This document shows, one piece after another, positions 1 to 64,000 of a stretch of DNA of 64,000 bases. The notes below the pieces were generated by a model. It saw only the letters and a list, made by a program, of their open reading frames with translations, was not told the DNA's origin and ran no database searches. How positions within the stretch are numbered: position 1 is the first letter of the stretch; every line of letters starts with the position of its first letter. Made by a program: the position numbers and the translations under genes. This DNA comes from Nanobdellota archaeon (lineage in GTDB: Archaea; Nanobdellota; Nanobdellia; UBA10117; ARS21), in NCBI GenBank assembly GCA_014240455.1, contig JAAZWY010000001.1, forward strand, positions 87,924-151,923, read 5' to 3'.

Positions 1-1
1 T

Positions 2-880
2 AGCGATCACTTAGCTGTTGAATCAATCACCGTTGGTGAATACTGTGCAGGTGAAACTGCAGAAGTTAAAGTTAAGATTGCAAATATTGGAACAACACGA
101 ATGGATGATACTGACGATATTCAAGTTAGAATGACTGTTGGAAACTTCAATTTTGATGAAACAATTAAATGGACTGAAGATTTCAGATCTGGAGACTCAG
201 AATTATTTACATTTAATGTAGAAATTCCAGAAACAGCAACAGGTTCAAACCTTATGGATGTTTCTGTATTCCATGATCGAGATACAGATTCCGGAGACGA
301 TGGTTCAACTCTTTCAACAACTTATCAAGTTGCAACTGATAATTGTGCAGAAGTTGTAAGTTCTGATGCACAAGGAATAATTACTGGAACAGCTGTTGCT
401 GAAGGAACAGTTGGAAATCCAACTCGATATGATTTGACAATCTTGAACACTGGTTCAAGTTCGGCAACATATGACTTGGAAATTTCAGGAATTACTGGAT
501 GGGCAACATCACAAGTTGAACCAGCAAGCACAATTACTGTTGGAGCAGGTGAAACTGCAACTGTGTATGTTTACTTAACTCCAACTGAGGACGCAGCAGA
601 AAGCAACGCTGCGGTAATAACTTTGAAATCTGGAGAAACTATACTTCAAACAAAAACAGTAACAATGAATGTTGCTGGTTCTTCAATTTCAACATATACA
701 AATGCTTTACTCGGTTCAAGTTTCGCTGACTTTGGTACAAACCAACAAAATTTGATTACTTTGTTGTCTCTTGTAACAATCTTGTTTGTGACTGTAGGAA
801 CACTTTACACAGCAACACAACCAACAAGAACTTCAGCAAAAAATAAAAAGAAACGAGCAACAAAAAAGGAGCGTAAATAA
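2..880 (+). CDS. Secreted cell-surface protein, 5'-partial (reading frame open from window edge); CARDB-like repeats (NTGSSSATYDLEISGITGW...V.V.LTP), C-terminal TM helix plus basic tail KNKKKRATKKERK
   Basis: Frame is open from nt 2 upstream of the annotated Met; repeat motif shared with next two genes; hydrophobic C-terminal segment followed by Lys/Arg tail. Confidence 0.6.
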   Translation, partial: SDHLAVESITVGEYCAGETAEVKVKIANIGTTRMDDTDDIQVRMTVGNFNFDETIKWTEDFRSGDSELFTFNVEIPETATGSNLMDVSVFHDRDTDSGDDGSTLSTTYQVATDNCAEVVSSDAQGIITGTAVAEGTVGNPTRYDLTILNTGSSSATYDLEISGITGWATSQVEPASTITVGAGETATVYVYLTPTEDAAESNAAVITLKSGETILQTKTVTMNVAGSSISTYTNALLGSSFADFGTNQQNLITLLSLVTILFVTVGTLYTATQPTRTSAKNKKKRATKKERK

Positions 881-889
881 ACTCGCTCC
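868..889 (+). terminator. Hairpin ggagcg(n10)cgctcc overlapping the stop codon of the first surface-protein gene, followed by pyrimidine-rich tract
   Basis: Inverted repeat 868-873/884-889 seen directly; same hairpin-over-stop architecture recurs at end of second gene (2489-2510). Confidence 0.3.
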
Positions 890-901
890 CTCATACTCTC
901 A

Positions 902-917
902 CCTGAGGTACCTCAGG
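902..917. promoter_or_regulatory. Perfect 16-bp palindrome cctgaggtacctcagg immediately upstream of GGAGGTG Shine-Dalgarno-like motif and ATG of second surface-protein gene
   Basis: Self-complementary sequence read directly; position between two co-directional surface protein genes suggests operator or RNA hairpin. Confidence 0.35.
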
Positions 918-930
918 AGGTGGAAATACA

Positions 931-2502
931 ATGAATAAAATAACAAAAATTATGGCTAGTTTGCTTTTGGTAACATTGGCAGTACTAGTACCAGTAAGTG
1001 CAGCAACACCTGTATTAGAAATTAGTCACATTAATGCTAATACCGGAGATAGCGCAACAGCACGAATTGTGACTTCTGAATTGGTGATGACGCAAGGTGG
1101 AATTCTTAGCATTGATATTGATGTTATGAATACGCTTTCAACAGATTACACATTAGAAGTTATCGTAACTGGTGACGGAATTGACAACACAAAGACAGAA
1201 ACATTAGACATTCCAGCAAATCTAGGTTCTATTGCAGAAACTGTGACTGCTGAATTTGTTCTAGACAGTGTTCTGACAGAAGGACAACACACTACAAATG
1301 TACAATTAAATCTTAACGATATGACTCAAACACAAGACACAGGTTCATTATCAATGGATTTAACTGTTAACTCAGAAACTCCAGCAATTCATGAAGAAAA
1401 TTTGATTACAGCTGATTTGGATGAAACAACTTTGAATCCAGGTGACACTGTTGTAGTTGAAATTGATCTTGAAAATGGTGCAACTGATTATGACGAAGTA
1501 ACTGTTGAAGCTAAGATTTTAGATTCAAACGGTGAAAGAGTTGGAGACAAAGTTGAAGTAAACGTTGGTCACTTAGAAGCTGATTACGACGAAACTATGA
1601 CTGTGTCAATGGCACTTCCATCTGATATAGATACTGGCGCATATACAGTTCAAATTGTTGCAACTGGAGATGTTGAAAGTGGATCAGTTGTTTACACAGA
1701 TGCACAATTAGACACAGCAACATTGAATTTCGATGTTGAAAGACATGAACACAGTTTGACTATTGAATCTGTTCAACACAATTCAAATGCACAAGCAGGT
1801 GACACATACAGTGTTGCAGTTAGTGTTTTGAATAACGGAGAAAACTATGAAGAAAATGTTGTTATCACTGTCGCTATGGCAGGAGTAACTCAAACTTCAA
1901 CAACTTTCTCAGTTGACCAAGATGACGAAATTGTTCAATATTTCAACTTAGCTGTTCCAAGTGACGCACGAAGTTCAGAAGTATTAACTGTACTAGTAAA
2001 TGGAGAAGACTCTTCAGCAACATATTCAGCTGAAGTAAATGTTGGCGCAAGCACAACTGTAAGCTCTGCTGGATTATCAGCAACTGTTGACTCAGTTTCC
2101 AAGACTATTGGAGATGAAGGAACAGCATATATGATAACTCTAGTAAACAACGATGATTCTACAAGAACTGTCGCTGTTTCAGTAGGTGGAGTACAAGGTT
2201 GGGCAGATGCTACAATTACACCTGCAACTCTAACATTGGCTCCAGGGTCAAACGGAATTGCAAGCGTATACATTAACCCAGCATCAAGTGCTGAAGGAAC
2301 AAACGCTTTCACTGTTTATGTAAGTGAAGGAAATCAAGTGATTTCAAGCGTAGGTCTAACAGCAACAATTGATGATGCAATGAACACAATGTCAATGATC
2401 TTGGCAGGAATTGCATTGGTTATTGTATTTATGGCATACCAACAAAGAACAAGTCCAAAGAAAGGACGACGTTCTAAGAAATCTAAGCGAGTCTACTACT
2501 AA
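931..2502 (+). CDS. Secreted cell-surface protein with N-terminal signal peptide, CARDB-like repeats, C-terminal TM anchor and basic tail (KKGRRSKKSKR)
   Basis: Signal-peptide-like N-terminus MNKITKIMASLLLVTLAVLVPVSAATP; C-terminal hydrophobic helix MSMILAGIALVIVFMAY then basic tail. Confidence 0.65.
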   Translation: MNKITKIMASLLLVTLAVLVPVSAATPVLEISHINANTGDSATARIVTSELVMTQGGILSIDIDVMNTLSTDYTLEVIVTGDGIDNTKTETLDIPANLGSIAETVTAEFVLDSVLTEGQHTTNVQLNLNDMTQTQDTGSLSMDLTVNSETPAIHEENLITADLDETTLNPGDTVVVEIDLENGATDYDEVTVEAKILDSNGERVGDKVEVNVGHLEADYDETMTVSMALPSDIDTGAYTVQIVATGDVESGSVVYTDAQLDTATLNFDVERHEHSLTIESVQHNSNAQAGDTYSVAVSVLNNGENYEENVVITVAMAGVTQTSTTFSVDQDDEIVQYFNLAVPSDARSSEVLTVLVNGEDSSATYSAEVNVGASTTVSSAGLSATVDSVSKTIGDEGTAYMITLVNNDDSTRTVAVSVGGVQGWADATITPATLTLAPGSNGIASVYINPASSAEGTNAFTVYVSEGNQVISSVGLTATIDDAMNTMSMILAGIALVIVFMAYQQRTSPKKGRRSKKSKRVYY

Positions 2503-2535
2503 GTAGACTCCTTATTTTCTTTTCTTTTTTTTATA
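2489..2535 (+). terminator. Hairpin gagtctac(tactaa)gtagactc spanning the stop codon followed by T-rich tract (archaeal oligo-T terminator-like)
   Basis: Inverted repeat 2489-2496/2503-2510 and run cttattttcttttcttttttttat read directly. Confidence 0.4.
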
Positions 2536-2611
2536 GTTTATTAATCAGATAAATCTTTTTATATTCAGTTCTGACGGTACACCAAGGTAGAACTGCCTTA
2601 GGACTAATAAA

Positions 2612-5125
2612 ATGATGAAGAAACTTTTCATGACTTTGGCCATTCTTACGCTAGTTATGCAACCGGCCTTTGCTTTTACTCTTTCTTCAGCCGATCAGAG
2701 TATTTCAACATGTCCAAGTAATACTGGATTGTTTGTTGCTCAAGTTGGCAATTCTGGAAGTTCTACAGAGACTTACAGTTTAGGCGTGTCTGGAGCTGCT
2801 AGTGGTTGGGCAAGTGTTGCACCTGCCGGATTTGCTTTAGGACCAAGCCAGTCTCAAGATGTTTATGTTTATGTTACTCCTTCTTCAAATGCTCAAGCAG
2901 GTAATTATCCTTTAACTTTAACTGTTTCTTCTGGATCTTCAAGTCAAAATTTACTTTTTGATTATGAAGTTGAATCCTGTCATGATATTTCATTGACTGC
3001 TCAAGTCAATGAGCTATCGGTTTGCTCAGGAAATTCAGCAAGTTATACGTTAAATCTTAGAAACGAAGGTCAATGGGAAGACACATTTGATTTGGCAGTT
3101 TCTGGCGAAGCTGGACCTTGGTCAAGTTTGAGTAGAAATTCAGTTTCACTTGCACCTGGTGAGTCTGAACAAGTTAGTGTTTTAGTTACTCCTCCGCGAA
3201 ATAATGTTGGAGTTTATTCATTGGCAGTATCTGCTACTTCTCAAAGTGCAGGCGTTGTTGTTGCCCAATCTTTAACAATCACTTCAAGATCATGTTATGA
3301 TTTTGATATGGCTGCATCAGAAAATTATGTTTCATTTTGTGATAATTCTGAAGCAAAAGTACCGGTGACAATTACAAATTCAGGATCAGAAAATAATGTT
3401 TATAGTTTGGATTTAGACGGAACTGGTTGGTCAGTTCTTGATAGGGATTCAATTAGTGTTCCTGCCGGCGCGAGCAGCACATTCAATTTAATATTAACTC
3501 CAGGATTTGGAGATGTTGGAACAAGCGTTTTCAATATTGATGCCGAAGCTGCTACTGGAGATACATCTGATTCAGTAACAATTAATGCGAATGTTTTAAC
3601 CTGTAGAGATACAAGTTTGGATATTGAGAGCTCAAGTATTGAACTTTGCTCAGGAACAAGTGACACTGTTGATGTTATGCTGACGAATGCAGGACAGTTC
3701 CAAGAAAGCTACTCATTAACTGTCGATGGACCAAGTTGGGTTACATTAGATAGAAATTCAGTAATTCTTGCTTCAGGAGAATCATCATCAATGCAATTAT
3801 CTTTAACTCCACCTACAAACGTTGGATTGATTTATGAAGACGTCACAATTAATGCCAGATCTCAAAATGTTGGAAACACACAAGATTCTGATGCGATTAG
3901 AGTAAATGTTCCTGTTCGAGCAGCATGTTATAATGTTGATCTTACTGCAGAACACAAGTCAGTAACTGTTGCATATGGTGAGGGTGCATTAGTTCCTATT
4001 GTTGTTCGAAATACGGGTTCTCAAAGTAATATTTATGAATTTACAATTTCCGGAGACGGAGCTCAATTTGCACAAATTAATCCAGGCGCAATTGAAGTCG
4101 AAGGCAATACTGTTGAGGAAACTTATTTGTATATTTCAGTTCCACTTGATGCAGCAAAGAATTCTTACACTATTTCTGTAGCAGCTCAATCAGGAGACTT
4201 AAGAGATTCAACATCAGTCTTTTTAACAGTCTCAGATGAAGAACCTAAATTTGTTGGAACAATTCCAGGAAGCGATTCTGGATTACTTTCATCAGTATGG
4301 GGAGAGCTATCTGTTTTATATTCCGTTGCCTCTAATTTTGTTGTAAATTATTGGTTTGTATTTCCGGCACTATTAGCACTGTTGGTTGTGCTTTATGGAC
4401 TTGGAAGAGTTCGTGATTCTGAATCTTGGATGAAAGATTTGGAACTTCTTGAACAAGAGTTAGAGTTTTCTGAAAAGAAAGCAAAACCTAAACCTAAGAA
4501 GACACAACCATCATTGCTAAAACGATTCTCAGATTGGTTAATGGAAGAAGATGAAGTAAAAATAATAACTAAATCTAAACCACTGATTAAATCTGAAACT
4601 AAAGTTAAGAAAGAACCAGGAATATTCCAACGGTTTTCAGATTGGTTAATGGAAGAAGATACGCCAAAGGCTAAACCTAAACCTAAACCAAAGAAAGAAT
4701 CAGGAATGCTAAAACGAATCTCAGATTGGTTAATGGAAGATGATGAAGTTGTTCAAGTAACGCGTAAACCTGGAAAATCATTTTTTGAACAAGCTAAAGA
4801 ATTTCTTTTTGAAGAAGTCCCAGTTGCTGAAGAAAAAATAAAAGTTAAGGCTAAACCTAGAACAAAGAAAAAAGAAAAAGGAATTTGGCAAAAATTCATT
4901 GACTGGTTAGAAGAGGAAGATGAACCAAAAGTTAAGGTTAAACGCACAGTTAAGAAAGTAGCACCTAAGAAGACACAACCAGGGATCCTTCAACGATTTT
5001 CAGATTGGTTAATGGAAGAAGATGAACCAAAGGCTAAAGAAAAACCTAAACCTAAACCTAAACCAAAGAAAAAAGAAAAAGGAATTTGGCAAAAATTCAT
5101 TGATTGGTTAGAAGAGGAAGATTAA
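2612..5125 (+). CDS. Large type-I membrane surface protein: signal peptide, about 6 CARDB-like repeats (N.G...TYSL..G..W..L....L.PGES..V.V.VTPP), TM helix (FVFPALLALLVVLYGLG), then about 240-aa cytoplasmic tail with about seven (R/K)FSDWLMEED repeats separated by KPKPK linkers
   Basis: Repeats and TM read directly from translation; tail motif copies LLKRFSDWLMEEDE, IFQRFSDWLMEEDT, MLKRISDWLMEDDE, IWQKFIDWLEEEDE (x2), ILQRFSDWLMEEDE. Confidence 0.7.
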   Translation: MMKKLFMTLAILTLVMQPAFAFTLSSADQSISTCPSNTGLFVAQVGNSGSSTETYSLGVSGAASGWASVAPAGFALGPSQSQDVYVYVTPSSNAQAGNYPLTLTVSSGSSSQNLLFDYEVESCHDISLTAQVNELSVCSGNSASYTLNLRNEGQWEDTFDLAVSGEAGPWSSLSRNSVSLAPGESEQVSVLVTPPRNNVGVYSLAVSATSQSAGVVVAQSLTITSRSCYDFDMAASENYVSFCDNSEAKVPVTITNSGSENNVYSLDLDGTGWSVLDRDSISVPAGASSTFNLILTPGFGDVGTSVFNIDAEAATGDTSDSVTINANVLTCRDTSLDIESSSIELCSGTSDTVDVMLTNAGQFQESYSLTVDGPSWVTLDRNSVILASGESSSMQLSLTPPTNVGLIYEDVTINARSQNVGNTQDSDAIRVNVPVRAACYNVDLTAEHKSVTVAYGEGALVPIVVRNTGSQSNIYEFTISGDGAQFAQINPGAIEVEGNTVEETYLYISVPLDAAKNSYTISVAAQSGDLRDSTSVFLTVSDEEPKFVGTIPGSDSGLLSSVWGELSVLYSVASNFVVNYWFVFPALLALLVVLYGLGRVRDSESWMKDLELLEQELEFSEKKAKPKPKKTQPSLLKRFSDWLMEEDEVKIITKSKPLIKSETKVKKEPGIFQRFSDWLMEEDTPKAKPKPKPKKESGMLKRISDWLMEDDEVVQVTRKPGKSFFEQAKEFLFEEVPVAEEKIKVKAKPRTKKKEKGIWQKFIDWLEEEDEPKVKVKRTVKKVAPKKTQPGILQRFSDWLMEEDEPKAKEKPKPKPKPKKKEKGIWQKFIDWLEEED

Positions 5126-5856
5126 TGCCGTTCTTAGATGAGCAGTGGCCATTCAAATATAGTTTGTCACCTTGGTATATCAATAATGAAGATTTTGATG
5201 GAACGGATTTTGCTCCCTTGAATTTTAATTTAACTAAGGACGTTATGAATCAATTTGCGAAAGAAGCAAGAGATTTTCCTACCAAAGACGGAACTCCTTC
5301 TCGTGCAAGGCGGAACAAAGATGATCGGTTAATAATTCGCAGACCTTTTGATGGAATACTAAAGAGATTGAGAAAGATTAATGAAACCGAGTATATGATT
5401 TTAGGTTCCAGAATTATTGATAAAAACAGAATCGCTCCAGAAAAATCAATGAATCAGTTTAGATCTTTTGAATATGAATATGTTTTGAATTTAGATATAT
5501 GTTCAGATGCAAATTTCAATTCACTATTAGAATCACTTTCTTCGACGGAACCAAATCCTCAATTTTTGGAAGGAATCCTCCAGAAAAGAGATCGATTCAG
5601 TAAAGATTTCATTTCTGAAAGTGAAATTTCATTTGTTGATGTAACAAATAAGTATTGGAATTCATCAGATAATAAACATTCCTGGTTTGAAGTTTTTTAT
5701 ATGATTCCGAAAGCTTCTGAAAATAGAGATTTAGAGTTGAAAAGACTTCTCGAATCTAATTTTGATGGAGGCACTCATAAGCGTTATAGAAAATATCAAG
5801 AAGAACGTGCAATTCAAATGGTTGCAGAATGGGAAGCAGAACAATCTAGATCTTAA
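5125..5856 (+). CDS. Hypothetical cytoplasmic protein (243 aa from ATG overlapping upstream stop, TAATG); ORF-track start at 5104 would require TTG
   Basis: ATG at 5125 overlaps TAA of upstream gene, giving translational coupling; no recognisable family motif. Confidence 0.5.
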   Translation: MPFLDEQWPFKYSLSPWYINNEDFDGTDFAPLNFNLTKDVMNQFAKEARDFPTKDGTPSRARRNKDDRLIIRRPFDGILKRLRKINETEYMILGSRIIDKNRIAPEKSMNQFRSFEYEYVLNLDICSDANFNSLLESLSSTEPNPQFLEGILQKRDRFSKDFISESEISFVDVTNKYWNSSDNKHSWFEVFYMIPKASENRDLELKRLLESNFDGGTHKRYRKYQEERAIQMVAEWEAEQSRS

Positions 5857-6754
5857 TTTCCATGAAATCTTTTGCCATTGTCAATTTTCCTTTGAAAACT
5901 GATTTGGCTTCTTGTTGTAATTCTTTTGTTGAACGATATCTTTGTGAGAAGTGAGTTAGAACTAGATGTTTTACTTTTGCTTGCTTTCCAAGCCTTGCTG
6001 CTTCTTTAGTAGTCATGTGCCCACCTTTTTCTGCTGAACTCTTTACTTTATTTGAAAATGTTGCTTCACAAACAAATAAATCTGCATCCTTTGCGAGTTC
6101 AACAATTGGAGTGTAATAAGCAGTATCAATAGTTATTGCAAATTTCTTTCCATGTCGAGCGTAAGTTGCATCCTTTGCTTTGATTTTCTTACCTTCAATT
6201 ACAACATCTTTTCCTCGTTGTAATCGTTTTAGAGCTATATGTTGAGTAGGAATTCCTTTGGAATTTAGATAATTAGTATCAATTCTAAGTCGAGTTTTTT
6301 CTTCAAATGAATATCCAAAACACGGAATTGGATGCTTAAGTTTCAAAGCATTAATTTTATATTTATCAGTTTCACAAATTGTTTTGAGTTTTATATTTGA
6401 GAGTTCGTTGATTATTAATCTGTAGCTAAGTTTTTCATGTTCGTAAGCTTTCATAATTGCTGCGATTTTTTTACCAGTTCCTTTTGGTCCGTAAATTTCT
6501 AATGGAGTTTTTCGTTGGTTCATTGCCATACTCATTAGTAAACCCGGGAGTCCAAGAACGTGATCTCCGTGCCAGTGAGAAATGAAAATCTTTGTAATTT
6601 TTTGCGGATTTTCTCTCGCGATTCTAATTTGTCTTTGTGTTCCTTCTCCGCAATCAAATAAAAAAGACTCTCCCGAGTAGGTAAATAGACCTGCTGTCTG
6701 ATTTCTGTCTTTTGTTGGGAATGCAGAGGAGGTTCCCAAGATCTTTAGCTTCAT
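5846..6754 (-). CDS. rnz: Ribonuclease Z (tRNA 3' endonuclease, metallo-beta-lactamase fold)
   Basis: HWHGDH zinc motif, N-terminal GTSSAFPT...NQTAGLF...FLFDCGEGTQRQ typical of tRNase Z short form. Confidence 0.85.
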   Translation of the reverse strand: MKLKILGTSSAFPTKDRNQTAGLFTYSGESFLFDCGEGTQRQIRIARENPQKITKIFISHWHGDHVLGLPGLLMSMAMNQRKTPLEIYGPKGTGKKIAAIMKAYEHEKLSYRLIINELSNIKLKTICETDKYKINALKLKHPIPCFGYSFEEKTRLRIDTNYLNSKGIPTQHIALKRLQRGKDVVIEGKKIKAKDATYARHGKKFAITIDTAYYTPIVELAKDADLFVCEATFSNKVKSSAEKGGHMTTKEAARLGKQAKVKHLVLTHFSQRYRSTKELQQEAKSVFKGKLTMAKDFMEIKI

Positions 6755-6854
6755 GTTGATACATAATCCTTTTAATGTATAAAAGAATAACTTTTTTACA
6801 CGAAGACTCTAACTTCTCGAGCAACAGTTCAGAAGGGGTACTTCTTGAAAAACA

Positions 6855-7346
6855 ATGGAAAAAGGAACCCTAATTGGAAATAAGGTCGTGCTCAGCACGA
6901 GTTCTCTATTTGATCGTAGTGTTTTTGGTACTTTGAATAAGCAAGGCGGTATTGAATTAAGTTCTGAAGAAGCACTTTATCTTGTAGAGAAGAAAAAAAT
7001 TGATGTAGGTACTAGTTTTGATAATCTGCGTAGAAAATTTAATCGAAGCAATAAGAATTTTGAAGAAAGATATGCTGTTTTCAGAGATTTGAGAAATCGA
7101 GGCTATATTTTGAAGAGTGGTTTGAAATTTGGTTGTGATTTTAGAGTTTATGATAAAGGTTCAAGACCTGGAAAAACTCATGCTAAATGGCTAGTGTTTT
7201 CTACCAAAGAAAATGCTAAGTCTTCTTGGAAAGAAATGTCTGGAATGGCACGAGTTGCAAATTCTACTAAGAAAAATGTCTTGGTCGGAATTGTAGATTC
7301 AGAAAATGGAGTTAGCTATTTTGAAGTTTCTTGGAGACGACCATGA
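6855..7346 (+). CDS. endA: tRNA-splicing (intron) endonuclease EndA
   Basis: C-terminal catalytic motif GCDFRVYDKG...HAKWLV matches archaeal EndA family (F/Y-RVY..G....H..LV). Confidence 0.8.
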   Translation: MEKGTLIGNKVVLSTSSLFDRSVFGTLNKQGGIELSSEEALYLVEKKKIDVGTSFDNLRRKFNRSNKNFEERYAVFRDLRNRGYILKSGLKFGCDFRVYDKGSRPGKTHAKWLVFSTKENAKSSWKEMSGMARVANSTKKNVLVGIVDSENGVSYFEVSWRRP

Positions 7347-7549
7347 GTGTTTATATTGGATGGGTTTGTAGGAATTGCAAACGTGCAGTAGGTTCTGAAA
7401 GACGTTCAATTAGCGTTAAATCAAGACTCAAATGTAAAATTTGTGAGAAAACACAAGTTTATGATGAGAGTATCAAATCAGGACTCTCTGATAATCCTTT
7501 AGTTATTGTTAAGTGGGTTCAAGAGTGGAATTCCCGAAAACTACATTAA
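7343..7549 (+). CDS. Small zinc-ribbon protein (CRNC...CKIC)
   Basis: Two CxxC pairs; ATG at 7343 overlaps endA stop as ATGA (ORF-track start 7331 is TTG). Confidence 0.5.
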   Translation: MSVYIGWVCRNCKRAVGSERRSISVKSRLKCKICEKTQVYDESIKSGLSDNPLVIVKWVQEWNSRKLH

Positions 7550-7855
7550 TTTTTGTGCTTCTTTGACTAGTTTTTCAATTTGTTCTAGTTTGTGTCTTAG
7601 CTCTCTTTTCTTTCCGAAATTGAATAAATCTACAAGAATATCTTTGAATACTTTGCTGTCTTTTTCTTTACTTAATTCCTCATATTGTTCAGGATCATCT
7701 TGACGCATAAATTCTGCAGCAATTTTCTGAGCCACAACCATTTCATTATCAGTGAAATCTAAATCAGAGAATAGTTCTTCCATCGACTGTTCTTTTTTAG
7801 AAGTCTTTTTAGCCATATTTTGATTAGTTTCTTTGGTTTTTATTGATTTGTTCAA
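7541..7855 (-). CDS. Hypothetical charged/coiled-coil protein
   Basis: ORF only; highly charged, no family motif recognised. Confidence 0.4.
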   Translation of the reverse strand: MNKSIKTKETNQNMAKKTSKKEQSMEELFSDLDFTDNEMVVAQKIAAEFMRQDDPEQYEELSKEKDSKVFKDILVDLFNFGKKRELRHKLEQIEKLVKEAQKLM

Positions 7856-7859
7856 TAGA

Positions 7860-8453
7860 TTAAATACTGAGTCTTGATTGATTTCTCTTTAGCCAAGCCT
7901 TGTGTTTTTTGAATTCAGGGCATTTTTCTTGGACTAATCGCCAGAATTCCTTAGAATGATTCATCTCAATTCGGTGGCATAATTCATGTATTACTACATA
8001 TTCAATTACTTCTGTTGGAGCCATAGCAAGACGCCAGTTGAAATTAAGATTTCCTGCTGAAGAGCAAGAACCCCACCTAGTTTTTTGACCTTTTATGAAT
8101 ACTTTATTTATGCCGTATTCGTTGTTTTCGTTATGAATTTCAAGCAATCCTTCGATGATTCGTTTAGTTTCATTCCTATAGAACGATTCTAAATCATTAT
8201 TTTCAAAGAATTCTGGAGGTTTTAGTTCTCCGAGATGTAGACATCCGTCTTCATTCATAACTAACTCATATTTTCGCCACTGTTTGTTGATCCATGCAGT
8301 CTTTTTCAACACAAACTTATCAATTTCGGTAGTTGGAATGTGTTTTCCTGCGTTAATTCTTAGACCTTCTTCATTGACTCGTAAGGAGATTCGGTTAGAA
8401 CGGGCCCTTCTTTTTAGAACTGTCGGCATACTTAATTGGTCGAAAAATTCCAT
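7860..8453 (-). CDS. YgjP-like (DUF45/COG1451) zinc metallohydrolase
   Basis: C-terminal HELCHRIEMNHSKEFW motif and N-terminal RRARSNRISLRV pattern characteristic of DUF45. Confidence 0.75.
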   Translation of the reverse strand: MEFFDQLSMPTVLKRRARSNRISLRVNEEGLRINAGKHIPTTEIDKFVLKKTAWINKQWRKYELVMNEDGCLHLGELKPPEFFENNDLESFYRNETKRIIEGLLEIHNENNEYGINKVFIKGQKTRWGSCSSAGNLNFNWRLAMAPTEVIEYVVIHELCHRIEMNHSKEFWRLVQEKCPEFKKHKAWLKRNQSRLSI

Positions 8454-8454
8454 A

Positions 8455-8850
8455 TTAGAACGGTAAATATCCCTTAATTAGTGGCCAAATAAATGGGGAA
8501 GTGGCAACCAGAATACCAAGTATAATACTATGAATCCAAGTTTCGTGTGTTCCTGGACCTCGAGATTTGGCAAATACTGCTGATTTTGCATGAACTATTA
8601 CTGCAGTTACTAGTGCTAGAATGATTAGCACTGCGATTTGATTCTGAAAGAATGTTGGAAGGAATCCAGAGTCTGTTGCTAAATTTATGTTGAATGCTAC
8701 AAAGGATAATGCAATTAAATATCCAATTGCACCCAGTCCATGACTTATTGTTGATTTTGCATCACCAGATAAGTCTTTTATCATAAATGCTATATCTACA
8801 ATTCCAACTAGAACTCCCATCACAATTGGTGCAAGTATCTCTAGAGCCAT
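8455..8850 (-). CDS. Hypothetical integral membrane protein (about 4 TM)
   Basis: Hydrophobic segments throughout. Confidence 0.5.
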   Translation of the reverse strand: MALEILAPIVMGVLVGIVDIAFMIKDLSGDAKSTISHGLGAIGYLIALSFVAFNINLATDSGFLPTFFQNQIAVLIILALVTAVIVHAKSAVFAKSRGPGTHETWIHSIILGILVATSPFIWPLIKGYLPF

Positions 8851-8926
8851 ATAAGTTAATTCTCATAATTCTATTTAAGTATTTTGGAGAAGAAACGCTT
8901 TAATAGATTCTTGTTTACTAAGAATT

Positions 8927-10393
8927 ATGCCAAGAGACGTATCTTCTTTTGCCAAGAAGAATGGTTTCATATGGGGACCTGAACCCGAAATATACAACGG
9001 TTTAGCTGGTTTTTACACATATGGGCCAATGGGAAAAGCTCTTAAGACAAATGTCGAAGATTTACTTAGATCGATTTTTGATGCTCAAGAATTCTGGGAA
9101 GTTGAGACGCCAATAATTGCCCCATCTCAAGTTTGGAAAGCTTCAGGACATCTTGCAGGTTTTACTGATCCTTTAATTCGAGATGAGAAGAATAATATTT
9201 TCCGAGCCGATAAATTGATTGAAGAATATATGCTTGAGAACGGAATGAATCCTGACGAAGAAAATGTTGGTTCTTTGAATGCTGAAGCGCTTCTTAAATT
9301 GATTAAGAAATATGATATTAAATCTCCAAATGGTAAAGCACTGAAGATGAATATTGAGAATCATAATTTGATGATGAAGACAACTATCGGTACAGATATT
9401 GAAGCTTATTCTCGTCCTGAAACTGCTACAACAACTTACTTACCATTTAGAAATTATTTTGAGTATTTCAGGAAAAAAATGCCGATGAAAATTTATCAAG
9501 TTGGTAAATCTTTTCGTAATGAGATTTCTCCACGACAGAACGTTATTCGCGGTAGAGAGTTTACTCAATTTGAATCACAATTATTTTTATTTGAAAGTAT
9601 GAAACATGAGTTTGAAGATTTTGAAAAAGTTAAAGATGTTAAACTTCAGTTTTGGTCAAGTAAAGCTCAACTTGAAAAAAAAGGATGGGATGCTATTACT
9701 TTGCAGAGCGCTTTGAAGAAAAGTGTGATTAAAAATAAAGCATTTGCTTGGTCACTTTCATTGGCCCAAGAACTTGTTAATGGGTTAGGTCTTCCTGCTG
9801 ATCGAGTTCGTTATCGTCAACACCACGATGATGAGAAAGCATTCTACTCAAATGATACTTGGGATTTGGAATTCAAAACAGACAGTTTTGGTTGGATTGA
9901 AATTGCAGGAATCTCCGACAGAAATGATTACGATTTAATTCAACATTCTAAGGCTTCAGGACAAAAGTTGAAAGCAGATGGTGAAACTCCACATATCATT
10001 GAACTAGCATTTGGTTCAGATAGAATTGTTTATTCTTTGATTGATATATTCTTGGATGATGAGAAAGTTGGAAACGATACAAGAGTCATTTGGCGTATTC
10101 CTAAAGAATTAGCACCAGTCAGGTTTGCTGTATTTCCCTTGCAAAATAAAGATGGTTTGCCCGAGAAGGCGCGAGAAGTTTACGAAGAGCTTTCTAAGAA
10201 TTATCGATGTCTTCTTGATGTTAGCGGTTCAATTGGAAAAAGATATAGACGACAGGATGAAAGGGGAACACCACACTGCATAACAATTGATTATGATTCT
10301 CTTAAGGACGATACGGTAACTTTACGAGATAGAGATACTATGGAACAGAAAAGAATAAAAATTAATGATCTAAAGAAAGTAGATGTTAGTTAA
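8927..10393 (+). CDS. glyS: Glycine--tRNA ligase, archaeal/eukaryal alpha2 type
   Basis: N-terminus FAKKNGFIWGPEPEIYNGLAGFYTYGPMG and class II motifs; length about 490 aa. Confidence 0.85.
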   Translation: MPRDVSSFAKKNGFIWGPEPEIYNGLAGFYTYGPMGKALKTNVEDLLRSIFDAQEFWEVETPIIAPSQVWKASGHLAGFTDPLIRDEKNNIFRADKLIEEYMLENGMNPDEENVGSLNAEALLKLIKKYDIKSPNGKALKMNIENHNLMMKTTIGTDIEAYSRPETATTTYLPFRNYFEYFRKKMPMKIYQVGKSFRNEISPRQNVIRGREFTQFESQLFLFESMKHEFEDFEKVKDVKLQFWSSKAQLEKKGWDAITLQSALKKSVIKNKAFAWSLSLAQELVNGLGLPADRVRYRQHHDDEKAFYSNDTWDLEFKTDSFGWIEIAGISDRNDYDLIQHSKASGQKLKADGETPHIIELAFGSDRIVYSLIDIFLDDEKVGNDTRVIWRIPKELAPVRFAVFPLQNKDGLPEKAREVYEELSKNYRCLLDVSGSIGKRYRRQDERGTPHCITIDYDSLKDDTVTLRDRDTMEQKRIKINDLKKVDVS

Positions 10394-10522
10394 GATCTTT
10401 GGACTTGCAGATTTGTTGGCAGCCATGTTTTTGCTCATGGTTAGTTTTGATATGTTTATTGTTGATGCTATGGTGAAAACAATCATGCTTATACATCTGT
10501 ACAAAGGTTTGTTGAGTTTTTT

Positions 10523-11062
10523 TTAGATGTCGAAATTTACTGGTGATTCTTTTTTACTCTGATTCCTATTTTCATATAATGCCATTAAGTAAAATAAATC
10601 CGATAGACGATTTAGATACTTTATAATTATTGGATTTATTTCTTCTACTTCTGAAACTCGAACGATTTTTCTTTCAACATTTCTTGATTGAGTTCTTACG
10701 ATGTGGAGTAATGATGCAATTTCAGTTCCTCCAGGCAAAACGAAATTTGAAATATCAACTTTTGATTCATACTCCTCCACGTTTTTTTCAATTCGTTGAA
10801 GATGTCTTTCTTGTAATCGTTTTGTTTCTCGAGTATTCATTGGTGTTGCTAAATCTGAACCAATCACAAATAATTCATTTTGTATTATTTTTAATTCAGA
10901 TTCAAATTCTTCTGAGTAAGTCTTTGAAACAATTAAACCAATCTCAGAATTTAATTCATCAATATAGCCGACTGAATTTATTTTTCTTGAACCTTTTGAA
11001 ATTCTACTTCCATCAAATAAGGATGTTTCTCCTTTATCACCAGTCTTTGTAGAAATTGACAT
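10523..11062 (-). CDS. PduO-type ATP:cob(I)alamin adenosyltransferase
   Basis: TKTGDKGETSLFDGSRISK...SVGYIDELNSEIG matches MMAB/PduO N-terminal signature; ATG at 11062 chosen to avoid overlap with nrdJ. Confidence 0.8.
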   Translation of the reverse strand: MSISTKTGDKGETSLFDGSRISKGSRKINSVGYIDELNSEIGLIVSKTYSEEFESELKIIQNELFVIGSDLATPMNTRETKRLQERHLQRIEKNVEEYESKVDISNFVLPGGTEIASLLHIVRTQSRNVERKIVRVSEVEEINPIIIKYLNRLSDLFYLMALYENRNQSKKESPVNFDI

Positions 11063-11064
11063 TA

Positions 11065-14000
11065 TTAAGAACAGCCGCTTGTTGCACCACAAACATCACA
11101 CAACTCACATGAACCGTTTTGTCTCATCATCATTGCACCACACTCGCTACATTTATTTCCAGTGTAACCCATTGCCTTAATTGCATCTGAACCCTCTTCC
11201 GCATCTGCTTCAACTACTTTTTCTTTATTTGGAGTTAGTCGTGTTTGTACAATTCCTTGAATGTGTTGTCCACTTAGAACTTCTTCAATCTTTCTAAGAA
11301 TTGGATGATCTGACCATTCAGCAAAACATTCTTCAACTACGTCTTGAACAGGATATCCTCTTGCTAATGAGAAACTAATTGTTTTACTTACAAAGTCTAG
11401 CATTTCCTGATTGCTTGGGTTTGTTTTTGGCATCACGAGTCTCAATCCAACTAGTTGACCCTTTGGACTAACGTGTGAGTGAACGTATAAATCTTGAGGT
11501 CCAATTTTATGATTTGAAATTTGTTCAATATAATTTGTTACCTTTTCACCCTTTACTTGTTCTGTAACTGTTTCTTCTTTGAATATGTTTTCAAACTCTT
11601 TGTTGAATCCTTTTCCAGTTGATAGAGGTTGACTTAATTTACTTTCATTTCTGTAAAGTGCAACTGCTTTGATTGAATATTTCCAACTGTCGAAATATGC
11701 ATTTTTGATGTCTTCAATTGTTGCATCACTTGGCATGTTTATTGTTTTACTTATTGCTCCGGAAATGAAAGGTTGTGTTACGGACATCATCTTCAAGTGA
11801 GCGCTGTGCTTAATGAATCTCTTTCCTTTCTTTCCACATTTGTTTGCACAATCAAAAATAGAATAGTGTTCACCTTTCAAATGAGGTGCACCTTCAACAG
11901 TCATTGTTCCGCATAAGTATTCATCTGCTTCATCGACTTGCTCAGCTGAGAATCCAAGTTCGTTTAAAATATTTAAATTTGGATTGTTTAATTGCTCATC
12001 ACTAAGCCCAAGTACATTATTGCAGAAATCTTTTCCAAGAACGTGTTGATTGAACATAAAATTAATATCAAAAGCTCTTGAAGATTCATCTTCTAATTTG
12101 TTTAATTGTTCGTCAGTGAATCCTTTTTCTCTTAAAGTTTGATGATTGATATATGGAGCGTCTGCTAAAGTTCCGTGTCCGACACAATATTTTTCAATTG
12201 CTCTGACTTGGTCCTCAGAATAGTTTAATTTCTTTAAGGCAGATTTTAGAGAATTATTTACGATCTTGAAATATCCTCCTCCCGCAAGTTTCTTGAATTT
12301 TACAATTGAGAACTCTGGTTCGATTCCCGTTGTGTCACAATCCATTACTAATGCAATTGTTCCAGTTGGTGCGATTACAGTGACTTGTGCATTTCGGTAA
12401 CCGTTCTTTTGTCCAAGTTCTAATGCTTTATCCCAAGAATTTTGAGCTGCACTCAATAAATCCTTTGGACACAGTTCTTGATTAATTCCTGTTGGTAAGA
12501 TTGAAAGGTTTTCGTAAGATTCTGCCTTTGCGTCATAAGCAGCTCTTCTGTGATTTCGAATAACTCTCAGCATTGCATCTTTGTTCTTTTCGTATTCTGC
12601 GAAAGCTCCAAGATTTCCTGCAAGTTCTGCAGATGTTGAATATGATTCTCCACATAGAATTGAAGTTAATGCTCCGGCAATTGCTCGACCTTTGTCTGAA
12701 TCATAAGCAATTCCCATCTTCATTAGTAATGAACCAATATTTGCATATCCCAATCCTAACGTTCTATAATCAAAACTTTGTTTAGCAACAATCTTGCTTG
12801 GAAATTGAGCCATTAAAACTGAAATTTCTAGTGCTACTGTCCATAATCTTGTTGCGTGTTTGTATGCCTCAATATTGAAAGTTCCCGTTTCATCATCGTA
12901 GAATTTATCCAAATTAATACTTGCTAGATTACATGCAGTATCATCAATGAACATATATTCTGAACATGGATTACTTCCGTTTATTCTTCCACTGACTGGA
13001 CAAGTATGCCATTCATTTATTGTTGAGTCAAATTGTAATCCTGGATCTGCACTGACCCAAGCACTCATGGCAATATCATCCCACAATTTTTGTGCAGGAA
13101 CTTCCTTGTAGAGTTTTCCATCTGTTCGATTTTTTAATTGCCAGTTTGCATTATTTTGTAATGCTTCCATATAATCATTATTTACTCTGACACTATTGTT
13201 ACTGTTTTGTCCTGAGACTGTAATATATGCTTCACCTTCATAATGAGTATCAAATTCACTCATATCTAATTTTCCAACACCTTGTTTTGCTAATTCCAAA
13301 GCTCTTAGAATTAATTGAACTGGAACTTTTGCATTGTTGGCATTTCGAATTGCGTCTCTTAACTTTGTATTTTCTGTTAGATTTAATCCGTGTTTGTTTG
13401 CTGCTTTCAAAATATTATTTGTATGTTCTTTACACACAATGCTTCCTGCGACTAGGCTTGCAACCTTGTCTTCTTCTGAAGCTTTCCATTTAATGAATGA
13501 TTCAATTTCTGGATGATCAATATCCAAGATAACCATTTTTGCAGCTCTTCGAGTTGTTCCACCTGATTTAATTGAACCTGCTGAAGTGTCATTGATCTTC
13601 AAGAAAGACATTAGTCCAGATGAACTTCCTCCGCCTGAAAGAGTTTCACCTTTTCCTCGAATTGATGAGAAATTTGTTCCTACTCCAGAACCATATTTGA
13701 AAATTCTTGCTTCTCTTGTAACTAAATCAAAAATACCTCCTTCGTTTACCAGATCATCTCTAACTGATAAGATGAAACAGGCATGAGGTTGTGGTCTTGA
13801 ATATGCATCAGGAGATTGAGTCAATGTTCCTGTTTTCGGATCAATATAATAATGTCCTTGCGGGTTTCCAGTAATTCCGTATGCGTAATTTAATCCAGTG
13901 TTAAACCATTGTGGAGAATTTGGAGCGCCCATTTGATTTAATAAAATGAAAGCCATTTCTTCGTAGAATGCTTTTGAATCTTTACTTGAATTGAAATATC

Positions 14001-14325
14001 CGAATTTCGTTCCCCAATCTGTCCAGCACCCAACCATTCTGTGGACTACTTGTTTGATGCTACTTTCTGAACCAACTTCTGGAACTCCTGCCTTTCTGAA
14101 ATATTTCTGAGCAAGAATATCTGTTGCAATCTGAGACCATTGTTTTGGAACTTCAACATTTTTCATGTCAAAGACAACAGATCCATCTGGATTCCGAATT
14201 GTAGACGTTCGAAGATCATAAGCAAACATATCATAAACTGATGTTTCAGGTTTGGTAAAAACTCGATTAACGACTATTCCCTGAGTTGCGATTGTTGACT
14301 CTGCCGGTGGATTTTCATATTCCAT
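11065..14325 (-). CDS. nrdJ: Class II (adenosylcobalamin-dependent) ribonucleoside-triphosphate/diphosphate reductase NrdJ
   Basis: Catalytic-core motifs (SNPCSEY, GSGVGTNFS..R) and C-terminal Cys-rich zinc ribbon CSECGAMMMRQNGSCELCDVCG. Confidence 0.85.
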   Translation of the reverse strand: MEYENPPAESTIATQGIVVNRVFTKPETSVYDMFAYDLRTSTIRNPDGSVVFDMKNVEVPKQWSQIATDILAQKYFRKAGVPEVGSESSIKQVVHRMVGCWTDWGTKFGYFNSSKDSKAFYEEMAFILLNQMGAPNSPQWFNTGLNYAYGITGNPQGHYYIDPKTGTLTQSPDAYSRPQPHACFILSVRDDLVNEGGIFDLVTREARIFKYGSGVGTNFSSIRGKGETLSGGGSSSGLMSFLKINDTSAGSIKSGGTTRRAAKMVILDIDHPEIESFIKWKASEEDKVASLVAGSIVCKEHTNNILKAANKHGLNLTENTKLRDAIRNANNAKVPVQLILRALELAKQGVGKLDMSEFDTHYEGEAYITVSGQNSNNSVRVNNDYMEALQNNANWQLKNRTDGKLYKEVPAQKLWDDIAMSAWVSADPGLQFDSTINEWHTCPVSGRINGSNPCSEYMFIDDTACNLASINLDKFYDDETGTFNIEAYKHATRLWTVALEISVLMAQFPSKIVAKQSFDYRTLGLGYANIGSLLMKMGIAYDSDKGRAIAGALTSILCGESYSTSAELAGNLGAFAEYEKNKDAMLRVIRNHRRAAYDAKAESYENLSILPTGINQELCPKDLLSAAQNSWDKALELGQKNGYRNAQVTVIAPTGTIALVMDCDTTGIEPEFSIVKFKKLAGGGYFKIVNNSLKSALKKLNYSEDQVRAIEKYCVGHGTLADAPYINHQTLREKGFTDEQLNKLEDESSRAFDINFMFNQHVLGKDFCNNVLGLSDEQLNNPNLNILNELGFSAEQVDEADEYLCGTMTVEGAPHLKGEHYSIFDCANKCGKKGKRFIKHSAHLKMMSVTQPFISGAISKTINMPSDATIEDIKNAYFDSWKYSIKAVALYRNESKLSQPLSTGKGFNKEFENIFKEETVTEQVKGEKVTNYIEQISNHKIGPQDLYVHSHVSPKGQLVGLRLVMPKTNPSNQEMLDFVSKTISFSLARGYPVQDVVEECFAEWSDHPILRKIEEVLSGQHIQGIVQTRLTPNKEKVVEADAEEGSDAIKAMGYTGNKCSECGAMMMRQNGSCELCDVCGATSGCS

Positions 14326-14443
14326 TATAGTAATAGTTGGAGAGATATAACTGCTCCGAGGTAACTTTCAGAATGGATTTTCGTTTAAATTGGTTTATCT
14401 GTTTGAGCATCTATTTTTGTAATTACTTTATGTGAGTGGGAGA

Positions 14444-14719
14444 CTATCTTCTCTCAAAAGTCGTGAATTCTTCCTGCGGTTTCGTGTACTGAATCTGAAC
14501 GGTTTTCACACTTGCAAGCTTTGGACCTTGATTACACCAAAGTTCTAACTCCTTTATCCTTGGTTGAGTTCCTTGAGCAATAATTTTCACACTTCCATCA
14601 TCTTGATTTTGAACATATCCTTTTAATCCAAGTTCTAATGCAAATCTTTTTGTGTGAGCTCTATAGAAAACTCCCTGTACTTTTCCAGTTACTAAAATCT
14701 CAGCGAATAATTCTTCCAT
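14444..14719 (-). CDS. acyP: Acylphosphatase
   Basis: VQGVFYR...GYV.N..DGSV motif. Confidence 0.8.
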   Translation of the reverse strand: MEELFAEILVTGKVQGVFYRAHTKRFALELGLKGYVQNQDDGSVKIIAQGTQPRIKELELWCNQGPKLASVKTVQIQYTKPQEEFTTFERR

Positions 14720-15324
14720 TTCTTTTCGTTTCTGTTAATTAACATTCCTCCAATAATCAGTGCACTGAAGTACAGTGTTGGACTTCCGGCTAGTACCTTT
14801 GCTCCATCGAAGAATCCGAATGGGATCATGTTCAAGATTAATAACCATAAGTTGATACGTCTCGAAATTATGAAGGCATTGTTATGTTTTGGCCACCTTT
14901 TACTTAGAAGCGCCCAGTCTGATAGCCAGTATAATGCGAAATTTGCTGCAGGTCCAGCGAGTGCTAAGAAGGCAAATTGTTCAGGGAAAGTATGAGCTGC
15001 AGTGCTTGTAACGAACGCAGGAATGAAGAAAATTATTGGTGAACGGATGAATCTCAACATTATTCCAATCCCCAATCCCCAAACACTAATATGTAAAACT
15101 GAATCAAATCCAAAAAATAACCCTACTCCTTTGTGCGCAAGCTCGTGCAATATTACTGCTGGTGCCACAATCATTGCAGCATATTTTATATCGTCGAATG
15201 CAAGTGAAGGTCTCAAATAATCTAGAATATCTCTTGGTCTTTTTATGAATCCTGAAAAAATATATCCTAACGCAGCCGTCAGAATGGCCAAATCTATAAT
15301 TTCCTGAGCAGTTATTAGGACCAT
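14692..15324 (-). CDS. Membrane zinc metalloprotease, site-2-protease/M50-like (COG1994-type)
   Basis: HELAH in a TM helix plus downstream NMIPFGFFDG (LDG-like) motif. Confidence 0.55.
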   Translation of the reverse strand: MVLITAQEIIDLAILTAALGYIFSGFIKRPRDILDYLRPSLAFDDIKYAAMIVAPAVILHELAHKGVGLFFGFDSVLHISVWGLGIGIMLRFIRSPIIFFIPAFVTSTAAHTFPEQFAFLALAGPAANFALYWLSDWALLSKRWPKHNNAFIISRRINLWLLILNMIPFGFFDGAKVLAGSPTLYFSALIIGGMLINRNEKKWKNYSLRF

Positions 15325-15409
15325 GCTTTTCTATAGTCTGGATGTTTTTATAAGTTGTTTTAGTCCAGTCTTATCACAATCTTTATAAAAGCTGTTACAA
15401 AGTCAGAGT

Positions 15410-15931
15410 ATGGCAATGTATAAGTATCTACAAAAGCTTTGGAAAAGACCGAAAGAACATTTTGGTTCTGATGCATGGAAAGAATGGTTAGTTTACCTTC
15501 GTAGCAGACCAGCTTTTGAAAAGATTTCTAAACCAACTCGACTTGATAGAGCTCGAGCACTTGGGTACAAAGCTAAACAAGGAATTTTTGTTATACGAGC
15601 AAGTATGACTAAGGGAACAACTAGACGACCTCGATTCGCAGGTGGTCGAAGACCTAAACGATATTACCGAAGATACACTCCATCTCAAAGTAAGCAAGCA
15701 CTTTTAGAAAAAAGAGCTGCTCGAAAATATCCAAACGCAGAAGTTTTGAATTCTTACTGGGTTGGAGAAGATGGAAAGAGAGTCTGGTACGAAATAATTT
15801 TTGTTGATAGAGATCATCCAGTAATTCTTGCAGATAAGAAATTGAATTGGGTGAAGAGTTCAGCTAACCGATCAAGAGCATTCCGAGGATTAACTTCTGC
15901 TGGTAAAAAAGGTAGAGGATTAGTTCGGTAA
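15410..15931 (+). CDS. rpl15e: 50S ribosomal protein L15e
   Basis: MAMYKYLQKLWKRP...RPRFAGGRRPKRYY signature. Confidence 0.9.
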   Translation: MAMYKYLQKLWKRPKEHFGSDAWKEWLVYLRSRPAFEKISKPTRLDRARALGYKAKQGIFVIRASMTKGTTRRPRFAGGRRPKRYYRRYTPSQSKQALLEKRAARKYPNAEVLNSYWVGEDGKRVWYEIIFVDRDHPVILADKKLNWVKSSANRSRAFRGLTSAGKKGRGLVR

Positions 15932-15985
15932 ACTGTTTTCTTGAGACTATATTTTTTTATAACTACGTAACGCGATTTCTAATTA

Positions 15986-16747
15986 ATGGCGTTTTCAAAG
16001 CAACTTACTGCGGCCTTTGACAATGCTTTGCGACAAGATTATGCTTTTCTTTTTTTGGAAGTTAAAACTGGTGCGATTCGAGATTCAACTTTAATCAATA
16101 CTGTTGCTCGTGCTAATACTCTTGAAGATTATTTAACTTCTCGAGAATTGGGCGAACCAAAAATTTATAGTGGTGCAATTGGATTTGATAAAGGTCATTC
16201 TGTAGGTGATTTACATTTACCTGCGATTGATGAACTTGATTTGATTTATGGCTCCAATAAATTTGAAGCCTCACGTTTGGAGCGAATATTATTCAATATG
16301 AGAAAAGAGAAAAGACATTCTGAATTATTTTCAGTGTTGTCTCCCGAAGTTGTTGCACCAGTTAAACATCGTCCTTGGTATATTCGTAAATTGCGCGGAA
16401 AAGGTCAACGACGAACAAAGCTCAATGCTCCTTTGAATGAATCAACTCAAGGAATTATTCCAGAAGAGTATGTGGCTCAGATGTTGGGAGATTTAATTCC
16501 GACTGCTCAGATTTTTACTCGAGTTAATATTAACGGTAGTATTAATATTCCAAATACTTCAGGAAATCTTGAATATATGATTAATGAGGAAGAGAATGGT
16601 TCTCGAAATGAATTGGATGTAATTTTGATGGCTGAGAAAGAAAAAATTGATGATGCATTAGTTAAATTACATCAAGCACCCTATCGTTTAGTAGATTTGA
16701 AATACAAACTTCAACTTCAACGAAGATTGTGTGATGAACAATCTTAA
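15986..16747 (+). CDS. Hypothetical protein
   Basis: ORF in ribosomal/RNA-processing neighbourhood; no motif recognised. Confidence 0.4.
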   Translation: MAFSKQLTAAFDNALRQDYAFLFLEVKTGAIRDSTLINTVARANTLEDYLTSRELGEPKIYSGAIGFDKGHSVGDLHLPAIDELDLIYGSNKFEASRLERILFNMRKEKRHSELFSVLSPEVVAPVKHRPWYIRKLRGKGQRRTKLNAPLNESTQGIIPEEYVAQMLGDLIPTAQIFTRVNINGSINIPNTSGNLEYMINEEENGSRNELDVILMAEKEKIDDALVKLHQAPYRLVDLKYKLQLQRRLCDEQS

Positions 16748-16756
16748 AAATGTATT

Positions 16757-17116
16757 TTGTTAACTTATTTAATGAATAACTTACGTAAACTAATTCGTTA
16801 CACTTTAGTAGCATTTATAATGGTTTTTGCCATTAATTTATTTATGGTAGATAAAGTTGCAAGTAAAGGAGATACTGTTGCAGTTGATTATTGGTTGACT
16901 GTTGATGGAAAACAAATTGATACATCTGAAGGACGAGGAGTATTTGAATTTACTCTTTTTGCAGGACAAGTAATTCCAGGATTTGATAAAACAGTCGATG
17001 GAATGAAAGTTGGTGAGGAGAAGACTGTTTCTCTTTCAGGAAATGATGCTTACACAGCAGGACCTCTTGCTGGAAAAGTATTGAACTTTAAAGTAATTTT
17101 AAGAGAGATTAAGTAG
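16757..17116 (+). CDS. FKBP-type peptidyl-prolyl cis-trans isomerase with N-terminal TM anchor
   Basis: GDTVAVDYWLTVDGKQIDTS...FTLFAGQVIPGFDK.V.GMKVGE FKBP signature; hydrophobic N-terminus. Confidence 0.8.
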   Translation: MLTYLMNNLRKLIRYTLVAFIMVFAINLFMVDKVASKGDTVAVDYWLTVDGKQIDTSEGRGVFEFTLFAGQVIPGFDKTVDGMKVGEEKTVSLSGNDAYTAGPLAGKVLNFKVILREIK

Positions 17117-17146
17117 ATTTTTAATCTCTTATTTTTTATTTTTATT

Positions 17147-17782
17147 ATGCAAGACGTAGTTATGCTTCCGTCAAAACCTGAAAAATTTATCAGAGCAGCT
17201 CGAGAATTTGGTTATTCTGATTTGATATTTCTCTTTGAAGGAACGAGTGCCGAGTTTAATAGGTTAAAGAAACAGTTTGATGTAAATCTTGGATTATTAT
17301 TTTCTCCTAAAAATATGGATGATTTTCAGAAGTTGAAAAAGTATGACGGGCCGGTTTTAATAGTTGGTTCTGCAACTGATGAGAAATTATTACGACGAAT
17401 TTTGGAGAATAAAAAAATCCACGGTTTTACAAATGTTGAACATGAGCTTGGAAAAGATCATACTCATTATCGTAAATCAAACATGAATCAAGTTCTTGCA
17501 AAGATTGCTCATGATAAAAATAAGACTTACTATGTAAATTTTTCAAAAGTTTTGCATTCTAATAAACGTCCAAAGTTGATTGGACGAATGCTTCAGAATA
17601 TTAAATTCATGAACAAGTATCGAGTTAATATTTCAATAGGTTCTTTTGCTAAGGATGAAAAAGGTTTCAGATTGTATGATAATTTGGAAAGCTTTGCAAA
17701 AGTTTTGAAAGCTCGAAAGTTAAAGGCGATTGATGTGCCCGTAGTTTCGAACTTACCAAAAGGTGTTCGGATTATTGGTTAA
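17147..17782 (+). CDS. rnp3: RNase P protein component 3 (Rpp30 family)
   Basis: Region QVLAKIAHDKN...FSKVLHSNKRPKLIGRMLQNIKFMNKYRVNISIGSFA resembles archaeal Rpp30 (VLAK...L.SN...R..L....K...KY.V..S.SA). Confidence 0.6.
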   Translation: MQDVVMLPSKPEKFIRAAREFGYSDLIFLFEGTSAEFNRLKKQFDVNLGLLFSPKNMDDFQKLKKYDGPVLIVGSATDEKLLRRILENKKIHGFTNVEHELGKDHTHYRKSNMNQVLAKIAHDKNKTYYVNFSKVLHSNKRPKLIGRMLQNIKFMNKYRVNISIGSFAKDEKGFRLYDNLESFAKVLKARKLKAIDVPVVSNLPKGVRIIG

Positions 17783-19113
17783 AGCTCAACAACTGCGCCT
17801 TGTTTTGGTGCGATTGCATCAATTGACAATTGACTTTTTAATTCCATTGCGAATCTTTGACAGTGCGCTCCGTGAATGCACATAACTTTTTTTGGTCTTA
17901 AGTCTTTTACAAGTTGAAGAAGTTCATCTCGTCCTGCGTGAGAACTCAATTCAAAATTATACATTGGACATTTAACTTTTAAGTCAACGGCCTCAGTTAC
18001 GTATCTTCCAGTATCCAATAGATATCTTCCAGCAGTTCCTGGAATTTGATATCCTGCAGTAATCAATGCTGACTTTGGATCTGCGTAAACATATTTTATG
18101 TAATGTGCCACTGGACCTCCGTCCATTGAACCTCCAGTTGTAACAATTGCACACGGTTTCTTTGTAACTTGTTTTCGTTGTTCGTGAGATTTTACCAAAA
18201 TTGTTTTCTTCATTGCGTTTTTCAGTTGAACTGAATTTCTAATAAATTTAGGATTCTTTGCTGAAATTTCTGTTGCAGTTCTACCCATTCCATCTACATA
18301 GATTGGGAAATCTATTCCATATTTTTCAAGAATCATAATTAATTCTGGAGCTCTAATTGCGAAGCTAGGAATTAATGCAATTCCACCTTGCTTTACAGTT
18401 TCTTTTACTTTTTCTGCGAACGCTTTTTCAATTTTATTTCGCTTGTCCAAAGCTCTTGAACTGTAAGTTGTTTCCATAATTAACAAATCCAGATCTTTGA
18501 ATTTCTTATAATCTGCTCCATTAACTAATTGTGTTGGCTCAATTTTGAAATCGCTTGTGTAAAGAATTTTCTTTCCGGCCATTTCAATGAATGCCATTGC
18601 AGATCCAGGAATGTGTCCTGCATCGTGGAAAGTTATTTTTGCATCTCCGATTTTGAATGGCTTTTTGTAACCAATTGTTTTCCAATTATTAAGAACGCTT
18701 TTGATATCACTTTTTCCAAAATTTCTTGGCTTGTCTTTTAGTTTTCCAACTTTGACACTGTCGTATAAAACAAGTTCAGCCAAATCTTTGGTTGCTTGTG
18801 TTCCAAAAACTTTTAATTTCTTTTTTTGCGCATTCCAAAGTTCTGGAATGGAACCGCAGTGGTCTAAGTGACCGTGGCAAATTACCACAGCATCAACATC
18901 TTTTTCTGGAATTAGAGGACCAATTCCGTCTGAAACGTTGAATCCAAATTCCATTGTAAAACGATCTTTACCGTCGTCAAGAATTACTGCGTTATTTCCG
19001 ACTTCTCTGAAGCCACCATTACATTCAATTGTAATTTTTGATTTATTTTTAGGTGTGACCTTCTTAGCTCTTGCTAGAGAAGGTTTTCTAGTTATTTTTT
19101 TTTGTGTTTTCAT
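17779..19113 (-). CDS. Beta-CASP family ribonuclease (aCPSF2/RNase J-like; no KH domains)
   Basis: HGHLDHCG metallo-beta-lactamase motif, length 444 aa. Confidence 0.7.
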   Translation of the reverse strand: MKTQKKITRKPSLARAKKVTPKNKSKITIECNGGFREVGNNAVILDDGKDRFTMEFGFNVSDGIGPLIPEKDVDAVVICHGHLDHCGSIPELWNAQKKKLKVFGTQATKDLAELVLYDSVKVGKLKDKPRNFGKSDIKSVLNNWKTIGYKKPFKIGDAKITFHDAGHIPGSAMAFIEMAGKKILYTSDFKIEPTQLVNGADYKKFKDLDLLIMETTYSSRALDKRNKIEKAFAEKVKETVKQGGIALIPSFAIRAPELIMILEKYGIDFPIYVDGMGRTATEISAKNPKFIRNSVQLKNAMKKTILVKSHEQRKQVTKKPCAIVTTGGSMDGGPVAHYIKYVYADPKSALITAGYQIPGTAGRYLLDTGRYVTEAVDLKVKCPMYNFELSSHAGRDELLQLVKDLRPKKVMCIHGAHCQRFAMELKSQLSIDAIAPKQGAVVEL

Positions 19114-19156
19114 TTGTGTATTTGAACAAAATTCGCCTTGACGAATCCTGCTTTAA

Positions 19157-19498
19157 TTATGATATTTTTAGTTTTTGGCCGTTTTTAAGCCTATGTTTTT
19201 TGATGAAACCTTTAGAGGCTTCGATGACGTATTTTGACTTTTCTTTTGGAATTAATGCTGGATGAAATCGTGGTGCTGATTTAATCATATCAACAATTTT
19301 GTAATCTTTGTTTAACCAGATTATATCCAAATTTTGAAATACAAAAAATGTATGTAAGGTTGAAGACCAAACACTTTCTCTTAATGCTTCAAGAATATAT
19401 GCTTCATGTTTTAATTTACGTTTGAAAATTAAACCTAAAGAAAACTTGCCAAGGTATTTTCCATCGGCTAATTTTTTATTTCCTTTTTTGATTATCAT
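19157..19498 (-). CDS. DUF192 (COG1430) family protein
   Basis: Pattern FVFQNLDIIWLNKDYKIVD...PRFHPALIP...YVIEASKGFIKK...GQKL resembles DUF192. Confidence 0.5.
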   Translation of the reverse strand: MIIKKGNKKLADGKYLGKFSLGLIFKRKLKHEAYILEALRESVWSSTLHTFFVFQNLDIIWLNKDYKIVDMIKSAPRFHPALIPKEKSKYVIEASKGFIKKHRLKNGQKLKIS

Positions 19499-20079
19499 TC
19501 AATAAAATCTTCAAGCTCTAGCTTTACTTTTTGTCCTGTTGCTTTCAAATATTCGTTTGCTAAAGTCCAATAAACTAATCCTAGAGATTTTGCACCTTTG
19601 TTATTACAAACGATTGCCACATCAATATTTCTTAAAGTGTTATTTGAATCGCAAAGTGCTAATATTGGAATGTTAACTTTGTAAGCGTCCTTAACTGCGT
19701 TCTTGTCTCCTCTTGGATCTGCAACGAACATTAGTTTTGGTTCCATGAAAGTTTTCAGTTGAGAATTTGTAATAATTCCTGCTGGATATCTTCCAACGAA
19801 GAATTTTGCACCGATTGTTTTTGCAAATTTCTTTGCACCTTTCCAACCGTTTTCTCTTCGGCAAACAACCAGAATGTCTTCTGCCTTGTATTTTGCCAAG
19901 AAGTTTGCACCTGCTTTAAGTTTTTGATCAACTTTTTCAAGATCAAGAATAGCTACGCCGTTTTTAGGATTAACTTTGTGAATGTATTGTTGCATGAACT
20001 TTGTTTTGAATTTAGTACCGACTTGGATACCGGATTCAAGATAAGTTTCAACTGGAACTAATGTTTTTTCTTTTACCAT
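19495..20079 (-). CDS. rps2: 30S ribosomal protein S2 (uS2)
   Basis: LESGIQVGTK...VAILDLEKVDQKL..GANFL....ILVV..R..G......FAKTIGA.F.VGRY.AGIITN. Confidence 0.85.
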   Translation of the reverse strand: MVKEKTLVPVETYLESGIQVGTKFKTKFMQQYIHKVNPKNGVAILDLEKVDQKLKAGANFLAKYKAEDILVVCRRENGWKGAKKFAKTIGAKFFVGRYPAGIITNSQLKTFMEPKLMFVADPRGDKNAVKDAYKVNIPILALCDSNNTLRNIDVAIVCNNKGAKSLGLVYWTLANEYLKATGQKVKLELEDFIE

Positions 20080-20080
20080 T

Positions 20081-20272
20081 TTATTCTACCTTTACTGGGT
20101 TTGGACGATTTACAGAAATAGGAAGAACGCCTGCTTTGAATTCTTCTTTTGCAAGAATAACTGTGTTGTACGCGTCCTTTTCTCGTTTAATCAGTAAAGG
20201 TGCGCCCATTGATAGTTGCAATGCTCTTGCTCCAATTATTCTAGCGACTTCGAATTTCGTAAATTCTTTCAT
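20081..20272 (-). CDS. rpoK: DNA-directed RNA polymerase subunit K (Rpb6/omega homolog)
   Basis: TKFEVARIIGARALQLSMGAPLLI motif. Confidence 0.85.
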   Translation of the reverse strand: MKEFTKFEVARIIGARALQLSMGAPLLIKREKDAYNTVILAKEEFKAGVLPISVNRPNPVKVE

Positions 20273-20273
20273 T

Positions 20274-21056
20274 TTATACTTTCTTCAATAGCTTTCTTAA
20301 ATCTTTCCCTTTGGCAATGGCTGTGTCAACTGCTTCTAACAATTCGTCGTTAGTAAGAGGTTTTAGGCCTCCTTTTTGCATTGCACAGATGTTTCCGTTG
20401 TCAATGGTTCCGATATGAATTCTATCTTCCATTATTTTTTCTTCTCTTCGAGTTGGATCAACAATTAGTGAATCTCCAATCTTTGCGAAAGAAACCATCA
20501 TTGGTATGTTGTGTAATTTCAATCCTTTCTTTGTTCTTGTTTCGTGTAAAGGTTTGTTATTTTCATCAAGTTCTGGGAACTTTGCATCTTTCAATGCTAA
20601 ATATGCTGCAATAACTGCTGCGTCATATAAGTTTCCATCTGCGTTGATTGGATAAATATCAATACTACACATCCAAGCTGCTTCACCTTCAACTATACTT
20701 AAATCTTTGAAATCTAATGTTTTAGATTCTCGAATAGCTCGATCAACAACTCTTGAAATTTCAATAGCTGCTGGCTTTGGTGGGCCTGGTTCGTAATCCG
20801 GACTTGATAATGGATTTAAATCCATGCTAACCATGAACATTCCTTCATCAGGTGAGTCTGGATACGGAGTTCCTACGCTGAATTTTACTCCAGCAATAAC
20901 TTCTGTATTTCCAAATTTTACTCTTGCAGAACCATTTCCGTTGTCAATGATTCCAACTTCTGCTGAGAAATCTCGATAGTCATTTAGACCTCGTCCGTCT
21001 TCCCTCTTTCCGTTTGAAATTAATTCTTTTTGAAAGTCATAATTTATTAGTGTCAT
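20274..21056 (-). CDS. rrp42: Exosome complex component Rrp42 (RNase PH-like, inactive subunit)
   Basis: RNase PH domain pattern; position downstream of rrp41 in conserved order. Confidence 0.8.
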   Translation of the reverse strand: MTLINYDFQKELISNGKREDGRGLNDYRDFSAEVGIIDNGNGSARVKFGNTEVIAGVKFSVGTPYPDSPDEGMFMVSMDLNPLSSPDYEPGPPKPAAIEISRVVDRAIRESKTLDFKDLSIVEGEAAWMCSIDIYPINADGNLYDAAVIAAYLALKDAKFPELDENNKPLHETRTKKGLKLHNIPMMVSFAKIGDSLIVDPTRREEKIMEDRIHIGTIDNGNICAMQKGGLKPLTNDELLEAVDTAIAKGKDLRKLLKKV

Positions 21057-21790
21057 TTTATTTTTCCTCCTTCGAATGAAGCTTCTCCATTAATTAATGC
21101 CTTCTTTTGAAGATCATATAATACTGGCATTGCTTCGTTTACTAATTTCATGGATTCTGCAAATTCTTTCTTTGTCAGATCTCCATCCATTTGTATTAAA
21201 GTAATTCCCATAGATTTTGGCATTATTGCAACTGGCAAATCTGCCTCTCCGAAATTATCTTCTGGTTGGAATAAGTCAAGCATTACTGTTCCGTCAGCTT
21301 TTCCTGATGCTACTGAACAAACTAGGTCTCTCATTTCGATTCCTGCGTGTGCTAGTGCTGCTGAAGCTGCGTTAATAGCTGCTGTTCTTGTTCCTGCGTT
21401 AGCGTTTGTAATTTGAACAAAAATGTCAATTACAGTTGCTGGATATTTCTCAGTGTAAACTGCCGCTTCTAGAGCTGAAGACATAACCTTGGAAATTTCT
21501 TTACTTCTTCGGTTTGGTCCTGGTCTAATTCGATCAGTTGTTGAGAAAGGTAACATGTCGTACTTGACTCGGATTAATGCCTTGTCAGGTATCATCATGT
21601 GTCGTGGATGAACTTCTTTTGGTCCATACACTGCTGCGATCACTTTGGTTTTACCCATACTGAATTCTGCAGATCCTTCTGCTAATGGGACTACTCCCAC
21701 TTTCAATTTCATAGGTCTCATTTCGTTTGTCTTTCTTCCGTCCAAACGTTTACCTTTTACCATCATTGGTTCTGAACTTTTTCCTGCCAT
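21053..21790 (-). CDS. rrp41: Exosome complex exonuclease Rrp41 (RNase PH)
   Basis: GKRLDGRKTNEMRP...GSAEFSMGKTKVIAAVYGP RNase PH signature. Confidence 0.85.
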   Translation of the reverse strand: MAGKSSEPMMVKGKRLDGRKTNEMRPMKLKVGVVPLAEGSAEFSMGKTKVIAAVYGPKEVHPRHMMIPDKALIRVKYDMLPFSTTDRIRPGPNRRSKEISKVMSSALEAAVYTEKYPATVIDIFVQITNANAGTRTAAINAASAALAHAGIEMRDLVCSVASGKADGTVMLDLFQPEDNFGEADLPVAIMPKSMGITLIQMDGDLTKKEFAESMKLVNEAMPVLYDLQKKALINGEASFEGGKIK

Positions 21791-22473
21791 TATTTCTTTC
21801 CTCCTTTTAGCATCTTTTCTACTTTTTCTGTTAACCCTGATTCTTGTGCATCTTGGTCAATCATTTCGATTGCTTTCTGAACAAGTAGAACTTTATCTAA
21901 ATCTTCACCTTGAATCCAAACATAACCGTTTTGACCAACGACTACGTTACATCCAGATGCGTCTTTAATAGTTTTAATCATAGAACCTTGTCTTCCAATT
22001 ATTCTTGGAACATTTGAAGGATTTACTTCAATTATATTTCCAGTTCCTAATTTTCTGTGAGGTCTAGTCTTAGTTGAAAGTCTAATATACTTTCCAACGT
22101 CTGTAATTCCTGCGAAAATGTAATCTCCTTCCGTGAAATACTTTCTCATACTTCCTTGTTCAATGAACGAAGTACTTGCATCTCTTAATGGAAGATCTGC
22201 TTGATTTGGTTGCCCAATTTCAATTCGCCATCCGAATTTTGCTAATTCAGTCACTTGACCGATTACCATATCATTTCGTCTTGGAGAATATCCACCATTT
22301 AGTGGTTGAACTTTTACAACGTGTCCTTTGACACTGACTCTACCCATTACAGTTGCTGTAACGTCTTCGCCATCTCTTATTGCTTTTCCTGAAGGGATGT
22401 AACTCATACCCTCAGCAAGAACTTGACCGGGTACGACCAATTCCTTATCTTTAACATTTAATTTTTCTGTCAT
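21790..22473 (-). CDS. rrp4: Exosome complex RNA-binding subunit Rrp4 (S1 + KH domains)
   Basis: S1-like middle region and C-terminal KH motif IIGRQGSMIKTI...VVVGQNG. Confidence 0.8.
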   Translation of the reverse strand: MTEKLNVKDKELVVPGQVLAEGMSYIPSGKAIRDGEDVTATVMGRVSVKGHVVKVQPLNGGYSPRRNDMVIGQVTELAKFGWRIEIGQPNQADLPLRDASTSFIEQGSMRKYFTEGDYIFAGITDVGKYIRLSTKTRPHRKLGTGNIIEVNPSNVPRIIGRQGSMIKTIKDASGCNVVVGQNGYVWIQGEDLDKVLLVQKAIEMIDQDAQESGLTEKVEKMLKGGKK

Positions 22474-22490
22474 TTCTTAATTGAAACAGA

Positions 22491-23204
22491 TTATTGCTCT
22501 GTAATCTCTGCTTCTCCGTTTGTCACCTTGCTTATCAATGAGTATAGGTCGGCTTTTGCGCCTCCCACAACCTCTAACTCCACTACGACAGAGCCGTCGT
22601 TTAGCCACTCTTCTTTGAAATTTTTGAAGCGGCTTTTTAGTGAGCTGTAAGCGGAACCTGCGTATTGTGCAGGTATTGTGATTTTGATTCTTATCTTCTC
22701 AAAAGATAATGGTATGACCTTTCTTATTTCGTTTATAACCTTTTCTATCTGTGTTTCGAAATTTTGTTGGTAGTCAAGTGATACTTTAGCCTCGTCCATA
22801 GCGAGTTCTACTCTTGTTCTTGGATGAGGTGAACCCGTCTTAGGATCGACTGAATTTCTTTGAATATGCTCGATAATTTGATTTCTTCGCTCTTCTGCTA
22901 GACGTTTTCTTTGATCTGCAGTTAAGTGAAGTTCTCCTTCTTTGATTATTTTTGATACAGCTTCATCTTGGTTGTTTGTACCTAGCGTTTTAGCTACAGT
23001 CTCTTCTGAAGCCTTTAAACCCCGATTTGCGTCTTGAAAAACTGTTGTTGATTGTACGAATTCTGTAAGTTTTAGCTCTTTCCCTTGCCTAAATTCGAAT
23101 GCTTTGTCAACATCTGAGATAACTACTTCAAAATTTTCTCCGCCTTTCTTTAATCTAGCGAGTGTAAATGATACACGTTCCTTATCGTAGGTTCTTTGTT
23201 GCAT
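22491..23204 (-). CDS. sdo1: Ribosome maturation protein SBDS/SDO1 homolog
   Basis: N-terminal FYSH-like domain FEVVISDVDKAFEFRQGK; canonical position between psmA and rrp4. Confidence 0.8.
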   Translation of the reverse strand: MQQRTYDKERVSFTLARLKKGGENFEVVISDVDKAFEFRQGKELKLTEFVQSTTVFQDANRGLKASEETVAKTLGTNNQDEAVSKIIKEGELHLTADQRKRLAEERRNQIIEHIQRNSVDPKTGSPHPRTRVELAMDEAKVSLDYQQNFETQIEKVINEIRKVIPLSFEKIRIKITIPAQYAGSAYSSLKSRFKNFKEEWLNDGSVVVELEVVGGAKADLYSLISKVTNGEAEITEQ

Positions 23205-23206
23205 AA

Positions 23207-23899
23207 CTACTTCTTTGAAGACATGGTTTTTATGCCTTCCGAAGTGGTAACCATAAATTGTAACCTATTTTCTTGGAATTCTTTCCCCAGAACTTTCTTG
23301 AAGACGTTTTTTGCTAAATCTGCTCCTTCTGTGATGGAAAGGTTTGATTTCCATCCTTTTTCTAGAAGTTTGTTTGCTTCCATAGAATTTGAGCCGATAG
23401 CTTTTGCTTTGTATTGGAAGTAAATTCCTGCTGGTTCTGTCATATATAGTCGTGGACCGTCTTCTCCGACGTCTCCGACCAAGAATGATACTCCGAAAGG
23501 TCTGATGCCTCCGTATTGAGTGAAACTTTGACAAATGTCTGAGATGAATTTTACTAATGCTTCACCTGATAATTCTTCCCCATAACTCATTTTGTGTTCT
23601 TGTGCCTTTATTCTTGATTTCTTTAGTAGAACTCTTGCATCACCAATGTATCCTGCCGGGGTCGCGATGATGTTTTTGTTTACTTCTGAAACTTTTGATA
23701 ATGATTCTGGTACAATTAATGGATCGAATCGATGTGTGTCTGCTGCTAGGACTACTCCGTCCTTACATGTGATTCCCATTATTAATGAACCGCTGTCAAT
23801 TGCTTTCTTTGCGTATTCTACTTGTAAAATTCTTCCGTCTGGGCTGAAAACTGTAATAGCTCTATCGTAACCCATTGCTTGATTTGGTATAACTTGCAT
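23207..23899 (-). CDS. psmA: Proteasome subunit alpha
   Basis: GYDRAITVFSPDGRILQVEYA signature. Confidence 0.9.
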   Translation of the reverse strand: MQVIPNQAMGYDRAITVFSPDGRILQVEYAKKAIDSGSLIMGITCKDGVVLAADTHRFDPLIVPESLSKVSEVNKNIIATPAGYIGDARVLLKKSRIKAQEHKMSYGEELSGEALVKFISDICQSFTQYGGIRPFGVSFLVGDVGEDGPRLYMTEPAGIYFQYKAKAIGSNSMEANKLLEKGWKSNLSITEGADLAKNVFKKVLGKEFQENRLQFMVTTSEGIKTMSSKK

Positions 23900-24090
23900 A
23901 AGATTGAAATGGAGTGAATATTTTTAAAGGTTGTTGGTGGTTGCTACTTTCGAGATTTCTTTATAGCTTTTAATTGTTGCATAGTAATAGAATATTTCCA
24001 AAGTTTGTGTTTTGTATAGCCGATGAATTTCTTTATTGCGTTGTACATAGTTCTAAAAAGATCTTTTAGTTTAAAATAATTTGGTAAAAT

Positions 24091-24290
24091 GCGAGTCTGG
24101 TTGAATGCAAGCACTCAACCGTCTTCACGAGTGAACATCAACCGCAAGCGGCTTCAGTTCGGGTGAACCTTCCGAAGAAAGTTCGGGATGAACATCCTTT
24201 GGCCGAAGCCAAATTCAGTTCGGGTTGAATTGTCCGAAAACAATTCGGGTAGAAATTTTCAACCGCAAGCGGCTTCCAATTTCTATTCAC
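24091..24290. repeat. GC-rich block of tandem hairpin-forming repeats (3-4 units agttcggg-N-tgaa...ccgaa) bracketed by 18-nt direct repeat tcaaccgcaagcggcttc (24138-24155 and 24259-24276); candidate ncRNA or DNA-binding array
   Basis: Read directly from sequence; GC about 48 percent versus about 33 percent surroundings; additional hairpins ggttga(n10)tcaacc at 24099-24120 and ttcac-ga-gtgaa at 24124-24135. Confidence 0.5.
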
Positions 24291-24376
24291 CTCTAATAAT
24301 TTGAGTATATAAGCCTTTCGGTGGAGAAAAAATGACTAAAAAGTAGTTTTTTTAAGAGTTCTTAGTAATTCTATTT

Positions 24377-25789
24377 ATGAAGAAAGTATCTAAGTCCGAT
24401 TATGTGCAGAGTTTGAAATGTCTCAACTATGTGTGGCATAAATTCAACGATAAGGAAAAACTACCTTCTCTTGACAGAGTATTCATTGTCCAAAGAGGAG
24501 TTGAGTTTGGAGCGCTCGCTCAGAAATTATATTCTGATGGAATTTCAATTAAATTTAATTACAAACAAGCTTCCAAAGATACAAGTGAATCTTTAGATTT
24601 AGGAAAACCAATTTTTGAAGCAACATTTGAAACTGATAAACTATATTGCATGGTTGATATACTTGTTCCATCTGAAGGCGGCTGGGATATTGTTGAAGTT
24701 AAAAGCGGATCAAGTGTTAAGAAAGAACATTATGATGATGTGGCTTTTCAGAGGTATGTATTGGAAAAATCAGGGATTAAAGTAAATAAATGTTATTTGA
24801 TGCACGCAAATAAAAAATATATTCGAAAAGGAGATATTGATATTAAGAGCCTATTCATGAAGACCGATATTACTGAGAAAGTTGAAGAAGTTATAAACAC
24901 AGTTCCGGGAAATATTGAAAGACTTCTCTCTTATGTTTCAAAAGATATGCCAGACAACAAACATAAATTCTGTTCAAAACCAACGAAATGCGATTTGAGA
25001 CAAATCTGTTGGGATCATTTACCTGAACATAATATTTTAGAATTACACGGACTTTGGTTTAGTAAAGCAGAGCCTTTTATGGATGAAGGTAAATTATCTA
25101 TCCTGGATTTACCTGACACGTTTTTTGAGAAACATAAACATACTATTCAAAAAAATGCTATATCTTCGGGTGAACCTCAAATTGATCATAAAAAGATTAG
25201 AGAGTTTAAAGAAACGCTAACTTATCCACTTTCTCATTTTGATTTTGAAACTTTGGGAACGCCGATTCCTTTACACGACGGTTTGAATCCTTGGGGAAAA
25301 TTTGCATTCCAATACTCAATTCATGTTGATGATGGGAAGAAGATAAAACACTATGAGTTTTTAGCTTCAGATGATAAAGATCCTCAGGAGGCACTAGTTA
25401 AACAGTTAATTAAAGATATGCCTACGACTGGAAGTATTGTTACTTTCAATATGGGTTTTGAGAAAGGTATTCTTCGGGATCTTGGAAAGCGTTTTCCTGC
25501 TTATGCAGATAAGTTGAATGATATGATTAAACGAGTTGTTGATTTACAAACTGTGTTTAAGAAGTTTCATTACCATCATCCTGCTCAGAAAGGGAGTAAT
25601 TCTTTGAAAGATGTACTTCCTGTATTTTCTGATAAGAAACATAGTGAGTTAGAGATTCAAGATGGGACTGATGCTTTTACCGCTTTTTATGATAAATATT
25701 ATTTGGGTAAGGATGTTTCAAGAAAGGCTTTACTTGATTATTGTGCATTAGATACTCTTGCAATGGTTGAGATACTTGAAGGGATTTAG
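24377..25789 (+). CDS. Fusion nuclease: N-terminal Cas4/RecB-like PD-(D/E)XK domain (with Cys cluster) + C-terminal DnaQ-like DEDD 3'-5' exonuclease domain (DUF2779-like architecture)
   Basis: N-terminal Y..SL.C..Y.W, D...EVK and QRY motifs; Cys at C-x5-C-x8-C; C-terminal FDFET ... FNMGFE ... YCALD acidic exonuclease motifs. Confidence 0.6.
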   Translation: MKKVSKSDYVQSLKCLNYVWHKFNDKEKLPSLDRVFIVQRGVEFGALAQKLYSDGISIKFNYKQASKDTSESLDLGKPIFEATFETDKLYCMVDILVPSEGGWDIVEVKSGSSVKKEHYDDVAFQRYVLEKSGIKVNKCYLMHANKKYIRKGDIDIKSLFMKTDITEKVEEVINTVPGNIERLLSYVSKDMPDNKHKFCSKPTKCDLRQICWDHLPEHNILELHGLWFSKAEPFMDEGKLSILDLPDTFFEKHKHTIQKNAISSGEPQIDHKKIREFKETLTYPLSHFDFETLGTPIPLHDGLNPWGKFAFQYSIHVDDGKKIKHYEFLASDDKDPQEALVKQLIKDMPTTGSIVTFNMGFEKGILRDLGKRFPAYADKLNDMIKRVVDLQTVFKKFHYHHPAQKGSNSLKDVLPVFSDKKHSELEIQDGTDAFTAFYDKYYLGKDVSRKALLDYCALDTLAMVEILEGI

Positions 25790-25843
25790 TTAGTTCGTAA
25801 CAATTTTAAAGCCAAAAATTACTATCTTTTATGCATTGTGCAA

Positions 25844-26161
25844 TCACAACTTTCTCAAAATACCACTAACCTTCTCAGCAGAAACAGTAGCCTTCTTACC
25901 TTTAACATCCTTGATCAAAGCCAATGCTGCTTTTGTTTCATTTAACATTTTAGAATTTGTACGTAAAACTCCAGTCTGGATTTTAGTATCATACTTCATA
26001 AATTGTATTCCGGCTTTTGCTACACCTAGCTCACCCAGAAAACGTTTACATCCCGCGACTATTGCAATACCAGCGTCTTTTGAAGAGAGTGTTTGTTTTG
26101 AAGATATTTTAAATTGAACATATCTAGGATTTTCTTTCAAGACAGGTAAAATAGGTTTCAT
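25844..26161 (-). CDS. rnp2: RNase P protein component 2 (Pop5/Rpp14 family)
   Basis: LPVLKENPRYVQFKI ... FLGELGVAKAG ... KIQTGVLR ... GKKA ... VSGILRKL matches archaeal Pop5 pattern. Confidence 0.75.
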   Translation of the reverse strand: MKPILPVLKENPRYVQFKISSKQTLSSKDAGIAIVAGCKRFLGELGVAKAGIQFMKYDTKIQTGVLRTNSKMLNETKAALALIKDVKGKKATVSAEKVSGILRKL

Positions 26162-26191
26162 AATAATAAATATAGAAGCAGGTTAATAAAT

Positions 26192-26392
26192 CTACTTCTT
26201 AGAACCAACTCTTTGATCTTTAAGCTTTCTTGCAGTTTCAGTCCACTTAGTCTTTTGTGGTTTTCTACCAAGCTTCATAAAATTCTTCAAGTTTTTACTG
26301 TTCAAAAAGTAGTAAATTCTTCCACTATTTCGGACAACCATTCTTCCTGTTCCTTTTGGAATTTGTTCTCCTGAAAATGAGCATTTGGCCAT
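26192..26392 (-). CDS. rpl24e: 50S ribosomal protein L24e (zinc-finger cysteines mostly absent)
   Basis: MAKCSFSGEQI.KG.G...V...G...YF.NSKN...F..GR.P.K.KWT; conserved L7Ae-S28e-L24e order. Confidence 0.8.
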   Translation of the reverse strand: MAKCSFSGEQIPKGTGRMVVRNSGRIYYFLNSKNLKNFMKLGRKPQKTKWTETARKLKDQRVGSKK

Positions 26393-26664
26393 TATCTACG
26401 ACCTCCTCTACTTCCACCTGCTTCGATTTCAGTTTGAGTTAACATAATAATGTCACCAGGTCTAGTTGGACCATAAACTAATCTTCGCATAATTTTACCA
26501 GCATCTCTGCCGTCTAGAATTTTACATCGAACCATGTAAACAGCTTGTTTTCCAGATTGTCTTTCAAGACGTTCAATAACTTCAGCAGGATAAGCAGTTA
26601 ATAGTTTACTGTCTCCTTTTACTTTTTCTTTTGGTGCGTCTTTAACTTTCTGATTTTTTGCCAT
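26392..26664 (-). CDS. rps28e: 30S ribosomal protein S28e
   Basis: AEVIE...G..G.V..V.CKILDGRD.GKI..R.V.GP.R.GDIIML..TE.EA. Confidence 0.85.
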   Translation of the reverse strand: MAKNQKVKDAPKEKVKGDSKLLTAYPAEVIERLERQSGKQAVYMVRCKILDGRDAGKIMRRLVYGPTRPGDIIMLTQTEIEAGGSRGGRR

Positions 26665-27416
26665 TACTCAGTCTTTTCTTCTGAAGTTTCAGCTTCTTTC
26701 TTTTTAGGCTTTTCTTCAACAGGTGCTTCTACTTCCGCTTCTTCAGCTGGTTTTTCTTCAGTAGCTTCCTCTTCTGAAGTTTCAGCTTCTTCCTTTTTAT
26801 CTTCTTTGGATTCTGCTTCTTCTGTCTTTTCTTCAACAGGTGCTTCTACTTCTTCAGCCGGAGTTTCTTCAGCAGGTTCTTCTACAACTTCCTCAGTTTT
26901 TTCTTCTGATTCAGCCGGAGTTTCTTCAACAGCTTTTTCAACCTTTGCAGGTTTTTCAGCTGGTGCTTCTGTCTTTTCTTCAGCAGATTCTTCTACTTTT
27001 TCCTTTGGAGCTTTCTTTTCTGCTGGTTTTTCTTCAGCAGGTTTTTCAGCCTTTACAGGTTCAGCTTCTGCTTTCATTAAAATTTGAATATCTTCTAAAA
27101 GATTGTTTAGTTTCTTTTGAGCTTCACCAGGATTTGCAATTGCTACAGCAGCTGTTGCGACAGGTAATCCTGCAGCTGCGCCTAATTCTGCTTTAGAAGG
27201 CACTTCAACGTGCATAATTTCTTTATCCTTAGCTAAAAGAGCTAAATGTTGAATAATTTCGCCTGGAGATACGTCAGTAGCTACAATAGATAGCTTAGCT
27301 TCACCTCTTTCCAAGGACTTTGTTACTTCGTTTACACCTTTCCGGATTTTTCCGTCAGTACGAGAATCCTCAATAATTGAGTAGATTCTTTCAATAATAT
27401 CTTTTGTTAGTTCCAT
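26664..27416 (-). CDS. rpl7ae: 50S ribosomal protein L7Ae (K-turn binding) with unusual about 130-aa C-terminal Lys/Glu/Ala/Pro-rich low-complexity extension
   Basis: N-terminal 120 aa match L7Ae (GVNEVTK...AKL.I.A.DVSP.EII.HL..LA); tail EEKPAE/EETPAE repeats with DNA-level direct repeats. Confidence 0.8.
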   Translation of the reverse strand: MELTKDIIERIYSIIEDSRTDGKIRKGVNEVTKSLERGEAKLSIVATDVSPGEIIQHLALLAKDKEIMHVEVPSKAELGAAAGLPVATAAVAIANPGEAQKKLNNLLEDIQILMKAEAEPVKAEKPAEEKPAEKKAPKEKVEESAEEKTEAPAEKPAKVEKAVEETPAESEEKTEEVVEEPAEETPAEEVEAPVEEKTEEAESKEDKKEEAETSEEEATEEKPAEEAEVEAPVEEKPKKKEAETSEEKTE

Positions 27417-27480
27417 TTTAACCTCGTTAACCTCATTGGTTAATAGTTGGAGTTATTTGTTGTGTTTAAAAAGATTGTTA

Positions 27481-28677
27481 TTAGAGCTTGCGGTTTAGAG
27501 CATCTAGCGTCTTGTAAACTTCCTTCTTGTCTACTGTTTTATCTCGTTTGGTTGGACCCATTTCGTAGAAGAATTTCAACAGAGATTTTGCTTTAATTCC
27601 TCGTTTCCGTATTGATGCCAGAGTTTCTACTCTTTCATCATCATAACCGGTGTACTTTCCTTCCTCAACACCTTTTCTAACATCAGATGCAGAAATAATC
27701 ATATTCTTGAAATTGATTCTTCCCAAGTGGATGTACTCAGGATAAGTCCATCCTAAGAAGTCGTAAATCATTTTTTGCTTTTTAGTATTATCTTCATGAT
27801 CTTTTCCTCTAATTACATGAGTCATTTTTAGATCATAGTCATCGATTGCCACTGAGAAGTTCATAAGAGGCCATACTCTTACTTTATTTCCAACTTTTGG
27901 ATGTTTTCCTCCTGAAATTCTGAATGCTACCCACTCTTTTAGCGCAGGATTTTTACCCTTTAAATTTGTTTTAACTCTGACGACTGCTTCACCAGGATTA
28001 TATTTTCCAGTGAGCATTCTTTTCCACTTTCGCAATACTTCCTTAAGATCATCTCTTCGACCGAACGGTTGAATTCCCTTTTTCAATTTTGCTTTAACTT
28101 CTTCAGGAGTTTCTTCGCAGACGTATAAATGTCCCATTTTTATTAATTGTTCAGCGTATTTGTAGTAAGTTTTAATTCGAGCAGATTGAATGTAAGTCTC
28201 GCTAGGTTTTCCTGCCAACCAAGTGTAATCTTTTGGAATCATTTTGTAGAATTCTTTGAAGTTTGCGTCAGGATTTGTGTCTTCGATTCTTAGGATGTGT
28301 TTTCCTTTGTATTTGTCAGCGTAGATTTTATTAAGTGAGATAACCAAAGCGTGACCGATGTGTAAAGGTCCAGATGCAGAAGGAGCAAAACGTGCTCGGA
28401 AATTCTTGCCAACATTTGGAAGATCAATTAGTTCTTTTTTTACTTTGACCTTTTTATTGAAAAACGAGGGATTGATTTTTTTGAGTTGAGCTTTTTGCTT
28501 TGAAAGTGAGAGTTTGTTTACTTTTTTGATAGTATCCGAAACTTCTTTTCCAATTGCCCTTAGTTTTGATTTGTCTTTGACTGTAGGGATTATTTTATTC
28601 ATAACTGCTTTAGGATTAGCTTTGCCTTTGAAAGCTACTGCGTTTTCTAAAGTAAGTTGTAGAATCTTTTTCTTCAT
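27481..28677 (-). CDS. gltX: Glutamyl-tRNA synthetase, archaeal type, catalytic core only (398 aa; anticodon-binding domains absent)
   Basis: Archaeal-type N-terminal NAVAFKGKANPKAVM, HIGH motif (GPLHIGHA), RIEDTNP; ends at ...YKTLDALNRKL where homologs continue into C-terminal domains. Confidence 0.7.
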   Translation of the reverse strand: MKKKILQLTLENAVAFKGKANPKAVMNKIIPTVKDKSKLRAIGKEVSDTIKKVNKLSLSKQKAQLKKINPSFFNKKVKVKKELIDLPNVGKNFRARFAPSASGPLHIGHALVISLNKIYADKYKGKHILRIEDTNPDANFKEFYKMIPKDYTWLAGKPSETYIQSARIKTYYKYAEQLIKMGHLYVCEETPEEVKAKLKKGIQPFGRRDDLKEVLRKWKRMLTGKYNPGEAVVRVKTNLKGKNPALKEWVAFRISGGKHPKVGNKVRVWPLMNFSVAIDDYDLKMTHVIRGKDHEDNTKKQKMIYDFLGWTYPEYIHLGRINFKNMIISASDVRKGVEEGKYTGYDDERVETLASIRKRGIKAKSLLKFFYEMGPTKRDKTVDKKEVYKTLDALNRKL

Positions 28678-28706
28678 AGCTAGAATAGATTGCCGAAATT
28701 TAAAAG

Positions 28707-29099
28707 CTATGCGAATTTAATCCAAGCTAGAATTAGAAGCAGACTATTTACAAGATATATGCTTGTACAAACTAAACAGAAGTTTTTGAGTTTGAAATAT
28801 GAAATATATGCCAGATAAATTGTTGTAAGCATTCCGAATGCTGCTAAGTATAGAATCCAGGGTGCGTAAAAAGTTAAGTATAGAATAAATATTGTTGAGT
28901 AAAATCCAATTCCCAGAATTGAATTATTTATCCCTAACGTTCTCGAATATTTACTTTCAAATGCTGCTGAGCAAGAGATTTTTTTATTTATGTCACAAAC
29001 GGGAGAATAATCTTCTTGCGCCACTAATTTTCTTTCAACATACAAGGAGTAAACAGATAGAATTAATCCTAAAATTGCTAAGATTTGAATGTAAATCAT
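28707..29099 (-). CDS. Vitamin K epoxide reductase (VKOR) family membrane protein
   Basis: Loop cysteines C..... CSAAFESKYS and TM CxxC (CLVC); 4 TM. Confidence 0.65.
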   Translation of the reverse strand: MIYIQILAILGLILSVYSLYVERKLVAQEDYSPVCDINKKISCSAAFESKYSRTLGINNSILGIGFYSTIFILYLTFYAPWILYLAAFGMLTTIYLAYISYFKLKNFCLVCTSIYLVNSLLLILAWIKFA

Positions 29100-30106
29100 T
29101 TTGGATATGCTTTCTTGATTATAGATTGCTTGTTCTTGAAATGCTTTTGAACAACAGCGATGAATTTGATTAACTCATCAGATACTCCAGATTTTAAATC
29201 AGCTGGATGAATTTTCTTGGTCTTGAAATCCTTCTCCAGTTGTTCATATGAATTGTATTCAACAGTTCCACCATATTGATCTGGACGAACTATTTTGAAA
29301 GTTTCTCTGACTGGAAAGATTACGTATTTTGCCATTGCTAAAACTCCATTATCTTCAACAACGCCTTCAGGACAATAAGCTTTGTTCATTTTCTTTCTTA
29401 TTTGTTTTTCTGTGTCTTCAAAAGTTATTGCTGAACTTGTATCTGATGCAGACATTTTTTTACCTTTAAATAATCCCGGAATTATTGGAGTGAAAACACA
29501 GGTTGGTTTTTTGTGTCCTAGCTTTGGAACTTCTTCTCTAGCTAGCATGTAGATTTTTCTTTGATCTATTCCTGAGAAAGCAACATCTGCTCCAATATGA
29601 TGAACGTCAATTGCTTGCATTAAAGCATAGTTGAATGAACCTAAATCCGGATTGCTAACTTGTCTAACTACTTCAGAACTTGCTCTTTTTGCGCGAGTTA
29701 GATTAACCATTCCCATCATTTTGTATAAATCCATTACATATTCTTTTTTCATTTGAAAGTTTGAACCTAGAACGAATTTTACTTTTCGAGAATCTGCTCC
29801 GACTGACTTTAACATTGCAGTAATTACTTCTTTGTAATATGTTGATCTTGCAAGAGTCAACTCCCATGGAGATTTTCTATCATCTAAATAAGCATGAATG
29901 TTTGCCAGGAGAAATCTAACTTCAAATCCGGCATCTATGAAATCTTTTAGTTTACTTGCGAGAATTAAATAAGCGACATGTACTTTTCCTGTGGGAGCTG
30001 CGCCAATATACACTACTGGTTTTTTCTTAGAGCGTAATAGTTTTTCCAACTCATCTTGTTTAATTACTTCTTGAGTATTTCTCAGAATTAAGTCGAGCTT
30101 TTTCAT
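29096..30106 (-). CDS. tyrS: Tyrosine--tRNA ligase (archaeal type)
   Basis: Near-collinear with M. jannaschii TyrRS pattern: YIG.APTGK.H..Y......L.DAGF......A.IHAYL, GKKMSAS, AYCP.GVVE.N. Confidence 0.85.
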   Translation of the reverse strand: MKKLDLILRNTQEVIKQDELEKLLRSKKKPVVYIGAAPTGKVHVAYLILASKLKDFIDAGFEVRFLLANIHAYLDDRKSPWELTLARSTYYKEVITAMLKSVGADSRKVKFVLGSNFQMKKEYVMDLYKMMGMVNLTRAKRASSEVVRQVSNPDLGSFNYALMQAIDVHHIGADVAFSGIDQRKIYMLAREEVPKLGHKKPTCVFTPIIPGLFKGKKMSASDTSSAITFEDTEKQIRKKMNKAYCPEGVVEDNGVLAMAKYVIFPVRETFKIVRPDQYGGTVEYNSYEQLEKDFKTKKIHPADLKSGVSDELIKFIAVVQKHFKNKQSIIKKAYPK

Positions 30107-30201
30107 AGAAGTAAATAGTGACTCACTTTTAAAATGATTTTGGGTAACTTCCCAAAAGTCCTATTTTCTTTATAAACAGACATAATCTTTATATAGCTCT
30201 T

Positions 30202-30399
30202 ATGCCTTTTCACAGCATGGCAAAAGATAAGCTTAATTACTGGGCACAGGTTTTGCTGATTTTAGGTGGTTTAAACATTGGACTAGCTGAACTAGGTTGG
30301 GGATTCTTCGGATTCCTAGGCGGTTTGGAAATGGTCGTAAACTATCTTGTGGGACTATCCGCACTTTACCTTGGATATGGCCTATTAACAAGCAAGTAA
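30202..30399 (+). CDS. DUF378 (COG2155) small membrane protein
   Basis: ILGGLNIGLAELGWGFFGF...LVGLSALY matches DUF378 pattern. Confidence 0.65.
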   Translation: MPFHSMAKDKLNYWAQVLLILGGLNIGLAELGWGFFGFLGGLEMVVNYLVGLSALYLGYGLLTSK

Positions 30400-30484
30400 G
30401 TAACCTGTGTGGGGGGTTACGAAATGCCTAACTCCCCTTAATTTTCAGAGATATTTCTAATATAAATTAACAGTATTTGTAAAA

Positions 30485-31678
30485 TTATTCATGTCTTAAT
30501 GCATCTACGGGATTCATTTTAGAAGCGCTTCTTGCCGGAAGAATTCCAGAGATTATTCCTGCAACTGCTGAAAATAGCAATGCTCCACCAATTACTTTAG
30601 GATCTATTAAAATCAAGAAAGGTAATCCTGGTGAAAAGAACTCTATTGCAAGCTTTGCTCCAATGGCCATAATTATACCTACTATACAACCAATTATACC
30701 ACCTACAATTCCAAAGAATGCTGATTCTATTAGGAAGATGGTTAAAATTGCGCGGTTAGTTGCACCAATAGACTTCATGATACCAATTTCCTTAGTTCTT
30801 TCCATGACTGACATATACATTGTGTTTGCAATCCCTACTGCTCCGACAAGTAAGGCAATTGATGCAATCCCTACAATTACATATTGAATTATTCCAAGAA
30901 TATTATTTATTTGCTCTAGGATTGCAGTGGAAGTACTCATTATGAAATTTTTATCACCTCGATAATCTTCATATTCCTCTTCAAGTTCCTTTACAAATTC
31001 TTCAATATTTACTCCGTCTTTCACTATCATTTGAGCACCCGTAACTTTTCCTGGAGGTGCAAAGACCTTTCTTGCATCTTCAATAGCCATAGCAATTGAA
31101 GTATCATCAGCATCATTCCCCACACGCTCATATATTCCTACAACTTTGAAAGTCTTACCACTTACTTTAATTCTACTTTTAAGATCAACTTTCTTTTCAA
31201 AATAATCTTGATTTAATTTCCAACCTATAACTATAGCACCCGTTTCACCTTTTTGCAAATTCCGACCTTTCTCAACTTCGAAATTGGTACGTCCCAGGAA
31301 TTCACCCCAAAGTTCAGTGTCAATTGCATAAACAATTGGATATTTTTTCTCATCTTTATATTCAACTTCTTGTGTATCATATACATAAGGTATAACTATA
31401 TCCACCTCTCCGAAAGATTCAAAGAATCTTATATCTTTATTTTCCAAACCGTATTCTCCAGGAGTTGGTCTTGAGAAAGTTGCACCACCTTGAACCAGTA
31501 TTACGTCAGTTCCAAATTCTTCAAATGCGGCATTGACTGCGTTTTCTGTTCCTTGTGCAACAAGAGTAAGAGAAACAATTGCAGAAATTCCAATAATTAT
31601 CCCAATTACAGTAAGCCAGCTTCTAAGTTTTCGACGTCTTAAATTATTGAATGCAACTAGAAAATAATCACGCAACAT
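30485..31678 (-). CDS. ABC transporter permease, MacB/FtsX-like
   Basis: N-terminal TM, large periplasmic loop, C-terminal 3-TM FtsX-like region. Confidence 0.75.
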   Translation of the reverse strand: MLRDYFLVAFNNLRRRKLRSWLTVIGIIIGISAIVSLTLVAQGTENAVNAAFEEFGTDVILVQGGATFSRPTPGEYGLENKDIRFFESFGEVDIVIPYVYDTQEVEYKDEKKYPIVYAIDTELWGEFLGRTNFEVEKGRNLQKGETGAIVIGWKLNQDYFEKKVDLKSRIKVSGKTFKVVGIYERVGNDADDTSIAMAIEDARKVFAPPGKVTGAQMIVKDGVNIEEFVKELEEEYEDYRGDKNFIMSTSTAILEQINNILGIIQYVIVGIASIALLVGAVGIANTMYMSVMERTKEIGIMKSIGATNRAILTIFLIESAFFGIVGGIIGCIVGIIMAIGAKLAIEFFSPGLPFLILIDPKVIGGALLFSAVAGIISGILPARSASKMNPVDALRHE

Positions 31679-32588
31679 TTCTTCTTTTTCTTCTCCTCAG
31701 TTTTCTATAACCAAAGAAACTTAAGAGCAATAGTAGAAGAATATAGAAAGAAGATGAGCTCTTTTCCATTAGACCAATTCTTTTAGCATCGCTTTCCGTA
31801 AATACGTTGAAAGTTACTTCTTCAGCAGAATTGTAGTTTTTGTAGTTGCTATCTGAATACTCAATTTTTAATTTGATTGGGACTTCTTTGGAGTCACTTA
31901 TATCCGGGTTTATATAAATTTGATAAGTTTCTCTTTCGAAATCATCAGTTTCTAGTTCTCCTAAATATTTTCTTGGTACAGAAATGACATTATAATCTTC
32001 AGTATCAAGAACCTCAATGGTTAAGAATTGTATTCCAATCTTTCCTTTATTTACTGCAGTAATTATAAGTTTTCCAAGTGCACCAGGAGTAAATAGATCA
32101 TAATCATCAATCCCGATTTCAAGAATAGGTTTACCGCCCGTATTTACAGTTATTGAAGATTTAACTGTTTTAACACTATTTTCACAGAATTCATCTTGGC
32201 AGAATTTTAACTCTAACGGATAATCACTTCCCAGTGCTTGATCATCAACTAAAAGCCGGTATTCAAGAATCTTTAAACCACCAGGTTGTAAGGATTTTAT
32301 ATATTCAACACCAGTATCCTTTCCAGTCAAATAAAAAGGATATTCTGGATTAAGCTTCAGATATGCATTCTTAATTTCTGAATTACCATAATTCTGAACC
32401 GTAATCCAAATATCTACATATTTTCCCGGTTCGGCAGGAAGAGGGTCATAGTTTGAGCGTTCAATAGTAATATCTTTTCCATCAACCATTGGAATTGAAT
32501 AAGTTTTAGTTGTTTCTTCTATAACTTCAATTGCAGAAACTAAAGGAAGTAGTGTAATTATCAGTAAAATTGAAATAAACTTTCTCAT
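31668..32588 (-). CDS. Secreted protein with signal peptide, C-terminal TM and RRRKRRN tail; COG1361-like ABC-associated surface component
   Basis: Sits between ABC ATPase and permease genes; signal peptide MRKFISILLIITLLPLVSA. Confidence 0.5.
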   Translation of the reverse strand: MRKFISILLIITLLPLVSAIEVIEETTKTYSIPMVDGKDITIERSNYDPLPAEPGKYVDIWITVQNYGNSEIKNAYLKLNPEYPFYLTGKDTGVEYIKSLQPGGLKILEYRLLVDDQALGSDYPLELKFCQDEFCENSVKTVKSSITVNTGGKPILEIGIDDYDLFTPGALGKLIITAVNKGKIGIQFLTIEVLDTEDYNVISVPRKYLGELETDDFERETYQIYINPDISDSKEVPIKLKIEYSDSNYKNYNSAEEVTFNVFTESDAKRIGLMEKSSSSFYILLLLLLSFFGYRKLRRRKRRNVA

Positions 32589-33271
32589 TATACCAATTCT
32601 CCATCTACAATCTTATAAACTTTTTCACTTTTAGTGATATTAACTAAGTCTCGATCATGAGTTACAATAATCACTGTTTTTCCTTCTTTTTTGTAAATAT
32701 TTAACAACAGATCCATTATTTTTTTACCTGTGGATTGGTCCAGATTTCCCGTTGGTTCATCAGCAATAATTACTTCAGGATTATTTGCAAGTGCTCTGGC
32801 AATTGCAACTCGCTGGTTTTCGCCACCTGAAAGTTCGCCCGGAAGATGCGTCATTCTAGATTTTAATCCTACTTTTGTTAGAATATTTATTGCTCGTTTT
32901 TGTTTTTCCCCAGCAGACATGTTTTGAAAAGTGAGTGGAAGCATTACATTTTCCAATGCAGTCATTGATTGAATTAAATGAAATGATTGAAAAACAAATC
33001 CGATCTTCTGCCCGCGAATTTGAGCGAGTTCGCTTTCATCTAACTGAGCTATATTTTGCCCGTCGAGTTTTATTGTACCTTTACTGGGGTAATCCAAAGA
33101 ACCTATTAGATTCAGAAGTGTTGATTTTCCAGAACCGCTTGGTCCGATAATTACTACAAATTCATTTTTATTGATTGTTAGATTTATGTTTTTGTTTGCG
33201 TGAATTGCAGCTCTTCCTCTTCCGTAGATTTTAGAAACGTTTTCGAGTTGAATTACTGGTGTTTTTGTCAT
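32588..33271 (-). CDS. ABC transporter ATP-binding protein (MacB/LolD-like)
   Basis: Walker A GPSGSGKST, signature LSGGENQR, Walker B IIADEPTGNLD. Confidence 0.9.
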   Translation of the reverse strand: MTKTPVIQLENVSKIYGRGRAAIHANKNINLTINKNEFVVIIGPSGSGKSTLLNLIGSLDYPSKGTIKLDGQNIAQLDESELAQIRGQKIGFVFQSFHLIQSMTALENVMLPLTFQNMSAGEKQKRAINILTKVGLKSRMTHLPGELSGGENQRVAIARALANNPEVIIADEPTGNLDQSTGKKIMDLLLNIYKKEGKTVIIVTHDRDLVNITKSEKVYKIVDGELV

Positions 33272-33300
33272 ATTACTATTTGTTCTAAGAACTTAAAAAT

Positions 33301-33831
33301 TTATTTGAATTCTTTATCATACAATTTTATTGAATCATTAATTACTCTCTTTGCTAGTTTTGCGTTTCCCCATTTTCCTAGCTGAACTTCTCCCTTTCTC
33401 AAATCCTTGTATCTATCAAAGAAATGATAAATTTCATCTAAGAATGCTTTTGGTACGTCTTTTAGATCTTTAATTTGATCAAATCTAGGATCGTGTGCTG
33501 GAACTGCAAGGATTTTTTCATCAGATTCACCGCTGTCAACCATATCTAGAACTCCAACAGGTCTTGCCTTTACAAGAACTCCCGGATGGATTGGTGAGTG
33601 AGTTAAAATTATTACATCAAGCGGATCTTTGTCATCACAAAGAGTCATTGGAATAAATCCATAGTTTCCAGGATAAGCCATAGAAACTTCTAGAACTCTG
33701 TCAAGCATAATTAATCCTGTTTCTTTGTCAAGTTCGTATTTATCTCTGCTTCCGGCAGGAATTTCAACAATTACATTGATTTCATTAGGAGCATCCTTTC
33801 CATAACTGATATCGTGCCACATGTTAGTCAT
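33301..33831 (-). CDS. ppa: Inorganic pyrophosphatase
   Basis: IVEIPAGSRDKYELDKETG...DPLDV motif. Confidence 0.9.
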   Translation of the reverse strand: MTNMWHDISYGKDAPNEINVIVEIPAGSRDKYELDKETGLIMLDRVLEVSMAYPGNYGFIPMTLCDDKDPLDVIILTHSPIHPGVLVKARPVGVLDMVDSGESDEKILAVPAHDPRFDQIKDLKDVPKAFLDEIYHFFDRYKDLRKGEVQLGKWGNAKLAKRVINDSIKLYDKEFK

Positions 33832-33925
33832 GGTACTTAGATTATAATCAAAATTAAAAAGGTTGTGATGGAAATCGCAGATTCTTATTCAAAAGGCTTT
33901 TAAATCGAAATTTGAGAGAATTACT

Positions 33926-34714
33926 ATGAGAATAATCAATAATCCAGATAATAGCGATTATGAAGTACTAAATCGAATCCTTGTTCCAGTAGGGATCGCA
34001 TCAAAAGCTCAGGATTTTCTAAGTGAAACAACTGGAAATTATGGTTCTTGGAGATATGAGCAAATTCTTAAAGAACGTACACAAGATTTCAAGGCATTTA
34101 GAGTATATCCTTCAGATTCCTCACCTCAAGAGGGTGCATGGATGATTAAGATTCCACGAGACAATGATTTATGGAGAAGTACTTTAGACAGTAGAGTTAA
34201 AGCACAATACCTTGAATATGAAGAAGGACATTCAACTTCAGATTTTGATAATATATTAGATTATGTTAAGGTTGTTAATGAAAGAATTCCTGAAGAACCA
34301 ATGGTAGGAATTTCTAGAGTTGAACATATTGATGAAGATTTTCTTATTACAAAATATGCACCAGGAGAAGCATATGGTGATCTAAATAATGTGAGATTTG
34401 ATTCATTGAAACATTTAGCTTGGACGCTTGGAAGATTGAATGAATCAGGAATTTTTCTGGCAGATTTTCATAATGAAAATTTTGTAATCGATGCAAATAA
34501 AGCATATATTATTGATCAAGGTGCTTTAGCAGTTGTTGAAGGAATGAAATTAGAAGATCATGAAACAACCAATATGAGAGATTTATGGAAAGTAATTTCT
34601 AATTGTGACACTCATCTTAGCGAACAAGGAGTGGAACATACTATTTATGAAGTAGAACGATGTTTCAAAAATGGATTTAATGGTAAACCTTATTTGGAAG
34701 ATTTTGAACTTTAA
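33926..34714 (+). CDS. Atypical protein-kinase-like fold protein (RIO/Kdo-kinase-like catalytic loop)
   Basis: WMIKIP (beta3 Lys), ADFHNENFVID catalytic-loop-like, IIDQG in place of DFG. Confidence 0.4.
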   Translation: MRIINNPDNSDYEVLNRILVPVGIASKAQDFLSETTGNYGSWRYEQILKERTQDFKAFRVYPSDSSPQEGAWMIKIPRDNDLWRSTLDSRVKAQYLEYEEGHSTSDFDNILDYVKVVNERIPEEPMVGISRVEHIDEDFLITKYAPGEAYGDLNNVRFDSLKHLAWTLGRLNESGIFLADFHNENFVIDANKAYIIDQGALAVVEGMKLEDHETTNMRDLWKVISNCDTHLSEQGVEHTIYEVERCFKNGFNGKPYLEDFEL

Positions 34715-34965
34715 TCAATTCTAATTTTAGTCTTTTTGACTATAAATTGAGATTTTTTTAGACCTTCTTCTTCAATAACACTGTTTATTTCCTGCTGTAC
34801 GACTGGAAGTTCTGCTGCTGCTTGAATGCTGTCTTTACCTGCTTCATTTACTTGTCCAACATTTCGATTGGCTGCTAATTTTTCCATAAGAAGAGTCCTA
34901 ACTTCAGGTTGAATTTTTTTGCTGGCCTGGATTTTTATCTCGACGCCAGGTATATATTTTATCAT
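34711..34965 (-). CDS. Hypothetical protein
   Basis: ORF only. Confidence 0.35.
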   Translation of the reverse strand: MIKYIPGVEIKIQASKKIQPEVRTLLMEKLAANRNVGQVNEAGKDSIQAAAELPVVQQEINSVIEEEGLKKSQFIVKKTKIRID

Positions 34966-34999
34966 ATGTTTTAAAAAAATTGAGGATATATAATATTTT

Positions 35000-35425
35000 C
35001 TAATCTTTCAACGCATTGATATTCTCTGTACAGTATTTTGTTATTAAAGCTCTTTCAACATAAAACGCGGCTCGTTCAAGCTCGTTTTCGAAATCTAATC
35101 CGCCTAAGAACTCATTTTGATGTTTTTCAAATCCTGCCAAGAAATTGTCATAACTTTGTTCAGTTAGCAATTCTTCATCCTTTAGCTGATTTACTAATTC
35201 GTAGAACTTTTCAGTATCGTGATCCAATCTACAATTTGCAGAATATAAGAATCCAAAATTGAAATATATGTTATCTTTTTCTTTACTTTCAAAATGATTA
35301 TCAATTTCAGACAAATAAAGTTCTAGCTCTTTTTCTACAACTTCAAGTATTTTTCTGTCTTGTTCATATAGTTTCTCAAGATCATCTATGAGAAAGATGT
35401 CTCTAACTTCTTTTAAAGTTAACAT
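35000..35425 (-). CDS. Hypothetical acidic protein
   Basis: ORF only. Confidence 0.4.
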   Translation of the reverse strand: MLTLKEVRDIFLIDDLEKLYEQDRKILEVVEKELELYLSEIDNHFESKEKDNIYFNFGFLYSANCRLDHDTEKFYELVNQLKDEELLTEQSYDNFLAGFEKHQNEFLGGLDFENELERAAFYVERALITKYCTENINALKD

Positions 35426-35462
35426 AGTATTAAGATTTTGGTGGATTTAAAAGTCTAACGTT

Positions 35463-36014
35463 TTAACAAAAACTTTTACCGCAACCGCAAGACTCTTCTG
35501 AGTTTGGATTTGAAATTCTGAATCCACTTTCATTCAAAGTGTCCAAATAATCTATTTTTGCACCCTTTGCAAGTTTTTCAGATTCTTTATTCATTACGAA
35601 AATAATACCTTGTGATTCAATTCGAATGTCAGATTGCTTTTCTTCATCAAAATCTAAATCATATTTGAAACCTGCGCATCCACCAGCGACAACATTAATT
35701 CTCAGAACTGCCGGCTTGTTTTCTTTTTCAGCCATTTCTTTTAATTTTTCAGCAGCCATTGGAGTTGCGTAAAATTCTTTTCCCTCTGGAACTTCAGTAA
35801 TTGCTGCGTTAATATCTTTAACAAGATCATTTATTTTCTTTTCATCAAAACCGTGTCCAAGACATCCACCTTCCAGGGTTTCCCAGAATTGAACTTGACA
35901 TCCGACGCAATGAAGCCCATAAGATAGCATAATTTCTACGGCTTCTGGATGATTCTTAAGAATATCACCGATAGTCATATCTTTTGTTACTATTTGTTTT
36001 GTTTCGGTTTTCAT
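35463..36014 (-). CDS. Fe-S cluster insertion protein: N-terminal DUF1858-like redox domain (CVGC) fused to IscA/HesB domain
   Basis: C-terminal GGCAGFKYDLDF...IDYLD...GFRISNPN...CGCGKSF is IscA signature; start ATG at 36014 overlaps ferredoxin stop (ATGA). Confidence 0.7.
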   Translation of the reverse strand: MKTETKQIVTKDMTIGDILKNHPEAVEIMLSYGLHCVGCQVQFWETLEGGCLGHGFDEKKINDLVKDINAAITEVPEGKEFYATPMAAEKLKEMAEKENKPAVLRINVVAGGCAGFKYDLDFDEEKQSDIRIESQGIIFVMNKESEKLAKGAKIDYLDTLNESGFRISNPNSEESCGCGKSFC

Positions 36015-36256
36015 TTTAGTTTTGTTATTTTGATTGCTTGTACGGGACAAACATTTTGCGATTGAATTGCTGCTTCAACATCAATGAGTTTGTCATTGAG
36101 TTCCACATATTCTCTTCCGTCTTCTTTGACCACTCCTTCAGCAATTATGTGTGCTTTTCCATCTTTTCCCAGTTCCCAAAGTTCAGGATAAACATCGACG
36201 CAAGTAAATGCCCCAATGCAAGTTTCAAGATCGATTTCGATCCGGTAATTGGCCAT
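36011..36256 (-). CDS. Small [4Fe-4S] ferredoxin
   Basis: C.G..C......C...CP pattern, 81 aa. Confidence 0.6.
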   Translation of the reverse strand: MANYRIEIDLETCIGAFTCVDVYPELWELGKDGKAHIIAEGVVKEDGREYVELNDKLIDVEAAIQSQNVCPVQAIKITKLK

Positions 36257-36459
36257 GTATAAAAGTGTTTCAGAGTCTTTTAAGGTTTTTGAAAGGCAAA
36301 ACTATTCTTCATGTTCTGCTGTTTGATCAGGTGTGCCCTTTCTATATGACTTGAGAGTTTTGTTTATCTCCTCCATCAAATCTTTCTTTTTCTTTTTGGG
36401 ATCAGCCATATATTTGTCTATCTGAGAAGATATTAAAACATTGCGAGTTTACTTAGTTT

Positions 36460-36996
36460 ATGAAGAGAATTTCTTTGGCTGAATTGAAGAACTTGTCTGG
36501 AAAAATTTTCATATATCCTACTGACACTATTTATGGAATTGGTTGCGATGCTACAAACAGTAAACTTGTCCGAAAAATTCGTGAGCTGAAGAAGCGAGAG
36601 AACAAGCCCTTTTCAGTTATTGCACCATCTAAGAAATGGATTTATGATAACTGTGTTTTGACTGGCGAAGGTAGATCTTGGATGAAAAAATTACCAGGCC
36701 CTTATACTTTGGTTTTGAAGATGAAAAAGAAATGTGTTTCTGAAGAGGTTGCAAAAGAAAAAATTGGAGTCAGAATTCCTGCGAATGAATTCACAAAAAA
36801 AGTGAGATCTTTTGGAAAACCGTTCGTCACAACTTCAGTAAATATTTCTGGAGAACCTTCGCTGAAAAATCCTAACAAACTTAAGAATTCAATTTCCAAA
36901 GGAGTTGATTATTTAGTTGATGCAGGAACCATTCAGGGAAAACCGAGCATAGTTGTTGATTTGAGTTCTGGAAAAGCAATCATACTTAGGAAGTAG
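36460..36996 (+). CDS. tsaC: L-threonylcarbamoyladenylate synthase TsaC/YrdC (t6A biosynthesis)
   Basis: YPTDTIYGIGCDA...K.RE..KPFSVIAP signature. Confidence 0.8.
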   Translation: MKRISLAELKNLSGKIFIYPTDTIYGIGCDATNSKLVRKIRELKKRENKPFSVIAPSKKWIYDNCVLTGEGRSWMKKLPGPYTLVLKMKKKCVSEEVAKEKIGVRIPANEFTKKVRSFGKPFVTTSVNISGEPSLKNPNKLKNSISKGVDYLVDAGTIQGKPSIVVDLSSGKAIILRK

Positions 36997-37026
36997 ATTT
37001 ATATATTTGGAATTTGTTGAATTATT

Positions 37027-37395
37027 ATGGCGAAAAGTGAAAAGCAAAAGAAGAGAGATCAAGGAATATTTTTTGGTCTACTTGAAATTATTGATTTCAT
37101 GATGAATTTTTTGCCTGGAAAGGCTTTGACTGCTTTACTTATTGTGGGCGCAGTTGGTGGTACAGTTGGTTATGGAGCAGGATTTGATTCAGGAGTTAGT
37201 TCAGTAGATATTCCAGAATGCCCAAGTTGTCCTGAACCAATTCCCTGTCCTGAAGCTGAACCTTGTCCAGATTGTAAGGAACTTGATGAATATACTGATC
37301 AAGAATTGATTGATGCATTAAAGCCGCGTTGGAAATGTTATGAAGTTGATGAAGTGGAGTCTGATGATGCAACAGATGGCGGAAGCGGATATTAA
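37027..37395 (+). CDS. Membrane-anchored Cys/Pro-rich protein (ECPSCPEPIPCPEAEPCPDCKE)
   Basis: One TM then CP-rich acidic ectodomain. Confidence 0.45.
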   Translation: MAKSEKQKKRDQGIFFGLLEIIDFMMNFLPGKALTALLIVGAVGGTVGYGAGFDSGVSSVDIPECPSCPEPIPCPEAEPCPDCKELDEYTDQELIDALKPRWKCYEVDEVESDDATDGGSGY

Positions 37396-37426
37396 TCTCT
37401 AAGTCATTTAGTTTTGTTTTTAAAGT

Positions 37427-37711
37427 TTGGCCCTTATTCGCAATATGTTGTACAGAGTTAAGCACTCGAGTATGGAACCTCGACTTTACGCCGGAGATCT
37501 TATTTTTGTTTTAAATTTTTTCAAATTAAAGGAAGGTAAATTAGTTGTTGCTAAACATAAAGGTTCTTTCAAAATTAAACGTATTCACAAAATTAAAGGT
37601 GATAAAATTTTCTTAAAAGGTGATAATGAACACCCCGATAAGGATGTGTCCATTACCAAAACAGAAGTTGTCGGACGAGTTTTCACTCTACCGAAACTAT
37701 TCCGTTCATAA
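37427..37711 (+). CDS. Minimal S24/S26 (signal-peptidase/LexA-like) peptidase-fold protein lacking TM
   Basis: SMEP (Ser box), GD, K (KIKRIHKIKGD), KGDNEHPD box-D/E-like motifs in 94 aa. Confidence 0.45.
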   Translation: MALIRNMLYRVKHSSMEPRLYAGDLIFVLNFFKLKEGKLVVAKHKGSFKIKRIHKIKGDKIFLKGDNEHPDKDVSITKTEVVGRVFTLPKLFRS

Positions 37712-37904
37712 CCGCCTCGAGATATTTTACAGGTTTGATGTCAGTCATAGTTGTTCTATGAATTACCCATTTACCATCTTTACTCTTAGTAACTCGAGAT
37801 TCGATTATTGGCTGCCGAAGCAACTGTTCGATTTTCTTTTCACTAAGTTCCATATAGAAGTAAGGTAGAAATTCAATATAATTAGCAAGGGACAAATTTA
37901 CCAC
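37683..37904 (-). CDS. Hypothetical small protein
   Basis: ORF only; overlaps neighbours slightly. Confidence 0.25.
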   Translation of the reverse strand: MVNLSLANYIEFLPYFYMELSEKKIEQLLRQPIIESRVTKSKDGKWVIHRTTMTDIKPVKYLEAVMNGIVSVE

Positions 37905-38803
37905 TTATTGTTTTTGAGATAACTCCAAATTGTTTCGGCTGCAACTGAACCTTCCGCGGCACTAGTAATAAATTGTTTTAGTGTGTGCCGAGTTGTAATA
38001 TCGCCCGCTGCACAGAAACCTTTGATGTTGGTTTTCTGAGTATTGTCAACTGGAATAAATCCATGTGAGTTTATTTTTACTTTAACTCCTTTTGCTAAAT
38101 TGTTTAGCGGAATGTGACCGATTTCAATGAATGCTGCATCAACTTCAAGTTTTCTACCATTTTTTAATTTAATTCCTTGAAGAGTTTTTTCTCCGTAGAA
38201 TTCTATAGCTTCATTTTCAAACATGATTTTAATTTTCTTGTTAGCTTTCATTTGATCCTGCGTAATTGGCTCTGCTCGCATGAATGTTTTTCGAACTAAA
38301 GTGTAAACTTGTTTTCCATATTCTGAAAGGAATAAACTTCCAAGTCCGGCAGCATCTCCTCCACCAATAACTGCAATAGTCTTTTTTGCATAAATTGGAC
38401 CGTCGCAAGTGTAACAATAATGAACTCCTTTTCCTGCAAATTCTTTTTCACCTGGAATTCCAAGTTCTCTATGTTTCATTCCAAGTGCGTAAATAATTGT
38501 TTTTCCGTGATAAGTTTTGTCAGCCTTTACTGAGAAAGAACCATCTGACATTTTGGAAATCTTTGTAACTTCTTCTTCAATTTTTGGAACTTTATATTCA
38601 TCGAGATGTTTTATGAATTTGTTCATCAAATCCATTCCACTTATTCCGGGTTCTCCAATCCAATTGTCAACTTTGTGAGCAATATTTCCAGTTCCGCCAA
38701 ATTCTTTTGCTATGATTAGAGTCTTCAAATTATAACGTGCAGAATAAAGTGCAGCGCCGAGTCCTGCTGCACCGCCACCAATGATAATTACGTCATATTT
38801 CAT
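37898..38803 (-). CDS. trxB: Thioredoxin reductase
   Basis: FAD motif GGGAAG, redox CYTCDG, NADPH motif GGGDAA. Confidence 0.85.
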   Translation of the reverse strand: MKYDVIIIGGGAAGLGAALYSARYNLKTLIIAKEFGGTGNIAHKVDNWIGEPGISGMDLMNKFIKHLDEYKVPKIEEEVTKISKMSDGSFSVKADKTYHGKTIIYALGMKHRELGIPGEKEFAGKGVHYCYTCDGPIYAKKTIAVIGGGDAAGLGSLFLSEYGKQVYTLVRKTFMRAEPITQDQMKANKKIKIMFENEAIEFYGEKTLQGIKLKNGRKLEVDAAFIEIGHIPLNNLAKGVKVKINSHGFIPVDNTQKTNIKGFCAAGDITTRHTLKQFITSAAEGSVAAETIWSYLKNNKW

Positions 38804-38843
38804 TATGAGTTGTTGCGGTTTGAATTTATAATAGTTTCTTGAA

Positions 38844-40598
38844 TTATTTTGTCAGTTCTTTAAGTTCAGAAATTCGATCTCTAATTGTATCAAATCCACC
38901 TTGCCAGAAAGATTGTTTTGTAATATCTACTCCGATAGATTTCAATAGTTTAACTGAGTCTTGTGATCCTCCGGCTGCTAAAATCTTTTCAATCTTTGGT
39001 ATGAAAGACTTACCCTCTTTTTTGTATTTTGCATAAAGAGACATTGATAATAATTCTCCAAAGGCATAGGAGTAAGTGTAGAATGGTGATCTGAATAAAT
39101 GAGGAATATAGGCCCATTCATATTTGAATTCCTCAGAAATAGTTAATGAATTTCCAAACTGTTCTTTCAGTGTTTTGAAATAAATCTCTGAAACTTGTTC
39201 ATGAGTTAGACCATCTTTAACTTTACTGTATATTTCCTGTTCAAATTTAACAAAGAATATTTGTCTAATTATTGTAGCATAAGCTCCGCCGATTTTATCA
39301 GATAACATTGAAATTCTTTCAGACTTGTTTGCCGATTCCAGAAGTTTATCAAATAGAATATTTTCTCCTAACGTGGATGCAGTTTCGGCGAGTGTCAAAC
39401 CCGGATGAGCTACACTTGGATAATTACCTTTTGTGTATAGATCATGAATTCCGTGACCGAGTTCGTGAGCCATTGTTTCAACATCACGGTAAGTGTCATC
39501 ATGATTTAACATAATGTAAGGTGTTAGATTTGGAGATGCCAATAATGCGAAAGCGCCAGTTCGTTTGTTTTTTCTTGGATGTGAGTCAACATGTCCCATC
39601 TCAAAAATCTTATTTGCTTTTTCAAAGAAAGGAAGATGAAATTCTTTGTATGTATCTAAGACTAATTTTTTAGATTCATCAAATGAATATTTCTTGTTTA
39701 TCTTTTTTACAGGTGCATAAATATCATATCGTCTTAATTTTTTTAACCCAATAATTTTTGCTTTTAACTTAAAGTATTCATGAAAAATATTTGCGTTTTT
39801 TACTGAAGTGTCAATAACTGTTTGTACAACTTTATCAGGAACATCATTTGAAATATTTCTAACTTGTATCGGTGAGTCATATCTCCGAAGCTCAGCCATA
39901 TTTATCCAGTTTGTTGAGATTGCGGTGTAAATTGAATGAAGTTTCTCAATATTATTTTCATAAGGTTCAAAGAGTGATTTGTATGCCTTTTCTCTGTCAC
40001 TTGCACTTGCACTGTAAATATATTTTTTTAATAATTCCACACTATCAAAAGTTTTATTTCTAAACTTGAATTTGAAATCATTTGTGATTAGATCATATAA
40101 TTCTCCAACGATAGAAATTCCTGTTGAATCTTTTCTGATTGCTAATTTTTCCTCTTTTTCCGATAATGAATGTTTTGCAAGATCTCGGGATTTAGTAAAT
40201 GATACTTCCAGATTTGGAATTGTTTTGAAAAGTCTTTTTGCGTTTTTATCATCAAGTCGAGTTAGTCCGGGAACTTCGAGCCCGTCAAACCATCTTCCTA
40301 AAAATAGTAATTCATCAGTTGCCTTAATTCCAAGTTTATTCAATTTAGCTTCCCAAATTTTCAGATGTTTTTCTTTTGCGTTTTCTGATTGTTTCAAACT
40401 AAGAAAACTTCCAATGATGTCAGATTTTTCATCAAGATGTTCTGAAAGTTCAACAATTTCCTTAAAAGTTTTTTCAGACATTGAAGGTTTCAAATTTTTC
40501 TTATAAGACTTTAATTTAGAAATTTGTGATTCAAGATATTTTACTCCTTTATCAAAATCCTTTTCTTTAATTAGATGATCCAAATTCCATCGAAGCAT
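38844..40598 (-). CDS. pepF: Oligoendopeptidase F (M3B)
   Basis: HELGHGIH zinc motif, about 584 aa. Confidence 0.8.
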   Translation of the reverse strand: MLRWNLDHLIKEKDFDKGVKYLESQISKLKSYKKNLKPSMSEKTFKEIVELSEHLDEKSDIIGSFLSLKQSENAKEKHLKIWEAKLNKLGIKATDELLFLGRWFDGLEVPGLTRLDDKNAKRLFKTIPNLEVSFTKSRDLAKHSLSEKEEKLAIRKDSTGISIVGELYDLITNDFKFKFRNKTFDSVELLKKYIYSASASDREKAYKSLFEPYENNIEKLHSIYTAISTNWINMAELRRYDSPIQVRNISNDVPDKVVQTVIDTSVKNANIFHEYFKLKAKIIGLKKLRRYDIYAPVKKINKKYSFDESKKLVLDTYKEFHLPFFEKANKIFEMGHVDSHPRKNKRTGAFALLASPNLTPYIMLNHDDTYRDVETMAHELGHGIHDLYTKGNYPSVAHPGLTLAETASTLGENILFDKLLESANKSERISMLSDKIGGAYATIIRQIFFVKFEQEIYSKVKDGLTHEQVSEIYFKTLKEQFGNSLTISEEFKYEWAYIPHLFRSPFYTYSYAFGELLSMSLYAKYKKEGKSFIPKIEKILAAGGSQDSVKLLKSIGVDITKQSFWQGGFDTIRDRISELKELTK

Positions 40599-40621
40599 AC
40601 TCCTCCAGGTGAGTGAAAGTT

Positions 40622-41866
40622 TTAAACTCTTCCTCTAAGTTTCATTGCGTCTGCTACTTTTTTGACTGCAACCATGTATGCTGCTTGTCTCATATTTATT
40701 TTGTGTTCAGTTTCGAATGTGTCAAGAACAGTATGAAATGCGTTGGTTAGAACTTCGTCAAGTTGATCATTGTATTTTTTCAAAGTCCAATGCTCTCCGG
40801 AATTGTTTTGAGCCCATTCGAAATAGCTTCCAACAACTCCTCCAGCGTTACATAAGAAATCTGGAATTATGAATACACTATCTTTGTATAGAATATCGTC
40901 AGCTTGAACAGTGGTTGGACCGTTAGCGCCTTCAGCAATAATTTTTGCTTGAATGTTATGTGCGTTGGATTTTGTGATTACGTTTTCTAATGCTGCAGGA
41001 ACTAAGATGTCACATTTTTGTTCTAATAACTGATTATTAGTTAGTGCCTTTGCATTCGGGAAATCTTTGAGAGTTGTGTGTTCATTTTTGTATTTCAATG
41101 CGTCTTCGTATTTGATTCCACGAGAATTGAATATTGCCCCACTTGAGTCAGAGTATCCAATAATTTTTACGCCAAGTTTTTCAAAATGTTTTGCTGCATA
41201 TTTTCCAACGTTTCCAAAACCTTGAATTATTGCAGTTGCTTTTTTAGGATTAATTTTTAGATGTTTCATCGCTTCGCGAGTTGTAATTACCACTCCAAGT
41301 CCAGTTGCTTCAGTTCGACCTTCGTGTCCACCAAGTTCAACTGGTTTTCCAGTAAAAGCTCCAGGTGCAGATTGTTTTGTTTTTTTCTCGTAAGCTTCCA
41401 ACATCCATGCCATAGTTTGAGAATTAGTATAAACATCTGGTGCAGGAATATCTTTCCAAGGTCCAAGGTCTTTTGCTAATTTTTTGGCATAAGCCTGACT
41501 TATTTTTTTGAGTTCATTTTCAGAAAGTTCTTTTGGATTACAAATTACTCCGCCTTTCCCTCCGCCAAGAGGTAAACCAGTCAATGCACATTTCCAAGTC
41601 ATCCATGCGGAAAGAGCTCGAACTGTATCGGCAGTTTCATCTGGGTGAAATCTTATTCCACCTTTGTAAGGTCCTAGAGCATTATTGTATTGAGAACGGA
41701 AGGCAGGAAAACTTTTGATTCCTCCCTTGTCTCCACGGATTCGAATAGTAAATTGGATAAAATTCTGAGGATATCTTAGACTCTTTCTTAACTCTTTGTC
41801 TAGATTGAGCTGGTTCGCTACCCAATCGAACTGCTTTTGTGCTTGAATGAAAGGATTTACTGACAT
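40622..41866 (-). CDS. gdhA: Glutamate dehydrogenase
   Basis: GGGKGG, Lys-rich catalytic region, C-terminal NAD(P) domain GFGNVG. Confidence 0.9.
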   Translation of the reverse strand: MSVNPFIQAQKQFDWVANQLNLDKELRKSLRYPQNFIQFTIRIRGDKGGIKSFPAFRSQYNNALGPYKGGIRFHPDETADTVRALSAWMTWKCALTGLPLGGGKGGVICNPKELSENELKKISQAYAKKLAKDLGPWKDIPAPDVYTNSQTMAWMLEAYEKKTKQSAPGAFTGKPVELGGHEGRTEATGLGVVITTREAMKHLKINPKKATAIIQGFGNVGKYAAKHFEKLGVKIIGYSDSSGAIFNSRGIKYEDALKYKNEHTTLKDFPNAKALTNNQLLEQKCDILVPAALENVITKSNAHNIQAKIIAEGANGPTTVQADDILYKDSVFIIPDFLCNAGGVVGSYFEWAQNNSGEHWTLKKYNDQLDEVLTNAFHTVLDTFETEHKINMRQAAYMVAVKKVADAMKLRGRV

Positions 41867-41868
41867 GA

Positions 41869-42108
41869 TTATAATTTGAGTGCTTTCTTAATTCGCTCTT
41901 TATTGAAACCAATTATTACTGAGTCACCAACCACAATTACTGGAACGCCCATTTGACCTGATTTTTCTAATAACTCGTTTGCCAATTTTGGCTCCTCTTG
42001 AACATTTTTTTCTTTGTATGAAATTTTATTTTCTTTAAAGAATTCTTTAGCCTTTATACACCAAGGACATATATTGGTTGTGTAGATTGTAACTTTTTTG
42101 TCTGCCAT
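41869..42108 (-). CDS. Glutaredoxin-like protein
   Basis: CPWC active site, GVPVI motif. Confidence 0.75.
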   Translation of the reverse strand: MADKKVTIYTTNICPWCIKAKEFFKENKISYKEKNVQEEPKLANELLEKSGQMGVPVIVVGDSVIIGFNKERIKKALKL

Positions 42109-42138
42109 TATGATTGATGTAGAAGTTCATTAATAAAT

Positions 42139-43077
42139 TTATTGTCGCTTGAATTCATATTCCGGTGATTCTCTAATCAATTTTTCAGTGACTTGGAATA
42201 TTTTCTTGAAATAGGATTTTCTGAAGGTTGAAGTGTCTCGTAGATTTTTTATTGAGTAATTTATCACTGGTGCCATTTCTTTTGACAAATGTTTCATCTT
42301 TAGTTCATAGTTTGCAGAAATATAATTCAACATGGCTCTTGTTGCACGATTTTTATCTTTCAAATACCAGCGTTCGAAAGGTATGATCACTGGCATTAAA
42401 CCAAGAATATAATTTATTGAGGAATAAATATCTTTTCCAACTTTTCTACGAATTTTTTTGTGTCCACTTTTAACGTAATTTACGCTTGACAAGGTCTTTC
42501 CTTTTATGACGTAATAGTTTGAATAATCTGCTAGAATTCCATCACCCAAACCTAACTTAATTATTTCATCATTTGCGTATAGGTCTTTCAAAACAAAATT
42601 TGCTTGTCTACCGACCTCTGCGAAGATTTGATCAACATGTGTCTTATCCATATGCATATACAAATTTTTTACTTTTGGTACAAATTCTTTGTATGCACGA
42701 ATGGCATCTGCTCGAACCTTTCGGTCTAGTCCTCTTCGTCGTTGAACTACATGCATTAACTCATGAGACATAACGCCTTGTAATGCTTTGGAATTTGTTC
42801 TTAGATATTTTTCAGTTGTTGAACTTATACTTATGATTATTAAGTCAAATTTTCCTGCAGTTATAGACATTGAAGTTGGATCTTCAAAATAAGTTTCTCG
42901 AAACTCTTTTCTCAATTTTACAGGAATCCGTTTTTCGATTTCTCTGAAATATTTTGGATCGTCAATAACTAAGAGTTCTTCAATATTTCCAGGAATTCTC
43001 CATTTTAGATATATGTCAAACAGTGCTGCTTTTACGAACTCAGGCCGAATATTACCACGGATAGTTAAGTTGAGCAT
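42139..43077 (-). CDS. Putative zinc-dependent protease (HExxH, HELMHVVQ)
   Basis: Single HExxH motif; no further family resolution. Confidence 0.45.
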   Translation of the reverse strand: MLNLTIRGNIRPEFVKAALFDIYLKWRIPGNIEELLVIDDPKYFREIEKRIPVKLRKEFRETYFEDPTSMSITAGKFDLIIISISSTTEKYLRTNSKALQGVMSHELMHVVQRRRGLDRKVRADAIRAYKEFVPKVKNLYMHMDKTHVDQIFAEVGRQANFVLKDLYANDEIIKLGLGDGILADYSNYYVIKGKTLSSVNYVKSGHKKIRRKVGKDIYSSINYILGLMPVIIPFERWYLKDKNRATRAMLNYISANYELKMKHLSKEMAPVINYSIKNLRDTSTFRKSYFKKIFQVTEKLIRESPEYEFKRQ

Positions 43078-43161
43078 AGAGTTAATGTGTATGATTTAAT
43101 AAATAATTTTGTTCTCACTTAGCAATGGGAACTTATATATATTTTACTCCACACGCAATGT

Positions 43162-44352
43162 ATGTCTTTTCATGAAGCTCAGAATTATATTGCCGGAAAA
43201 CTTTCCAAGCAAAGTGGCGATTTTGCTCTAATTTCAGAGGCCGGAAAGGATGTTATCTTGAAATTTAAAGATACCAAAGTTACTTCAAGAAGAAGTTCTC
43301 GAGATTCTTTACGAGCAGTTTATAGTCGTGGAGCGAAAATTAAGATTTTAGATTTTAACCTCAAAGGTGACTTAGATGCTCAAATTAAAACGCTGACTAA
43401 GGGATTGAAAAAGGATCCAAACTTTAATGGCACTTTAGAATCTCCAAAATATCGAAAGGTTAGTAATCGTCATGATTCTAATTTGAATGATTTTGATGGA
43501 ACTATTATTTTGAATGATGCAATTGATTTGGCATTCCAGCGTGGTGCTGACAAGATTGATGGCACTTTTACTCATGGAGCCTCAAATATTAGACTTGTAA
43601 CCTCAGGAGGTGCAGACTTTGATTATGATACGTCAAAATTAAGTATGTCTATGCGTGCGTTTGTCAATGATGCTTCAGCCACTAAAGTGATCTCTTCATC
43701 GAATTTAGAAGATTTCAATTATAGGCATAAGATTGACGAGATATTGGATCTTGCTAAACAATCGGTTGGTCCTGAGAAATTTAAACCAGGTGAATATTCT
43801 TTAGTTCTTGATCCTCTTGCATTTTCTTATATTATTAATGAATTTGGTCATGCTCATAAATTCTTGAAACGACGCGTTGGTAAATCGGTTGGGAGCGAAG
43901 GTCTGACAATGTACGATGTCGGAAATCTACGTGGCGGAATGGGTTCTGCTCCGTTTGATGGTTATGGTCATCCAACTCGAGCCACTGAAATAATTTCTTC
44001 GGGAGTTTTGAAAAATGTAGTACATAATCCTTTGAATTTTGTTGTACCGATTGGAAAGCGTTCCCGAGCTAAAATTATTTCCGGAATTGATAAAGGTTTA
44101 TTGATTACTAATTTTAGGAATACAAAGCGAACTAAAGGTAAATTAGATTTAAAATCAAAAGATGCTGCATTTGTTATTGACAAAGGTCATGTGATTGGTT
44201 CAGTTAGACAAGTTAAGATTTCTGACGATATGCTGAAAATTTTGTCAGGATTTTCAGACAGCTCCAATACAAAAGAGCGAATACTTAATCCGGCAGTTCC
44301 AACTGCAGTTGAGCTTCCTACGGTCAGAATTGACGGTTTGAAAGTCGCATAA
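43162..44352 (+). CDS. TldD/PmbA family metalloprotease-like protein
   Basis: C-terminal GSAPFDGYGHPTRATEIISSGVL resembles TldD/PmbA conserved block. Confidence 0.55.
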   Translation: MSFHEAQNYIAGKLSKQSGDFALISEAGKDVILKFKDTKVTSRRSSRDSLRAVYSRGAKIKILDFNLKGDLDAQIKTLTKGLKKDPNFNGTLESPKYRKVSNRHDSNLNDFDGTIILNDAIDLAFQRGADKIDGTFTHGASNIRLVTSGGADFDYDTSKLSMSMRAFVNDASATKVISSSNLEDFNYRHKIDEILDLAKQSVGPEKFKPGEYSLVLDPLAFSYIINEFGHAHKFLKRRVGKSVGSEGLTMYDVGNLRGGMGSAPFDGYGHPTRATEIISSGVLKNVVHNPLNFVVPIGKRSRAKIISGIDKGLLITNFRNTKRTKGKLDLKSKDAAFVIDKGHVIGSVRQVKISDDMLKILSGFSDSSNTKERILNPAVPTAVELPTVRIDGLKVA

Positions 44353-44384
44353 AGATTTATATTCTCTCGAAGTGATGTTAATTT

Positions 44385-45656
44385 ATGTCAGCATTGAAAA
44401 GAGAACTTGGTTTATTTGAAACAACGCTGATGGGTGTTGGGATTATTCTCGGTGCTGGAATTTATGTTTTAATTGGTGCTGCTGCAGGTATTGCAGGAAA
44501 CTCAGTGTGGATGAGTTTCACCATTGCATCCATTGTTGCAATTTTTACTGGATTGAGTTATGCTGAATTCAGTTCTAGATTTTCTGATGACTCGGGAGAA
44601 TATGATTATGTCAAGAGAACGGTTTCAGAAAAATGGGGATTTATAGTCGGATGGATGATGGTCTTTACTTTGTTAATTTCTGCTGCTGCAGTGGCGTTAG
44701 GTTTTGCAGGATATTTTGCCAGATTATTTGCATCTTTAAATTTTGGAATTGTAGCAATTGCCGTAGCAACAATTATTCTTTTTTCATTCATTAGTTATTG
44801 GGGAATTAAGCAGGCAGCGTGGTTGAATATTTTGTTTACGTTCCTTGAGACCTTTGGACTATTATTCATAATTTATATTGGGCTTGGAAAAATTGGATCA
44901 GTAAATTATATGAGTATGCCTACTGGATTTGAAGGAGTTATTTCTGCAGCGGCCTTGGTATTTTTTGCATTTATTGGATTTGAAACAATTGTAAAGTTGG
45001 CGGAGGAAACAAGAAATCCAAAGAAAACTGTTCCTCGAGCAATACTACTTTCAATTTTAATATCTACAGTTATTTACATATTGGTTGCAATTTCTGCAGT
45101 TAGTATATTAAGCTGGGATAAACTTGCTGTTTCAACTGCACCGCTTGCTGATGTTGCCGCAGTTGCGTTGGGAGCTTATGCGTTCTTAGCTTTGTCAATT
45201 ATTGCATTATTTTCAACCGGAAATACTATCCTTATAATTTTGATTGGTGCGTCTCGACAAATATATGGAATCAGTAAGAACTACAAGAAATTAAACAAAC
45301 TATCTAAAGTTTCGACACGGAGAAAGACTCCCCATATTGCAGTAATATTTACTGCAGTAGTTGCGATTTGTTTTAGTTTGATTGGAAATATCGGAACGGT
45401 TGCGGAGATTACAAACTTTGCTGTTTTTGCAACATTTATTTTGATCAACGGAGCATTAATTTTTATGAGACTGAAAGAACGAAAACCCTACACTAAAGGT
45501 TTCAGAGTTCCATTATCAATTAGAAAAATTCCAGTTCCCGCAGTTTTAGGGTTGGTATCTTCACTGTTCTTACTTTTACAATTACCGATGTTTGTAATTT
45601 TGAGCGGTTTTGGATTGCTTGCAAGCGGTGCAGTTGTTCATAAAATAGTTTCTTAA
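44385..45656 (+). CDS. APC-family amino acid permease
   Basis: 12 TM, N-terminal GAGIYVL motif. Confidence 0.8.
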   Translation: MSALKRELGLFETTLMGVGIILGAGIYVLIGAAAGIAGNSVWMSFTIASIVAIFTGLSYAEFSSRFSDDSGEYDYVKRTVSEKWGFIVGWMMVFTLLISAAAVALGFAGYFARLFASLNFGIVAIAVATIILFSFISYWGIKQAAWLNILFTFLETFGLLFIIYIGLGKIGSVNYMSMPTGFEGVISAAALVFFAFIGFETIVKLAEETRNPKKTVPRAILLSILISTVIYILVAISAVSILSWDKLAVSTAPLADVAAVALGAYAFLALSIIALFSTGNTILIILIGASRQIYGISKNYKKLNKLSKVSTRRKTPHIAVIFTAVVAICFSLIGNIGTVAEITNFAVFATFILINGALIFMRLKERKPYTKGFRVPLSIRKIPVPAVLGLVSSLFLLLQLPMFVILSGFGLLASGAVVHKIVS

Positions 45657-46342
45657 AATCCACCCAACATGAAGATTAGAATTATGTACGAAATTGATCC
45701 AAATATGAAGAATAAAATATCTCCTTCCTTTTCCTTTGGAACAACATCAACCATTACATTGTAAAGCAATGCTCCAGCGATGAATGCTAACAATGAGTAG
45801 TGGAGTGTTTGTGGAATTAATAACATTGAAGCGATTATTACTCCAACTAATGTTGAACCCGATAATAACAATCTTAGAAATAATTTCTCTGTTACGTGAT
45901 TGTGTAGATTTGAAAGTGAGACTTGACTTACTAAAGTGTAGAACAAAATTGGGATGAAGAATAAGACTCCGCCAATACTGTTAGCTGCATTTATTGATAC
46001 AAGAGTGATACCAATAATTATGTGATACAATAGAAAGGATCCAGCATGTAAAACTCGGAGATCAAAAATTCTTTTGTCTCTACGATCATGTTGATAAATA
46101 TATTTTTCTATGATGTGAAATGCCATTGCACCAAGAAGAACAAACAGAAATAACGTTCTCTCAAATTCTTGAATTCCCCCATAAAGTTCTGGAAGAAGAT
46201 ATAACAGAAGATAAGCAATTGATAATCCTGCTGCAAATGAACGCAATTCTTTTTGATAGTTTCTATGTTCTGCAACTTTGTCACTAACGAAGTGAGCTAT
46301 ACCAATAATTACTGCATATACTAAATTTATTGGCGCTAACAT
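45653..46342 (-). CDS. Hypothetical integral membrane protein (His-rich loops; possible metal transporter)
   Basis: 6-7 TM, conserved His residues. Confidence 0.4.
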   Translation of the reverse strand: MLAPINLVYAVIIGIAHFVSDKVAEHRNYQKELRSFAAGLSIAYLLLYLLPELYGGIQEFERTLFLFVLLGAMAFHIIEKYIYQHDRRDKRIFDLRVLHAGSFLLYHIIIGITLVSINAANSIGGVLFFIPILFYTLVSQVSLSNLHNHVTEKLFLRLLLSGSTLVGVIIASMLLIPQTLHYSLLAFIAGALLYNVMVDVVPKEKEGDILFFIFGSISYIILIFMLGGF

Positions 46343-46378
46343 GTGAGAAAAGGGTTTTAGAACTATATAAATTTTGAG

Positions 46379-47710
46379 TTAAATCGTTCTTGCAAATTTT
46401 AGAATTTCTTTTTTGAGTATGTTTCCTTTTTCTTTGACTGAATATTCTGCTCTAACGCTCGGAATTTTTAGTTGTAAGAGTTTTGATAAATCAATTGGAG
46501 TTCCAATAATTGCAACATCTGCGCCAGAGTTTTCAATAGTTTTCTTTAAATCCATCAGTTGTTTTGGGAAATATCCCATTGCTGGAATAATTTCTTTTAC
46601 GTTTGGATATTTCTGAAGCGTTCTTTTGATTGAACCAATTGCATGAGGTCTTGGATCAATAATTCTCAGTTTTGCTTTTGTTGCAGCAAGATAACCTGCA
46701 CCGTAAGTCATTCCACCATGGGTTGTTGTTGGTCCATCTTCTACAATTATTGCCTTTGTTCGTGGTTTTATTTTCTGAGTTAATTTTACTAGAGAATCTG
46801 TATGCACAATTTTTGCTTTTGGATTCATTATCTTAATATTTTCAATTGCATTATCTATTTGTTTTTTTGTTGCAGTATTTTCTTTATTTATTACAACAAT
46901 ATCTGCAGTCATTAAATTTGTTAATCCAGGATAATAAAGAAGTTCGTGGTTTTCCCTCAAAGGATCAACAATTGTTATTTGTAAATCTGGTTTGAAAAAT
47001 GAGAAATCGTTGTTTCCTCCATCCCAGAGAATTATTTCTGAACGTGATTCTGCTTCTTTCAAGATCTCAGAATATTCAATTCCTGCTAAAACTGTTCGAC
47101 CCTTTATTAGGTGTTTTTCATATTCTTCCCGTTCTTCAATGGTGGTGTTGTATTTATCCAAGTCTTCAAGAGATTCAAAAATCTGAACTCTTTGCTTTTC
47201 TAAATCTCCATAAGGCATTGGGTGTCTGACAACTGTGTATTTTACACCAATTTTTGTTAAGAAGTCTGCAACATAATCAGTTATTTGTGATTTTCCTGAA
47301 CCCGTTCGAACAGCAGTTACTGAGATTACTGGTTTTCGTGATTTTATTTGCGTTGAGTTTGGGCCCAATAGCATGAAGTCAGTTCCAAGTGCTTGAACTC
47401 CCGCAGCAATTTCCATAACTTTCTGATTTGGTAAGTCGGAATAAGAAAGAGCACATAAATCAACTTTTAGAGATTTTACTAATTCTGGAAGAAGCGATTC
47501 AGAATAAATTGGAATTCCTTGTCCGTAATGTTCTCCAGTTAAAGAATTTGGATACCGCTTATTGTCAATGTTTGGAATTTGAGTTGCAGTAAATGCAACT
47601 ACTCGAAATTTATCATTATTTCTAAAGAAGGTGTTGAAGTTGTGAAAGTCTCGTCCAGCTGCACCGAGTATAATAGTGCGAATAGGTTTCATAATATAAC
47701 TATATTTCAA
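46379..47710 (-). CDS. COG2403-type P-loop protein (family annotated as cyclic 2,3-diphosphoglycerate synthetase-like)
   Basis: LGAAGRDFHNFN N-terminus, P-loop RTGSGKSQ, DGGNND. Confidence 0.5.
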   Translation of the reverse strand: MKYSYIMKPIRTIILGAAGRDFHNFNTFFRNNDKFRVVAFTATQIPNIDNKRYPNSLTGEHYGQGIPIYSESLLPELVKSLKVDLCALSYSDLPNQKVMEIAAGVQALGTDFMLLGPNSTQIKSRKPVISVTAVRTGSGKSQITDYVADFLTKIGVKYTVVRHPMPYGDLEKQRVQIFESLEDLDKYNTTIEEREEYEKHLIKGRTVLAGIEYSEILKEAESRSEIILWDGGNNDFSFFKPDLQITIVDPLRENHELLYYPGLTNLMTADIVVINKENTATKKQIDNAIENIKIMNPKAKIVHTDSLVKLTQKIKPRTKAIIVEDGPTTTHGGMTYGAGYLAATKAKLRIIDPRPHAIGSIKRTLQKYPNVKEIIPAMGYFPKQLMDLKKTIENSGADVAIIGTPIDLSKLLQLKIPSVRAEYSVKEKGNILKKEILKFARTI

Positions 47711-47721
47711 AAGTATAAAAA

Positions 47722-48435
47722 TTATTCTAAGAATTCTTTTATGATTTCTGCGGCGTTGTGAGTGGTGATTCCAGTGTAATCATTGTCAGGAACCACTTCA
47801 ACTAAGTCTGCACCGATAATATTTCCTTTTTTCAGATGTCGAATTGCTTTGATTAATTGATTCGGTTTCATACCTTTTGGGACTGGATGATCTACTCCGG
47901 GAGCATAAACTGGATCAAGAACATCAATATCAATTGTTACATAATATCTCTTAGATCTCATTTTTTTAATTTCACTCGGTTTGATTACATGTACTCTTTT
48001 AGAATTTTTCAAAAACTCTACTTCTTCTTTGATTTTCTTAAATCTATATCCAATTAAGTAAATATTTCTACAGTGATGTAGTTCCGAAACTCTTCTCAAA
48101 ACTGTTGCGTGACTAAGTGAGCCTTTGTAAACATCATATGCATCTGCATGTGCATCAAACCAAAAAACATCAAAAGGTTTTATGTTCCCTTGTAAAATTG
48201 GTAAAGTAATTGAGTGGTCCCCTCCAATAAAGAAAGGTTTTAATCCAGATTTCCAAATTGCTTTGGCTTTGTTTCGAATTTTATCGTTTGCTTGTTCCTG
48301 AGTAAAATTATTCAATCTTAATCCCGGAAATTTTAAACCCAACTCTTTTCTAAGTGCAGCGACAGCTTTGTCTGCTGCCCCTGTTTCAAATTCAGAATAT
48401 AATGCAATTGGTGCACCGATTAATTGGAAAGCCAT
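47722..48435 (-). CDS. speB: Agmatinase/arginase-family ureohydrolase
   Basis: GGDHSIT, DAHADAYD, IDIDVLDP Mn-binding motifs; start at second Met to avoid overlap. Confidence 0.8.
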   Translation of the reverse strand: MAFQLIGAPIALYSEFETGAADKAVAALRKELGLKFPGLRLNNFTQEQANDKIRNKAKAIWKSGLKPFFIGGDHSITLPILQGNIKPFDVFWFDAHADAYDVYKGSLSHATVLRRVSELHHCRNIYLIGYRFKKIKEEVEFLKNSKRVHVIKPSEIKKMRSKRYYVTIDIDVLDPVYAPGVDHPVPKGMKPNQLIKAIRHLKKGNIIGADLVEVVPDNDYTGITTHNAAEIIKEFLE

Positions 48436-48440
48436 AATTA

Positions 48441-48824
48441 TTAACCTTGATATTCGCAACCTGCTGAGGCTGCTAAACTTTCAAGAGGTTTAACTCCTGT
48501 TGATTTTTGTCCATTGATCTCCCAAGTTGGATATCCACTTATGCCTGCTACTTGGCAGACTTCAGGTTGAGCGTCTTGTCCTCGTTCGTCACATTCAACA
48601 TAATCTATTGCTTTGAATGCTGGACCAAATAACTCTTTCTGAGTTGTACAAGCTCCACACCAGAATGCTCCGTACATCTTTACGTTCTTTTCAGTTAGAC
48701 ATTGTGCAAGTTCTAATTTTGTAGGATCTGCTTTGAACATTATTGTATTCATTGCAAAACCAAGCGCTATAATTATTACTATCACGATTGCTGAAGATTT
48801 GATGGTTTTCTTTTTTAATTTCAT
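48441..48824 (-). CDS. Membrane-anchored extracytoplasmic thioredoxin-like protein (VKOR-partner-like)
   Basis: N-terminal TM, WCGAC active site, YPTW motif. Confidence 0.7.
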   Translation of the reverse strand: MKLKKKTIKSSAIVIVIIIALGFAMNTIMFKADPTKLELAQCLTEKNVKMYGAFWCGACTTQKELFGPAFKAIDYVECDERGQDAQPEVCQVAGISGYPTWEINGQKSTGVKPLESLAASAGCEYQG

Positions 48825-48925
48825 AAAATGTTAACTCCATGTATAATTATATCTGCGTAGATTGCAATCCCAACTGACGCTGCAATAAGTAACACCAATC
48901 TCATCAATCTTCCTTTGTTATTCAT
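48821..48925 (-). CDS. 34-aa single-TM peptide MNNKGRLMRLVLLIAASVGIAIYADIIIHGVNIL, ATGA-coupled at both ends (aIF2-gamma stop / Trx-like start)
   Basis: Hand-translated; start ATG overlaps eif2g TGA, stop TGA overlaps downstream ATG. Confidence 0.45.
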   Translation of the reverse strand: MNNKGRLMRLVLLIAASVGIAIYADIIIHGVNIL

Positions 48926-50133
48926 TTAACGTCTCCCCAACCAATTAAGTGCCATCGACTTCCAAACTTCCGACTGATAGCGACTTTAGCTCCCGGGTTT
49001 ACTGCTATTGCACGCTTTAGGTTTATTATAGTTGTGTTTCCAATTTGATTAACCATTCCCCAAGTTGTTGCAGTTCCAACATTTAGAACCAGCGGTTCAT
49101 GCATCTTAACGGGTTCAATTGGCAAATCTTCCTTTGCACCAAGAACTTTATCAAATAAGTGAGGTTCAATTTTTAGATTATTAATAATTTCAGGAGTCTT
49201 TCCTGGAGCGCCGATAATATTCCCAACAAGTGAGTCGGTTCTGGTTTGAGCAGGATCAAGTTCGGTTTCAATTGCTACAGAACCTCCCGGTCCTTTTTCA
49301 CTAATTGATTTGTTTCCAGCTACGATGTTTTTTATTTTTGTTTTTACTGGCGTCCAAGTTGATACACCTTTATTTTCAGTTTTGAATCCAGGAGAAATTT
49401 CAATCTCTTGTCCGACTTTAAATTTTCCGCCAGTTATTGTTCCGCCCAAAATTCCGCCAGTTAGTTTTTGAATTTTTGTTCCCGGTTTGTTAATATCAAA
49501 ACTTCGTGCGACAATGAATGAAGAATCAGCTTTTTCTTTTTCTTTTGGAGTTGGCATAAATTCTTCAATTGCTTCAATTAAAATATCAAGATTTGCTCCC
49601 TTTTGAGCAGACATTGGAATAATTGGAACTTCAAATCCAAGAGTGTCGGTTACAAATTTCTCAACTTGTTTGTAATGTTTCTTTGCATCAGCTTGTTTTA
49701 CTAAGTCAACTTTGTTTTGAACCACAATTATGTTTTTGATTCCAAGAATTTTTAGAACAGTTAAGTGTTCACGAGTTTGAGGTTGTGGACATTCTTCGTT
49801 TGCTGCAACCATTAAAATTGCACCATCCATAATTGCCGCTCCAGAAATCATTACAGCCATTAATGTTTCGTGACCTGGTGCATCAACAAGTGAAATTTTT
49901 CGAATAAGCTCAGTTTCTTTCCCATCAACTTTTGATTCATTTGTAAAATTACCTTTCTTGTCTTTTCTGATTTCAATATCAGCATAACCAAGTTTGATTG
50001 TAATTCCTCGCTTTAATTCCTCAGAGTGAGTGTCTGTCCACTTTCCAGATAGTGCTGAAGTAAGAGTGGTTTTACCATGATCTACATGACCAATTAAACC
50101 AATGTTCATGACTGGAAGTGCGTCGTTTTTCAT
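48922..50133 (-). CDS. eif2g: Translation initiation factor 2 subunit gamma
   Basis: GHVDHGKTTL G-domain, zinc-knuckle, about 400 aa. Confidence 0.9.
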   Translation of the reverse strand: MKNDALPVMNIGLIGHVDHGKTTLTSALSGKWTDTHSEELKRGITIKLGYADIEIRKDKKGNFTNESKVDGKETELIRKISLVDAPGHETLMAVMISGAAIMDGAILMVAANEECPQPQTREHLTVLKILGIKNIIVVQNKVDLVKQADAKKHYKQVEKFVTDTLGFEVPIIPMSAQKGANLDILIEAIEEFMPTPKEKEKADSSFIVARSFDINKPGTKIQKLTGGILGGTITGGKFKVGQEIEISPGFKTENKGVSTWTPVKTKIKNIVAGNKSISEKGPGGSVAIETELDPAQTRTDSLVGNIIGAPGKTPEIINNLKIEPHLFDKVLGAKEDLPIEPVKMHEPLVLNVGTATTWGMVNQIGNTTIINLKRAIAVNPGAKVAISRKFGSRWHLIGWGDVK

Positions 50134-50144
50134 AACTTAGCTTA

Positions 50145-50564
50145 TTGGTTGCGTTTAAAAGTTTTAAGATTGGAGATTATTGTATGATTGTTGAAGGAAA
50201 GCCGGAACTTGAAAAATTGCTAAAACAATATGATTCTGGAGAAAGAGAAATTTCAGCTAAAGATTATACTGGCTCTGAAGCAGAAGTTGGAATTTATTCT
50301 TATTTGAATTTGTTTACTGTTGCCTCAGATGGTGAAACTTATTTAGCAGCAAATACAAAACTGCAGAGAAATCTTTCTTTAGAGGTTTCATTAGGTAAAA
50401 GTTTGAATTTTACTTGGAGTCTTAAAAAAATACTAAACCTGACGGCGAATTATTCTAAGCGAGTTAGAGAACTTACTGAACTTGGAAGAGATTTGTTATT
50501 GACTTGGAGAAAACATAATAATTTAGATTTACAAAAAGGAACTAACTTAGAAGATATTAATTAA
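50145..50564 (+). CDS. Hypothetical protein
   Basis: ORF only. Confidence 0.4.
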   Translation: MVAFKSFKIGDYCMIVEGKPELEKLLKQYDSGEREISAKDYTGSEAEVGIYSYLNLFTVASDGETYLAANTKLQRNLSLEVSLGKSLNFTWSLKKILNLTANYSKRVRELTELGRDLLLTWRKHNNLDLQKGTNLEDIN

Positions 50565-50734
50565 GCTGCTACTCTCTTTTCCTTACTCTTTGGTCGGAAG
50601 TTTCTAGATTGACATTTTGGACAAACAATTGTTTTTGCTTTGATTCTCGAAGCAGATGCTCGAACTTTGTTCTTACACTTTCTACATACAAATCTTCTGT
50701 TGAATAATCTTACTGCTGCTTCCGGTATTTTCAT
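50561..50734 (-). CDS. rpl40e: 50S ribosomal protein L40e (57 aa; not in ORF track)
   Basis: Hand-translated MKIPEAAVRLFNRRFVCRKCKNKVRASASRIKAKTIVCPKCQSRNFRPKSKEKRVAA; L40e C4 zinc ribbon and RLFN motif. Confidence 0.8.
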   Translation of the reverse strand: MKIPEAAVRLFNRRFVCRKCKNKVRASASRIKAKTIVCPKCQSRNFRPKSKEKRVAA

Positions 50735-50735
50735 T

Positions 50736-51134
50736 TTATGTCTTTACTATTTCTTTCATGATTTTCTTTCCCATGATTTGCCAGTACAGAATAATTTTTC
50801 CTGCTTCGACTTGTGCTTGAAGTTCTTCTGGAATTTCAAGATCAAATGTTTCATAGCTTTCCATGTCCATGATTTGCGCTGAGGTTCCTGAAACTGAAAG
50901 AACATTTGCTTTTTGTTTTCTCAAGTTCGGAACTTCTATGTGAGCATGAGCAGTCATAACGATAACTGTTTTATTTCCAGTAAACATGTTTTTTGCTTCA
51001 ACCCGATATTTTGCGTGACCGTGCTTACCTGGTGCTGATTTTTGCATGTTTGAAATAATATGAGGTTCTCCATTAACAACAATGTAACGACCTTCTTTCA
51101 ATTTGCCGATTTCGGCCATAGTAACGTCTGACAT
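50736..51134 (-). CDS. eif5a: Translation initiation factor 5A (hypusine site GKHGHAK)
   Basis: SAPGKHGHAKYRVEAK and C-terminal OB domain. Confidence 0.9.
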   Translation of the reverse strand: MSDVTMAEIGKLKEGRYIVVNGEPHIISNMQKSAPGKHGHAKYRVEAKNMFTGNKTVIVMTAHAHIEVPNLRKQKANVLSVSGTSAQIMDMESYETFDLEIPEELQAQVEAGKIILYWQIMGKKIMKEIVKT

Positions 51135-51164
51135 AAAATTTGATAGATGGAGAGATTTAAAAAG

Positions 51165-51365
51165 TTATCTTAATGCTTTTTCAATATCTTCTGCCTGAAC
51201 CGTTGAACGTCCCTTATATTTTGCGAATTTTATTGCATCATTTGTAAGTTCAATAGCTTTGCTTTCTAAGATTTCGCGCAGCTTTTTCTTTGCCGAATCT
51301 GAAACTCTTTGAGCTCCTGATTCTTTCATCAACTTAGACATTGCGGCCAGAGATAATTTTGGCAT
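51165..51365 (-). CDS. Archaeal histone (HMf-like histone fold)
   Basis: GAQRVSDSA...L...LE.....L...A...A.YKGRSTVQAEDIE.A 66 aa. Confidence 0.8.
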   Translation of the reverse strand: MPKLSLAAMSKLMKESGAQRVSDSAKKKLREILESKAIELTNDAIKFAKYKGRSTVQAEDIEKALR

Positions 51366-51389
51366 AAAAAATCTACTCGTTCAAAGTTT

Positions 51390-52487
51390 TTATAGTTGTA
51401 GTTTGTATCGCAGAATTGCTCCAATTCCACCAAGACCGTCAAGAGTTTTACCATCTCGACCCTCTTTGTCAAGAATAATCCAATCTCCGCTTTGATTTTC
51501 AACTATCTTTGCAAGTTCTTCTATTTTATTTTCATCAATTGAACTTGTAACAAGCATTAAATCTACTGCTCCAGCATCTAAGGCCTTTCTAACTTTTTCT
51601 TCACCATATGTTGCCATGTCGCTAGTTTTTCCTAGAACTCTGAAGAATCTTTCTCCTGCTTTCTTTTCTTTTACGATTGCTTGATTTGCTAGAATGTCTT
51701 GAGATTTTTCAACTAGTTCGTGTAGCCCTTGATCACCAACATAACCAATATCTACAACAGAAATAACTTTGTCTTTTATATCCTGATTCAGAAAGTTTTC
51801 ATTATAGAATTCTTCTTTTGAAGGTCCTGGACCTCCAATTAAAATTCCTTTCAGAGGAGTAACTTGAGGATTAAATTCACTATTTACTGTGTCTGCAACT
51901 TTTTGGTAGAACGCTCTTGCTAGATTTTCTCTAACTCTTGCGAATCTTGCTGCAGATTGTCCACCTGCTTTATATTTTCCTGGAACTGCTGAAGAGAAAG
52001 TATGAATTGTGTTTATGCTTTTGCCTTTCAGAATTGCAACGTTTGCTTCTCTTCGGTCTAAAAGAACAATTCCATATGCTTCTTTATGTTTAAGCATATC
52101 TTCCAGAGGATCTAAATAGAATCCTTGTCCACATTTGTAAACTCGAACTGAAATATCATTATCTGGTTCAATTGACCAGAATTGAATGTCTTGAACTCCT
52201 TCTCTTGTTGAAACATTTCCTGAGAATGCAGCTAAACCATGAGGCGGAGTTTTCTTTAAATTCCTTAATTCTCGAGACATTTTTTCTAAAGCAGCAGTTA
52301 CGTTTTTTCTAGTTGCAGAAGATTTAATATTTCGTGCAGTCGATGCTTCAGAATCAATTTGATCAATAACTTTTTGGATGTTGAAACCTGCAGGTATGTA
52401 AACCGATACTAATTCTGTGTGTCTTGCTCGCTTTTCTGACAACTCTTTGAGTTGTTTTTGTAAAGCAAACCGTTTTTTGTCATCCAT
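51390..52487 (-). CDS. prf1: Peptide chain release factor aRF1
   Basis: NIKS motif (TARNIKSS) and GGQ motif (KAGGQSAARF). Confidence 0.9.
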   Translation of the reverse strand: MDDKKRFALQKQLKELSEKRARHTELVSVYIPAGFNIQKVIDQIDSEASTARNIKSSATRKNVTAALEKMSRELRNLKKTPPHGLAAFSGNVSTREGVQDIQFWSIEPDNDISVRVYKCGQGFYLDPLEDMLKHKEAYGIVLLDRREANVAILKGKSINTIHTFSSAVPGKYKAGGQSAARFARVRENLARAFYQKVADTVNSEFNPQVTPLKGILIGGPGPSKEEFYNENFLNQDIKDKVISVVDIGYVGDQGLHELVEKSQDILANQAIVKEKKAGERFFRVLGKTSDMATYGEEKVRKALDAGAVDLMLVTSSIDENKIEELAKIVENQSGDWIILDKEGRDGKTLDGLGGIGAILRYKLQL

Positions 52488-52551
52488 GATAAGACTTGGA
52501 GAGTACGAATAAAAGAGTTACTATTAAATAGAATCTCTGAGTTTTGAATTT

Positions 52552-53136
52552 ATGGCTGAACCGCATGCAAAGTTCGAAATTATAATCGATAAGCTGGTTC
52601 CTTATTCAATAGGATTTATTTTAGTTCATTTTATCGGAGCATTTCTGTTTCCAGACTTTTTTCATACTTATGAAGACATAGTTATATTTTTGGAAGTATT
52701 TTTGGTAACCTTTGTTTTGGGATTTGATGTTTGGTTTAAATATCGTAGAGCAAGAAACAAACAATATTTTCTTAGACATCACTGGTTAGATATAATTGCA
52801 GTATTTCCATTTATGATTTTATTTAGAATCTTTGAAGAAGCATATTTGATTACTCGATTGGCACCAGTAGAAATTGGAATTACAGATACTCAGAAAGTTT
52901 TACATGAAATTCGTGGAGCTGATGAAGCGGTGAGATTGGTTCGAGAGGCAGAAGTAGTTGGAAGAACTTCTAGAGTTGGAATGTTTGGAAAAATGTTTAG
53001 ACCTATTGCTCGAATTCCTAGAGTCTTGAAAGGTATGGCGTTCTTTGAGCATCCATTAACTCGGAAGAATAGAGGACATCATAGTATTCACTACACATTT
53101 TACAGTAAGCATGCTAGATCTGCTTTGAAAACTTAA
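52552..53136 (+). CDS. Hypothetical membrane protein (ion-channel-fragment-like HHWLDIIAVFPF)
   Basis: 3 TM N-terminal, soluble C-terminus. Confidence 0.4.
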   Translation: MAEPHAKFEIIIDKLVPYSIGFILVHFIGAFLFPDFFHTYEDIVIFLEVFLVTFVLGFDVWFKYRRARNKQYFLRHHWLDIIAVFPFMILFRIFEEAYLITRLAPVEIGITDTQKVLHEIRGADEAVRLVREAEVVGRTSRVGMFGKMFRPIARIPRVLKGMAFFEHPLTRKNRGHHSIHYTFYSKHARSALKT

Positions 53137-55505
53137 TTACTTATTTTTAGTTTTCCGCCACGTTTTAGAAGTATTTCATTTACTCGCGTTGTTCTGCAGA
53201 TGACATCCGAAGCCTGTTTTATTTTTAATGTTTGAGGATGTTCGATTTTAATTTGTTCCACAACGTCCCCAAGCCTGATTTTATTGGATTGTTTCCATTG
53301 TCTAATTTCTGAAATCATATTTTTTGCAAAGTCTCCAAGTGCTTCTGATTTTGCGTCTTTGATTCCGAGAGACTCATATTCAGTTAAGTGAATGCTATTT
53401 GTTTTCTTTTCTTTCTTGTAAAGATTTTGATAAAGCTCTTCAGTTAGATGTACAAAAATTGGTGCGAACATTTGAAGAATTCCATATAATGCTCTGTGTG
53501 TTGTCCATTGAGCAGCGTATTTTGTTTGTTTATCATCTCCATACATTCTACTTTTTATCATTTCCAAATAGAAATCACAGAAATCTCTTAGGAAGAAATC
53601 TTCAAGCTCTTGTCGTGCTTGTTTAATTTGATAGTTGTTGAAATATTCTAAATATTTTTCTTGAGTTCTTGCAAGTTTTGCTAAAATCCATTTGTCTTCA
53701 AGTTCAAGATTTTTTGGTTTTCTTGTTGGAGTTTTGTCAAAATTCATGAATGTAAATCTTGCAGTGTTCCAAAGTTTGTTCATTAGTTTTGTTCCGCGAA
53801 CTAATTCTTTTTCTTGATAAGGAGAATTTTCTCCATAGAGTGTTGTAGTAATGTAATATCTGAAAGCATCTGCGTTATATTTCTCAACTTGTGCTAACGG
53901 ATCAATTCCGTTTCCTTTTGATTTAGACATTTTTCTTCCATGTGGATCAAGAACCATACCGTTGATTACTATATCTTTCCACGGGACATTGTCGTGATGA
54001 GTCAAGGATTTCAATAAAGTGTAGAAGGTCCAAGTTCTGATAATGTCATAACCTTGTGGTCGCAAACTCATTGGTGTGTTTTTGTTGAAGGTTTTTTCAT
54101 TCTCTGCCCAACCCATAGTTATTTCAGGAGTTAGTGAAGAAGTCATCCACGTGTCAAAAACATCTTTTTCTCCGACTAATTTTTTACCTTTGTATTTTTT
54201 TGGTTTATCGCGAGTTGGATCTACTGGAAGTTCATTTTCTTCAGGTAGAATTATATTTCCTTGTTCATCATACCAAACCGGAATAGGAATTCCGATGTGT
54301 CTTTGTCTTGAAAGCACCCAATCCCATTGAAGATTTTCTGTCCAATTTCTTAGATTATTGTAGTAATGTTTTGGAGTCCAATTAACTTCTCTTGCTTTTT
54401 TCAGAAGTTTAGCTTTTAGATCTGTAACTTTGAATTGCCATTGTTCAAGGATTAAATATTCAGGTTTGTCACCATAGCGATCAGTAACTTGAACTGTTTG
54501 CTTTATTTTATCTCGCCGTTTTAGTAAACCAGATTTATCAAGTTGGCTTAGAATTGTATTTCGTGCCTCTGCAAGTGTTAGTCCTGCATATTTTCCTGCT
54601 TCTTCATTCAAACGTCCGTCTCTTCCGATGATAACTTTTAGTGGTAATTTGTATTTTTTCCACCATTCGACATCTGTTTTGTCTCCAAAAGTACAAACCA
54701 TTAATGCACCTGTTCCGAAATCAATTTTTACATCTTTGTCAGCCAGAATTGGAACTTGTTCTCCAGTTAATGGAACTGTTGCATGTTTTCCAACGAATTT
54801 TCCATATCGCGGATGTTTTGGATGAACAAAAACTGCAACACATGCTGGAATTAATTCTGGACGAGTTGTTGCGATCTGTAAGTTTGAATTCCCGACTTTA
54901 AAATTTATATAATTCAAGAAAGTTGTTTGTTCTTCCTCTTCTAAGTCTGCTTGGGAAATTCCAGTTCTTCCTGCAATTGAATACAATCCAGGTTCACTTG
55001 AACGGTAAACTCTTCCCTTTCTATGTAAATCTAAGAAAGATTTTTGCGCAACTCGTGCTGCCTTTGGTGAAATTGTTGAGTAGAATAAATCCCAATCGTA
55101 AGAGTGTCCAAATCTATCAAAAGTCTCTCTTGCAGATTTTTCAAGTTCTTTAGTTTCCTTTAATGCGATTTTTATGAATTTCTGCCGAGACATTTTTGTT
55201 GATTTTATTCCTAGTTTCTTTTCAACATATCTTTCAGTAGGTAGACCATTGTCATCAAAACCAATTGGAAAAAAAACATTATGTCCAGTCATTCTTTTGA
55301 AACGTGCAATTGTTTCAAACATTGTATAAGATGCTCCGTGTCCCATATGTAATCTTCCAGAAATGTAGGGTGGAGGAGTATCGATTGAGAAAACGGGTTT
55401 TCTAGAGTTTGGATTAAATTTGTAAATCTTTTTTGTTCTCCAAAACCGTTGCCATTTTGATTCAATTTTCTTATAATCTGGACGTTTGTCTAATGTTTTG
55501 GACAT
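53133..55505 (-). CDS. valS: Class I aminoacyl-tRNA synthetase, best match valine--tRNA ligase
   Basis: TPPPYISGRLHMGH (HIGH), IATTRPELIPACVAVFVHPKHPRYGKFVGK, FGTGALMV, KMSKSKGNGIDP, DKWILAKL...FCDFYLE; 790 aa. Confidence 0.7.
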   Translation of the reverse strand: MSKTLDKRPDYKKIESKWQRFWRTKKIYKFNPNSRKPVFSIDTPPPYISGRLHMGHGASYTMFETIARFKRMTGHNVFFPIGFDDNGLPTERYVEKKLGIKSTKMSRQKFIKIALKETKELEKSARETFDRFGHSYDWDLFYSTISPKAARVAQKSFLDLHRKGRVYRSSEPGLYSIAGRTGISQADLEEEEQTTFLNYINFKVGNSNLQIATTRPELIPACVAVFVHPKHPRYGKFVGKHATVPLTGEQVPILADKDVKIDFGTGALMVCTFGDKTDVEWWKKYKLPLKVIIGRDGRLNEEAGKYAGLTLAEARNTILSQLDKSGLLKRRDKIKQTVQVTDRYGDKPEYLILEQWQFKVTDLKAKLLKKAREVNWTPKHYYNNLRNWTENLQWDWVLSRQRHIGIPIPVWYDEQGNIILPEENELPVDPTRDKPKKYKGKKLVGEKDVFDTWMTSSLTPEITMGWAENEKTFNKNTPMSLRPQGYDIIRTWTFYTLLKSLTHHDNVPWKDIVINGMVLDPHGRKMSKSKGNGIDPLAQVEKYNADAFRYYITTTLYGENSPYQEKELVRGTKLMNKLWNTARFTFMNFDKTPTRKPKNLELEDKWILAKLARTQEKYLEYFNNYQIKQARQELEDFFLRDFCDFYLEMIKSRMYGDDKQTKYAAQWTTHRALYGILQMFAPIFVHLTEELYQNLYKKEKKTNSIHLTEYESLGIKDAKSEALGDFAKNMISEIRQWKQSNKIRLGDVVEQIKIEHPQTLKIKQASDVICRTTRVNEILLKRGGKLKISN

Positions 55506-55536
55506 GGTTTAACTTGTTAAGAGAGAATTATAAACC

Positions 55537-57444
55537 TTACTTATATTTCCAACCAGCAATGTGGATTGTATCCCATAGAATTCCTTTCGATCTCCAAACT
55601 TTTACTTTGAACCCTGCTTGTTCGAAAGTTTGACTTATTTTATCATCTTCACTCATCCATTCCGGAGCCCTGAATATTTTAAACACTCGATCATAATCTA
55701 TGAAATAAACTCTCCCTCGTTGTGCCATTCTCAGATTTAATGCATGAAGTACTTTTTCAGGTTCCGATAAATAACCAAGTAAACCTACTGAAGTTGCGCC
55801 ATGTAAAGTATGAACATTTTTGTGAAGTTCGTGTCTTGATCCAGAACTTTCAAGAATAAATTCAACATTTTGCAGTCCATGTTTCTGAGCAAGCTTTGTT
55901 GCATTGTGTAAATTGTTTGTTGAAACGTCAGTTGCAATAACTTGACCTTCTGCTCCAACTAGCTGAGCTAAATCTTTTGCTAGTTCTCCTGAACTGGCAC
56001 CCATGTTTAGGATTCTTCGTCGTTCAAATCCTTCAAAGTGTTTTAGAATATAGTTGTGAGTTTTTGGTTTTACAAATAATTTGTATGAAAACTTTTGTAA
56101 TGATGATGAAGTGTCCAATAATTTTTGAACGATTAATGGTTTACTTTCAACAGTACGCATTAAATAAAGAGGTACTCCGAGTGCTACAAACATTGCTCCA
56201 GTTGCAGTAGTAATCGGTTCGATTCCACCAAGTAAGAACATTAGAACTAACCCAAGCGTGACTGGCATAACTTTTCCAAATGGAACTTTGAAGGTTCTTT
56301 CAGTATCGGGTTGAGTAAATCTGAGTATAGTTACACTTACTACGACCATTGAGTACATGAAAATTGCGAGCGGTAGTACTAATTCCAATAGAAGTGCATA
56401 TGACCCAGAGATTATTATCAATCCTGATAGCACTGCCTGAACGAGGATTGCTATGTAAGGTGTTTGATATTTTGGGTGAATTTTTTGAAGTGCTTTTGGA
56501 AGAAGTCCATCTCTTGCTAAAGCGAAAATTAATCTTGGAGTTGTAATAATCCATGCTGCAGCCCCACCGAAGATATTTAGGAAGATTAGAAGAGTCATTA
56601 TTTTTCCTCCGGTTGTTCCCATGATTGCGTTTGCTACTTCAGTAAGCGGAGCGTTCGATCCTGCTAGAATTTCCCAGTTGACTGCACCTAACGAAATAGA
56701 TACAACTCCAATGGCCAATAGTGTTACGCATAAGGTTCCCCACATCATAACTTTCGGAATTACATTTTTTGCATCCTTTGTTTCTTCTGCAAGGTTTGCT
56801 ACAGTTTCCCATCCGAAGAAGGTTTCCAGAATATATACCATTGCGATTACTAGCGAAATTATTAATCCCTTTTCTCCAATGTGTGGCATCATATTTATGA
56901 TTTGAATATTTCCGAAGTCAAAATAATATACTCCCCAACTAATCAAAGTCCAAAGAGACAGGATGGTAACAATGGAAAAGATTAGCAGAACCTTTACAGA
57001 TAAATCTACTCCGCGGAATGAAACCACATTTATTAATGTTACAATTCCGAGAGCAACTACTATTTTGAAAAGTTGAGACATATCAAAGAAAATGGTTAGG
57101 TATTCTAAACAACCAATTGACAGCATTGCAATTGTTACGTTTGCAACCATCCATGAAGTCCAACCCACTAAGAATCCGCCAAATTCTCCAAAAGCTTGTT
57201 TAGTATATTCATATACTCCTCCGGATTTTGGGAACATTCCAACTAGTTCTGCGAAACATGCTGCTACAAGCATTGCAAGAATTGCTACTCCTACCCAAGC
57301 GATTAAGGATGCTGGACCGGCGATTGCTGCTGCGATTCCCGGAACGAAGAATATTCCTGTTCCAATAATTGCGTTTATTGCCAATAGAATCAATACGCTG
57401 AACGAAATGCTTTTCTTTAGCTCAGGAGTATTTGATTCTGCCAC
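55537..57444 (-). CDS. Fusion: APC-family amino acid permease (N-terminal about 440 aa) + class I SAM-dependent methyltransferase domain (C-terminal about 190 aa)
   Basis: 12 TM then ILNMGASSGELAKDL...VIATDVS...NVEFILESSG (motifs I/II/post-I) in cytoplasmic C-terminus. Confidence 0.65.
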   Translation of the reverse strand: MAESNTPELKKSISFSVLILLAINAIIGTGIFFVPGIAAAIAGPASLIAWVGVAILAMLVAACFAELVGMFPKSGGVYEYTKQAFGEFGGFLVGWTSWMVANVTIAMLSIGCLEYLTIFFDMSQLFKIVVALGIVTLINVVSFRGVDLSVKVLLIFSIVTILSLWTLISWGVYYFDFGNIQIINMMPHIGEKGLIISLVIAMVYILETFFGWETVANLAEETKDAKNVIPKVMMWGTLCVTLLAIGVVSISLGAVNWEILAGSNAPLTEVANAIMGTTGGKIMTLLIFLNIFGGAAAWIITTPRLIFALARDGLLPKALQKIHPKYQTPYIAILVQAVLSGLIIISGSYALLLELVLPLAIFMYSMVVVSVTILRFTQPDTERTFKVPFGKVMPVTLGLVLMFLLGGIEPITTATGAMFVALGVPLYLMRTVESKPLIVQKLLDTSSSLQKFSYKLFVKPKTHNYILKHFEGFERRRILNMGASSGELAKDLAQLVGAEGQVIATDVSTNNLHNATKLAQKHGLQNVEFILESSGSRHELHKNVHTLHGATSVGLLGYLSEPEKVLHALNLRMAQRGRVYFIDYDRVFKIFRAPEWMSEDDKISQTFEQAGFKVKVWRSKGILWDTIHIAGWKYK

Positions 57445-57524
57445 ATTAGTTTTATGTTATTATAGATTAAAATTGTTGGCTACTACTCTTCAGTGACTTG
57501 ACTCGGAACTATTAAAAATTTGTA

Positions 57525-57845
57525 GTGTCTGAAAACTTTATGGATGATCTTATTGCGCGCGGATCAAAACTTTATGATTCCGAAGAATTGGCTTTAGATC
57601 CAATAATTGGTACTGAAGATGATGAAGAAACTCCAGCAGGATTAACTTTTCCAAAAGATAAATTCCGAATGGATGGTGAAGGAAATGTAATAATTTTAGG
57701 GGATTTGTATAATACCTTTCTACAGGCAGCAAGTGGTGCTGAGATGCCGGTTCAGGTTGGACCCGAAACAGAGACAGAGATTGTTGAAGAATCGGTGTTT
57801 GATAAGATCCGAAACAATCTTAGGAAATTTAAGAAATTGGAATAA
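57525..57845 (+). CDS. Hypothetical acidic protein
   Basis: ORF only. Confidence 0.4.
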   Translation: MSENFMDDLIARGSKLYDSEELALDPIIGTEDDEETPAGLTFPKDKFRMDGEGNVIILGDLYNTFLQAASGAEMPVQVGPETETEIVEESVFDKIRNNLRKFKKLE

Positions 57846-57933
57846 AAACCCCCAATTTCACTGAAAAGTAGTGTCATTTCGAAGCCTTTTTAAGTATTTT
57901 ATACTAGATTTTTAAAAGAACAAAGAGCTCACA

Positions 57934-59499
57934 ATGGATACATATAATAAACACGAAGAGGCAATGTTGGCAGATATGCATGCGACATTCCCAGAATATC
58001 TTGAAAATTCTAATACTGAAATTACAAACGAAATTGAAACAGTACAATCAAATTCACGATTTGGAACTGTTGGAAAATACGTTTTAGGCGGACTATCATT
58101 ACTTGGTCTTGCTGTGGCAGGCGCTGCAAAAGATATGGCACCATCTTTAGATGATGCAATTGTATATCACACAGACCATGCAGATAATACTCAATTAGTT
58201 CCATACGCTGGAGTAACTCAAGAAGATCCAGTTACAGATGGACAAAACATTGTTTTGAATGAAAACGGTAGAATTGTTACTGTAGATACAGAAGATAATT
58301 CAATTACACGAAGTCAAAACGCAATCTCAGGACTAGATAATCTTCAAATTAATAACGGAACAATTTCTTTCCAAACAGCTGACAAGATTTTCGCATATGA
58401 TCGCGAAGGTTTCTTGAATATTGTTGAAGACGGATATGTAGGTTCTCATCACTCAGATGGTGAACACATTCTTAGAGAAGGAAGCAACGGAGGAGTTGTT
58501 AGAGAAGATATTTCCTCAGGCGCAGAACAAGTTCTTTATGAAAATGGTTCAGTTTCAAACCTTCGAGTAGATGGCAACTTAAACCTATTTTCAGTTAATG
58601 AAGTTGTTGATAATAACACTCTTGAAAGATTAATGCTTGTAGATTCAAACGACGCAGCTAATGCAACTGAACTCCACAATGGACCAGTTAAATTCGCAGA
58701 ACTGTCTGGAGACAAGATTTATGTTGGAATTGAAAATCCAAATGATAATGCAACCGTTAACATCTTTACGTATGATGTAAATGGAAATCTAGTGGGTTCA
58801 GTAATTAACAACGTTTCTCCAAACACATTTGACATTGACCAAGGAACAATGGTTGCTGTTGAAGGAAATCAAACTATTTATGCAACAAATATTGCAACTG
58901 GAGACACACAAGTTATTGCAGATTCAAATGCAACTAAAACTAATATTGATATTGAAGGAAACGTTGTTACTTGGGTAGAAAATGGAACTCAAGTTGCTTA
59001 TGTTACAATTCCAGAGGAAACAGTTGGAAATGAAACTAATGAAACAACTTTAGAAGATTTGATGGCTGAATTAAACGCAACTCGAGATCAATTGAGTTCA
59101 GTTAATGATCAATTAAACGCTTCTGAAGCTAATGATACAGCTTACCAAGCTGAAGTTAACCAACTAACTGGTGAAATTTCAGACTTGCAAACTGAAATCA
59201 ACGGATTAGACAGTAATGCTTCTGACTATCAAACTGAAATTAACCGATTAAACGGAGATATTTCAAACTTAACTGAAAATGTTTCAGACTATTCTGCTCA
59301 ACTAACTGCAGCACAGACTCAAAGAGATGAAAATGCTACACGTGTTGGCGAATTAGAAGAAGCTTTGGATTCTGCTGAAGGAACTAGTACAATGTCTGCT
59401 TTTGTTGGAATTGCACTTGGCGGAGCAGCTGGAGGAATGATCGGTACACGATTAGCTAGTAAACCTGAAGTTGATTACGGTTCTTCTGAAGAAGAGTAA
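57934..59499 (+). CDS. Bitopic surface protein: N-terminal cytoplasmic segment, TM, ectodomain dense in N-x-S/T sequons, coiled-coil heptads, C-terminal Gly-rich TM
   Basis: More than 15 NxT/NxS sequons (NATE, NDNATV, NNVS, GNQT, NATK, NGTQ, GNETNETT, NATR, NASE, NDT, NAS, NLTENVS, NATR); coiled-coil region 59050-59400. Confidence 0.55.
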   Translation: MDTYNKHEEAMLADMHATFPEYLENSNTEITNEIETVQSNSRFGTVGKYVLGGLSLLGLAVAGAAKDMAPSLDDAIVYHTDHADNTQLVPYAGVTQEDPVTDGQNIVLNENGRIVTVDTEDNSITRSQNAISGLDNLQINNGTISFQTADKIFAYDREGFLNIVEDGYVGSHHSDGEHILREGSNGGVVREDISSGAEQVLYENGSVSNLRVDGNLNLFSVNEVVDNNTLERLMLVDSNDAANATELHNGPVKFAELSGDKIYVGIENPNDNATVNIFTYDVNGNLVGSVINNVSPNTFDIDQGTMVAVEGNQTIYATNIATGDTQVIADSNATKTNIDIEGNVVTWVENGTQVAYVTIPEETVGNETNETTLEDLMAELNATRDQLSSVNDQLNASEANDTAYQAEVNQLTGEISDLQTEINGLDSNASDYQTEINRLNGDISNLTENVSDYSAQLTAAQTQRDENATRVGELEEALDSAEGTSTMSAFVGIALGGAAGGMIGTRLASKPEVDYGSSEEE

Positions 59500-59520
59500 T
59501 TAATTGGAGAAAACTAAAAA

Positions 59521-60510
59521 ATGAAATATACTCTACCTAATTTGATTAAAGTAATTGATTCAAAAAATCAAAACTGGACTGAGGAACGTATTTCATGGTT
59601 TATTGATTCAATTAAAGAAGACGGTACTAATTATAACGCATTAACTAGGGCTGATAGAAAAGTGATTTCAGGATTTTCAGATTCTAAATTAGAAGCATAT
59701 GTTGGTTCATTATTAGGAGAACCGATTTTGAATAATGCAAAGAGCTCTTCTGAACAAATTAGAGCTGAAGCTGAACGAACTAGAAGTGAAGCAGATAATT
59801 ATTTACTGGAAGTTACTCAAAACGCACAGACTTCTGCACAACAAATTAAAGTGAGTGCAGAGACGTCCATGGAACAACTATTGGACAATGCAAAGTCTGA
59901 AGCTGAACGAACTAGAAGTGAAGCAGATATTTATTCACAACAAATCCGAGATGATGCAAGTACTGAAAGTAAAGAATATTTAGCTAACTTGAAAGCTGCT
60001 GAAGTAGTTGAGTTGTATGAAGGAAATTTACCTGCTGAATCAACTCTAATGAGAATGCCAAAAAAGGTACTTTCAGATTATGCTCAGTTAATTAGATGCG
60101 ATATCAATAATGAAATGACTAAGCGAGAGATTGTAGATACAATTAGTAATAATTATGACGGTCTTGGAAAAACAGTAATCGTTGTTCCGGATAAATCAGG
60201 TCAACTTGAGCAAATTAATCAAGAAAAAATGTCACTTGAACTTCTTGAAAATGCTTCTGATTTAAGAATTAGCAAGCTAGATGATCGAGAAAGTGACTTG
60301 CAAGATTGGGAAAACCGAATCACAGATCGTGAGCAAAGTCTTGAAGCTACACTCAACGGCGAAGAATACAAAGAGAAACAAGCTAAACGTTTAAAATTAG
60401 CTCAAAAGATGAGTTATGTTATGGCAGGAGTGGCTCTTGCGGCAGGTGCAGTATATGGTGAATATACTGGAATAACTGATTTTGTTGATTTTACTAATTT
60501 ACGAGGATAA
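59521..60510 (+). CDS. Coiled-coil protein with internal SEAERTRSEAD repeat and C-terminal TM
   Basis: 32-nt exact DNA repeat tgaagctgaacgaactagaagtgaagcagata at about 59776 and about 59903; C-terminal hydrophobic MSYVMAGVALAAGAVYG. Confidence 0.5.
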   Translation: MKYTLPNLIKVIDSKNQNWTEERISWFIDSIKEDGTNYNALTRADRKVISGFSDSKLEAYVGSLLGEPILNNAKSSSEQIRAEAERTRSEADNYLLEVTQNAQTSAQQIKVSAETSMEQLLDNAKSEAERTRSEADIYSQQIRDDASTESKEYLANLKAAEVVELYEGNLPAESTLMRMPKKVLSDYAQLIRCDINNEMTKREIVDTISNNYDGLGKTVIVVPDKSGQLEQINQEKMSLELLENASDLRISKLDDRESDLQDWENRITDREQSLEATLNGEEYKEKQAKRLKLAQKMSYVMAGVALAAGAVYGEYTGITDFVDFTNLRG

Positions 60511-60612
60511 ATTCATATTCGAAATTGGGGCGCTTGCGTCCCTCTTTCTCCGATTTTTGAAAATTGATTGAGCATAAGACTTTTAAACTATGTTTAATCA
60601 GTTGGATTAACT

Positions 60613-60687
60613 GGTCCGGTAGCGTAGCCTGGTTAGCGCGCACGACTGATAATCGTGAGGTCGCAAGTTCAAATCTTGCCCGGACCA
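60613..60687 (+). tRNA. tRNA-Ile (anticodon GAU), no encoded CCA
   Basis: Hand-folded cloverleaf: acceptor GGTCCGG/CCGGACC, D-stem GCGT/GCGC, anticodon stem CACGA/TCGTG loop CTGATAA, T-arm GCAAG-TTCAAAT-CTTGC, discriminator A. Confidence 0.85.
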
Positions 60688-60737
60688 CTCACTTCTAAAA
60701 TGAAAGAACTCTTAAATTGGAATGCTTATGAACTAGT

Positions 60738-61790
60738 ATGATTGAATATTTGAGTCAGTTTGATCCAAGATCAGTTTCAATAGGTATAGTTATTTTTTCA
60801 ATTATTCTTGCGATTCTTATGCGAAGAGTTTTGAAAGTTGTTGGTAACTTTGCAGCAAATACCAAAACACAAGTTGATGAAATTATACTTGGAAATATTC
60901 GTGCACCAATTCAAGTTTTAATTGTTACTTTCGGTTTCTTTTTCGCAGTTAAATATTCTCAACCTGCGTTTACTGTTGGAACAATTACCGTTCTTCAGAT
61001 ATTTTCAATTCTATGGATTATTGCAATAACCTTTCTTGTTTCAAGAATTATTAAGTCACTTTTTGAAGTTTATACTTATGAACTCAAGTCCAAGTTACGT
61101 CGAAAAGTTGATGATACACTATTTAATTTTTCTCGGAAGTTGATCAATTTCTCAGTTTATATTATTGCTTTATCTATTATTTTGAAGCAATTTGGAATTG
61201 AAATTACGCCTTTGTTAGCAGGATTGGGAATTGCAGGAATTGCAGTTGCAATGGCTTTGAAAGATACTCTTTCAAATTTCTTATCTGCCATTTATATTAC
61301 TGCAGATAGACCGATGAAGCTTGGAGATTATGTTGAACTGGATGCTAACACTGCAGGATATGTTGTAGATATTGGGTGGCGTTCTACAAGATTGAGAACT
61401 TGGGATCACAATTATTTAATCTTACCAAATTCTAAGATTGCAGAATCTGTTTTTAGAAATTATAATGCACCTAAAACTGAAATGACTACTTTAGTTTCTT
61501 GTGGAGTTTCATATAATTCTGATTTGAAGAAGGTCGAGAGAGTTGCATTAGCGGTAGCAAAAAAGGTTCAAAAGTCAGTAGATGGAACTATTAAAGAATA
61601 CGAACCAAGTTTGAGATTTAGAGAATTTGGAGATAGTGCAATAACGTTTACTGTAAGTTTGAGAGTTAAAAACCGGGAAAGTCGTAGCAGAGTTGTACAT
61701 GAATTCATTAAGGCTTTGAAAGTAAGATTTGATAAAGAAAAGATTGAGATTCCATTTCCTCAAATGGATATTCATATGAAGAAGGGATAG
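60738..61790 (+). CDS. mscS: Small-conductance mechanosensitive channel (MscS family)
   Basis: TM3 motif GLGIAGIAVAMALKDTLSNF and beta-domain. Confidence 0.8.
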   Translation: MIEYLSQFDPRSVSIGIVIFSIILAILMRRVLKVVGNFAANTKTQVDEIILGNIRAPIQVLIVTFGFFFAVKYSQPAFTVGTITVLQIFSILWIIAITFLVSRIIKSLFEVYTYELKSKLRRKVDDTLFNFSRKLINFSVYIIALSIILKQFGIEITPLLAGLGIAGIAVAMALKDTLSNFLSAIYITADRPMKLGDYVELDANTAGYVVDIGWRSTRLRTWDHNYLILPNSKIAESVFRNYNAPKTEMTTLVSCGVSYNSDLKKVERVALAVAKKVQKSVDGTIKEYEPSLRFREFGDSAITFTVSLRVKNRESRSRVVHEFIKALKVRFDKEKIEIPFPQMDIHMKKG

Positions 61791-61902
61791 TTTTTTATTG
61801 ATTCAATAGTTACTAATTTTATGCGAAGTGGTTGTCTCTTCTTATTCTAAAGAACTTTTTTTCTAGACATAATTATTTAAATCTTAAGGCGGTCTTAGTC
61901 TT

Positions 61903-63402
61903 ATGACCAATTTGATTAAACTTGCTGAAATGCTACAGGATTCTGAAATTACTATTTTGAAGAGTTTGGCCAAGAGAGAATTAGTTGATGCTCATAAAGA
62001 TTTGACTAAATCAGAATTTTATCGTAGTGCAATGTATCTAGAGAATAAGAAATTAGTAGATATTATTAGAGCTGAAAAGCAAGTTGTAGTTATAGATCGA
62101 AATGGAAAGACTGCTTTAGAAGTTGGTTTACCTGAATTACGATTGCTTGAACTGCTTCGAAAAGAAAGTTTATCTTTGAGCGAGGCGGAAAAACGTCTAG
62201 GCTCTGATGAACTTAGATTTGCGATGGGTTACAGCCGAAAGGCAGGATGGGTCACTATCGATAATGGAGGATTAAAAATTACTGCAGAAGGTCGAAAAAT
62301 TAAAACTAGTGAAGAATCAAAATTATTGAAGAAAATTGGTAATGGTGAACTTGATTTAGATAAAATTGGAGAGTTACAACATGCTTACGTTGTTTTATCC
62401 AAGCGAAAGAAAATGATTTCTACAATTCCTCGAGTTAGCATTCATTTGAGAGGAAATGCTTTAGGTTCAGAAGTGCTTAAATTCTTGCCAAAAGGTAAGC
62501 GAATTGAGCGTTTAACTCCTGCTATGCTTAAATCCGGTACATGGAAGAACGCCACATTTAGACGATATGATGTTGAAGCTCCAGTTCCTACGGCAGATAT
62601 AGGCAAGAAGCAATTATATTTACAATTCCTTGATGATATTCGATTAAAGATGGTTGAATTAGGATTTGAAGAAATGGACGGGCCTCTTATTGAGACTCAG
62701 TTCTGGAATTTTGATGCACTTTATCAACCTCAGAATCATCCTGCTAGAACTTGGACTGATACTTATCATTTGAATAGCCCTAAATTTGGTAGACTTCCTG
62801 AAGGAAAGATTGTTGATGCAGTTAGAGCAGCGCATGAGAACGGTGGGAAAACTGGTTCTATTGGTTGGAAGTATTCTTGGAATCGAGATATTGCAAAGCA
62901 ACTAATGCCTCGAGCTCATACTACTTCAGTTTCTGCTAGAAAGATGGCTGGAGATTTCAAAGTCCCTGGAAAATATTTTACAATTGGTCGAGTTTTTAGA
63001 CCTGATGTTCTTGATGCAACTCACTTAATTGAATTTAATCAATTAGAATTTATGGTTGTTGACGAGAATTTGAATATAGGAAACTTGATGGGAGTTTTGA
63101 AGAAGTTTTCTGAAGAGTTTGCAGGAGCAACTAAAGTTAGATTCCTTCCTGATTATTATCCATTCACTGAACCTAGTGTTCAGATTGACGGTTATTCTCC
63201 CGAATTGAGAAAATGGGTTGAACTTGGTGGGGCTGGAATATTCAGACCTGAGATTACAGAGAGTTTAGGAATTAGTGCACCAGTTTTAGCTGGAGCATTT
63301 GGAATAGATCGATTATTCCAGAAGAAGATTGCAAGCAAAGATATTCGAGAATTATTTAGTGATGATTTATCTTGGTTGAAACGAAAGGAGGTAATTTTGT
63401 AA
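61903..63402 (+). CDS. pheS: Phenylalanine--tRNA ligase alpha subunit (archaeal)
   Basis: Class II motifs FNFDALYQPQNHPAR, RAHTTSVSAR, FRPDVLDATHL.EFNQLE, GAGIFRPE. Confidence 0.9.
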   Translation: MTNLIKLAEMLQDSEITILKSLAKRELVDAHKDLTKSEFYRSAMYLENKKLVDIIRAEKQVVVIDRNGKTALEVGLPELRLLELLRKESLSLSEAEKRLGSDELRFAMGYSRKAGWVTIDNGGLKITAEGRKIKTSEESKLLKKIGNGELDLDKIGELQHAYVVLSKRKKMISTIPRVSIHLRGNALGSEVLKFLPKGKRIERLTPAMLKSGTWKNATFRRYDVEAPVPTADIGKKQLYLQFLDDIRLKMVELGFEEMDGPLIETQFWNFDALYQPQNHPARTWTDTYHLNSPKFGRLPEGKIVDAVRAAHENGGKTGSIGWKYSWNRDIAKQLMPRAHTTSVSARKMAGDFKVPGKYFTIGRVFRPDVLDATHLIEFNQLEFMVVDENLNIGNLMGVLKKFSEEFAGATKVRFLPDYYPFTEPSVQIDGYSPELRKWVELGGAGIFRPEITESLGISAPVLAGAFGIDRLFQKKIASKDIRELFSDDLSWLKRKEVIL

Positions 63403-64000
63403 TGCCAACAATTGATGTACACAAACAAGATTTGGAAGAACTAGTAGGTAGAAAGTTTACTATTGAAGAACTTGAAGAATCTTTGAAGTTTGTCAAAGGT
63501 GAAATTGACGGAGTTAGTGGTCATGAGTTGAAGATTGAAATTAAGTCAACAGATCGACCAGATCTTTGGAATGTTGAAGGAATTGCTCGTGTGTTAAGGG
63601 CTCATTATTCCAAGAATCAAGGTATTCCGAAATATAATGTAATTAAACCAGAGTTGACTATTAATGTATCTGAGAAAGTTAAGAAAGTTAGACCATGTAT
63701 TGCTGCTGCGATTATTCGCGATATTAAAATTGATGATGATATTCTGAAACAATTAATTCAAGCTCAAGAAAAGATTGCTGGAACGTTCGGTAGGCGAAGA
63801 AGAGAAGTTGCAATTGGAATTTTTAACTTAGATAAAATTGTTCCTCCACTACTTTACACTGCAACAAAACCAGACGGTTTGAAATTTGAACCTCTAGATG
63901 GAGAACGGAAAATGACTCCTGCTGAAGTTCTTGAAATTCATCCTAAAGGAAAAGAGTTTGCACATTTAGTAAATAGTCATGATGTTTATCCGATTATTAT
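63402..64000 (+). CDS. pheT: Phenylalanine--tRNA ligase beta subunit, 3'-partial (runs off window)
   Basis: MPTIDVHKQDLEELVGRKFT...IKSTDRPDLWNVEGIARVLRA archaeal PheT N-terminus; ATG overlaps pheS stop (TAATG). Confidence 0.85.
   Translation, partial: MPTIDVHKQDLEELVGRKFTIEELEESLKFVKGEIDGVSGHELKIEIKSTDRPDLWNVEGIARVLRAHYSKNQGIPKYNVIKPELTINVSEKVKKVRPCIAAAIIRDIKIDDDILKQLIQAQEKIAGTFGRRRREVAIGIFNLDKIVPPLLYTATKPDGLKFEPLDGERKMTPAEVLEIHPKGKEFAHLVNSHDVYPII

What the first reader, a model, noticed from the sequence alone, without database searches (positions are those of the whole stretch)
27481..28677. Glutamyl-tRNA synthetase reduced to its catalytic core (no anticodon-binding domain)
The 398-aa product has the archaeal-type N-terminal domain, the HIGH motif and the Rossmann core through the KMSKS-equivalent region. 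It ends at ...YKTLDALNRKL, where homologous archaeal GluRS continue for about 170 more residues (beta-barrel anticodon-binding domains). The stop is followed by only 64 nt before the L7Ae gene on the same strand, so the missing part is not simply a frameshift nearby. The possibilities are a split GluRS with the C-terminal part encoded elsewhere, a genuinely minimal enzyme, or a pseudogene. Each bears on how tRNA-Glu/Gln discrimination works in this organism.
Basis: partly seen in the sequence, partly recalled or inferred. Interest (0 to 1): 0.5.

Follow-up and report, generated by a model that had tools for sequence, protein, structure and literature searches.

The report
Archaeal GluRS lacking its anticodon-binding domain
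This small archaeon's glutamyl-tRNA synthetase gene really stops just before the part that normally reads the tRNA anticodon; the short form is conserved and under strong selection in several related lineages, and I found no separate gene for the missing part in the sequence I could search.

Summary
ORF 27481-28677 (-) encodes 398 aa that match archaeal GluRS from the N-terminal YqeY domain through the stem-contact fold. It ends 1-3 residues before the first beta-barrel of the anticodon-binding module, at a double TAA. About 160 residues are absent.

It is not a pseudogene or an assembly error. Seventeen database clusters at 63-93% identity have 398-400 aa, and one of them holds 71 members. 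dN/dS against a 91%-identical relative is 0.053, as low as the neighbouring TyrRS. All catalytic residues are kept.

It occupies the same syntenic slot (TyrRS ... GluRS ... L7Ae-S28e-L24e) as a full-length 562-aa GluRS in a sister lineage, so it descends from the canonical gene. The same truncation recurs in at least four DPANN groups and in about a quarter of 78 sampled metagenomic loci.

I found no detached C-terminal half in the window, in about 0.5 Mb of related loci, among 80 GTDB C-domain loci, or among six short database proteins, which were all artefacts. Whole genomes could not be searched. A detached half or a second GluRS elsewhere therefore remains possible.

Best reading: a naturally anticodon-domain-less GluRS. 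I found no published description.

The parts
27481..28677 (-). GluRS gene lacking the anticodon-binding module: 398 aa plus stop
   Evidence: ORF list; Pfam PF00749 only; archaeal GluRS NCBIfam models matched to profile position ~400 of 560-567; 3aii aligned at 9-391; AlphaFold2 model with mean pLDDT 94.3, whose best PDB match is 3aii at rmsd 1.5 A over 315 columns
28423..28677 (-). N-terminal YqeY-type domain (aa 1-85), a possible cis tRNA-affinity module
   Evidence: Aligns to residues 9-85 of M. thermautotrophicus GluRS, which PMC2978374 calls the YQEY domain. Predicted as four helices at pLDDT 87-95. dN/dS 0.093.
27688..28422 (-). Rossmann catalytic domain with CP (acceptor-binding) insertion, aa 86-330
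   Evidence: PF00749. All columns invariant in 93 full-length homologues are kept, except N297Q. dN/dS 0.045.
28351..28362 (-). HIGH motif (aa 106-109)
   Evidence: Direct translation; invariant columns H106, G108 and H109
28060..28119 (-). Degenerate zinc site: CxC...CxC of full-length homologues is reduced to a single Cys (C187; E189, P204, G206)
   Evidence: Column comparison: the four Cys are 89-99% conserved in 93 full-length sequences and kept in truncated clade 2. In clade 1 they are replaced by E, P and G at 94-100%. Sequence CEETPEEVKAKLKKGIQPFG.
27685..27699 (-). KMSKS-equivalent loop (IISAS, aa 327-331)
   Evidence: Aligned to ALSTS of 3aii; S329 is conserved; direct translation
27622..27648 (-). 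Clade-specific rewrite of the conserved GWDDxRLP(F/T) motif to GYDDERVET (aa 344-352)
   Evidence: 6 of 9 conserved columns between aa 331 and 352 are changed in clade 1, against 1 of 9 in clade 2
27484..27621 (-). Stem-contact-fold domain (aa 353-398); the last helix ends ...FN-equivalent LNRKL, right at the boundary with the proximal beta-barrel
   Evidence: Alignment around the end point; domain limits of 3aii from PMC2978374; helix 384-397 predicted at pLDDT ~94; dN/dS 0.034 for aa 331-398
27478..27483 (-). Tandem stop codons TAA TAA
   Evidence: Sequence
27417..27480 (-). 64-nt intergenic spacer with no trace of beta-barrel coding sequence
   Evidence: Sequence. tblastn with 93 C-termini, and an HMM of them against the six-frame translation, found nothing there or anywhere in the window.
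26664..27416 (-). Downstream neighbour L7Ae, followed by S28e (26392-26664), L24e (26192-26392) and Rpp14 (25844-26161): the syntenic anchor
   Evidence: ORFs; the same order with Pfam labels in L001-L003, L092-L094 and L008
29096..30106 (-). Upstream neighbour TyrRS: the syntenic anchor on the other side
   Evidence: ORF; PF00579 in the same position in L001, L092 and, next to a full-length GluRS, in L008

Best explanation
The gene is the organism's own, orthologous glutamyl-tRNA synthetase. It has permanently lost both beta-barrel anticodon-binding domains and keeps the YqeY domain, Rossmann catalytic core, CP acceptor-binding insertion and stem-contact fold.

Shown:
- The truncation lies exactly at the domain boundary.
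- It is fixed and under strong purifying selection.
- The active site is intact.
- The gene sits in the slot of the canonical GluRS.
- The same loss recurs in several DPANN lineages.

Inferred:
- The protein still activates glutamate and transfers it to tRNA-Glu, and, as in other archaea, probably to tRNA-Gln for later amidation.
- It selects its tRNAs through the acceptor stem, the D-arm and the elbow rather than the anticodon.
- The cis-attached YqeY domain and the stem-contact fold supply tRNA affinity. An unrelated partner protein is possible.
For: (1) End point. Query and all 17 clade-1 clusters end within 3 residues of ...FNRKx, aligned to ...FNKEI|IDxxxxRYFFV of full-length enzymes. This is the SC-fold/proximal-barrel boundary of 3aii.

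(2) Conservation. P0001-P0017 are 398-400 aa at 63-93% identity. The P0001 cluster has 71 members from NCBI, JGI, ENA and Logan.

(3) Selection. dN/dS is 0.053 (dS 0.92) against L092, compared with 0.062 for TyrRS and 0.070 for FtsX. All three regions are constrained.

(4) Active site. R96, P99, S100, S102, G103, HIGH, R130, D133, T134, N135, Y144, W153, Q164, S165, R234, N243-A245, R253, H259, W269, N273, D279, D280, K292, H294 and Q301 are all kept. The model is confident and superposes on 3aii.

(5) Orthology. The order ABC-FtsX-...-TyrRS-GluRS-...-L7Ae-S28e-L24e-...-Rpp14-proteasome-SBDS is shared by the window, L001-3 and L092-4 (truncated gene) and by L008 (562-aa GluRS P0028). The second truncated clade likewise shares an AP-endonuclease/NTP-transferase neighbourhood with full-length genes in L009 and L010.

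(6) Recurrence. NJ analysis gives four truncated-only groups. Bootstrap is 100% for each of clades 1 and 2 and 7.5% for their union. 18-20 of about 78 metagenomic GluRS loci end at the same boundary.

(7) No detached C half. None in the 64-kb window. None in L001-L007. None in 216 kb around 20 further truncated genes. In 79 of the 80 best GTDB loci that encode the C domain, the catalytic half lies directly upstream and in the same frame; the remaining locus sits at a contig edge. Of seven short C-domain proteins looked up, six are artefacts of N-gaps, frameshifts or a contig edge, and the seventh (P0123) is unresolved because no DNA was available. No short C-domain cluster approaches the 71 members of the N-half cluster; the largest has 16.

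(8) Precedent for YqeY as a cis-only tRNA-affinity enhancer in a GlxRS: PMC1865053.
Against: No whole genome of a carrier could be searched, so a detached C half or a second full-length GluRS/GlnRS elsewhere is not excluded.

The displayed lists were capped (150, 120 and 80 rows), so a divergent detached half could sit below the cut.

From general knowledge of GlnRS and GluRS, anticodon contacts usually contribute orders of magnitude to kcat/KM. An anticodon-blind enzyme would need compensating identity elements, and I could not examine any: no tRNA-Glu or tRNA-Gln gene lies in any held locus.

Clade 1 also shows derived changes: loss of three of the four zinc cysteines, N297Q, and GWDDxRLP changed to GYDDxxVET. 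These could equally mark a change of substrate.

No activity data exist.
Confidence: 0.5

Rival explanations
1. Neofunctionalised relic. The genome has another enzyme that makes Glu-tRNA (a full-length GluRS or GlnRS acquired or kept elsewhere). The truncated protein has taken on another job, for example glutamylating a different RNA position as bacterial GluQRS does, or a non-tRNA acceptor.
For: All well-studied aaRS that lack an anticodon-binding domain are paralogues with new functions. GluQRS/YadB is the only GluRS example listed in the review PMC9437257 and in PMC2978374. Clade 1 sits on a long stem branch. It has clade-specific substitutions in otherwise near-invariant columns: three zinc cysteines, N297Q and the GWDDxRLP motif.
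Against: The gene sits in the syntenic slot of the canonical GluRS in two independent truncated clades, so it is not a duplicate at a new locus. This rival would need a replacement GluRS to have been acquired separately in at least 2-4 small-genome lineages. Clade 2 keeps the zinc site and the GWDD motif yet is truncated the same way. The NCBIfam GluQRS models score far below cut-off: 91 against 276.7. No second GluRS gene appears in any held locus, though these cover only about 20 kb each.
Confidence: 0.25
2. Split enzyme. The two beta-barrel domains are encoded as a separate gene elsewhere in the genome and reassemble with the 398-aa protein in trans.
For: The break is exactly at a domain boundary. 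Split protein genes, including an aaRS, are known from Nanoarchaeum equitans (own knowledge). Many short PF03950/PF20974 proteins exist in public catalogues. P0123 lies on an 810-bp contig with an in-frame stop 42 codons upstream; it is unresolved because no DNA was available.
Against: No C domain in the window or in any of about 35 loci around truncated genes. In the GTDB scan, none of the 80 best C-domain loci (about 40 from DPANN) is demonstrably detached; the one without an upstream catalytic half lies at a contig edge. Meanwhile about a quarter of the sampled DPANN-like GluRS genes are truncated. All six short candidates with usable context are broken full-length genes or contig-edge fragments. 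No abundant short-protein cluster matches the abundance of the N-half clusters.
Confidence: 0.12
3. Pseudogene or assembly/sequencing artefact: a recent nonsense mutation or a mis-assembly removed the 3' end.
For: The product is about 29% shorter than canonical and falls below both NCBIfam equivalog cut-offs. NCBI records name close relatives 'hypothetical protein' or 'partial'.
Against: Identical architecture in independent assemblies from NCBI, JGI, ENA and Logan, with 71 members in one 90% cluster. dN/dS is 0.053. There is a tandem stop and a clean 64-nt spacer before the next conserved gene, with no remnant of barrel sequence in any frame. There are no N runs in the region.
Confidence: 0.02

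Closest known systems
Archaeal non-discriminating GluRS (M. thermautotrophicus, PDB 3AII; NCBIfam PRK04156 / TIGR00463)
   Same: Same family and domain order for the first ~400 residues: YqeY domain, Rossmann core with HIGH, CP insertion, KMSKS-like loop and stem-contact fold. 43% identity in the structural alignment with 3aii, rmsd 1.5 A to the model. Positional orthologue of a full-length DPANN GluRS.
   Different: Lacks the proximal and distal beta-barrel anticodon-binding domains (PF03950, PF20974; residues 400-552 of 3AII). Lacks three of the four zinc-binding cysteines. Scores below both equivalog cut-offs.
GluQRS / YadB (bacterial glutamyl-queuosine tRNA-Asp synthetase)
   Same: A GluRS-family catalytic core that has lost its anticodon-binding domain and remains under selection. 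It is the only described natural precedent for an ABD-less GluRS-like enzyme.
   Different: GluQRS is a paralogue derived from bacterial GluRS, whose lost domain was an alpha-helical cage. It coexists with a full-length GluRS and has no YqeY domain. The window protein is of archaeal type, sits in the canonical GluRS locus and scores 91 bits against the 276.7-bit cut-off of TIGR03838. Queuosine is not an archaeal modification (own knowledge).
Deinococcus radiodurans GlnRS with appended YqeY domain
   Same: A GlxRS that uses a covalently attached YqeY module as a cis-only tRNA-affinity enhancer (PMC1865053). This is the role I infer for the N-terminal YqeY domain here.
   Different: There YqeY is C-terminal and supplements an intact beta-barrel anticodon-binding domain. 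Here YqeY is N-terminal, as in all archaeal GluRS, and the barrels are gone.
Split aminoacyl-tRNA synthetase genes of Nanoarchaeum equitans (e.g. AlaRS in two ORFs; own knowledge)
   Same: A DPANN archaeon with an aaRS gene interrupted at a domain boundary.
   Different: In N. equitans both halves are found in the genome. Here no second half was found in any sequence I could search.

Membership tests
Archaeal/eukaryotic-type GluRS (class Ib GlxRS) | Class I Rossmann catalytic domain of the Glu/Gln type with HIGH and a KMSKS-like loop | tested here: met
   PF00749 at E=2e-67; HIGH at aa 106-109 and IISAS at aa 327-331; near-invariant catalytic columns retained
Archaeal/eukaryotic-type GluRS (class Ib GlxRS) | N-terminal YqeY domain typical of archaeal GluRS | tested here: met
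   Query 6-85 aligns to 3aii 9-85, named the YQEY domain in PMC2978374; helical and confidently modelled
Archaeal/eukaryotic-type GluRS (class Ib GlxRS) | Two C-terminal beta-barrel anticodon-binding domains (PF03950 + PF20974) | tested here: not met
   No Pfam hit. The ORF ends at the boundary. There is no such sequence in any frame of the window.
Archaeal/eukaryotic-type GluRS (class Ib GlxRS) | Score above the curated equivalog cut-off (NF003169 516 bits; TIGR00463 401.75 bits) | tested here: not met
   449.8 and 381 bits. The shortfall comes from the missing third of the profile, not from divergence of the matched part.
Archaeal/eukaryotic-type GluRS (class Ib GlxRS) | Zinc-binding CxC...CxC cluster in the CP domain | tested here: not met
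   C187 is kept; positions 189, 204 and 206 are E, P and G in clade 1. The cluster is intact in truncated clade 2 and in 89-99% of full-length homologues.
Archaeal/eukaryotic-type GluRS (class Ib GlxRS) | Orthology to the canonical GluRS gene (same locus) | tested here: met
   Shared TyrRS ... GluRS ... L7Ae-S28e-L24e synteny with the full-length P0028 locus L008
Archaeal/eukaryotic-type GluRS (class Ib GlxRS) | Glutamylation of tRNA-Glu (and tRNA-Gln) | not testable with these tools
   Needs an enzyme assay. No tRNA-Glu/Gln gene was available to inspect.
GluQRS (YadB) | Sequence membership (TIGR03838 / NF004312-5 cut-offs) and descent from bacterial-type GluRS | tested here: not met
   55-96 bits against cut-offs of 250-453. 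The nearest relatives are archaeal DPANN GluRS.
GluQRS (YadB) | Absence of an anticodon-binding domain | tested here: met
GluQRS (YadB) | Coexists with a full-length GluRS; glutamylates queuosine-34 of tRNA-Asp | not testable with these tools
   Whole genomes of carriers could not be searched, and there is no assay.
Split (two-ORF) aminoacyl-tRNA synthetase | A second ORF encoding the missing domains in the same genome | tested here: inconclusive
   Absent from the window, from about 0.5 Mb of related loci, and from the best 80 GTDB C-domain loci. Six short candidates are artefacts. Complete genomes were not searchable.
Pseudogene | Relaxed selection, variable end points, disrupted frame | tested here: not met
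   dN/dS 0.053; end point fixed within 3 residues in clade 1; intact ORF in 71+ sequences

The most novel reading that the evidence does not exclude
Several lineages of DPANN archaea (Woesearchaeota/Pacearchaeota-like) decode Glu, and via amidation Gln, with a sole GluRS that has no anticodon-binding module at all, and no detached half. On this reading, a natural anticodon-blind GlxRS has arisen at least four times by deletion at the same domain boundary, and tRNA identity has shifted to the acceptor/D-arm and the YqeY domain.
Probability: 0.45. Interest if true: 0.75.

Novelty: new variant of a known kind. Interest (0 to 1): 0.6.

Why it matters
In textbook and structural accounts, GluRS and GlnRS are among the synthetases that rely most on the anticodon, and they need bound tRNA even to activate the amino acid.

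A canonical-locus GluRS that has shed the whole anticodon-binding module would be a natural experiment on three questions:
- How much of tRNA-Glu/Gln identity can be carried by the acceptor stem, D-arm and an appended YqeY domain.
- How Glu/Gln discrimination is handled downstream.
- The old proposal that ancestral GlxRS was a catalytic domain only, which PMC2978374 discusses and argues against.

There is also a practical side. The short protein falls below the NCBIfam/TIGRFAM GluRS cut-offs and is labelled 'hypothetical' in NCBI records. Such genomes will therefore look as if they lack GluRS. If TIGR00463 is among the markers used, as I recall for the archaeal 122-marker set, they will also look less complete than they are.

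Tried and rejected
(1) C half inside the window. tblastn of 93 C-termini and an HMM against all six frames gave only noise, E>0.2.

(2) ORFs just downstream of the truncated gene in clade 2 (155 and 146 aa) as a divergent C half. They are pilin-like proteins with a class-III signal peptide and show no similarity to the C-domain HMM.

(3) Short PF03950/PF20974 proteins as detached halves.
- P0273 (L009), P0288 (L010) and P0272 (L011) sit next to N-runs with the catalytic half directly upstream.
- P0305 (L095) is a frameshifted adjacent gene.
- P0455 (L096) starts 30 nt from a contig end.
- P0123 had no DNA available.

(4) GTDB scan for C domains. All were contiguous with the catalytic half.

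(5) Metagenome scan intended to collect clade-1 loci. The tool chose generic motifs and returned only one clade-1 locus. It did give an unplanned frequency estimate of truncated genes.

(6) Excess positive charge as compensation for the lost domain. The retained part carries +35 to +48 in clade 1, against a mean of +11 in full-length homologues. But the full-length syntenic sister P0028 has +35 in the same region. The signal is phylogenetic or compositional, so I dropped it as evidence.

(7) A Trbp111-like tRNA_bind gene lies next to L24e in L008. It has no homologue in the window.

(8) tRNA-Glu/Gln identity elements. No such tRNA gene lies in the window or in ten related loci.

(9) Literature. 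Six full-text searches found no description of an archaeal GluRS without an anticodon-binding domain.
Full report
**1. The observation**

The ORF at 27481-28677 on the minus strand starts with ATG and encodes 398 residues ending ...YKTLDALNRKL. The stop is TAA followed directly by another TAA. Sixty-four nucleotides later, the L7Ae gene starts on the same strand at 27416.

- Pfam sees only the Glu/Gln class I catalytic domain (PF00749, residues 94-383, E=2e-67). It sees neither of the two C-terminal barrel families.
- The two NCBIfam archaeal GluRS equivalogs are matched from their first residues to profile position ~400 of 560-567. The scores (449.8 and 381 bits) fall just under their cut-offs.
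- The solved M. thermautotrophicus enzyme (3aii, 553 aa) aligns at residues 9-391 with query 6-389.
- In an alignment with 93 full-length homologues, these continue for a median of 160 residues past the query's end.

**2. Where the protein ends**

The structure paper for 3AII gives these domains (PMC2978374):
- YQEY domain, 1-85
- Rossmann fold, 86-170 and 288-331
- CP insertion, 171-287
- Stem-contact fold, 354-399
- Proximal beta-barrel, 400-408 and 500-552
- Distal beta-barrel, 409-499

The query's last residues (...YKTLDALNRKL) align to ...FKTLNAFNKEI of full-length enzymes. In those enzymes the next residues, IDxxxxRYFFV, begin the barrel. The protein thus keeps everything up to and including the stem-contact fold and lacks precisely the two barrels.

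An AlphaFold2 model built on 110 homologues is confident throughout, with mean pLDDT 94.3 and a terminal helix at 384-397. Its best PDB match is 3aii at rmsd 1.5 A over 315 columns.

**3. Not a pseudogene, not an artefact**

The word-indexed protein search returned 17 clusters of 398-400 aa at 63-93% identity (P0001-P0017). The first full-length hits (545-596 aa, 43-47% identity) come after them.

The cluster of P0001 alone has 71 members from NCBI, JGI, ENA and Logan assemblies. They are named 'hypothetical protein [Candidatus Woesearchaeota archaeon]', 'uncultured DHVE6 group euryarchaeote' or 'glutamyl-tRNA synthetase'. All clade members end within three residues of the same column.

I compared the window with a 91%-identical relative (L092). 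The gene has dN 0.048, dS 0.92 and dN/dS 0.053.

| Gene or region | dN/dS |
|---|---|
| GluRS, whole gene | 0.053 |
| GluRS YqeY part | 0.093 |
| GluRS catalytic + CP part | 0.045 |
| GluRS C-terminal part | 0.034 |
| TyrRS | 0.062 |
| FtsX | 0.070 |
| L24e | 0.074 |

Of 134 columns that are at least 80% conserved in 93 full-length homologues, all those I recognise as catalytic are unchanged. These include R96, P99, S100, S102, G103, HIGH, R130, the DTNP motif, Y144, W153, Q164, S165, R234, NPA 243-245, R253, H259, W269, N273, DD 279-280, K292, H294 and Q301.

**4. It is the canonical gene, shortened**

The window's gene order is ABC ATPase, 306-aa protein, FtsX, TyrRS, VKOR-like protein, GluRS, L7Ae, S28e, L24e, Rpp14.

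- The same order appears in L001-L003 (P0006, 399 aa, including a 271-kb NCBI contig) and in L092-L094.
- In L008, the same order surrounds a full-length 562-aa GluRS (P0028) carrying PF03950 and PF20974.

The short gene is therefore the positional orthologue of a normal GluRS, not a duplicate at another locus.

**5. The truncation recurs**

Other ~400-aa proteins (P0055, P0075, P0110, P0118; P0067) are only 43-47% identical to the query. In neighbour-joining trees they do not group with clade 1. Bootstrap support is 100% for each of clades 1 and 2, and 7.5% for their union.

Clade 2 lies in a different neighbourhood (AP endonuclease, nucleotidyltransferase, peptidase U32, HisRS). It shares that neighbourhood with full-length genes in L009 and L010.

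A metagenome scan returned 80 archaeal GluRS loci. It was meant for clade 1, but the tool ran it with generic motifs. In 18-20 of them, the ORF ends at profile position 398-400 and no C domain lies within up to 10 kb on either side. These include contigs of 436, 204, 139 and 54 kb.

With these added, NJ gives four groups made only of truncated sequences. One member of clade 2 (L159, 457 aa) keeps only a ~60-residue remnant of the end of the barrel. NJ on single-gene data is weak for deep branches. The two different synteny contexts, each shared with full-length genes, are the stronger argument for at least two independent losses.

**6. Search for the missing half**

- **Window.** tblastn with 93 C-termini, and an HMM of them against all six frames with filters off, gave nothing better than E=0.77.
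- **Related loci.** The HMM found nothing in L001-L007 or in 216 kb around 20 further truncated genes.
- **Clade 2 downstream ORFs.** These are pilin-like, not barrel domains.
- **Protein databases.** An exhaustive profile search of 1.84 billion representatives found 1,376 hits. Two word-indexed searches listed many short PF03950/PF20974 proteins. I looked up seven of the most promising. Three lie beside N-runs with the catalytic half directly upstream (L009-L011). One is a frameshifted adjacent gene (L095). One starts 30 nt from a contig end (L096). P0123 had no DNA. None is a true stand-alone gene.
- **Cluster sizes.** No short-protein cluster has more than 16 members, against 71 for the N-half cluster.
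- **GTDB.** In a scan of GTDB species representatives, all 80 best loci encoding the C domain, about 40 of them from DPANN, have the catalytic half immediately upstream and in frame. The single exception is cut by a contig end.

Suppose roughly a quarter of DPANN-like GluRS genes were split, each with a detectable partner. Then a visible share of detached C domains would be expected, and none was seen.

This argument has limits. The lists are capped, a detached half could be more divergent, and I could not search any carrier genome in full.

**7. Extra changes in this clade**

Clade 1 has lost three of the four cysteines of the CxC...CxC zinc site in the CP domain: C187 is kept, and positions 189, 204 and 206 are E, P and G. 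It has also rewritten the near-invariant GWDDxRLP(F/T) motif to GYDDxxVET and changed the invariant N297 to Q. Clade 2 keeps all of these.

Zinc-site loss has precedents in active bacterial GluRS (PMC4381286, abstract). Loss of the barrels does not require these changes. They may be later adaptations, or they may hint at altered tRNA handling in clade 1.

**8. How it most likely works**

*Shown:* an intact, selected GluRS catalytic machine with YqeY, CP and stem-contact domains, in the canonical locus, without barrels.

*Inferred:*
- It still makes Glu-tRNA-Glu and, as in other archaea, which generally lack GlnRS (own knowledge), Glu-tRNA-Gln.
- Recognition rests on the acceptor stem through the CP domain, on the inner corner of the tRNA through the stem-contact fold, and on the YqeY domain.
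- In Deinococcus GlnRS, YqeY raises tRNA affinity 24- to 100-fold and works only in cis (PMC1865053).
- An archaeal non-discriminating enzyme must already tolerate both YUC and YUG anticodons, which may make anticodon reading less indispensable than in discriminating enzymes.

I put this at about 0.5.

*Rivals:*
- A second GluRS elsewhere, with this protein repurposed in the manner of GluQRS: 0.25. The canonical locus in two clades, and the need for repeated replacement, argue against it.
- A detached C half elsewhere: 0.12.
- Pseudogene or artefact: 0.02.

**9. Comparison with what is known**

The protein is an archaeal-type GluRS by sequence, fold and locus. It fails two defining features of the family as curated: the barrel anticodon-binding domains and the equivalog score cut-offs. 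In this clade it also lacks the zinc site.

It works like GluQRS only in being ABD-less. It is not a member of that family (91 bits against a 276.7-bit cut-off, archaeal descent).

Six full-text searches found no description of such an enzyme. A 2022 review of aaRS duplicates and paralogues lists only YadB under GluRS.

I rate it a new variant of a known kind, with interest 0.6. It is real, widespread and apparently unreported, but its functional meaning hinges on a whole-genome check that is easy to do and that I could not do here.

Noticed in passing
window 26664-27416 (-): The L7Ae gene encodes 250 aa. After the ~120-aa L7Ae core comes a ~130-aa low-complexity tail rich in E, K, A, P and T. 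Relatives have 178-213 aa (L001, L092) or 201 aa (L008).
   Followed up: no
window 28707-29099 (-); L092 7749-9962: A 130-aa VKOR-like membrane protein lies between TyrRS and GluRS and overlaps the TyrRS stop by 4 nt. In the 91%-identical relative L092, a 591-aa ABC transporter is inserted between it and GluRS, so gene content here is fluid even among close relatives.
   Followed up: partly
window 28060-28119 (-): The zinc-binding CxC...CxC cluster of archaeal GluRS is reduced to a single Cys in this clade only. The other truncated clade keeps it.
   Followed up: partly
L159 2-1372 (metagenome contig Ga0209514_10025298): A 457-aa GluRS groups with truncated clade 2. It keeps only a ~60-residue remnant resembling the last strands of the proximal barrel (...HFAGHGYSRYDSREKLFYFTHP; HMM E=0.25). 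It may be an intermediate stage of domain loss.
   Followed up: partly
L009 8850-10537; L010 1381-3067; L011 3781-5246; L095 1-1481; L096 30-575: Public protein catalogues hold many 150-200-aa 'GluRS C-terminal' proteins that look like stand-alone anticodon-binding domains. Every one I could inspect is an artefact of a scaffold gap (N-run), a frameshift or a contig end.
   Followed up: yes
window 27481-28677 (-); NCBI relatives MBT4135241.1, RZD30586.1: The short GluRS scores below the NF003169 and TIGR00463 cut-offs and is named 'hypothetical protein' in NCBI records. Carriers may be scored as lacking GluRS in pathway or completeness surveys; this last point is inference.
   Followed up: partly
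window 55537-57444 (-): A 635-aa ORF combines an amino-acid permease (residues 14-413) with a C-terminal SAM-methyltransferase domain (residues 468-586), an unusual fusion.
   Followed up: no
window 11065-14325 (-): A class II ribonucleotide reductase of 1086 aa. The Pfam barrel-domain match is reported in two stretches, which suggests a large insertion, possibly an intein.
   Followed up: no
L004 5362-5829; L006 9920-10360: In truncated clade 2, the gene just downstream of GluRS encodes a 146-155-aa protein with an archaeal class-III (pilin-like) signal peptide. It is conserved in position across 45%-diverged relatives.
   Followed up: partly
L008 9794-10132: The full-length-GluRS sister lineage carries a 112-aa Trbp111-like tRNA_bind (PF01588) gene next to L24e. 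It has no counterpart in the window.
   Followed up: partly

Follow-up and report, generated by a model that had tools for sequence, protein, structure and literature searches.

A small open reading frame overlapping the end of the aIF2-gamma gene in a clade of Woesearchaeota probably encodes a lineage-specific single-pass membrane micro-protein

Does a frame of only 34 codons, wedged between the gene of translation initiation factor aIF2-gamma and that of a membrane-anchored thioredoxin-like (Trx-like) protein, encode a functional product in an archaeal genome, and if so, what could such a short peptide do? The question is raised by a 64,000-nucleotide stretch of DNA from a Nanobdellota archaeon (hereafter, the window), in which the small ORF occupies positions 48821..48925 of the minus strand and comprises 34 codons and a TGA stop, encoding MNNKGRLMRLVLLIAASVGIAIYADIIIHGVNIL. 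The ORF was confirmed at this position with its full length of 34 aa, and its translation is identical to that given in the original prediction. It has no intergenic space of its own, since it overlaps both flanking genes. The ATG of the small ORF (48925..48923) shares the nucleotides TG with the TGA stop (48924..48922) of the 403-aa aIF2-gamma gene (48922..50133, minus strand; Pfam GTP_EFTU 1.8e-36, eIF2_C 5e-24). At the other end, its TGA (48823..48821) shares TG with the ATG (48824..48822) of the 127-aa Trx-like protein, which carries a WCGAC motif (48441..48824, minus strand).

The precise coupling on both sides had been taken as an argument for a real gene. The overlaps themselves stand, but in one genome they make a weak argument, the configuration being only mildly improbable. 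The probability of 33 open codons occurring by chance is 0.14 when estimated from the stop-trinucleotide frequency of the window and 0.04 from shuffles of the interior; with a chance expectation of 4–14% for open frames of this length, the evidence from a single genome is weak. ATGA or TAATG overlaps end approximately 11 of the 65 long ORFs in the window and are common in this compact genome. TGA ends 7 of the 65, and five of these seven stops form ATGA overlaps with a downstream ORF. A possible Shine–Dalgarno-like (SD-like) element, GGAG (48933..48936, minus strand), is located 7 nt upstream of the small-ORF ATG in the Gly-Asp codons at the aIF2-gamma C-terminus and may contribute to initiation on the small ORF; most other starts at the locus have no SD-like motif. 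A second GGAG (48835..48838, minus strand), which falls within the small-ORF codons for His29 and Gly30, precedes the Trx-like ATG by 10 nt and is kept in four of the five species compared (GGAA in L010). The conservation of His29-Gly30 could be due in part to this element; it is absent before the downstream start in the 29- and 35-codon forms of the gene, and therefore does not explain the conservation of the frame.

Related genomes provide the decisive comparison. The frame is found at the same position in four other species-level MAGs and in 10 JGI metagenome loci. The 34-codon form is represented by 10 distinct DNA versions with no indels and no stops, while more distant carriers have homologues of 35 aa (L087, L088 and L102) or 29 aa (L103, L104 and L105) at the same position, directly after aIF2-gamma. 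None of the carrier loci examined has a disrupted or displaced frame, so the small ORF holds its orthologous position across diverged genomes. Substitutions in the frame follow the codon structure: dN/dS is 0–0.55 in the frame of the small ORF, comparable to the 0.07–0.29 of the Trx-like gene, and approximately 1 in the two shifted frames. Between L001 and L008, the small ORF has accumulated 9 synonymous and 0 nonsynonymous changes. Third codon positions make up 18 of the 24 variable sites within the close sub-clade, and L103 differs from L105 at 9 third and 6 first positions. The frame has remained open across lineages whose synonymous sites are near-saturated (pS up to 0.9). The 29-aa form aligns to a profile of the other forms with 15.7 bits, a score reached by 0 of 2000 shuffles. 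The pattern of synonymous and nonsynonymous change is clearly not random; the claim of a real micro-protein is strongly supported by the conserved, indel-free frame and its low in-frame dN/dS. These comparisons indicate that the small ORF is a genuine protein-coding gene whose peptide sequence is under purifying selection, which in turn means that it does something as a peptide.

The selection is not equally strict along the sequence. Divergence is faster in the peptide than in the housekeeping proteins encoded next to it, with 50% identity retained where aIF2-gamma retains 90%; among conserved forms its length ranges from 29 to 35 aa, and one strain reads through the stop owing to a TGA>TGG change, which adds 10 residues (44 aa). 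Given this length variation and the read-through strain, the constraint on the C-terminus is loose. The small ORFs of L087, L088 and L102 are 100% identical among themselves.

The carriers are monophyletic on a neighbour-joining tree of aIF2-gamma, and the mini-gene is confined to a family-level clade of marine Woesearchaeota. The gene that follows it depends on the lineage: Trx-like in two sub-clades and agmatinase-like in the third. In the latter (L087, L088 and L102), the locus has no Trx-like gene, and the mini-gene is flanked by aIF2-gamma and the agmatinase-like gene; conversely, L089, the sister lineage, lacks the mini-gene, and its Trx-like gene comes directly after aIF2-gamma, separated by a 22-nt spacer. 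What the mini-gene is invariably linked to is thus the 3′ end of aIF2-gamma and not the Trx-like gene. The overlap between the aIF2-gamma stop and the start of the small ORF is present in 13 of 13 carrier loci, and in all 13 this stop is TGA; it is TAA in the three relatives (3/3) without the mini-gene. The downstream ATGA overlap is seen in every carrier type read, with the exception of the single read-through strain. Among the four-nucleotide overlaps at the two ends, a GTGA occurs in L105. Recoding of TGA was considered and rejected: the C-terminus of aIF2-gamma ends at the same position as in the TAA-using relatives, and the TGA is therefore a true stop. A frameshift fusion to aIF2-gamma, or a longer protein of 44 aa, was also rejected, as the upstream in-frame extension is closed by stops in the window, L008 and L103, and is therefore not conserved.

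The original description of the ORF as unannotated holds for the NCBI record examined (L004), which has no gene call, but not for ENA, which calls the gene; the peptide had already been deposited. The exact peptide is listed as a 'hypothetical protein' on 56 contigs (NCBI, JGI, ENA and Logan); in some records it is annotated as 44 aa long, starting at an upstream ATG that is not conserved. Curated protein families return no match in Pfam and none above threshold in NCBIfam, where the sole, sub-threshold match (16.5 bits) involves the 35-aa form. In the window, Rfam matches a single tRNA, situated elsewhere than the small ORF, and no paralogue of the small ORF is found. A phmmer search against 1.84 billion representatives gave 3 matches, and a padded profile search of 5.8 billion proteins gave 11 clusters, all of them in the small-ORF clade; a scan of JGI metagenomes found 10 loci, all with the same context.

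As the original prediction had it, the peptide contains a single hydrophobic stretch of sufficient length to cross a bilayer. The predicted transmembrane (TM) helix covers residues 10–28 (48842..48898, minus strand; best 19-residue Kyte–Doolittle window 2.53), and the best window falls on the same residues, with values of 2.0–2.5, in the four 34-aa variants scored. The net charge of residues 1–9 is +3 in the window peptide and +2 to +4 in the four variants, in which residues 24–34 carry a net charge of −1. By the positive-inside rule, the basic N-terminus (K4, R6, R9) predicts an N-in/C-out orientation. Because AT-rich sequence tends to encode hydrophobic peptides, a membrane role is only weakly supported by hydrophobicity as such. 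Across the three peptide forms, residues M1, K4, A21 and D25 are invariant, and position 23 is either Tyr or His. Asp25 (codon 48851..48853, minus strand), which is retained in the alignments of the 34-, 35- and 29-aa forms, sits near the outer end of the helix and is flanked by Tyr/His23 and His/Tyr29. The peptide contains no cysteine.

The genes nearby hint at where such a helix might act. The VKOR–thioredoxin-like disulfide-forming system is described in PMC4555120, and structures of the Synechococcus VKOR are available (PDB 3KP9/4NV2). The Trx-like protein matches residues 170–277 of 3KP9 with an E-value of 7e-23 and is 50–57% identical to the Trx domains of cyanobacterial loci, many, although not all, of which are VKOR–Trx fusion ORFs (translated sample and screen). 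By this similarity, it is homologous to the TM5 and Trx-like part of the fusions, with the CxxC motif kept. A stand-alone VKOR of 130 aa with a CLVC motif (28707..29099, minus strand; PF07884 3.6e-28, with a tblastn match) is encoded approximately 20 kb from the small-ORF locus, ATGA-coupled to an upstream gene of the TyrRS/TrpRS family, and is likely the redox partner of the Trx-like protein. Both carriers checked, the window and the L087 contig, possess VKOR in a shared TyrRS–VKOR–GluRS synteny. The locus thus resembles the Synechococcus VKOR–Trx in having a neighbour gene homologous to its TM5 and Trx-like part and a VKOR (PF07884) in the same window, but here the two parts are encoded by separate genes 20 kb from each other, and nothing in the solved fusion corresponds to the cysteine-free micro-protein, which is not significantly similar to any VKOR helix. 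Next in the operon is the agmatinase-like gene of the arginase family (47722..48435, minus strand; Arginase 8e-48), whose agmatinase match (4e-41) is below the curated cut-off; in L087, this is the gene to which the small ORF is directly coupled.

The comparisons show a real, conserved gene under selection that encodes a hydrophobic product, is restricted to one clade and has conserved overlaps with its neighbours. The reading we favour, with a probability of roughly 0.6, is that of a genuine single-pass membrane micro-protein of 29–35 residues, selected and clade-specific, that likely serves as an accessory helix. The peptide is predicted to keep its basic N-terminus in the cytoplasm, to cross the membrane with one TM helix and to place the conserved Asp and Tyr/His near the outer face. 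Ribosomes finishing aIF2-gamma would re-initiate on the small ORF, possibly aided by the GGAG 7 nt upstream, and would then be handed on to the following gene, whether Trx-like (two sub-clades) or agmatinase-like (the third). The peptide would most likely bind a larger membrane protein as a small accessory or modulatory helix, and the split VKOR/Trx-like disulfide system is the leading candidate for the partner. We infer the membrane topology, the re-initiation coupling and the role as an accessory subunit from the features described above.

Small single-pass membrane proteins of prokaryotes, such as CydX, AcrZ, KdpF, YohP and MgtS, typically act by binding a larger membrane protein and modulating it, and constitute a functional class, not a homologous family. 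Like the members of this class (reviewed in PMC7549839, PMC11539335 and PMC10903887), the mini-protein is shorter than 50 aa, consists essentially of one TM helix and a short charged end, is encoded in an operon, is prone to being missed by annotation and is conserved in a narrow taxon. It differs from them in lacking sequence similarity to described members and to Pfam or NCBIfam models, in being archaeal (DPANN), and in belonging to an operon headed by a translation-initiation-factor gene with no obvious membrane complex adjoining. The locus also shares with ATGA-type termination–reinitiation gene pairs its four-nucleotide overlaps, conserved at both ends, as well as the use of TGA stops that occur in this genome almost only in such overlaps; the difference is that a whole micro-gene is held between two overlaps, with a lineage-dependent downstream partner. 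Taken together, this is an ordinary though well-supported lineage-specific small membrane protein.

A more specific role, a membrane partner of the Trx-like oxidoreductase, had been proposed at the outset. In this model, the peptide would be a dedicated partner of the Trx-like protein and/or VKOR, co-delivered through the coupling, and would tune or stabilise the split complex. We consider it a tenable but doubtful alternative. In its favour, two of the three sub-clades conserve an ATGA coupling of the mini-gene to the Trx-like gene, and the predicted topology is N-in and single-pass for both proteins, each with a basic N-terminus, so that their helices could pack in parallel. A system in which the TM5 and Trx half of the fusion is separate from VKOR could use a helper, the carriers checked (the window and L087) do have VKOR, and evolution is faster in both the peptide and the Trx-like gene than in the genes around them. 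The conserved Asp, His and Tyr near the outer leaflet could conceivably contact a quinone, a metal or a partner helix. The partnership is not established, however, and strict co-occurrence or adjacency of the mini-gene with the Trx-like gene does not hold across genomes: L087, L088 and L102 keep the peptide where the Trx-like gene is absent from the locus, L089 has the Trx-like gene after aIF2-gamma and no peptide, and in more distant Woesearchaeota and Pacearchaeota, in AR20 and L043 and in other DPANN, the Trx-like gene belongs to DsbA/VKOR clusters that lack the peptide. The absence of cysteine from the peptide also speaks against the model, and we know of no small subunit in VKOR or DsbB systems. 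The model is still viable because the L087 genome carries VKOR and could encode a Trx-like protein elsewhere. A bolder version, which we regard as improbable, makes the peptide a recently born, possibly de novo, extra TM subunit of a split VKOR/Trx-like machine in a host-dependent DPANN archaeon, where Asp25 and Tyr/His would dock the Trx-like anchor onto VKOR or handle the electron acceptor.

Marginally less probable again is the notion that the frame is merely a translated bridge for re-initiation on the next gene and the peptide a short-lived, functionless by-product. The overlaps are strictly conserved even where the downstream gene switches from Trx-like to agmatinase-like, the downstream starts in L103 and L087 have no good SD-like motif, the length and the C-terminus vary (29, 34 and 35 aa, and 44 aa with read-through), and the gene is young and limited to one clade, all of which would suit a bridge. 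A bridge would tolerate amino-acid changes, yet the frame shows a dN/dS of 0–0.55 with a strong third-position bias, and K4, A21, D25 and Y/H23 are kept in all three peptide forms; moreover, in L089 the Trx-like gene follows aIF2-gamma across its 22-nt spacer with no relay ORF, and a relay is therefore not required.

The comparative data already effectively refute the idea of a chance frame in a conserved non-coding spacer, or of a decayed relic such as TM4 of VKOR–Trx: although 4–14% of such spacers would be expected to hold an open 33-codon frame and the 29-aa form bears a superficial 'CSLSL..GH' likeness to the end of cyanobacterial VKOR TM4, the substitutions are codon-periodic with dN/dS far below 1 in the small-ORF frame only, the frame stays open despite near-saturated synonymous sites, Rfam has no match here, and the related loci are 10 distinct DNA versions, not assembly duplicates. 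The relic had been suggested by the resemblance of GFCSLSLLIAGH of the 29-aa form to GVCSLSLFLLTIVGH at the end of cyanobacterial VKOR TM4. Smith–Waterman alignments of the peptides to 41 VKOR–Trx fusions, with shuffled peptides as a control, scored only 0.4–1.8 SD above the shuffles, and the best-matching helix was TM1, TM4 or TM5 depending on the peptide type.

The favoured micro-protein gene would have had a single origin in the clade, immediately after aIF2-gamma. With a GC content of 33%, and placed between two older genes, it can be compared to the TM peptides born de novo from T-rich or AT-rich intergenic sequence, a concept reportedly set out by Vakirlis et al. in 2020. The likeness lies in its youth, its limitation to one clade, its hydrophobicity and its low GC content between older genes; the difference is that no non-coding precursor of similar length was found, the site in the sister lineage being only the 22-nt spacer. 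Origin by insertion or duplication is possible. As for a duplication of the N-terminal anchor of the Trx-like protein, the only likeness seen by eye is generic signal-anchor composition (e.g. 'MNNKY...GIY' in L065). A microhomology deletion in L087 may have removed the Trx-like gene and reused its ATG ('MKL'), but the 'MKLIGAP' start need not be a chimera, since the agmatinase-like gene of L103 natively starts with MEVKLIGAP.

The locus offers a clean, well-controlled case of a micro-protein gene treated inconsistently by annotation pipelines, being called by ENA and JGI and skipped in the NCBI record, and it illustrates that comparative metagenomics alone can validate a gene of approximately 100 nt in uncultured DPANN archaea. 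Its present value is that of an annotation correction and a candidate for small-protein study, not of a new mechanism. For the archaea concerned, it represents a dated, single-origin small membrane-protein gene placed between older genes and long retained, even after its downstream neighbour changed. Should the peptide act in the split VKOR/Trx-like system, extracytoplasmic disulfide formation would gain a hitherto unknown component in these organisms, which probably do not synthesise quinones themselves. If it were an extra subunit of the VKOR machine, VKOR/DsbB-type systems would have their first described small subunit, and the locus would record a dated birth of a micro-gene inside a translation-factor operon.

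The small ORF at 48925..48821 on the minus strand (ATG AAT AAC ... ATT TTA TGA) encodes a 34-aa peptide, MNNKGRLMRLVLLIAASVGIAIYADIIIHGVNIL, with an ATGA overlap at both ends, exactly matching the original prediction in sequence and coordinates. At the 5' end, the ATG (48925..48923) overlaps with the stop codon (TGA, 48924..48922) of the upstream aIF2-gamma gene (403 aa; Pfam GTP_EFTU 1.8e-36, eIF2_C 5e-24). At the 3' end, the TGA (48823..48821) overlaps with the start codon (ATG, 48824..48822) of the gene for a 127-aa thioredoxin-like (Trx-like) protein, which has a hydrophobic anchor at the N-terminus and a WCGAC motif. The window is archaeal, with a GC content of 34–36%, and identical or near-identical contigs occur in marine metagenomes and in MAGs labelled Candidatus Woesearchaeota, e.g. 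GCA_018650895.1. A 44-aa version with an N-terminal extension, present in a few database entries, is not real: a stop closes the extension in the window and in the related loci L008 and L103.

In one genome alone, the micro-gene barely exceeds chance expectation. The window's stop-trinucleotide frequency gives 33 open codons by chance in 14% of cases, and the frame stays open in 4% of shuffles of its 99 interior bases. The genome is compact, and stop/start overlaps of four bases (ATGA) or one (TAATG) are common in it, terminating approximately 11 of the 65 long ORFs in the window. TGA is a rare stop codon here: it terminates 7 of the 65 long ORFs, five of which (ends near 7346, 48922, 29096, 21053 and 19495) form an ATGA overlap with a downstream ORF, so that a TGA stop in this genome comes close to signalling that a downstream start overlaps it. 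Another of these overlaps leads from the ORF at 6855..7346 (+) into a short ORF of 68 codons (68 aa), which could be a small-protein gene.

Relatives were collected by a search with the Trx-like protein, keeping one genome per species. Four other species-level Woesearchaeota MAGs (L007–L010) share the arrangement of the window, with Trx-like proteins 69–92% identical, and in all four aIF2-gamma is followed by a 34-codon frame and then by the Trx-like gene; the frame is free of indels and keeps its ATGA overlap at either end. Among these five sequences, Nei-Gojobori counts give dN/dS of 0–0.4 in the frame and approximately 1 in the two shifted frames; between the window type and L008 there are nine synonymous and no nonsynonymous changes. 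When JGI metagenomes were scanned with the peptide alignment, 10 more loci emerged, all in identical context. In the resulting set of 10 distinct DNA versions, pairwise dN/dS of the micro-gene is 0.02–0.55, similar to the Trx-like gene (0.07–0.29), while that of aIF2-gamma is somewhat lower (0.02–0.11). Third codon positions account for 18 of the 24 variable columns in the closest sub-clade. An Rfam search returned no match at the locus. The frame is conserved in syntenic position in relatives and its pattern of synonymous and nonsynonymous change is decisively non-random, as the original prediction of a real micro-protein implied; we consider it highly probable that the micro-gene is a real coding gene. 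One ENA contig of an L010-type strain (P0190, 2795 nt) carries TGG in place of the TGA stop, which extends the peptide by 10 residues (…HGISILWNWKRKLSEI) and retains the Trx-like ATG; this is either a real polymorphism, reflecting C-terminal tolerance, or a sequencing error.

The extent of the family was traced by looking up the contigs of aIF2-gamma homologues at falling identity. The backbone order is conserved—eRF1, histone, aIF5A, L40e-like zinc ribbon, an opposite-strand gene, aIF2-gamma, a variable slot and an agmatinase-like gene. At 88–100% aIF2-gamma identity (the window clade, including L007–L010) the slot holds the 34-aa ORF and the Trx-like gene. At 75–76%, the loci L103, L104 and L105 hold a 29-aa ORF, MKNKYRILFLIGFCSLSLLIAGHIDHLFV, overlapped at both ends and followed by the Trx-like gene; in L105 it starts with GTG, within a GTGA overlap. 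At 75%, L087, L088 and L102 hold only a 35-aa ORF, MKNKYSIVLAIFFTIAIVALAIYADSIMYGINLFQ, missed by the gene caller; these loci have no Trx-like gene, and the ORF forms an ATGA overlap with aIF2-gamma at one end and overlaps the agmatinase-like gene directly at the other. Beyond these carriers, the slot contains only the Trx-like gene after a 22-nt spacer (L089, 69%), an unrelated 140-aa Lys/Arg-rich protein (L091, 67%), or no insert, with the next gene lying on the opposite strand (L106, 63%). The 35-aa form is in register with the 34-aa forms, and its AIYADSI also occurs in L010. MKNKY is common to the 29-aa and 35-aa forms, and A21 and D25 occur in every form. When the other forms are made into a profile, the 29-aa form scores 15.7 bits, a value reached by none of 2000 composition-matched shuffles. 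A neighbour-joining tree of aIF2-gamma places the carriers in a single clade, to which L089 is sister; all 13 carrier loci end aIF2-gamma with TGA, and all three non-carriers end it with TAA. Searches of 1.84 billion representatives with phmmer (three hits) and of 5.8 billion proteins with a profile (11 clusters) found no member outside the clade, and the peptide matches no family in Pfam or NCBIfam.

The peptide lacks cysteine. Residues 1–9 have a net charge of +2 to +4 and residues 10–28 form a hydrophobic stretch (mean Kyte-Doolittle 2.0–2.5); an invariant Asp25 in the C-terminal third is flanked by Tyr/His23 and His/Tyr29-Gly30. By the positive-inside rule, the peptide would be single-pass with its N-terminus inside and its C-terminus outside, the orientation also predicted for the anchor of the Trx-like protein. 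A TTTTAAA box sits approximately 27 nt before the aIF2-gamma start codon, where no SD-like motif is found, which suggests that the operon is transcribed as a leaderless mRNA beginning with aIF2-gamma. Ribosomes would in that case come to the internal genes by termination-reinitiation, possibly aided at the micro-gene by a GGAG 7 nt upstream, within Gly-Asp/Glu codons of aIF2-gamma. Both stop/start overlaps of the micro-gene are conserved even where the downstream gene differs. Conservation extends beyond the open frame to the amino-acid sequence, so it is probably as a peptide that the product acts. Known small single-pass membrane proteins offer an analogy, by which its most likely role would be to bind a larger membrane protein as an accessory helix. 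To the full reading, in which coupling gives rise to a membrane micro-protein that serves as an accessory helix, we assign a probability of roughly 60%.

The original prediction saw the micro-protein as a likely membrane partner of the Trx-like oxidoreductase. The Trx-like protein aligns to residues 170–277 of 3KP9, the Synechococcus VKOR-thioredoxin fusion (E 7e-23), which comprise TM5 and the Trx-like domain, and is 50–57% identical to Trx domains of cyanobacterial loci, many of them VKOR-Trx fusion ORFs; judged by these alignments, it is not a generic thioredoxin. A stand-alone VKOR of 130 aa with a CLVC motif (28707..29099, minus strand; PF07884 3.6e-28) is ATGA-coupled to a TyrRS/TrpRS-family gene. 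With both proteins in one genome, the archaeon has a split VKOR/Trx-like disulfide system. This split and the adjacency of the micro-gene to the Trx-like gene in two of the three sub-clades are what speak for the partnership, but strict co-occurrence fails in both directions, in L087 one way and in L089 and distant DPANN the other, and a specific partnership with the Trx-like/VKOR system appears doubtful. The L087 genome keeps VKOR in the same TyrRS-VKOR-GluRS synteny as the window, although the Trx-like gene is absent beside aIF2-gamma, and the cluster of GW2011_AR20 (DsbA, Trx-like, cupredoxin-like, a 124-aa multi-TM ORF and VKOR) has no micro-gene. Alternatively, the frame might be translated purely as a relay between its neighbours, which would account for the strictly conserved overlaps and for the loose C-terminus, including the TGA>TGG read-through variant; this leaves dN/dS far below 1 unexplained, and L089 shows that a relay is not needed. 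Readings as non-coding sequence, an RNA element or a relic of a VKOR helix were all rejected.

Several further features of the disulfide system and the neighbourhood were observed. The VKOR and Trx-like (48441..48824, minus) genes lie 20 kb apart, the latter, a TM5+Trx-like half of cyanobacterial type, in the aIF2-gamma operon, and both halves of the system sit amid translation genes and not in a redox cluster. In two separate Woesearchaeota lineages, a cupredoxin-like gene adjoins VKOR or the Trx-like gene: at 4580..4954 of L107, a locus from the L087 genome with the order cupredoxin, TyrRS, VKOR, and at 4394..4834 of the GW2011_AR20 locus. Such proximity might be a hint that the VKOR electron path includes a copper protein in these organisms, which probably do not synthesize quinones. 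The 64-kb window yielded neither a cupredoxin nor a DsbA homologue; upstream of its TyrRS-VKOR pair, where the L087 lineage has its cupredoxin gene, the gap contains an ORF of 65 aa (30202..30399, plus) that includes two hydrophobic segments. Locus L065 (approximately 3780..4264, Woesearchaeota ERP019367_co1_16) encodes an N-terminal C2H2-type zinc-finger segment, a TM anchor and a Trx-like domain in one fusion (…CEKCDREFGSQQGLDDHNRNKH…MNNKYTWIFLVIVLVVVGIYF…), an unusual architecture among VKOR-type Trx-like proteins. The agmatinase-like (arginase-family) gene (47722..48435, minus) shares the operon neighbourhood with aIF5A (50736..51134, minus) and aIF2-gamma in all relatives examined. Since aIF5A hypusination or deoxyhypusination draws on agmatine and polyamines, this linkage may be functional. 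Two other neighbours could not be placed convincingly in any family: a protein of 437–443 aa (46379..47710, minus), whose one match is a weak CobW/HypB-like P-loop and which is conserved in most relatives examined, and an opposite-strand protein of 126–139 aa (50145..50564, plus), which most of these relatives have but L089 and L103–L105 lack. A 250-aa ORF (26664..27416, minus), whose syntenic gene in L107 (198 aa) carries an L7Ae domain (PF01248), ends in a highly acidic tail of approximately 130 residues rich in Glu, Lys, Pro and Ala (PAEEK-like repeats).

The micro-gene belongs to a new family, as yet without a name, of a well-known kind: the lineage-specific small membrane proteins encoded in operons. 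It involves no new mechanism, and its sequence is already in public protein sets, deposited in NCBI, JGI and ENA as 'hypothetical protein'. Its interest is evolutionary: a micro-gene of single origin, held by two overlaps behind a translation-factor gene, has outlived a change of its downstream neighbour, and may possibly be linked to the split VKOR system in DPANN archaea.

Follow-up and report, generated by a model that had tools for sequence, protein, structure and literature searches.

The window analysed here, a 64,000-nucleotide stretch of contig JAAZWY010000001.1, carries a gene that joins an amino-acid permease and a class I methyltransferase fold in one polypeptide. The fusion recurs throughout the DPANN archaea, and its cytoplasmic domain is tentatively read as an S-adenosylmethionine (SAM)-dependent methyltransferase working on a small molecule where the transporter opens into the cytoplasm. 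The host is a marine Woesearchaeota-type DPANN archaeon. Coordinates below are positions in the window, and all features described lie on its minus strand.

Gene and permease half

The fusion ORF (55537-57444) is complete and encodes 635 amino acids, with a GTG start at 57444-57442 and a TAA stop at 55539-55537. A TATA-like A/T-rich element, ttttaatctataataa (57457-57472), precedes the GTG by 13 to 28 nt and may serve as an archaeal promoter, giving a leaderless or short-leader transcript.

Residues 1-435 (56140-57444) form a 12-TM, LeuT-fold amino-acid permease of the APC/LAT type, as indicated by Pfam, alignment with BasC, Foldseek and hydropathy. This region matched Pfam AA_permease_2 with an E-value of 9e-53 (180.1 bits, threshold 27) and also AA_permease (101.6 bits, threshold 24.6). 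The alignment with BasC (6f2g/9h76) spans TM1-12 (E 4e-36, 27-28% identity), and the Foldseek comparison gave a TM-score of 0.85, normalised to BasC. No further hydrophobic segment is seen beyond residue 429. By homology with the BasC and LAT structures the permease C-terminus is predicted to be cytoplasmic, and on this homology the cytoplasmic location that the first-pass annotation had given to the appended domain is upheld.

Two unwound-helix motifs stand out among 106 aligned homologues. In TM1 (G28-T29-G30, 57355-57363), G28 never varies, and T29 and G30 are each kept in 90% or more of the sequences; we take this to be the motif that contacts the substrate alpha-carboxylate in solved APC transporters. 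In TM6 (E207-T-F-F-G-W-E213, 56806-56826), G211 is invariant, and conservation reaches at least 90% for E207, F209, F210, W212 and E213; this is presumably the region that contacts the alpha-amino group in the same structures. The TM1 GTG and TM6 FFGWE motifs, used for alpha-amino acid binding, are therefore kept in the putative transporter half, which is under strong purifying selection (dN/dS 0.04). The NCBIfam model TIGR00909 (2A0306) was not reached (247.3 bits, cut-off 556.8), and the other named APC equivalogs, such as BcaP and the ethanolamine permease, fell even further under their cut-offs. Since every named APC model in NCBIfam scored below its cut-off, no specific transporter subfamily was assigned.

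The architecture is that of BasC, GkApcT (5oqt) and the SLC7 LAT light chains, with which the protein shares 12 TM segments in a LeuT fold as well as TM1 G(S/T)G and TM6 FxGxE-type motifs. Whereas these transporters stop soon after TM12 and have no enzyme-like domain, the present protein continues for 200 residues of methyltransferase fold.

Methyltransferase domain

Three cytoplasmic helices (residues 436-476, 56017-56139) lead from TM12 to the Rossmann core. They were predicted by AF2 at residues 436-445, 447-457 and 460-469, with pLDDT values of 74-82, and in the model they would be the counterparts of the N-terminal cap helices in a methyltransferase domain. The core itself (residues 477-635, 55540-56016) is a seven-stranded beta sheet flanked by helices, which superposes on solved class I methyltransferases. 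The domain passed the Pfam thresholds of Methyltransf_31 (37.0 against 27), Methyltransf_25 (31.5 against 27) and Ubie_methyltran (26.8 against 20.1). It is minimal, having neither a lid nor a substrate-binding insertion, and in the predicted structure it apparently packs under the transporter in a fixed orientation (pTM 0.85). With both halves above Pfam thresholds and the seven-stranded core in place, the earlier proposal of a permease followed by a true methyltransferase fold is borne out.

Its closest structural relatives belong to the Methyltransf_11/25/31 (UbiE/COQ5-like) group, including the Aquifex aeolicus protein 3dh0, TmtA (5egp), UbiG (4kdr) and the phosphoethanolamine N-methyltransferases, at 13-22% identity. 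The present subfamily differs from that group in being nearly always fused to a permease, and the query also in having GASSG and N480 in place of (D/E)xGxGxG. Fold searches with the domain returned generic small-molecule methyltransferases only. None of the NCBIfam families UbiG, UbiE/MenG, BioC, ArsM, CbiT and PIMT was reached, the best score being 26.4 bits for UbiG against a cut-off of 102.95; four orthologous domains also stayed under the NCBIfam cut-offs, canonical orthologues scoring at most 55.6 bits against 102.95. Arsenite methylation of the ArsM kind was rejected, as the conserved cysteines are absent.

The literature search yielded no study of a permease-methyltransferase fusion; the permeases mentioned in PMC10266531 are ordinary ones. 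An automatic IMG label, 'amino acid transporter/precorrin-6B methylase 2', covers both halves, and databases otherwise name the protein only 'amino acid permease'. The initial impression that the fusion lies outside any described family thus agrees with the literature searched and with the database names.

Conservation of the fusion

The identical 635-aa protein was found on two independent assemblies. The same full-length architecture is present in more than 100 homologue clusters (34-97% identity) and, in a genome scan with full-length alignment, in at least 80 GTDB species genomes. The carriers are Woesearchaeota, Nanoarchaeota, Pacearchaeota, Aenigmatarchaeota and Undinarchaeales, and the uninterrupted fusions stem from many studies and assemblers. 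Within the query clade the C-terminal domain has a dN/dS of 0.05-0.11, indicating purifying selection, which continues across the permease-methyltransferase junction. An assembly error or frameshift merging adjacent permease and methyltransferase genes is contradicted by the two assemblies, the breadth of genomes and clusters and the selection across the junction; nothing was found in its favour, and this explanation was rejected with a probability close to nil. The fusion is real, as first annotated, and a search of other genomes, which that annotation had called for, recovers it across many DPANN lineages. A sole apparent case of horizontal transfer to bacteria, in an 'LCP-89 bacterium' (locus L078), was rejected as mis-binned, its flanks being archaeal (ribosomal protein L10e, Dph2-like).

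The methyltransferase subfamily occurs almost exclusively fused to the permease, with the two halves separate in just 2 of about 105 representative clusters. Most seemingly stand-alone domains were dismissed as contig-edge fragments or truncated gene calls. The genes P0150 and P0156, in contrast, encode intact stand-alone domains, with neither a permease remnant upstream nor an adjacent permease, which shows that the domain can function without a covalent tie to the transporter. Such copies are more in keeping with an enzyme than with a part of purely structural use.

No conserved operon partner was found across the family, including the clustered flanks of 80 genome loci. The recurrent neighbours are translation genes, namely those for S7, S12, a NusA-like protein and a class I tRNA synthetase, and a Dph2-like gene lies near the fusion in 19 of the 80 loci; both are read as synteny inside one clade. 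The search for substrate pointers (a partner gene, a characterised methyltransferase family or a substrate signature) found none.

SAM motifs and the conserved second cluster

The family consensus of motif I is canonical, (E/D)xGCGVG, and all six scored SAM-signature positions are canonical in 56 of the 106 aligned homologues. The query has a variant of this consensus in its motif I region (I478-L-N-M-G-A-S-S-G-E-L488, 55981-56013): N480-M-G482-A-S484-S-G486 retains the outer two glycines of the loop, with serine in place of the central one and asparagine in place of the acidic residue. GAxxG-type loops are present in active enzymes, for instance fibrillarin and FtsJ. The query retains G482 (conserved in 101/106 homologues), G486, D506 and E532. 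At the end of beta2 (I503-A-T-D506-V-S508, 55921-55938), position 506 is D/E in 83/106 and S508 is found in 99/106; D506 is expected from the alignment to be the acidic residue for the SAM ribose hydroxyls. The motif III acidic residue, which in class I methyltransferases contacts the adenine, lies at the end of beta3 as E532 (55849-55851; D/E in 100/106). Under the catalytic reading given below, the variant motif (GASSG, N480) would still bind SAM.

A second set of conserved residues lies further along the domain. Beta4 and the following loop (L547-H548-G-A-T-S552-V-G554-L-L-G-Y558, 55771-55806), the motif IV region, are expected to line the predicted methyl-transfer site (residues 547-558); G554 is found in 102, Y558 in 98 and S552 in 89 of the 106 homologues, while position 548 is D in 80 of them and H in the query clade. 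From the end of beta5 through W596 (V579-Y-F581-I-D583-Y584-D ... W596, 55657-55710) runs an aromatic/acidic cluster, outside the SAM motifs, with F581 in 101/106, D/E583 in 102/106, Y/F584 in 105/106 and W596 in 92/106. Judged by alignment, the cluster made up of G554, Y558, F581, D/E583, Y584 and W596 occupies the putative acceptor-site region of class I enzymes.

The query clade has drifted from the canonical state at N480, GASSG and H548. Its sister clade (53-56% identical) has lost motif I altogether (GTD[VA]S) and carries His where beta2 would end in an acidic residue; the domain and the non-SAM cluster, including its beta5 aromatic/acidic part, persist. The domain can therefore be retained where canonical SAM binding motifs are gone.

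Function of the appended domain

Taken together, these features allow several readings, and the one tentatively preferred, if short of probable, is that the domain is a SAM-dependent methyltransferase whose acceptor is a small molecule, an amine or one of amino-acid type, met at the cytoplasmic opening of the transporter. The cytoplasmic domain would bind SAM and transfer its methyl group to such a molecule there, the acceptor being either the freshly imported substrate or a compound due to leave by exchange. One methylation step would thereby be coupled to uptake or exchange. That the domain is catalytic, what it methylates and how this is coupled to transport are inferred, and substrate channelling is put forward as a hypothesis, as are the osmolyte or betaine synthesis and the methylation of the transporter itself that the first-pass annotation had also proposed. 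Against catalysis, import-linked methylation of a proteinogenic amino acid brings no obvious benefit.

A regulatory role responsive to SAM is only slightly less likely, if in itself rather doubtful, and the erosion of the SAM motifs in the lineage of the query makes it a serious rival. The domain would then be a non-catalytic or weakly catalytic sensor of SAM/SAH or, in the clade with altered motifs, of another metabolite. By gating or trans-inhibiting the transporter, it would make the uptake of amino acids, or of methionine, depend on the methyl-donor status of the cell. Progressive erosion of the SAM motifs in the query lineage and their loss in the sister clade, under continuing purifying selection and with the non-SAM surface intact, speak for such a role, as do the missing lid and the apparently rigid docking in the model, which suits allosteric coupling. 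The fusion is near-universal in reduced genomes, sits amid translation genes in a housekeeping context and not in a metabolic operon, and is almost never split, which also fits an integral regulatory module. However, in most members the signature is fully canonical and of the catalytic type, and the acceptor-site-like cluster accompanies it; the intact stand-alone copies, too, have no permease beside them. To our knowledge no prokaryotic methyltransferase-fold SAM sensor on a transporter has been described, which also counts against a sensor.

That the permease merely anchors the enzyme is improbable. The enzyme would then methylate lipid head groups, quinone-like compounds or proteins, and the permease would position it or supply a lipid-linked substrate. 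The lipid, quinone and protein methyltransferase families which the domain resembles are generic archetypes of the fold, and the scores lie far under their cut-offs. DPANN archaea mostly lack quinone and lipid biosynthesis, and neither invariant substrate-binding motifs nor the strong selection on the permease would be needed for a mere anchor.

More specific and, on balance, unlikely is the proposal that the domain is a built-in SAM/SAH sensor gating the main DPANN amino-acid transporter or, equally, that it carries out vectorial methylation of an amine or amino acid leaving the transporter, in a manner resembling group translocation.

Comparison with known systems

The preferred catalytic reading has analogues among APC antiporters that are paired with an enzyme, such as AdiC/AdiA, GadC/GadB and ArcD with the arginine deiminase pathway, and in the E. 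coli S-methylmethionine permease and homocysteine S-methyltransferase, MmuP/MmuM. The likeness would lie in the teaming of an APC transporter with an enzyme for which the transported molecule is the substrate; in MmuP/MmuM that enzyme is a methyltransferase. In those systems the enzymes are separate, operon-encoded polypeptides of other folds, whereas the enzyme-like domain here is covalently fused. Within the APC superfamily, KimA and the SLC12 cation-chloride cotransporters have an APC fold followed by a folded cytoplasmic domain with a regulatory role, but that domain is not of the methyltransferase fold; SLC12 structures were weaker full-length Foldseek matches of the query.

For a regulatory role, possible analogues are the C2 domain of the methionine importer MetNI and the CBS domains of OpuA. 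SAMTOR is a methyltransferase fold that serves as a SAM sensor; it is eukaryotic and soluble, and its sequence is unrelated to that of the query.

Significance

DPANN archaea have very small genomes and import most of their building blocks, so that a few transporters are central to their life on hosts or on dissolved organics. The fusion apparently serves Woesearchaeota, Nanoarchaeota and their relatives as a major amino-acid transporter, and the label 'amino acid permease' mis-describes it in databases. With SAM motifs that are canonical in some members, drifted in others and lost in a third group, the family offers a natural series from enzyme to pseudoenzyme.

The permanent join to a SAM-type domain suggests that amino-acid uptake and methyl-group metabolism are linked in a way so far unrecognised. 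A catalytic domain would make the protein a rare transporter-enzyme fusion and define a new methylation step for a small molecule; a regulatory domain would make it the first transporter in prokaryotes whose gating depends on a sensor of the methyltransferase fold. Should either gating by SAM/SAH or vectorial methylation prove true, these amino-acid scavengers would couple their one-carbon status to nutrient uptake in a way not described before.

Identification and spread of the permease-methyltransferase fusion

The gene under study (positions 55537 to 57444, minus strand) was found to be a single ORF of 635 aa, as the first-pass annotation had claimed, and starts with GTG. Its GC content and skew are like those of its flanks, and an A/T-rich TATA-like element lies 13-28 nt 5' of the GTG. 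The product matches Pfam AA_permease_2 at residues 14-405 (E 9e-53) and several generic class I methyltransferase models at residues ~470-588, with Methyltransf_31 (37.0 bits), Methyltransf_25 (31.5 bits) and Ubie_methyltran (26.8 bits) each over the curated Pfam cut-off. The methyltransferase motifs that had been read from the sequence were located at residues 478-487 (ILNMGASSGE, end of beta1), 504-508 (ATDVS, end of beta2) and 547-558 (motif IV region), and a hydropathy scan detected no hydrophobic segment beyond residue 429. ORF, Pfam matches, motif positions and hydropathy thus all confirmed the proposed fusion.

The identical 635-aa protein is encoded by two independently assembled metagenome contigs and, according to a cluster look-up, by a 178-kb NCBI/ENA contig. 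A search of 5.8 billion proteins returned more than 100 homologue clusters (34-97% identity, 98-100% coverage, 620-660 aa), nearly all with both the permease and the methyltransferase Pfam match, and a genome scan found homologues at no fewer than 80 loci in GTDB species-representative genomes. In the 80 listed GTDB loci the alignment reaches residue 627-635, except in one that ends at a contig edge. An assembly or frameshift artefact is refuted by the identical protein in independent assemblies and by the same architecture in more than 100 clusters and at least 80 genomes; the fusion is real and conserved.

Record titles place the homologues in Woesearchaeota, Nanoarchaeota/Nanoarchaeia, Pacearchaeota, Aenigmatarchaeota and Nanobdellota/Nanobdellati, to which protein names from the protein-database search add Undinarchaeales. 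Marine samples, from TARA Oceans and elsewhere and including a mesopelagic 0.1-0.22 um fraction, are the source of the cluster members and of the nearest genome among the listed matches (93% identity). Many TPA MAGs with a DPANN-type fusion gene carry the automated title 'uncultured Methanosarcinales'. Locus L078 lies on a 307-kb contig (NJBN01000005.1) titled 'candidate division LCP-89 bacterium', at whose end the fusion is found with archaeal ribosomal protein L10e, an MscS gene and a Dph2-like gene. With such archaeal genes around the fusion, the contig is probably a chimera or was assigned to the wrong bin.

The transporter half

Among solved structures, those most closely related to the permease half are BasC, a bacterial LAT-type exchanger (E 4e-36, query residues 13-428 versus BasC 4-425), xCT, the LATs, Asc-1 and GkApcT. 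The full-length AlphaFold2 model, built from a 106-sequence alignment (pLDDT 91.2, pTM 0.85), superimposes on BasC (TM-score 0.85 with normalisation to BasC). The motifs G28-T29-G30 in TM1 and E207-T-F-F-G-W-E213 in TM6 are invariant or nearly so; in solved APC structures these unwound-helix motifs bind the alpha-carboxylate and alpha-amino groups of the substrate. The dN/dS of this half (0.04-0.07) makes it very probable that it functions as an alpha-amino-acid transporter. No NCBIfam subfamily of transporters was matched above its curated threshold (TIGR00909 scored 247 against a cut-off of 557). Alternatively, the protein could be a membrane-anchored methyltransferase acting on lipid, quinone or protein, but this is improbable, since the permease half is itself strongly constrained at its substrate-binding motifs.

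Another APC permease, of 423 aa and unfused, is encoded elsewhere in the window (44385 to 45656, plus strand; AA_permease_2 E 1.5e-46); it shares only 25% identity with the permease half of the fusion. Both a plain and a methyltransferase-tagged APC transporter are thus present in the organism.

Genomic context

In the window, the fusion gene is accompanied by archaeal housekeeping genes (aRF1, histone, aIF5A, aIF2-gamma, class I and II tRNA synthetases). Its stop codon is separated by 31 nt from the start of a downstream class I aminoacyl-tRNA synthetase gene of the Val/Leu/Ile type (53133 to 55505, minus strand), with which it may be co-transcribed; the product has only 790 aa and a Leu-type editing-domain match. 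The convergent 194-aa ORF beyond it (52552 to 53136, plus strand) overlaps the end of the synthetase gene by 4 nt. It encodes hydrophobic N-terminal helices, has no Pfam match, and is kept at the same position in two other loci, L001 and L002. On the other side, a 106-aa ORF without Pfam match (57525 to 57845) precedes two adjacent plus-strand genes for acidic, coiled-coil-rich proteins of 521 aa (57934 to 59499) and 329 aa (59521 to 60510). Both proteins give only weak coiled-coil Pfam matches, and in both a hydrophobic, Gly/Ala-rich stretch close to the C-terminus may serve as a membrane anchor. They are followed, on the plus strand, by tRNA-Ile(GAT) (60613 to 60688), overlapped by a spurious 64-aa minus-strand ORF, and by a gene for an MscS-type mechanosensitive channel (60738 to 61790). 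An MscS gene is near the fusion in L078 too.

When the flanking ORFs of the 80 listed GTDB loci were clustered, no family-wide conserved partner gene emerged. A Dph2-like diphthamide-synthesis gene (~219 aa, PF01866 E 7e-36; e.g. L078 2225-2890 and L041 1107-1781, both minus strand) is divergently adjacent, upstream of the fusion, in 19 of these loci, at 84-440 bp in all but one of the 19. Dph2 is itself a SAM-using enzyme. The adjacency is probably synteny, less probably a sign of co-regulation. Ribosomal proteins S7 (18/80) and S12 (11/80), a NusA-like KH protein (8/80) and, in the clade of the query, a class I tRNA synthetase (10/80) also recur. The fusion looks like a resident of a conserved translation-gene neighbourhood, not of a metabolic operon.

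The methyltransferase domain

The first-pass annotation had assigned the C-terminal region to a methyltransferase fold, which the Pfam and Foldseek matches bear out. In the AlphaFold2 models, TM12 is followed by three helices (residues 436-469) and a Rossmann core with strands at 477-481, 501-506, 527-531, 547-553, 573-585, 612-619 and 625-633. Modelled alone (pLDDT 90.8), the domain matches Aquifex 3dh0 (Foldseek E 2e-13, TM 0.74-0.79), and further UbiG, Rv2258c, SpnF and ChlM. It is thus modelled as a generic small-molecule class I methyltransferase fold without lid insertion. UbiG, UbiE/MenG, BioC, ArsM and CbiT gave only sub-threshold NCBIfam matches with the query domain and four orthologous domains. 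The C-termini of BasC and the LATs are cytoplasmic, and by homology so should be this domain. Since the pTM of 0.85 exceeds the share attainable by the permease only (435/635 = 0.68), the two domains are apparently packed in a fixed, confidently predicted arrangement.

A search of 1.84 billion representative proteins with the domain profile gave 105 matches at E <= 1e-30, followed by a drop to generic methyltransferases. Sixty-seven of them are 550 aa or longer and have the domain at ~430-640, 18 are truncated but retain TM segments, and most of the others are fragments. Only two genuine stand-alone genes were found, each in two assemblies. P0150 (L091 3001-3588) lies inside a 285-kb contig, in an S7/S12/NusA neighbourhood like many fusions, with unrelated soluble genes and no permease remnant upstream; P0156 (L093 539-1162) has a divergent upstream gene and no permease. 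P0130 was rejected as a fragment at a contig edge. The domain family is almost confined to permease fusions. A few homologues, P0097 (853 aa), P0143 (827 aa), P0146 (841 aa) and P0169 (858 aa), carry an extra C-terminal extension of ~200 aa, which matches DUF3108 in P0097 (E 3.5e-7) and has no Pfam match in P0143.

Conservation and putative function

Over 106 aligned homologues, the consensus at the SAM motifs is canonical: motif I (E/D)xG[CA]GVG (G482 in 101, G486 in 92), beta2 A-T-D-x-S (D/E506 in 83, S508 in 99), an acidic residue after beta3 (D/E532 in 100) and D548 at beta4 (80). All six scored positions are canonical in 56 sequences. A second conserved set lies outside this signature (S552, G554, Y558, F581, D/E583, Y584, W596, F607, G611, F612, W624, G631 and K633), and several of its residues occupy post-beta4/post-beta5 positions, at which the acceptor site of class I methyltransferases lies. 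In the three comparisons with the least saturation within the query clade (64-97% identity), the domain gave dN/dS values of 0.084, 0.051 and 0.114, roughly double those of the permease, and so is still strongly constrained. What is firmly supported is an amino-acid-type APC transporter fused to a cytoplasmic class I methyltransferase-fold domain maintained by selection.

This domain might bind SAM and act at the transporter's inner face to methylate a small amine or amino-acid-type molecule, a reading that we favour tentatively because the SAM signatures are canonical across deep divergence, an aromatic and acidic acceptor-site-like cluster is conserved, and intact stand-alone copies exist, though rare. 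The main rival, a regulatory module that responds to SAM/SAH or to some other ligand, is a real but somewhat doubtful possibility. It draws on the motifs, which are eroded in the query clade (N480, G[AST]SSG or GC[SN]IG, and H548, next to a canonical D/E506) and replaced in a sister clade (P0020-P0035, 12-14 clusters, 53-56% identity to the query; e.g. L006 6001-7938). There, motif I reads GTD[VA]S and position 506 is His, so that both the glycine loop and the acid that binds the ribose have been lost. Because the second conserved set and the rest of the domain are retained, the sister-clade domain could be a pseudoenzyme or have another ligand. A gene for a bacterial-type SAM synthetase is located ~5.5 kb upstream of the fusion in L006. 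The minimal, lidless fold, the near-obligate fusion, the housekeeping context and the apparently rigid docking in the model also speak for a regulatory module.

Both halves are members of well-known superfamilies. Full-text literature searches turned up no description of their combination; public records label the protein 'amino acid permease', and the sole label covering both halves is the automatic IMG 'amino acid transporter/precorrin-6B methylase 2'. The nearest known systems resemble it by analogy only: the APC antiporters AdiC and GadC, paired with the separate cytoplasmic enzymes AdiA and GadB; the MmuP/MmuM operon of a permease and a methyltransferase; KimA and SLC12, APC-superfamily transporters with C-terminal regulatory domains; and, for the domain, the methyltransferase-fold sensor SAMTOR. 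The fusion is a lineage-wide domain architecture made of familiar parts, and offers a clean, testable lead on nutrient uptake in DPANN archaea.
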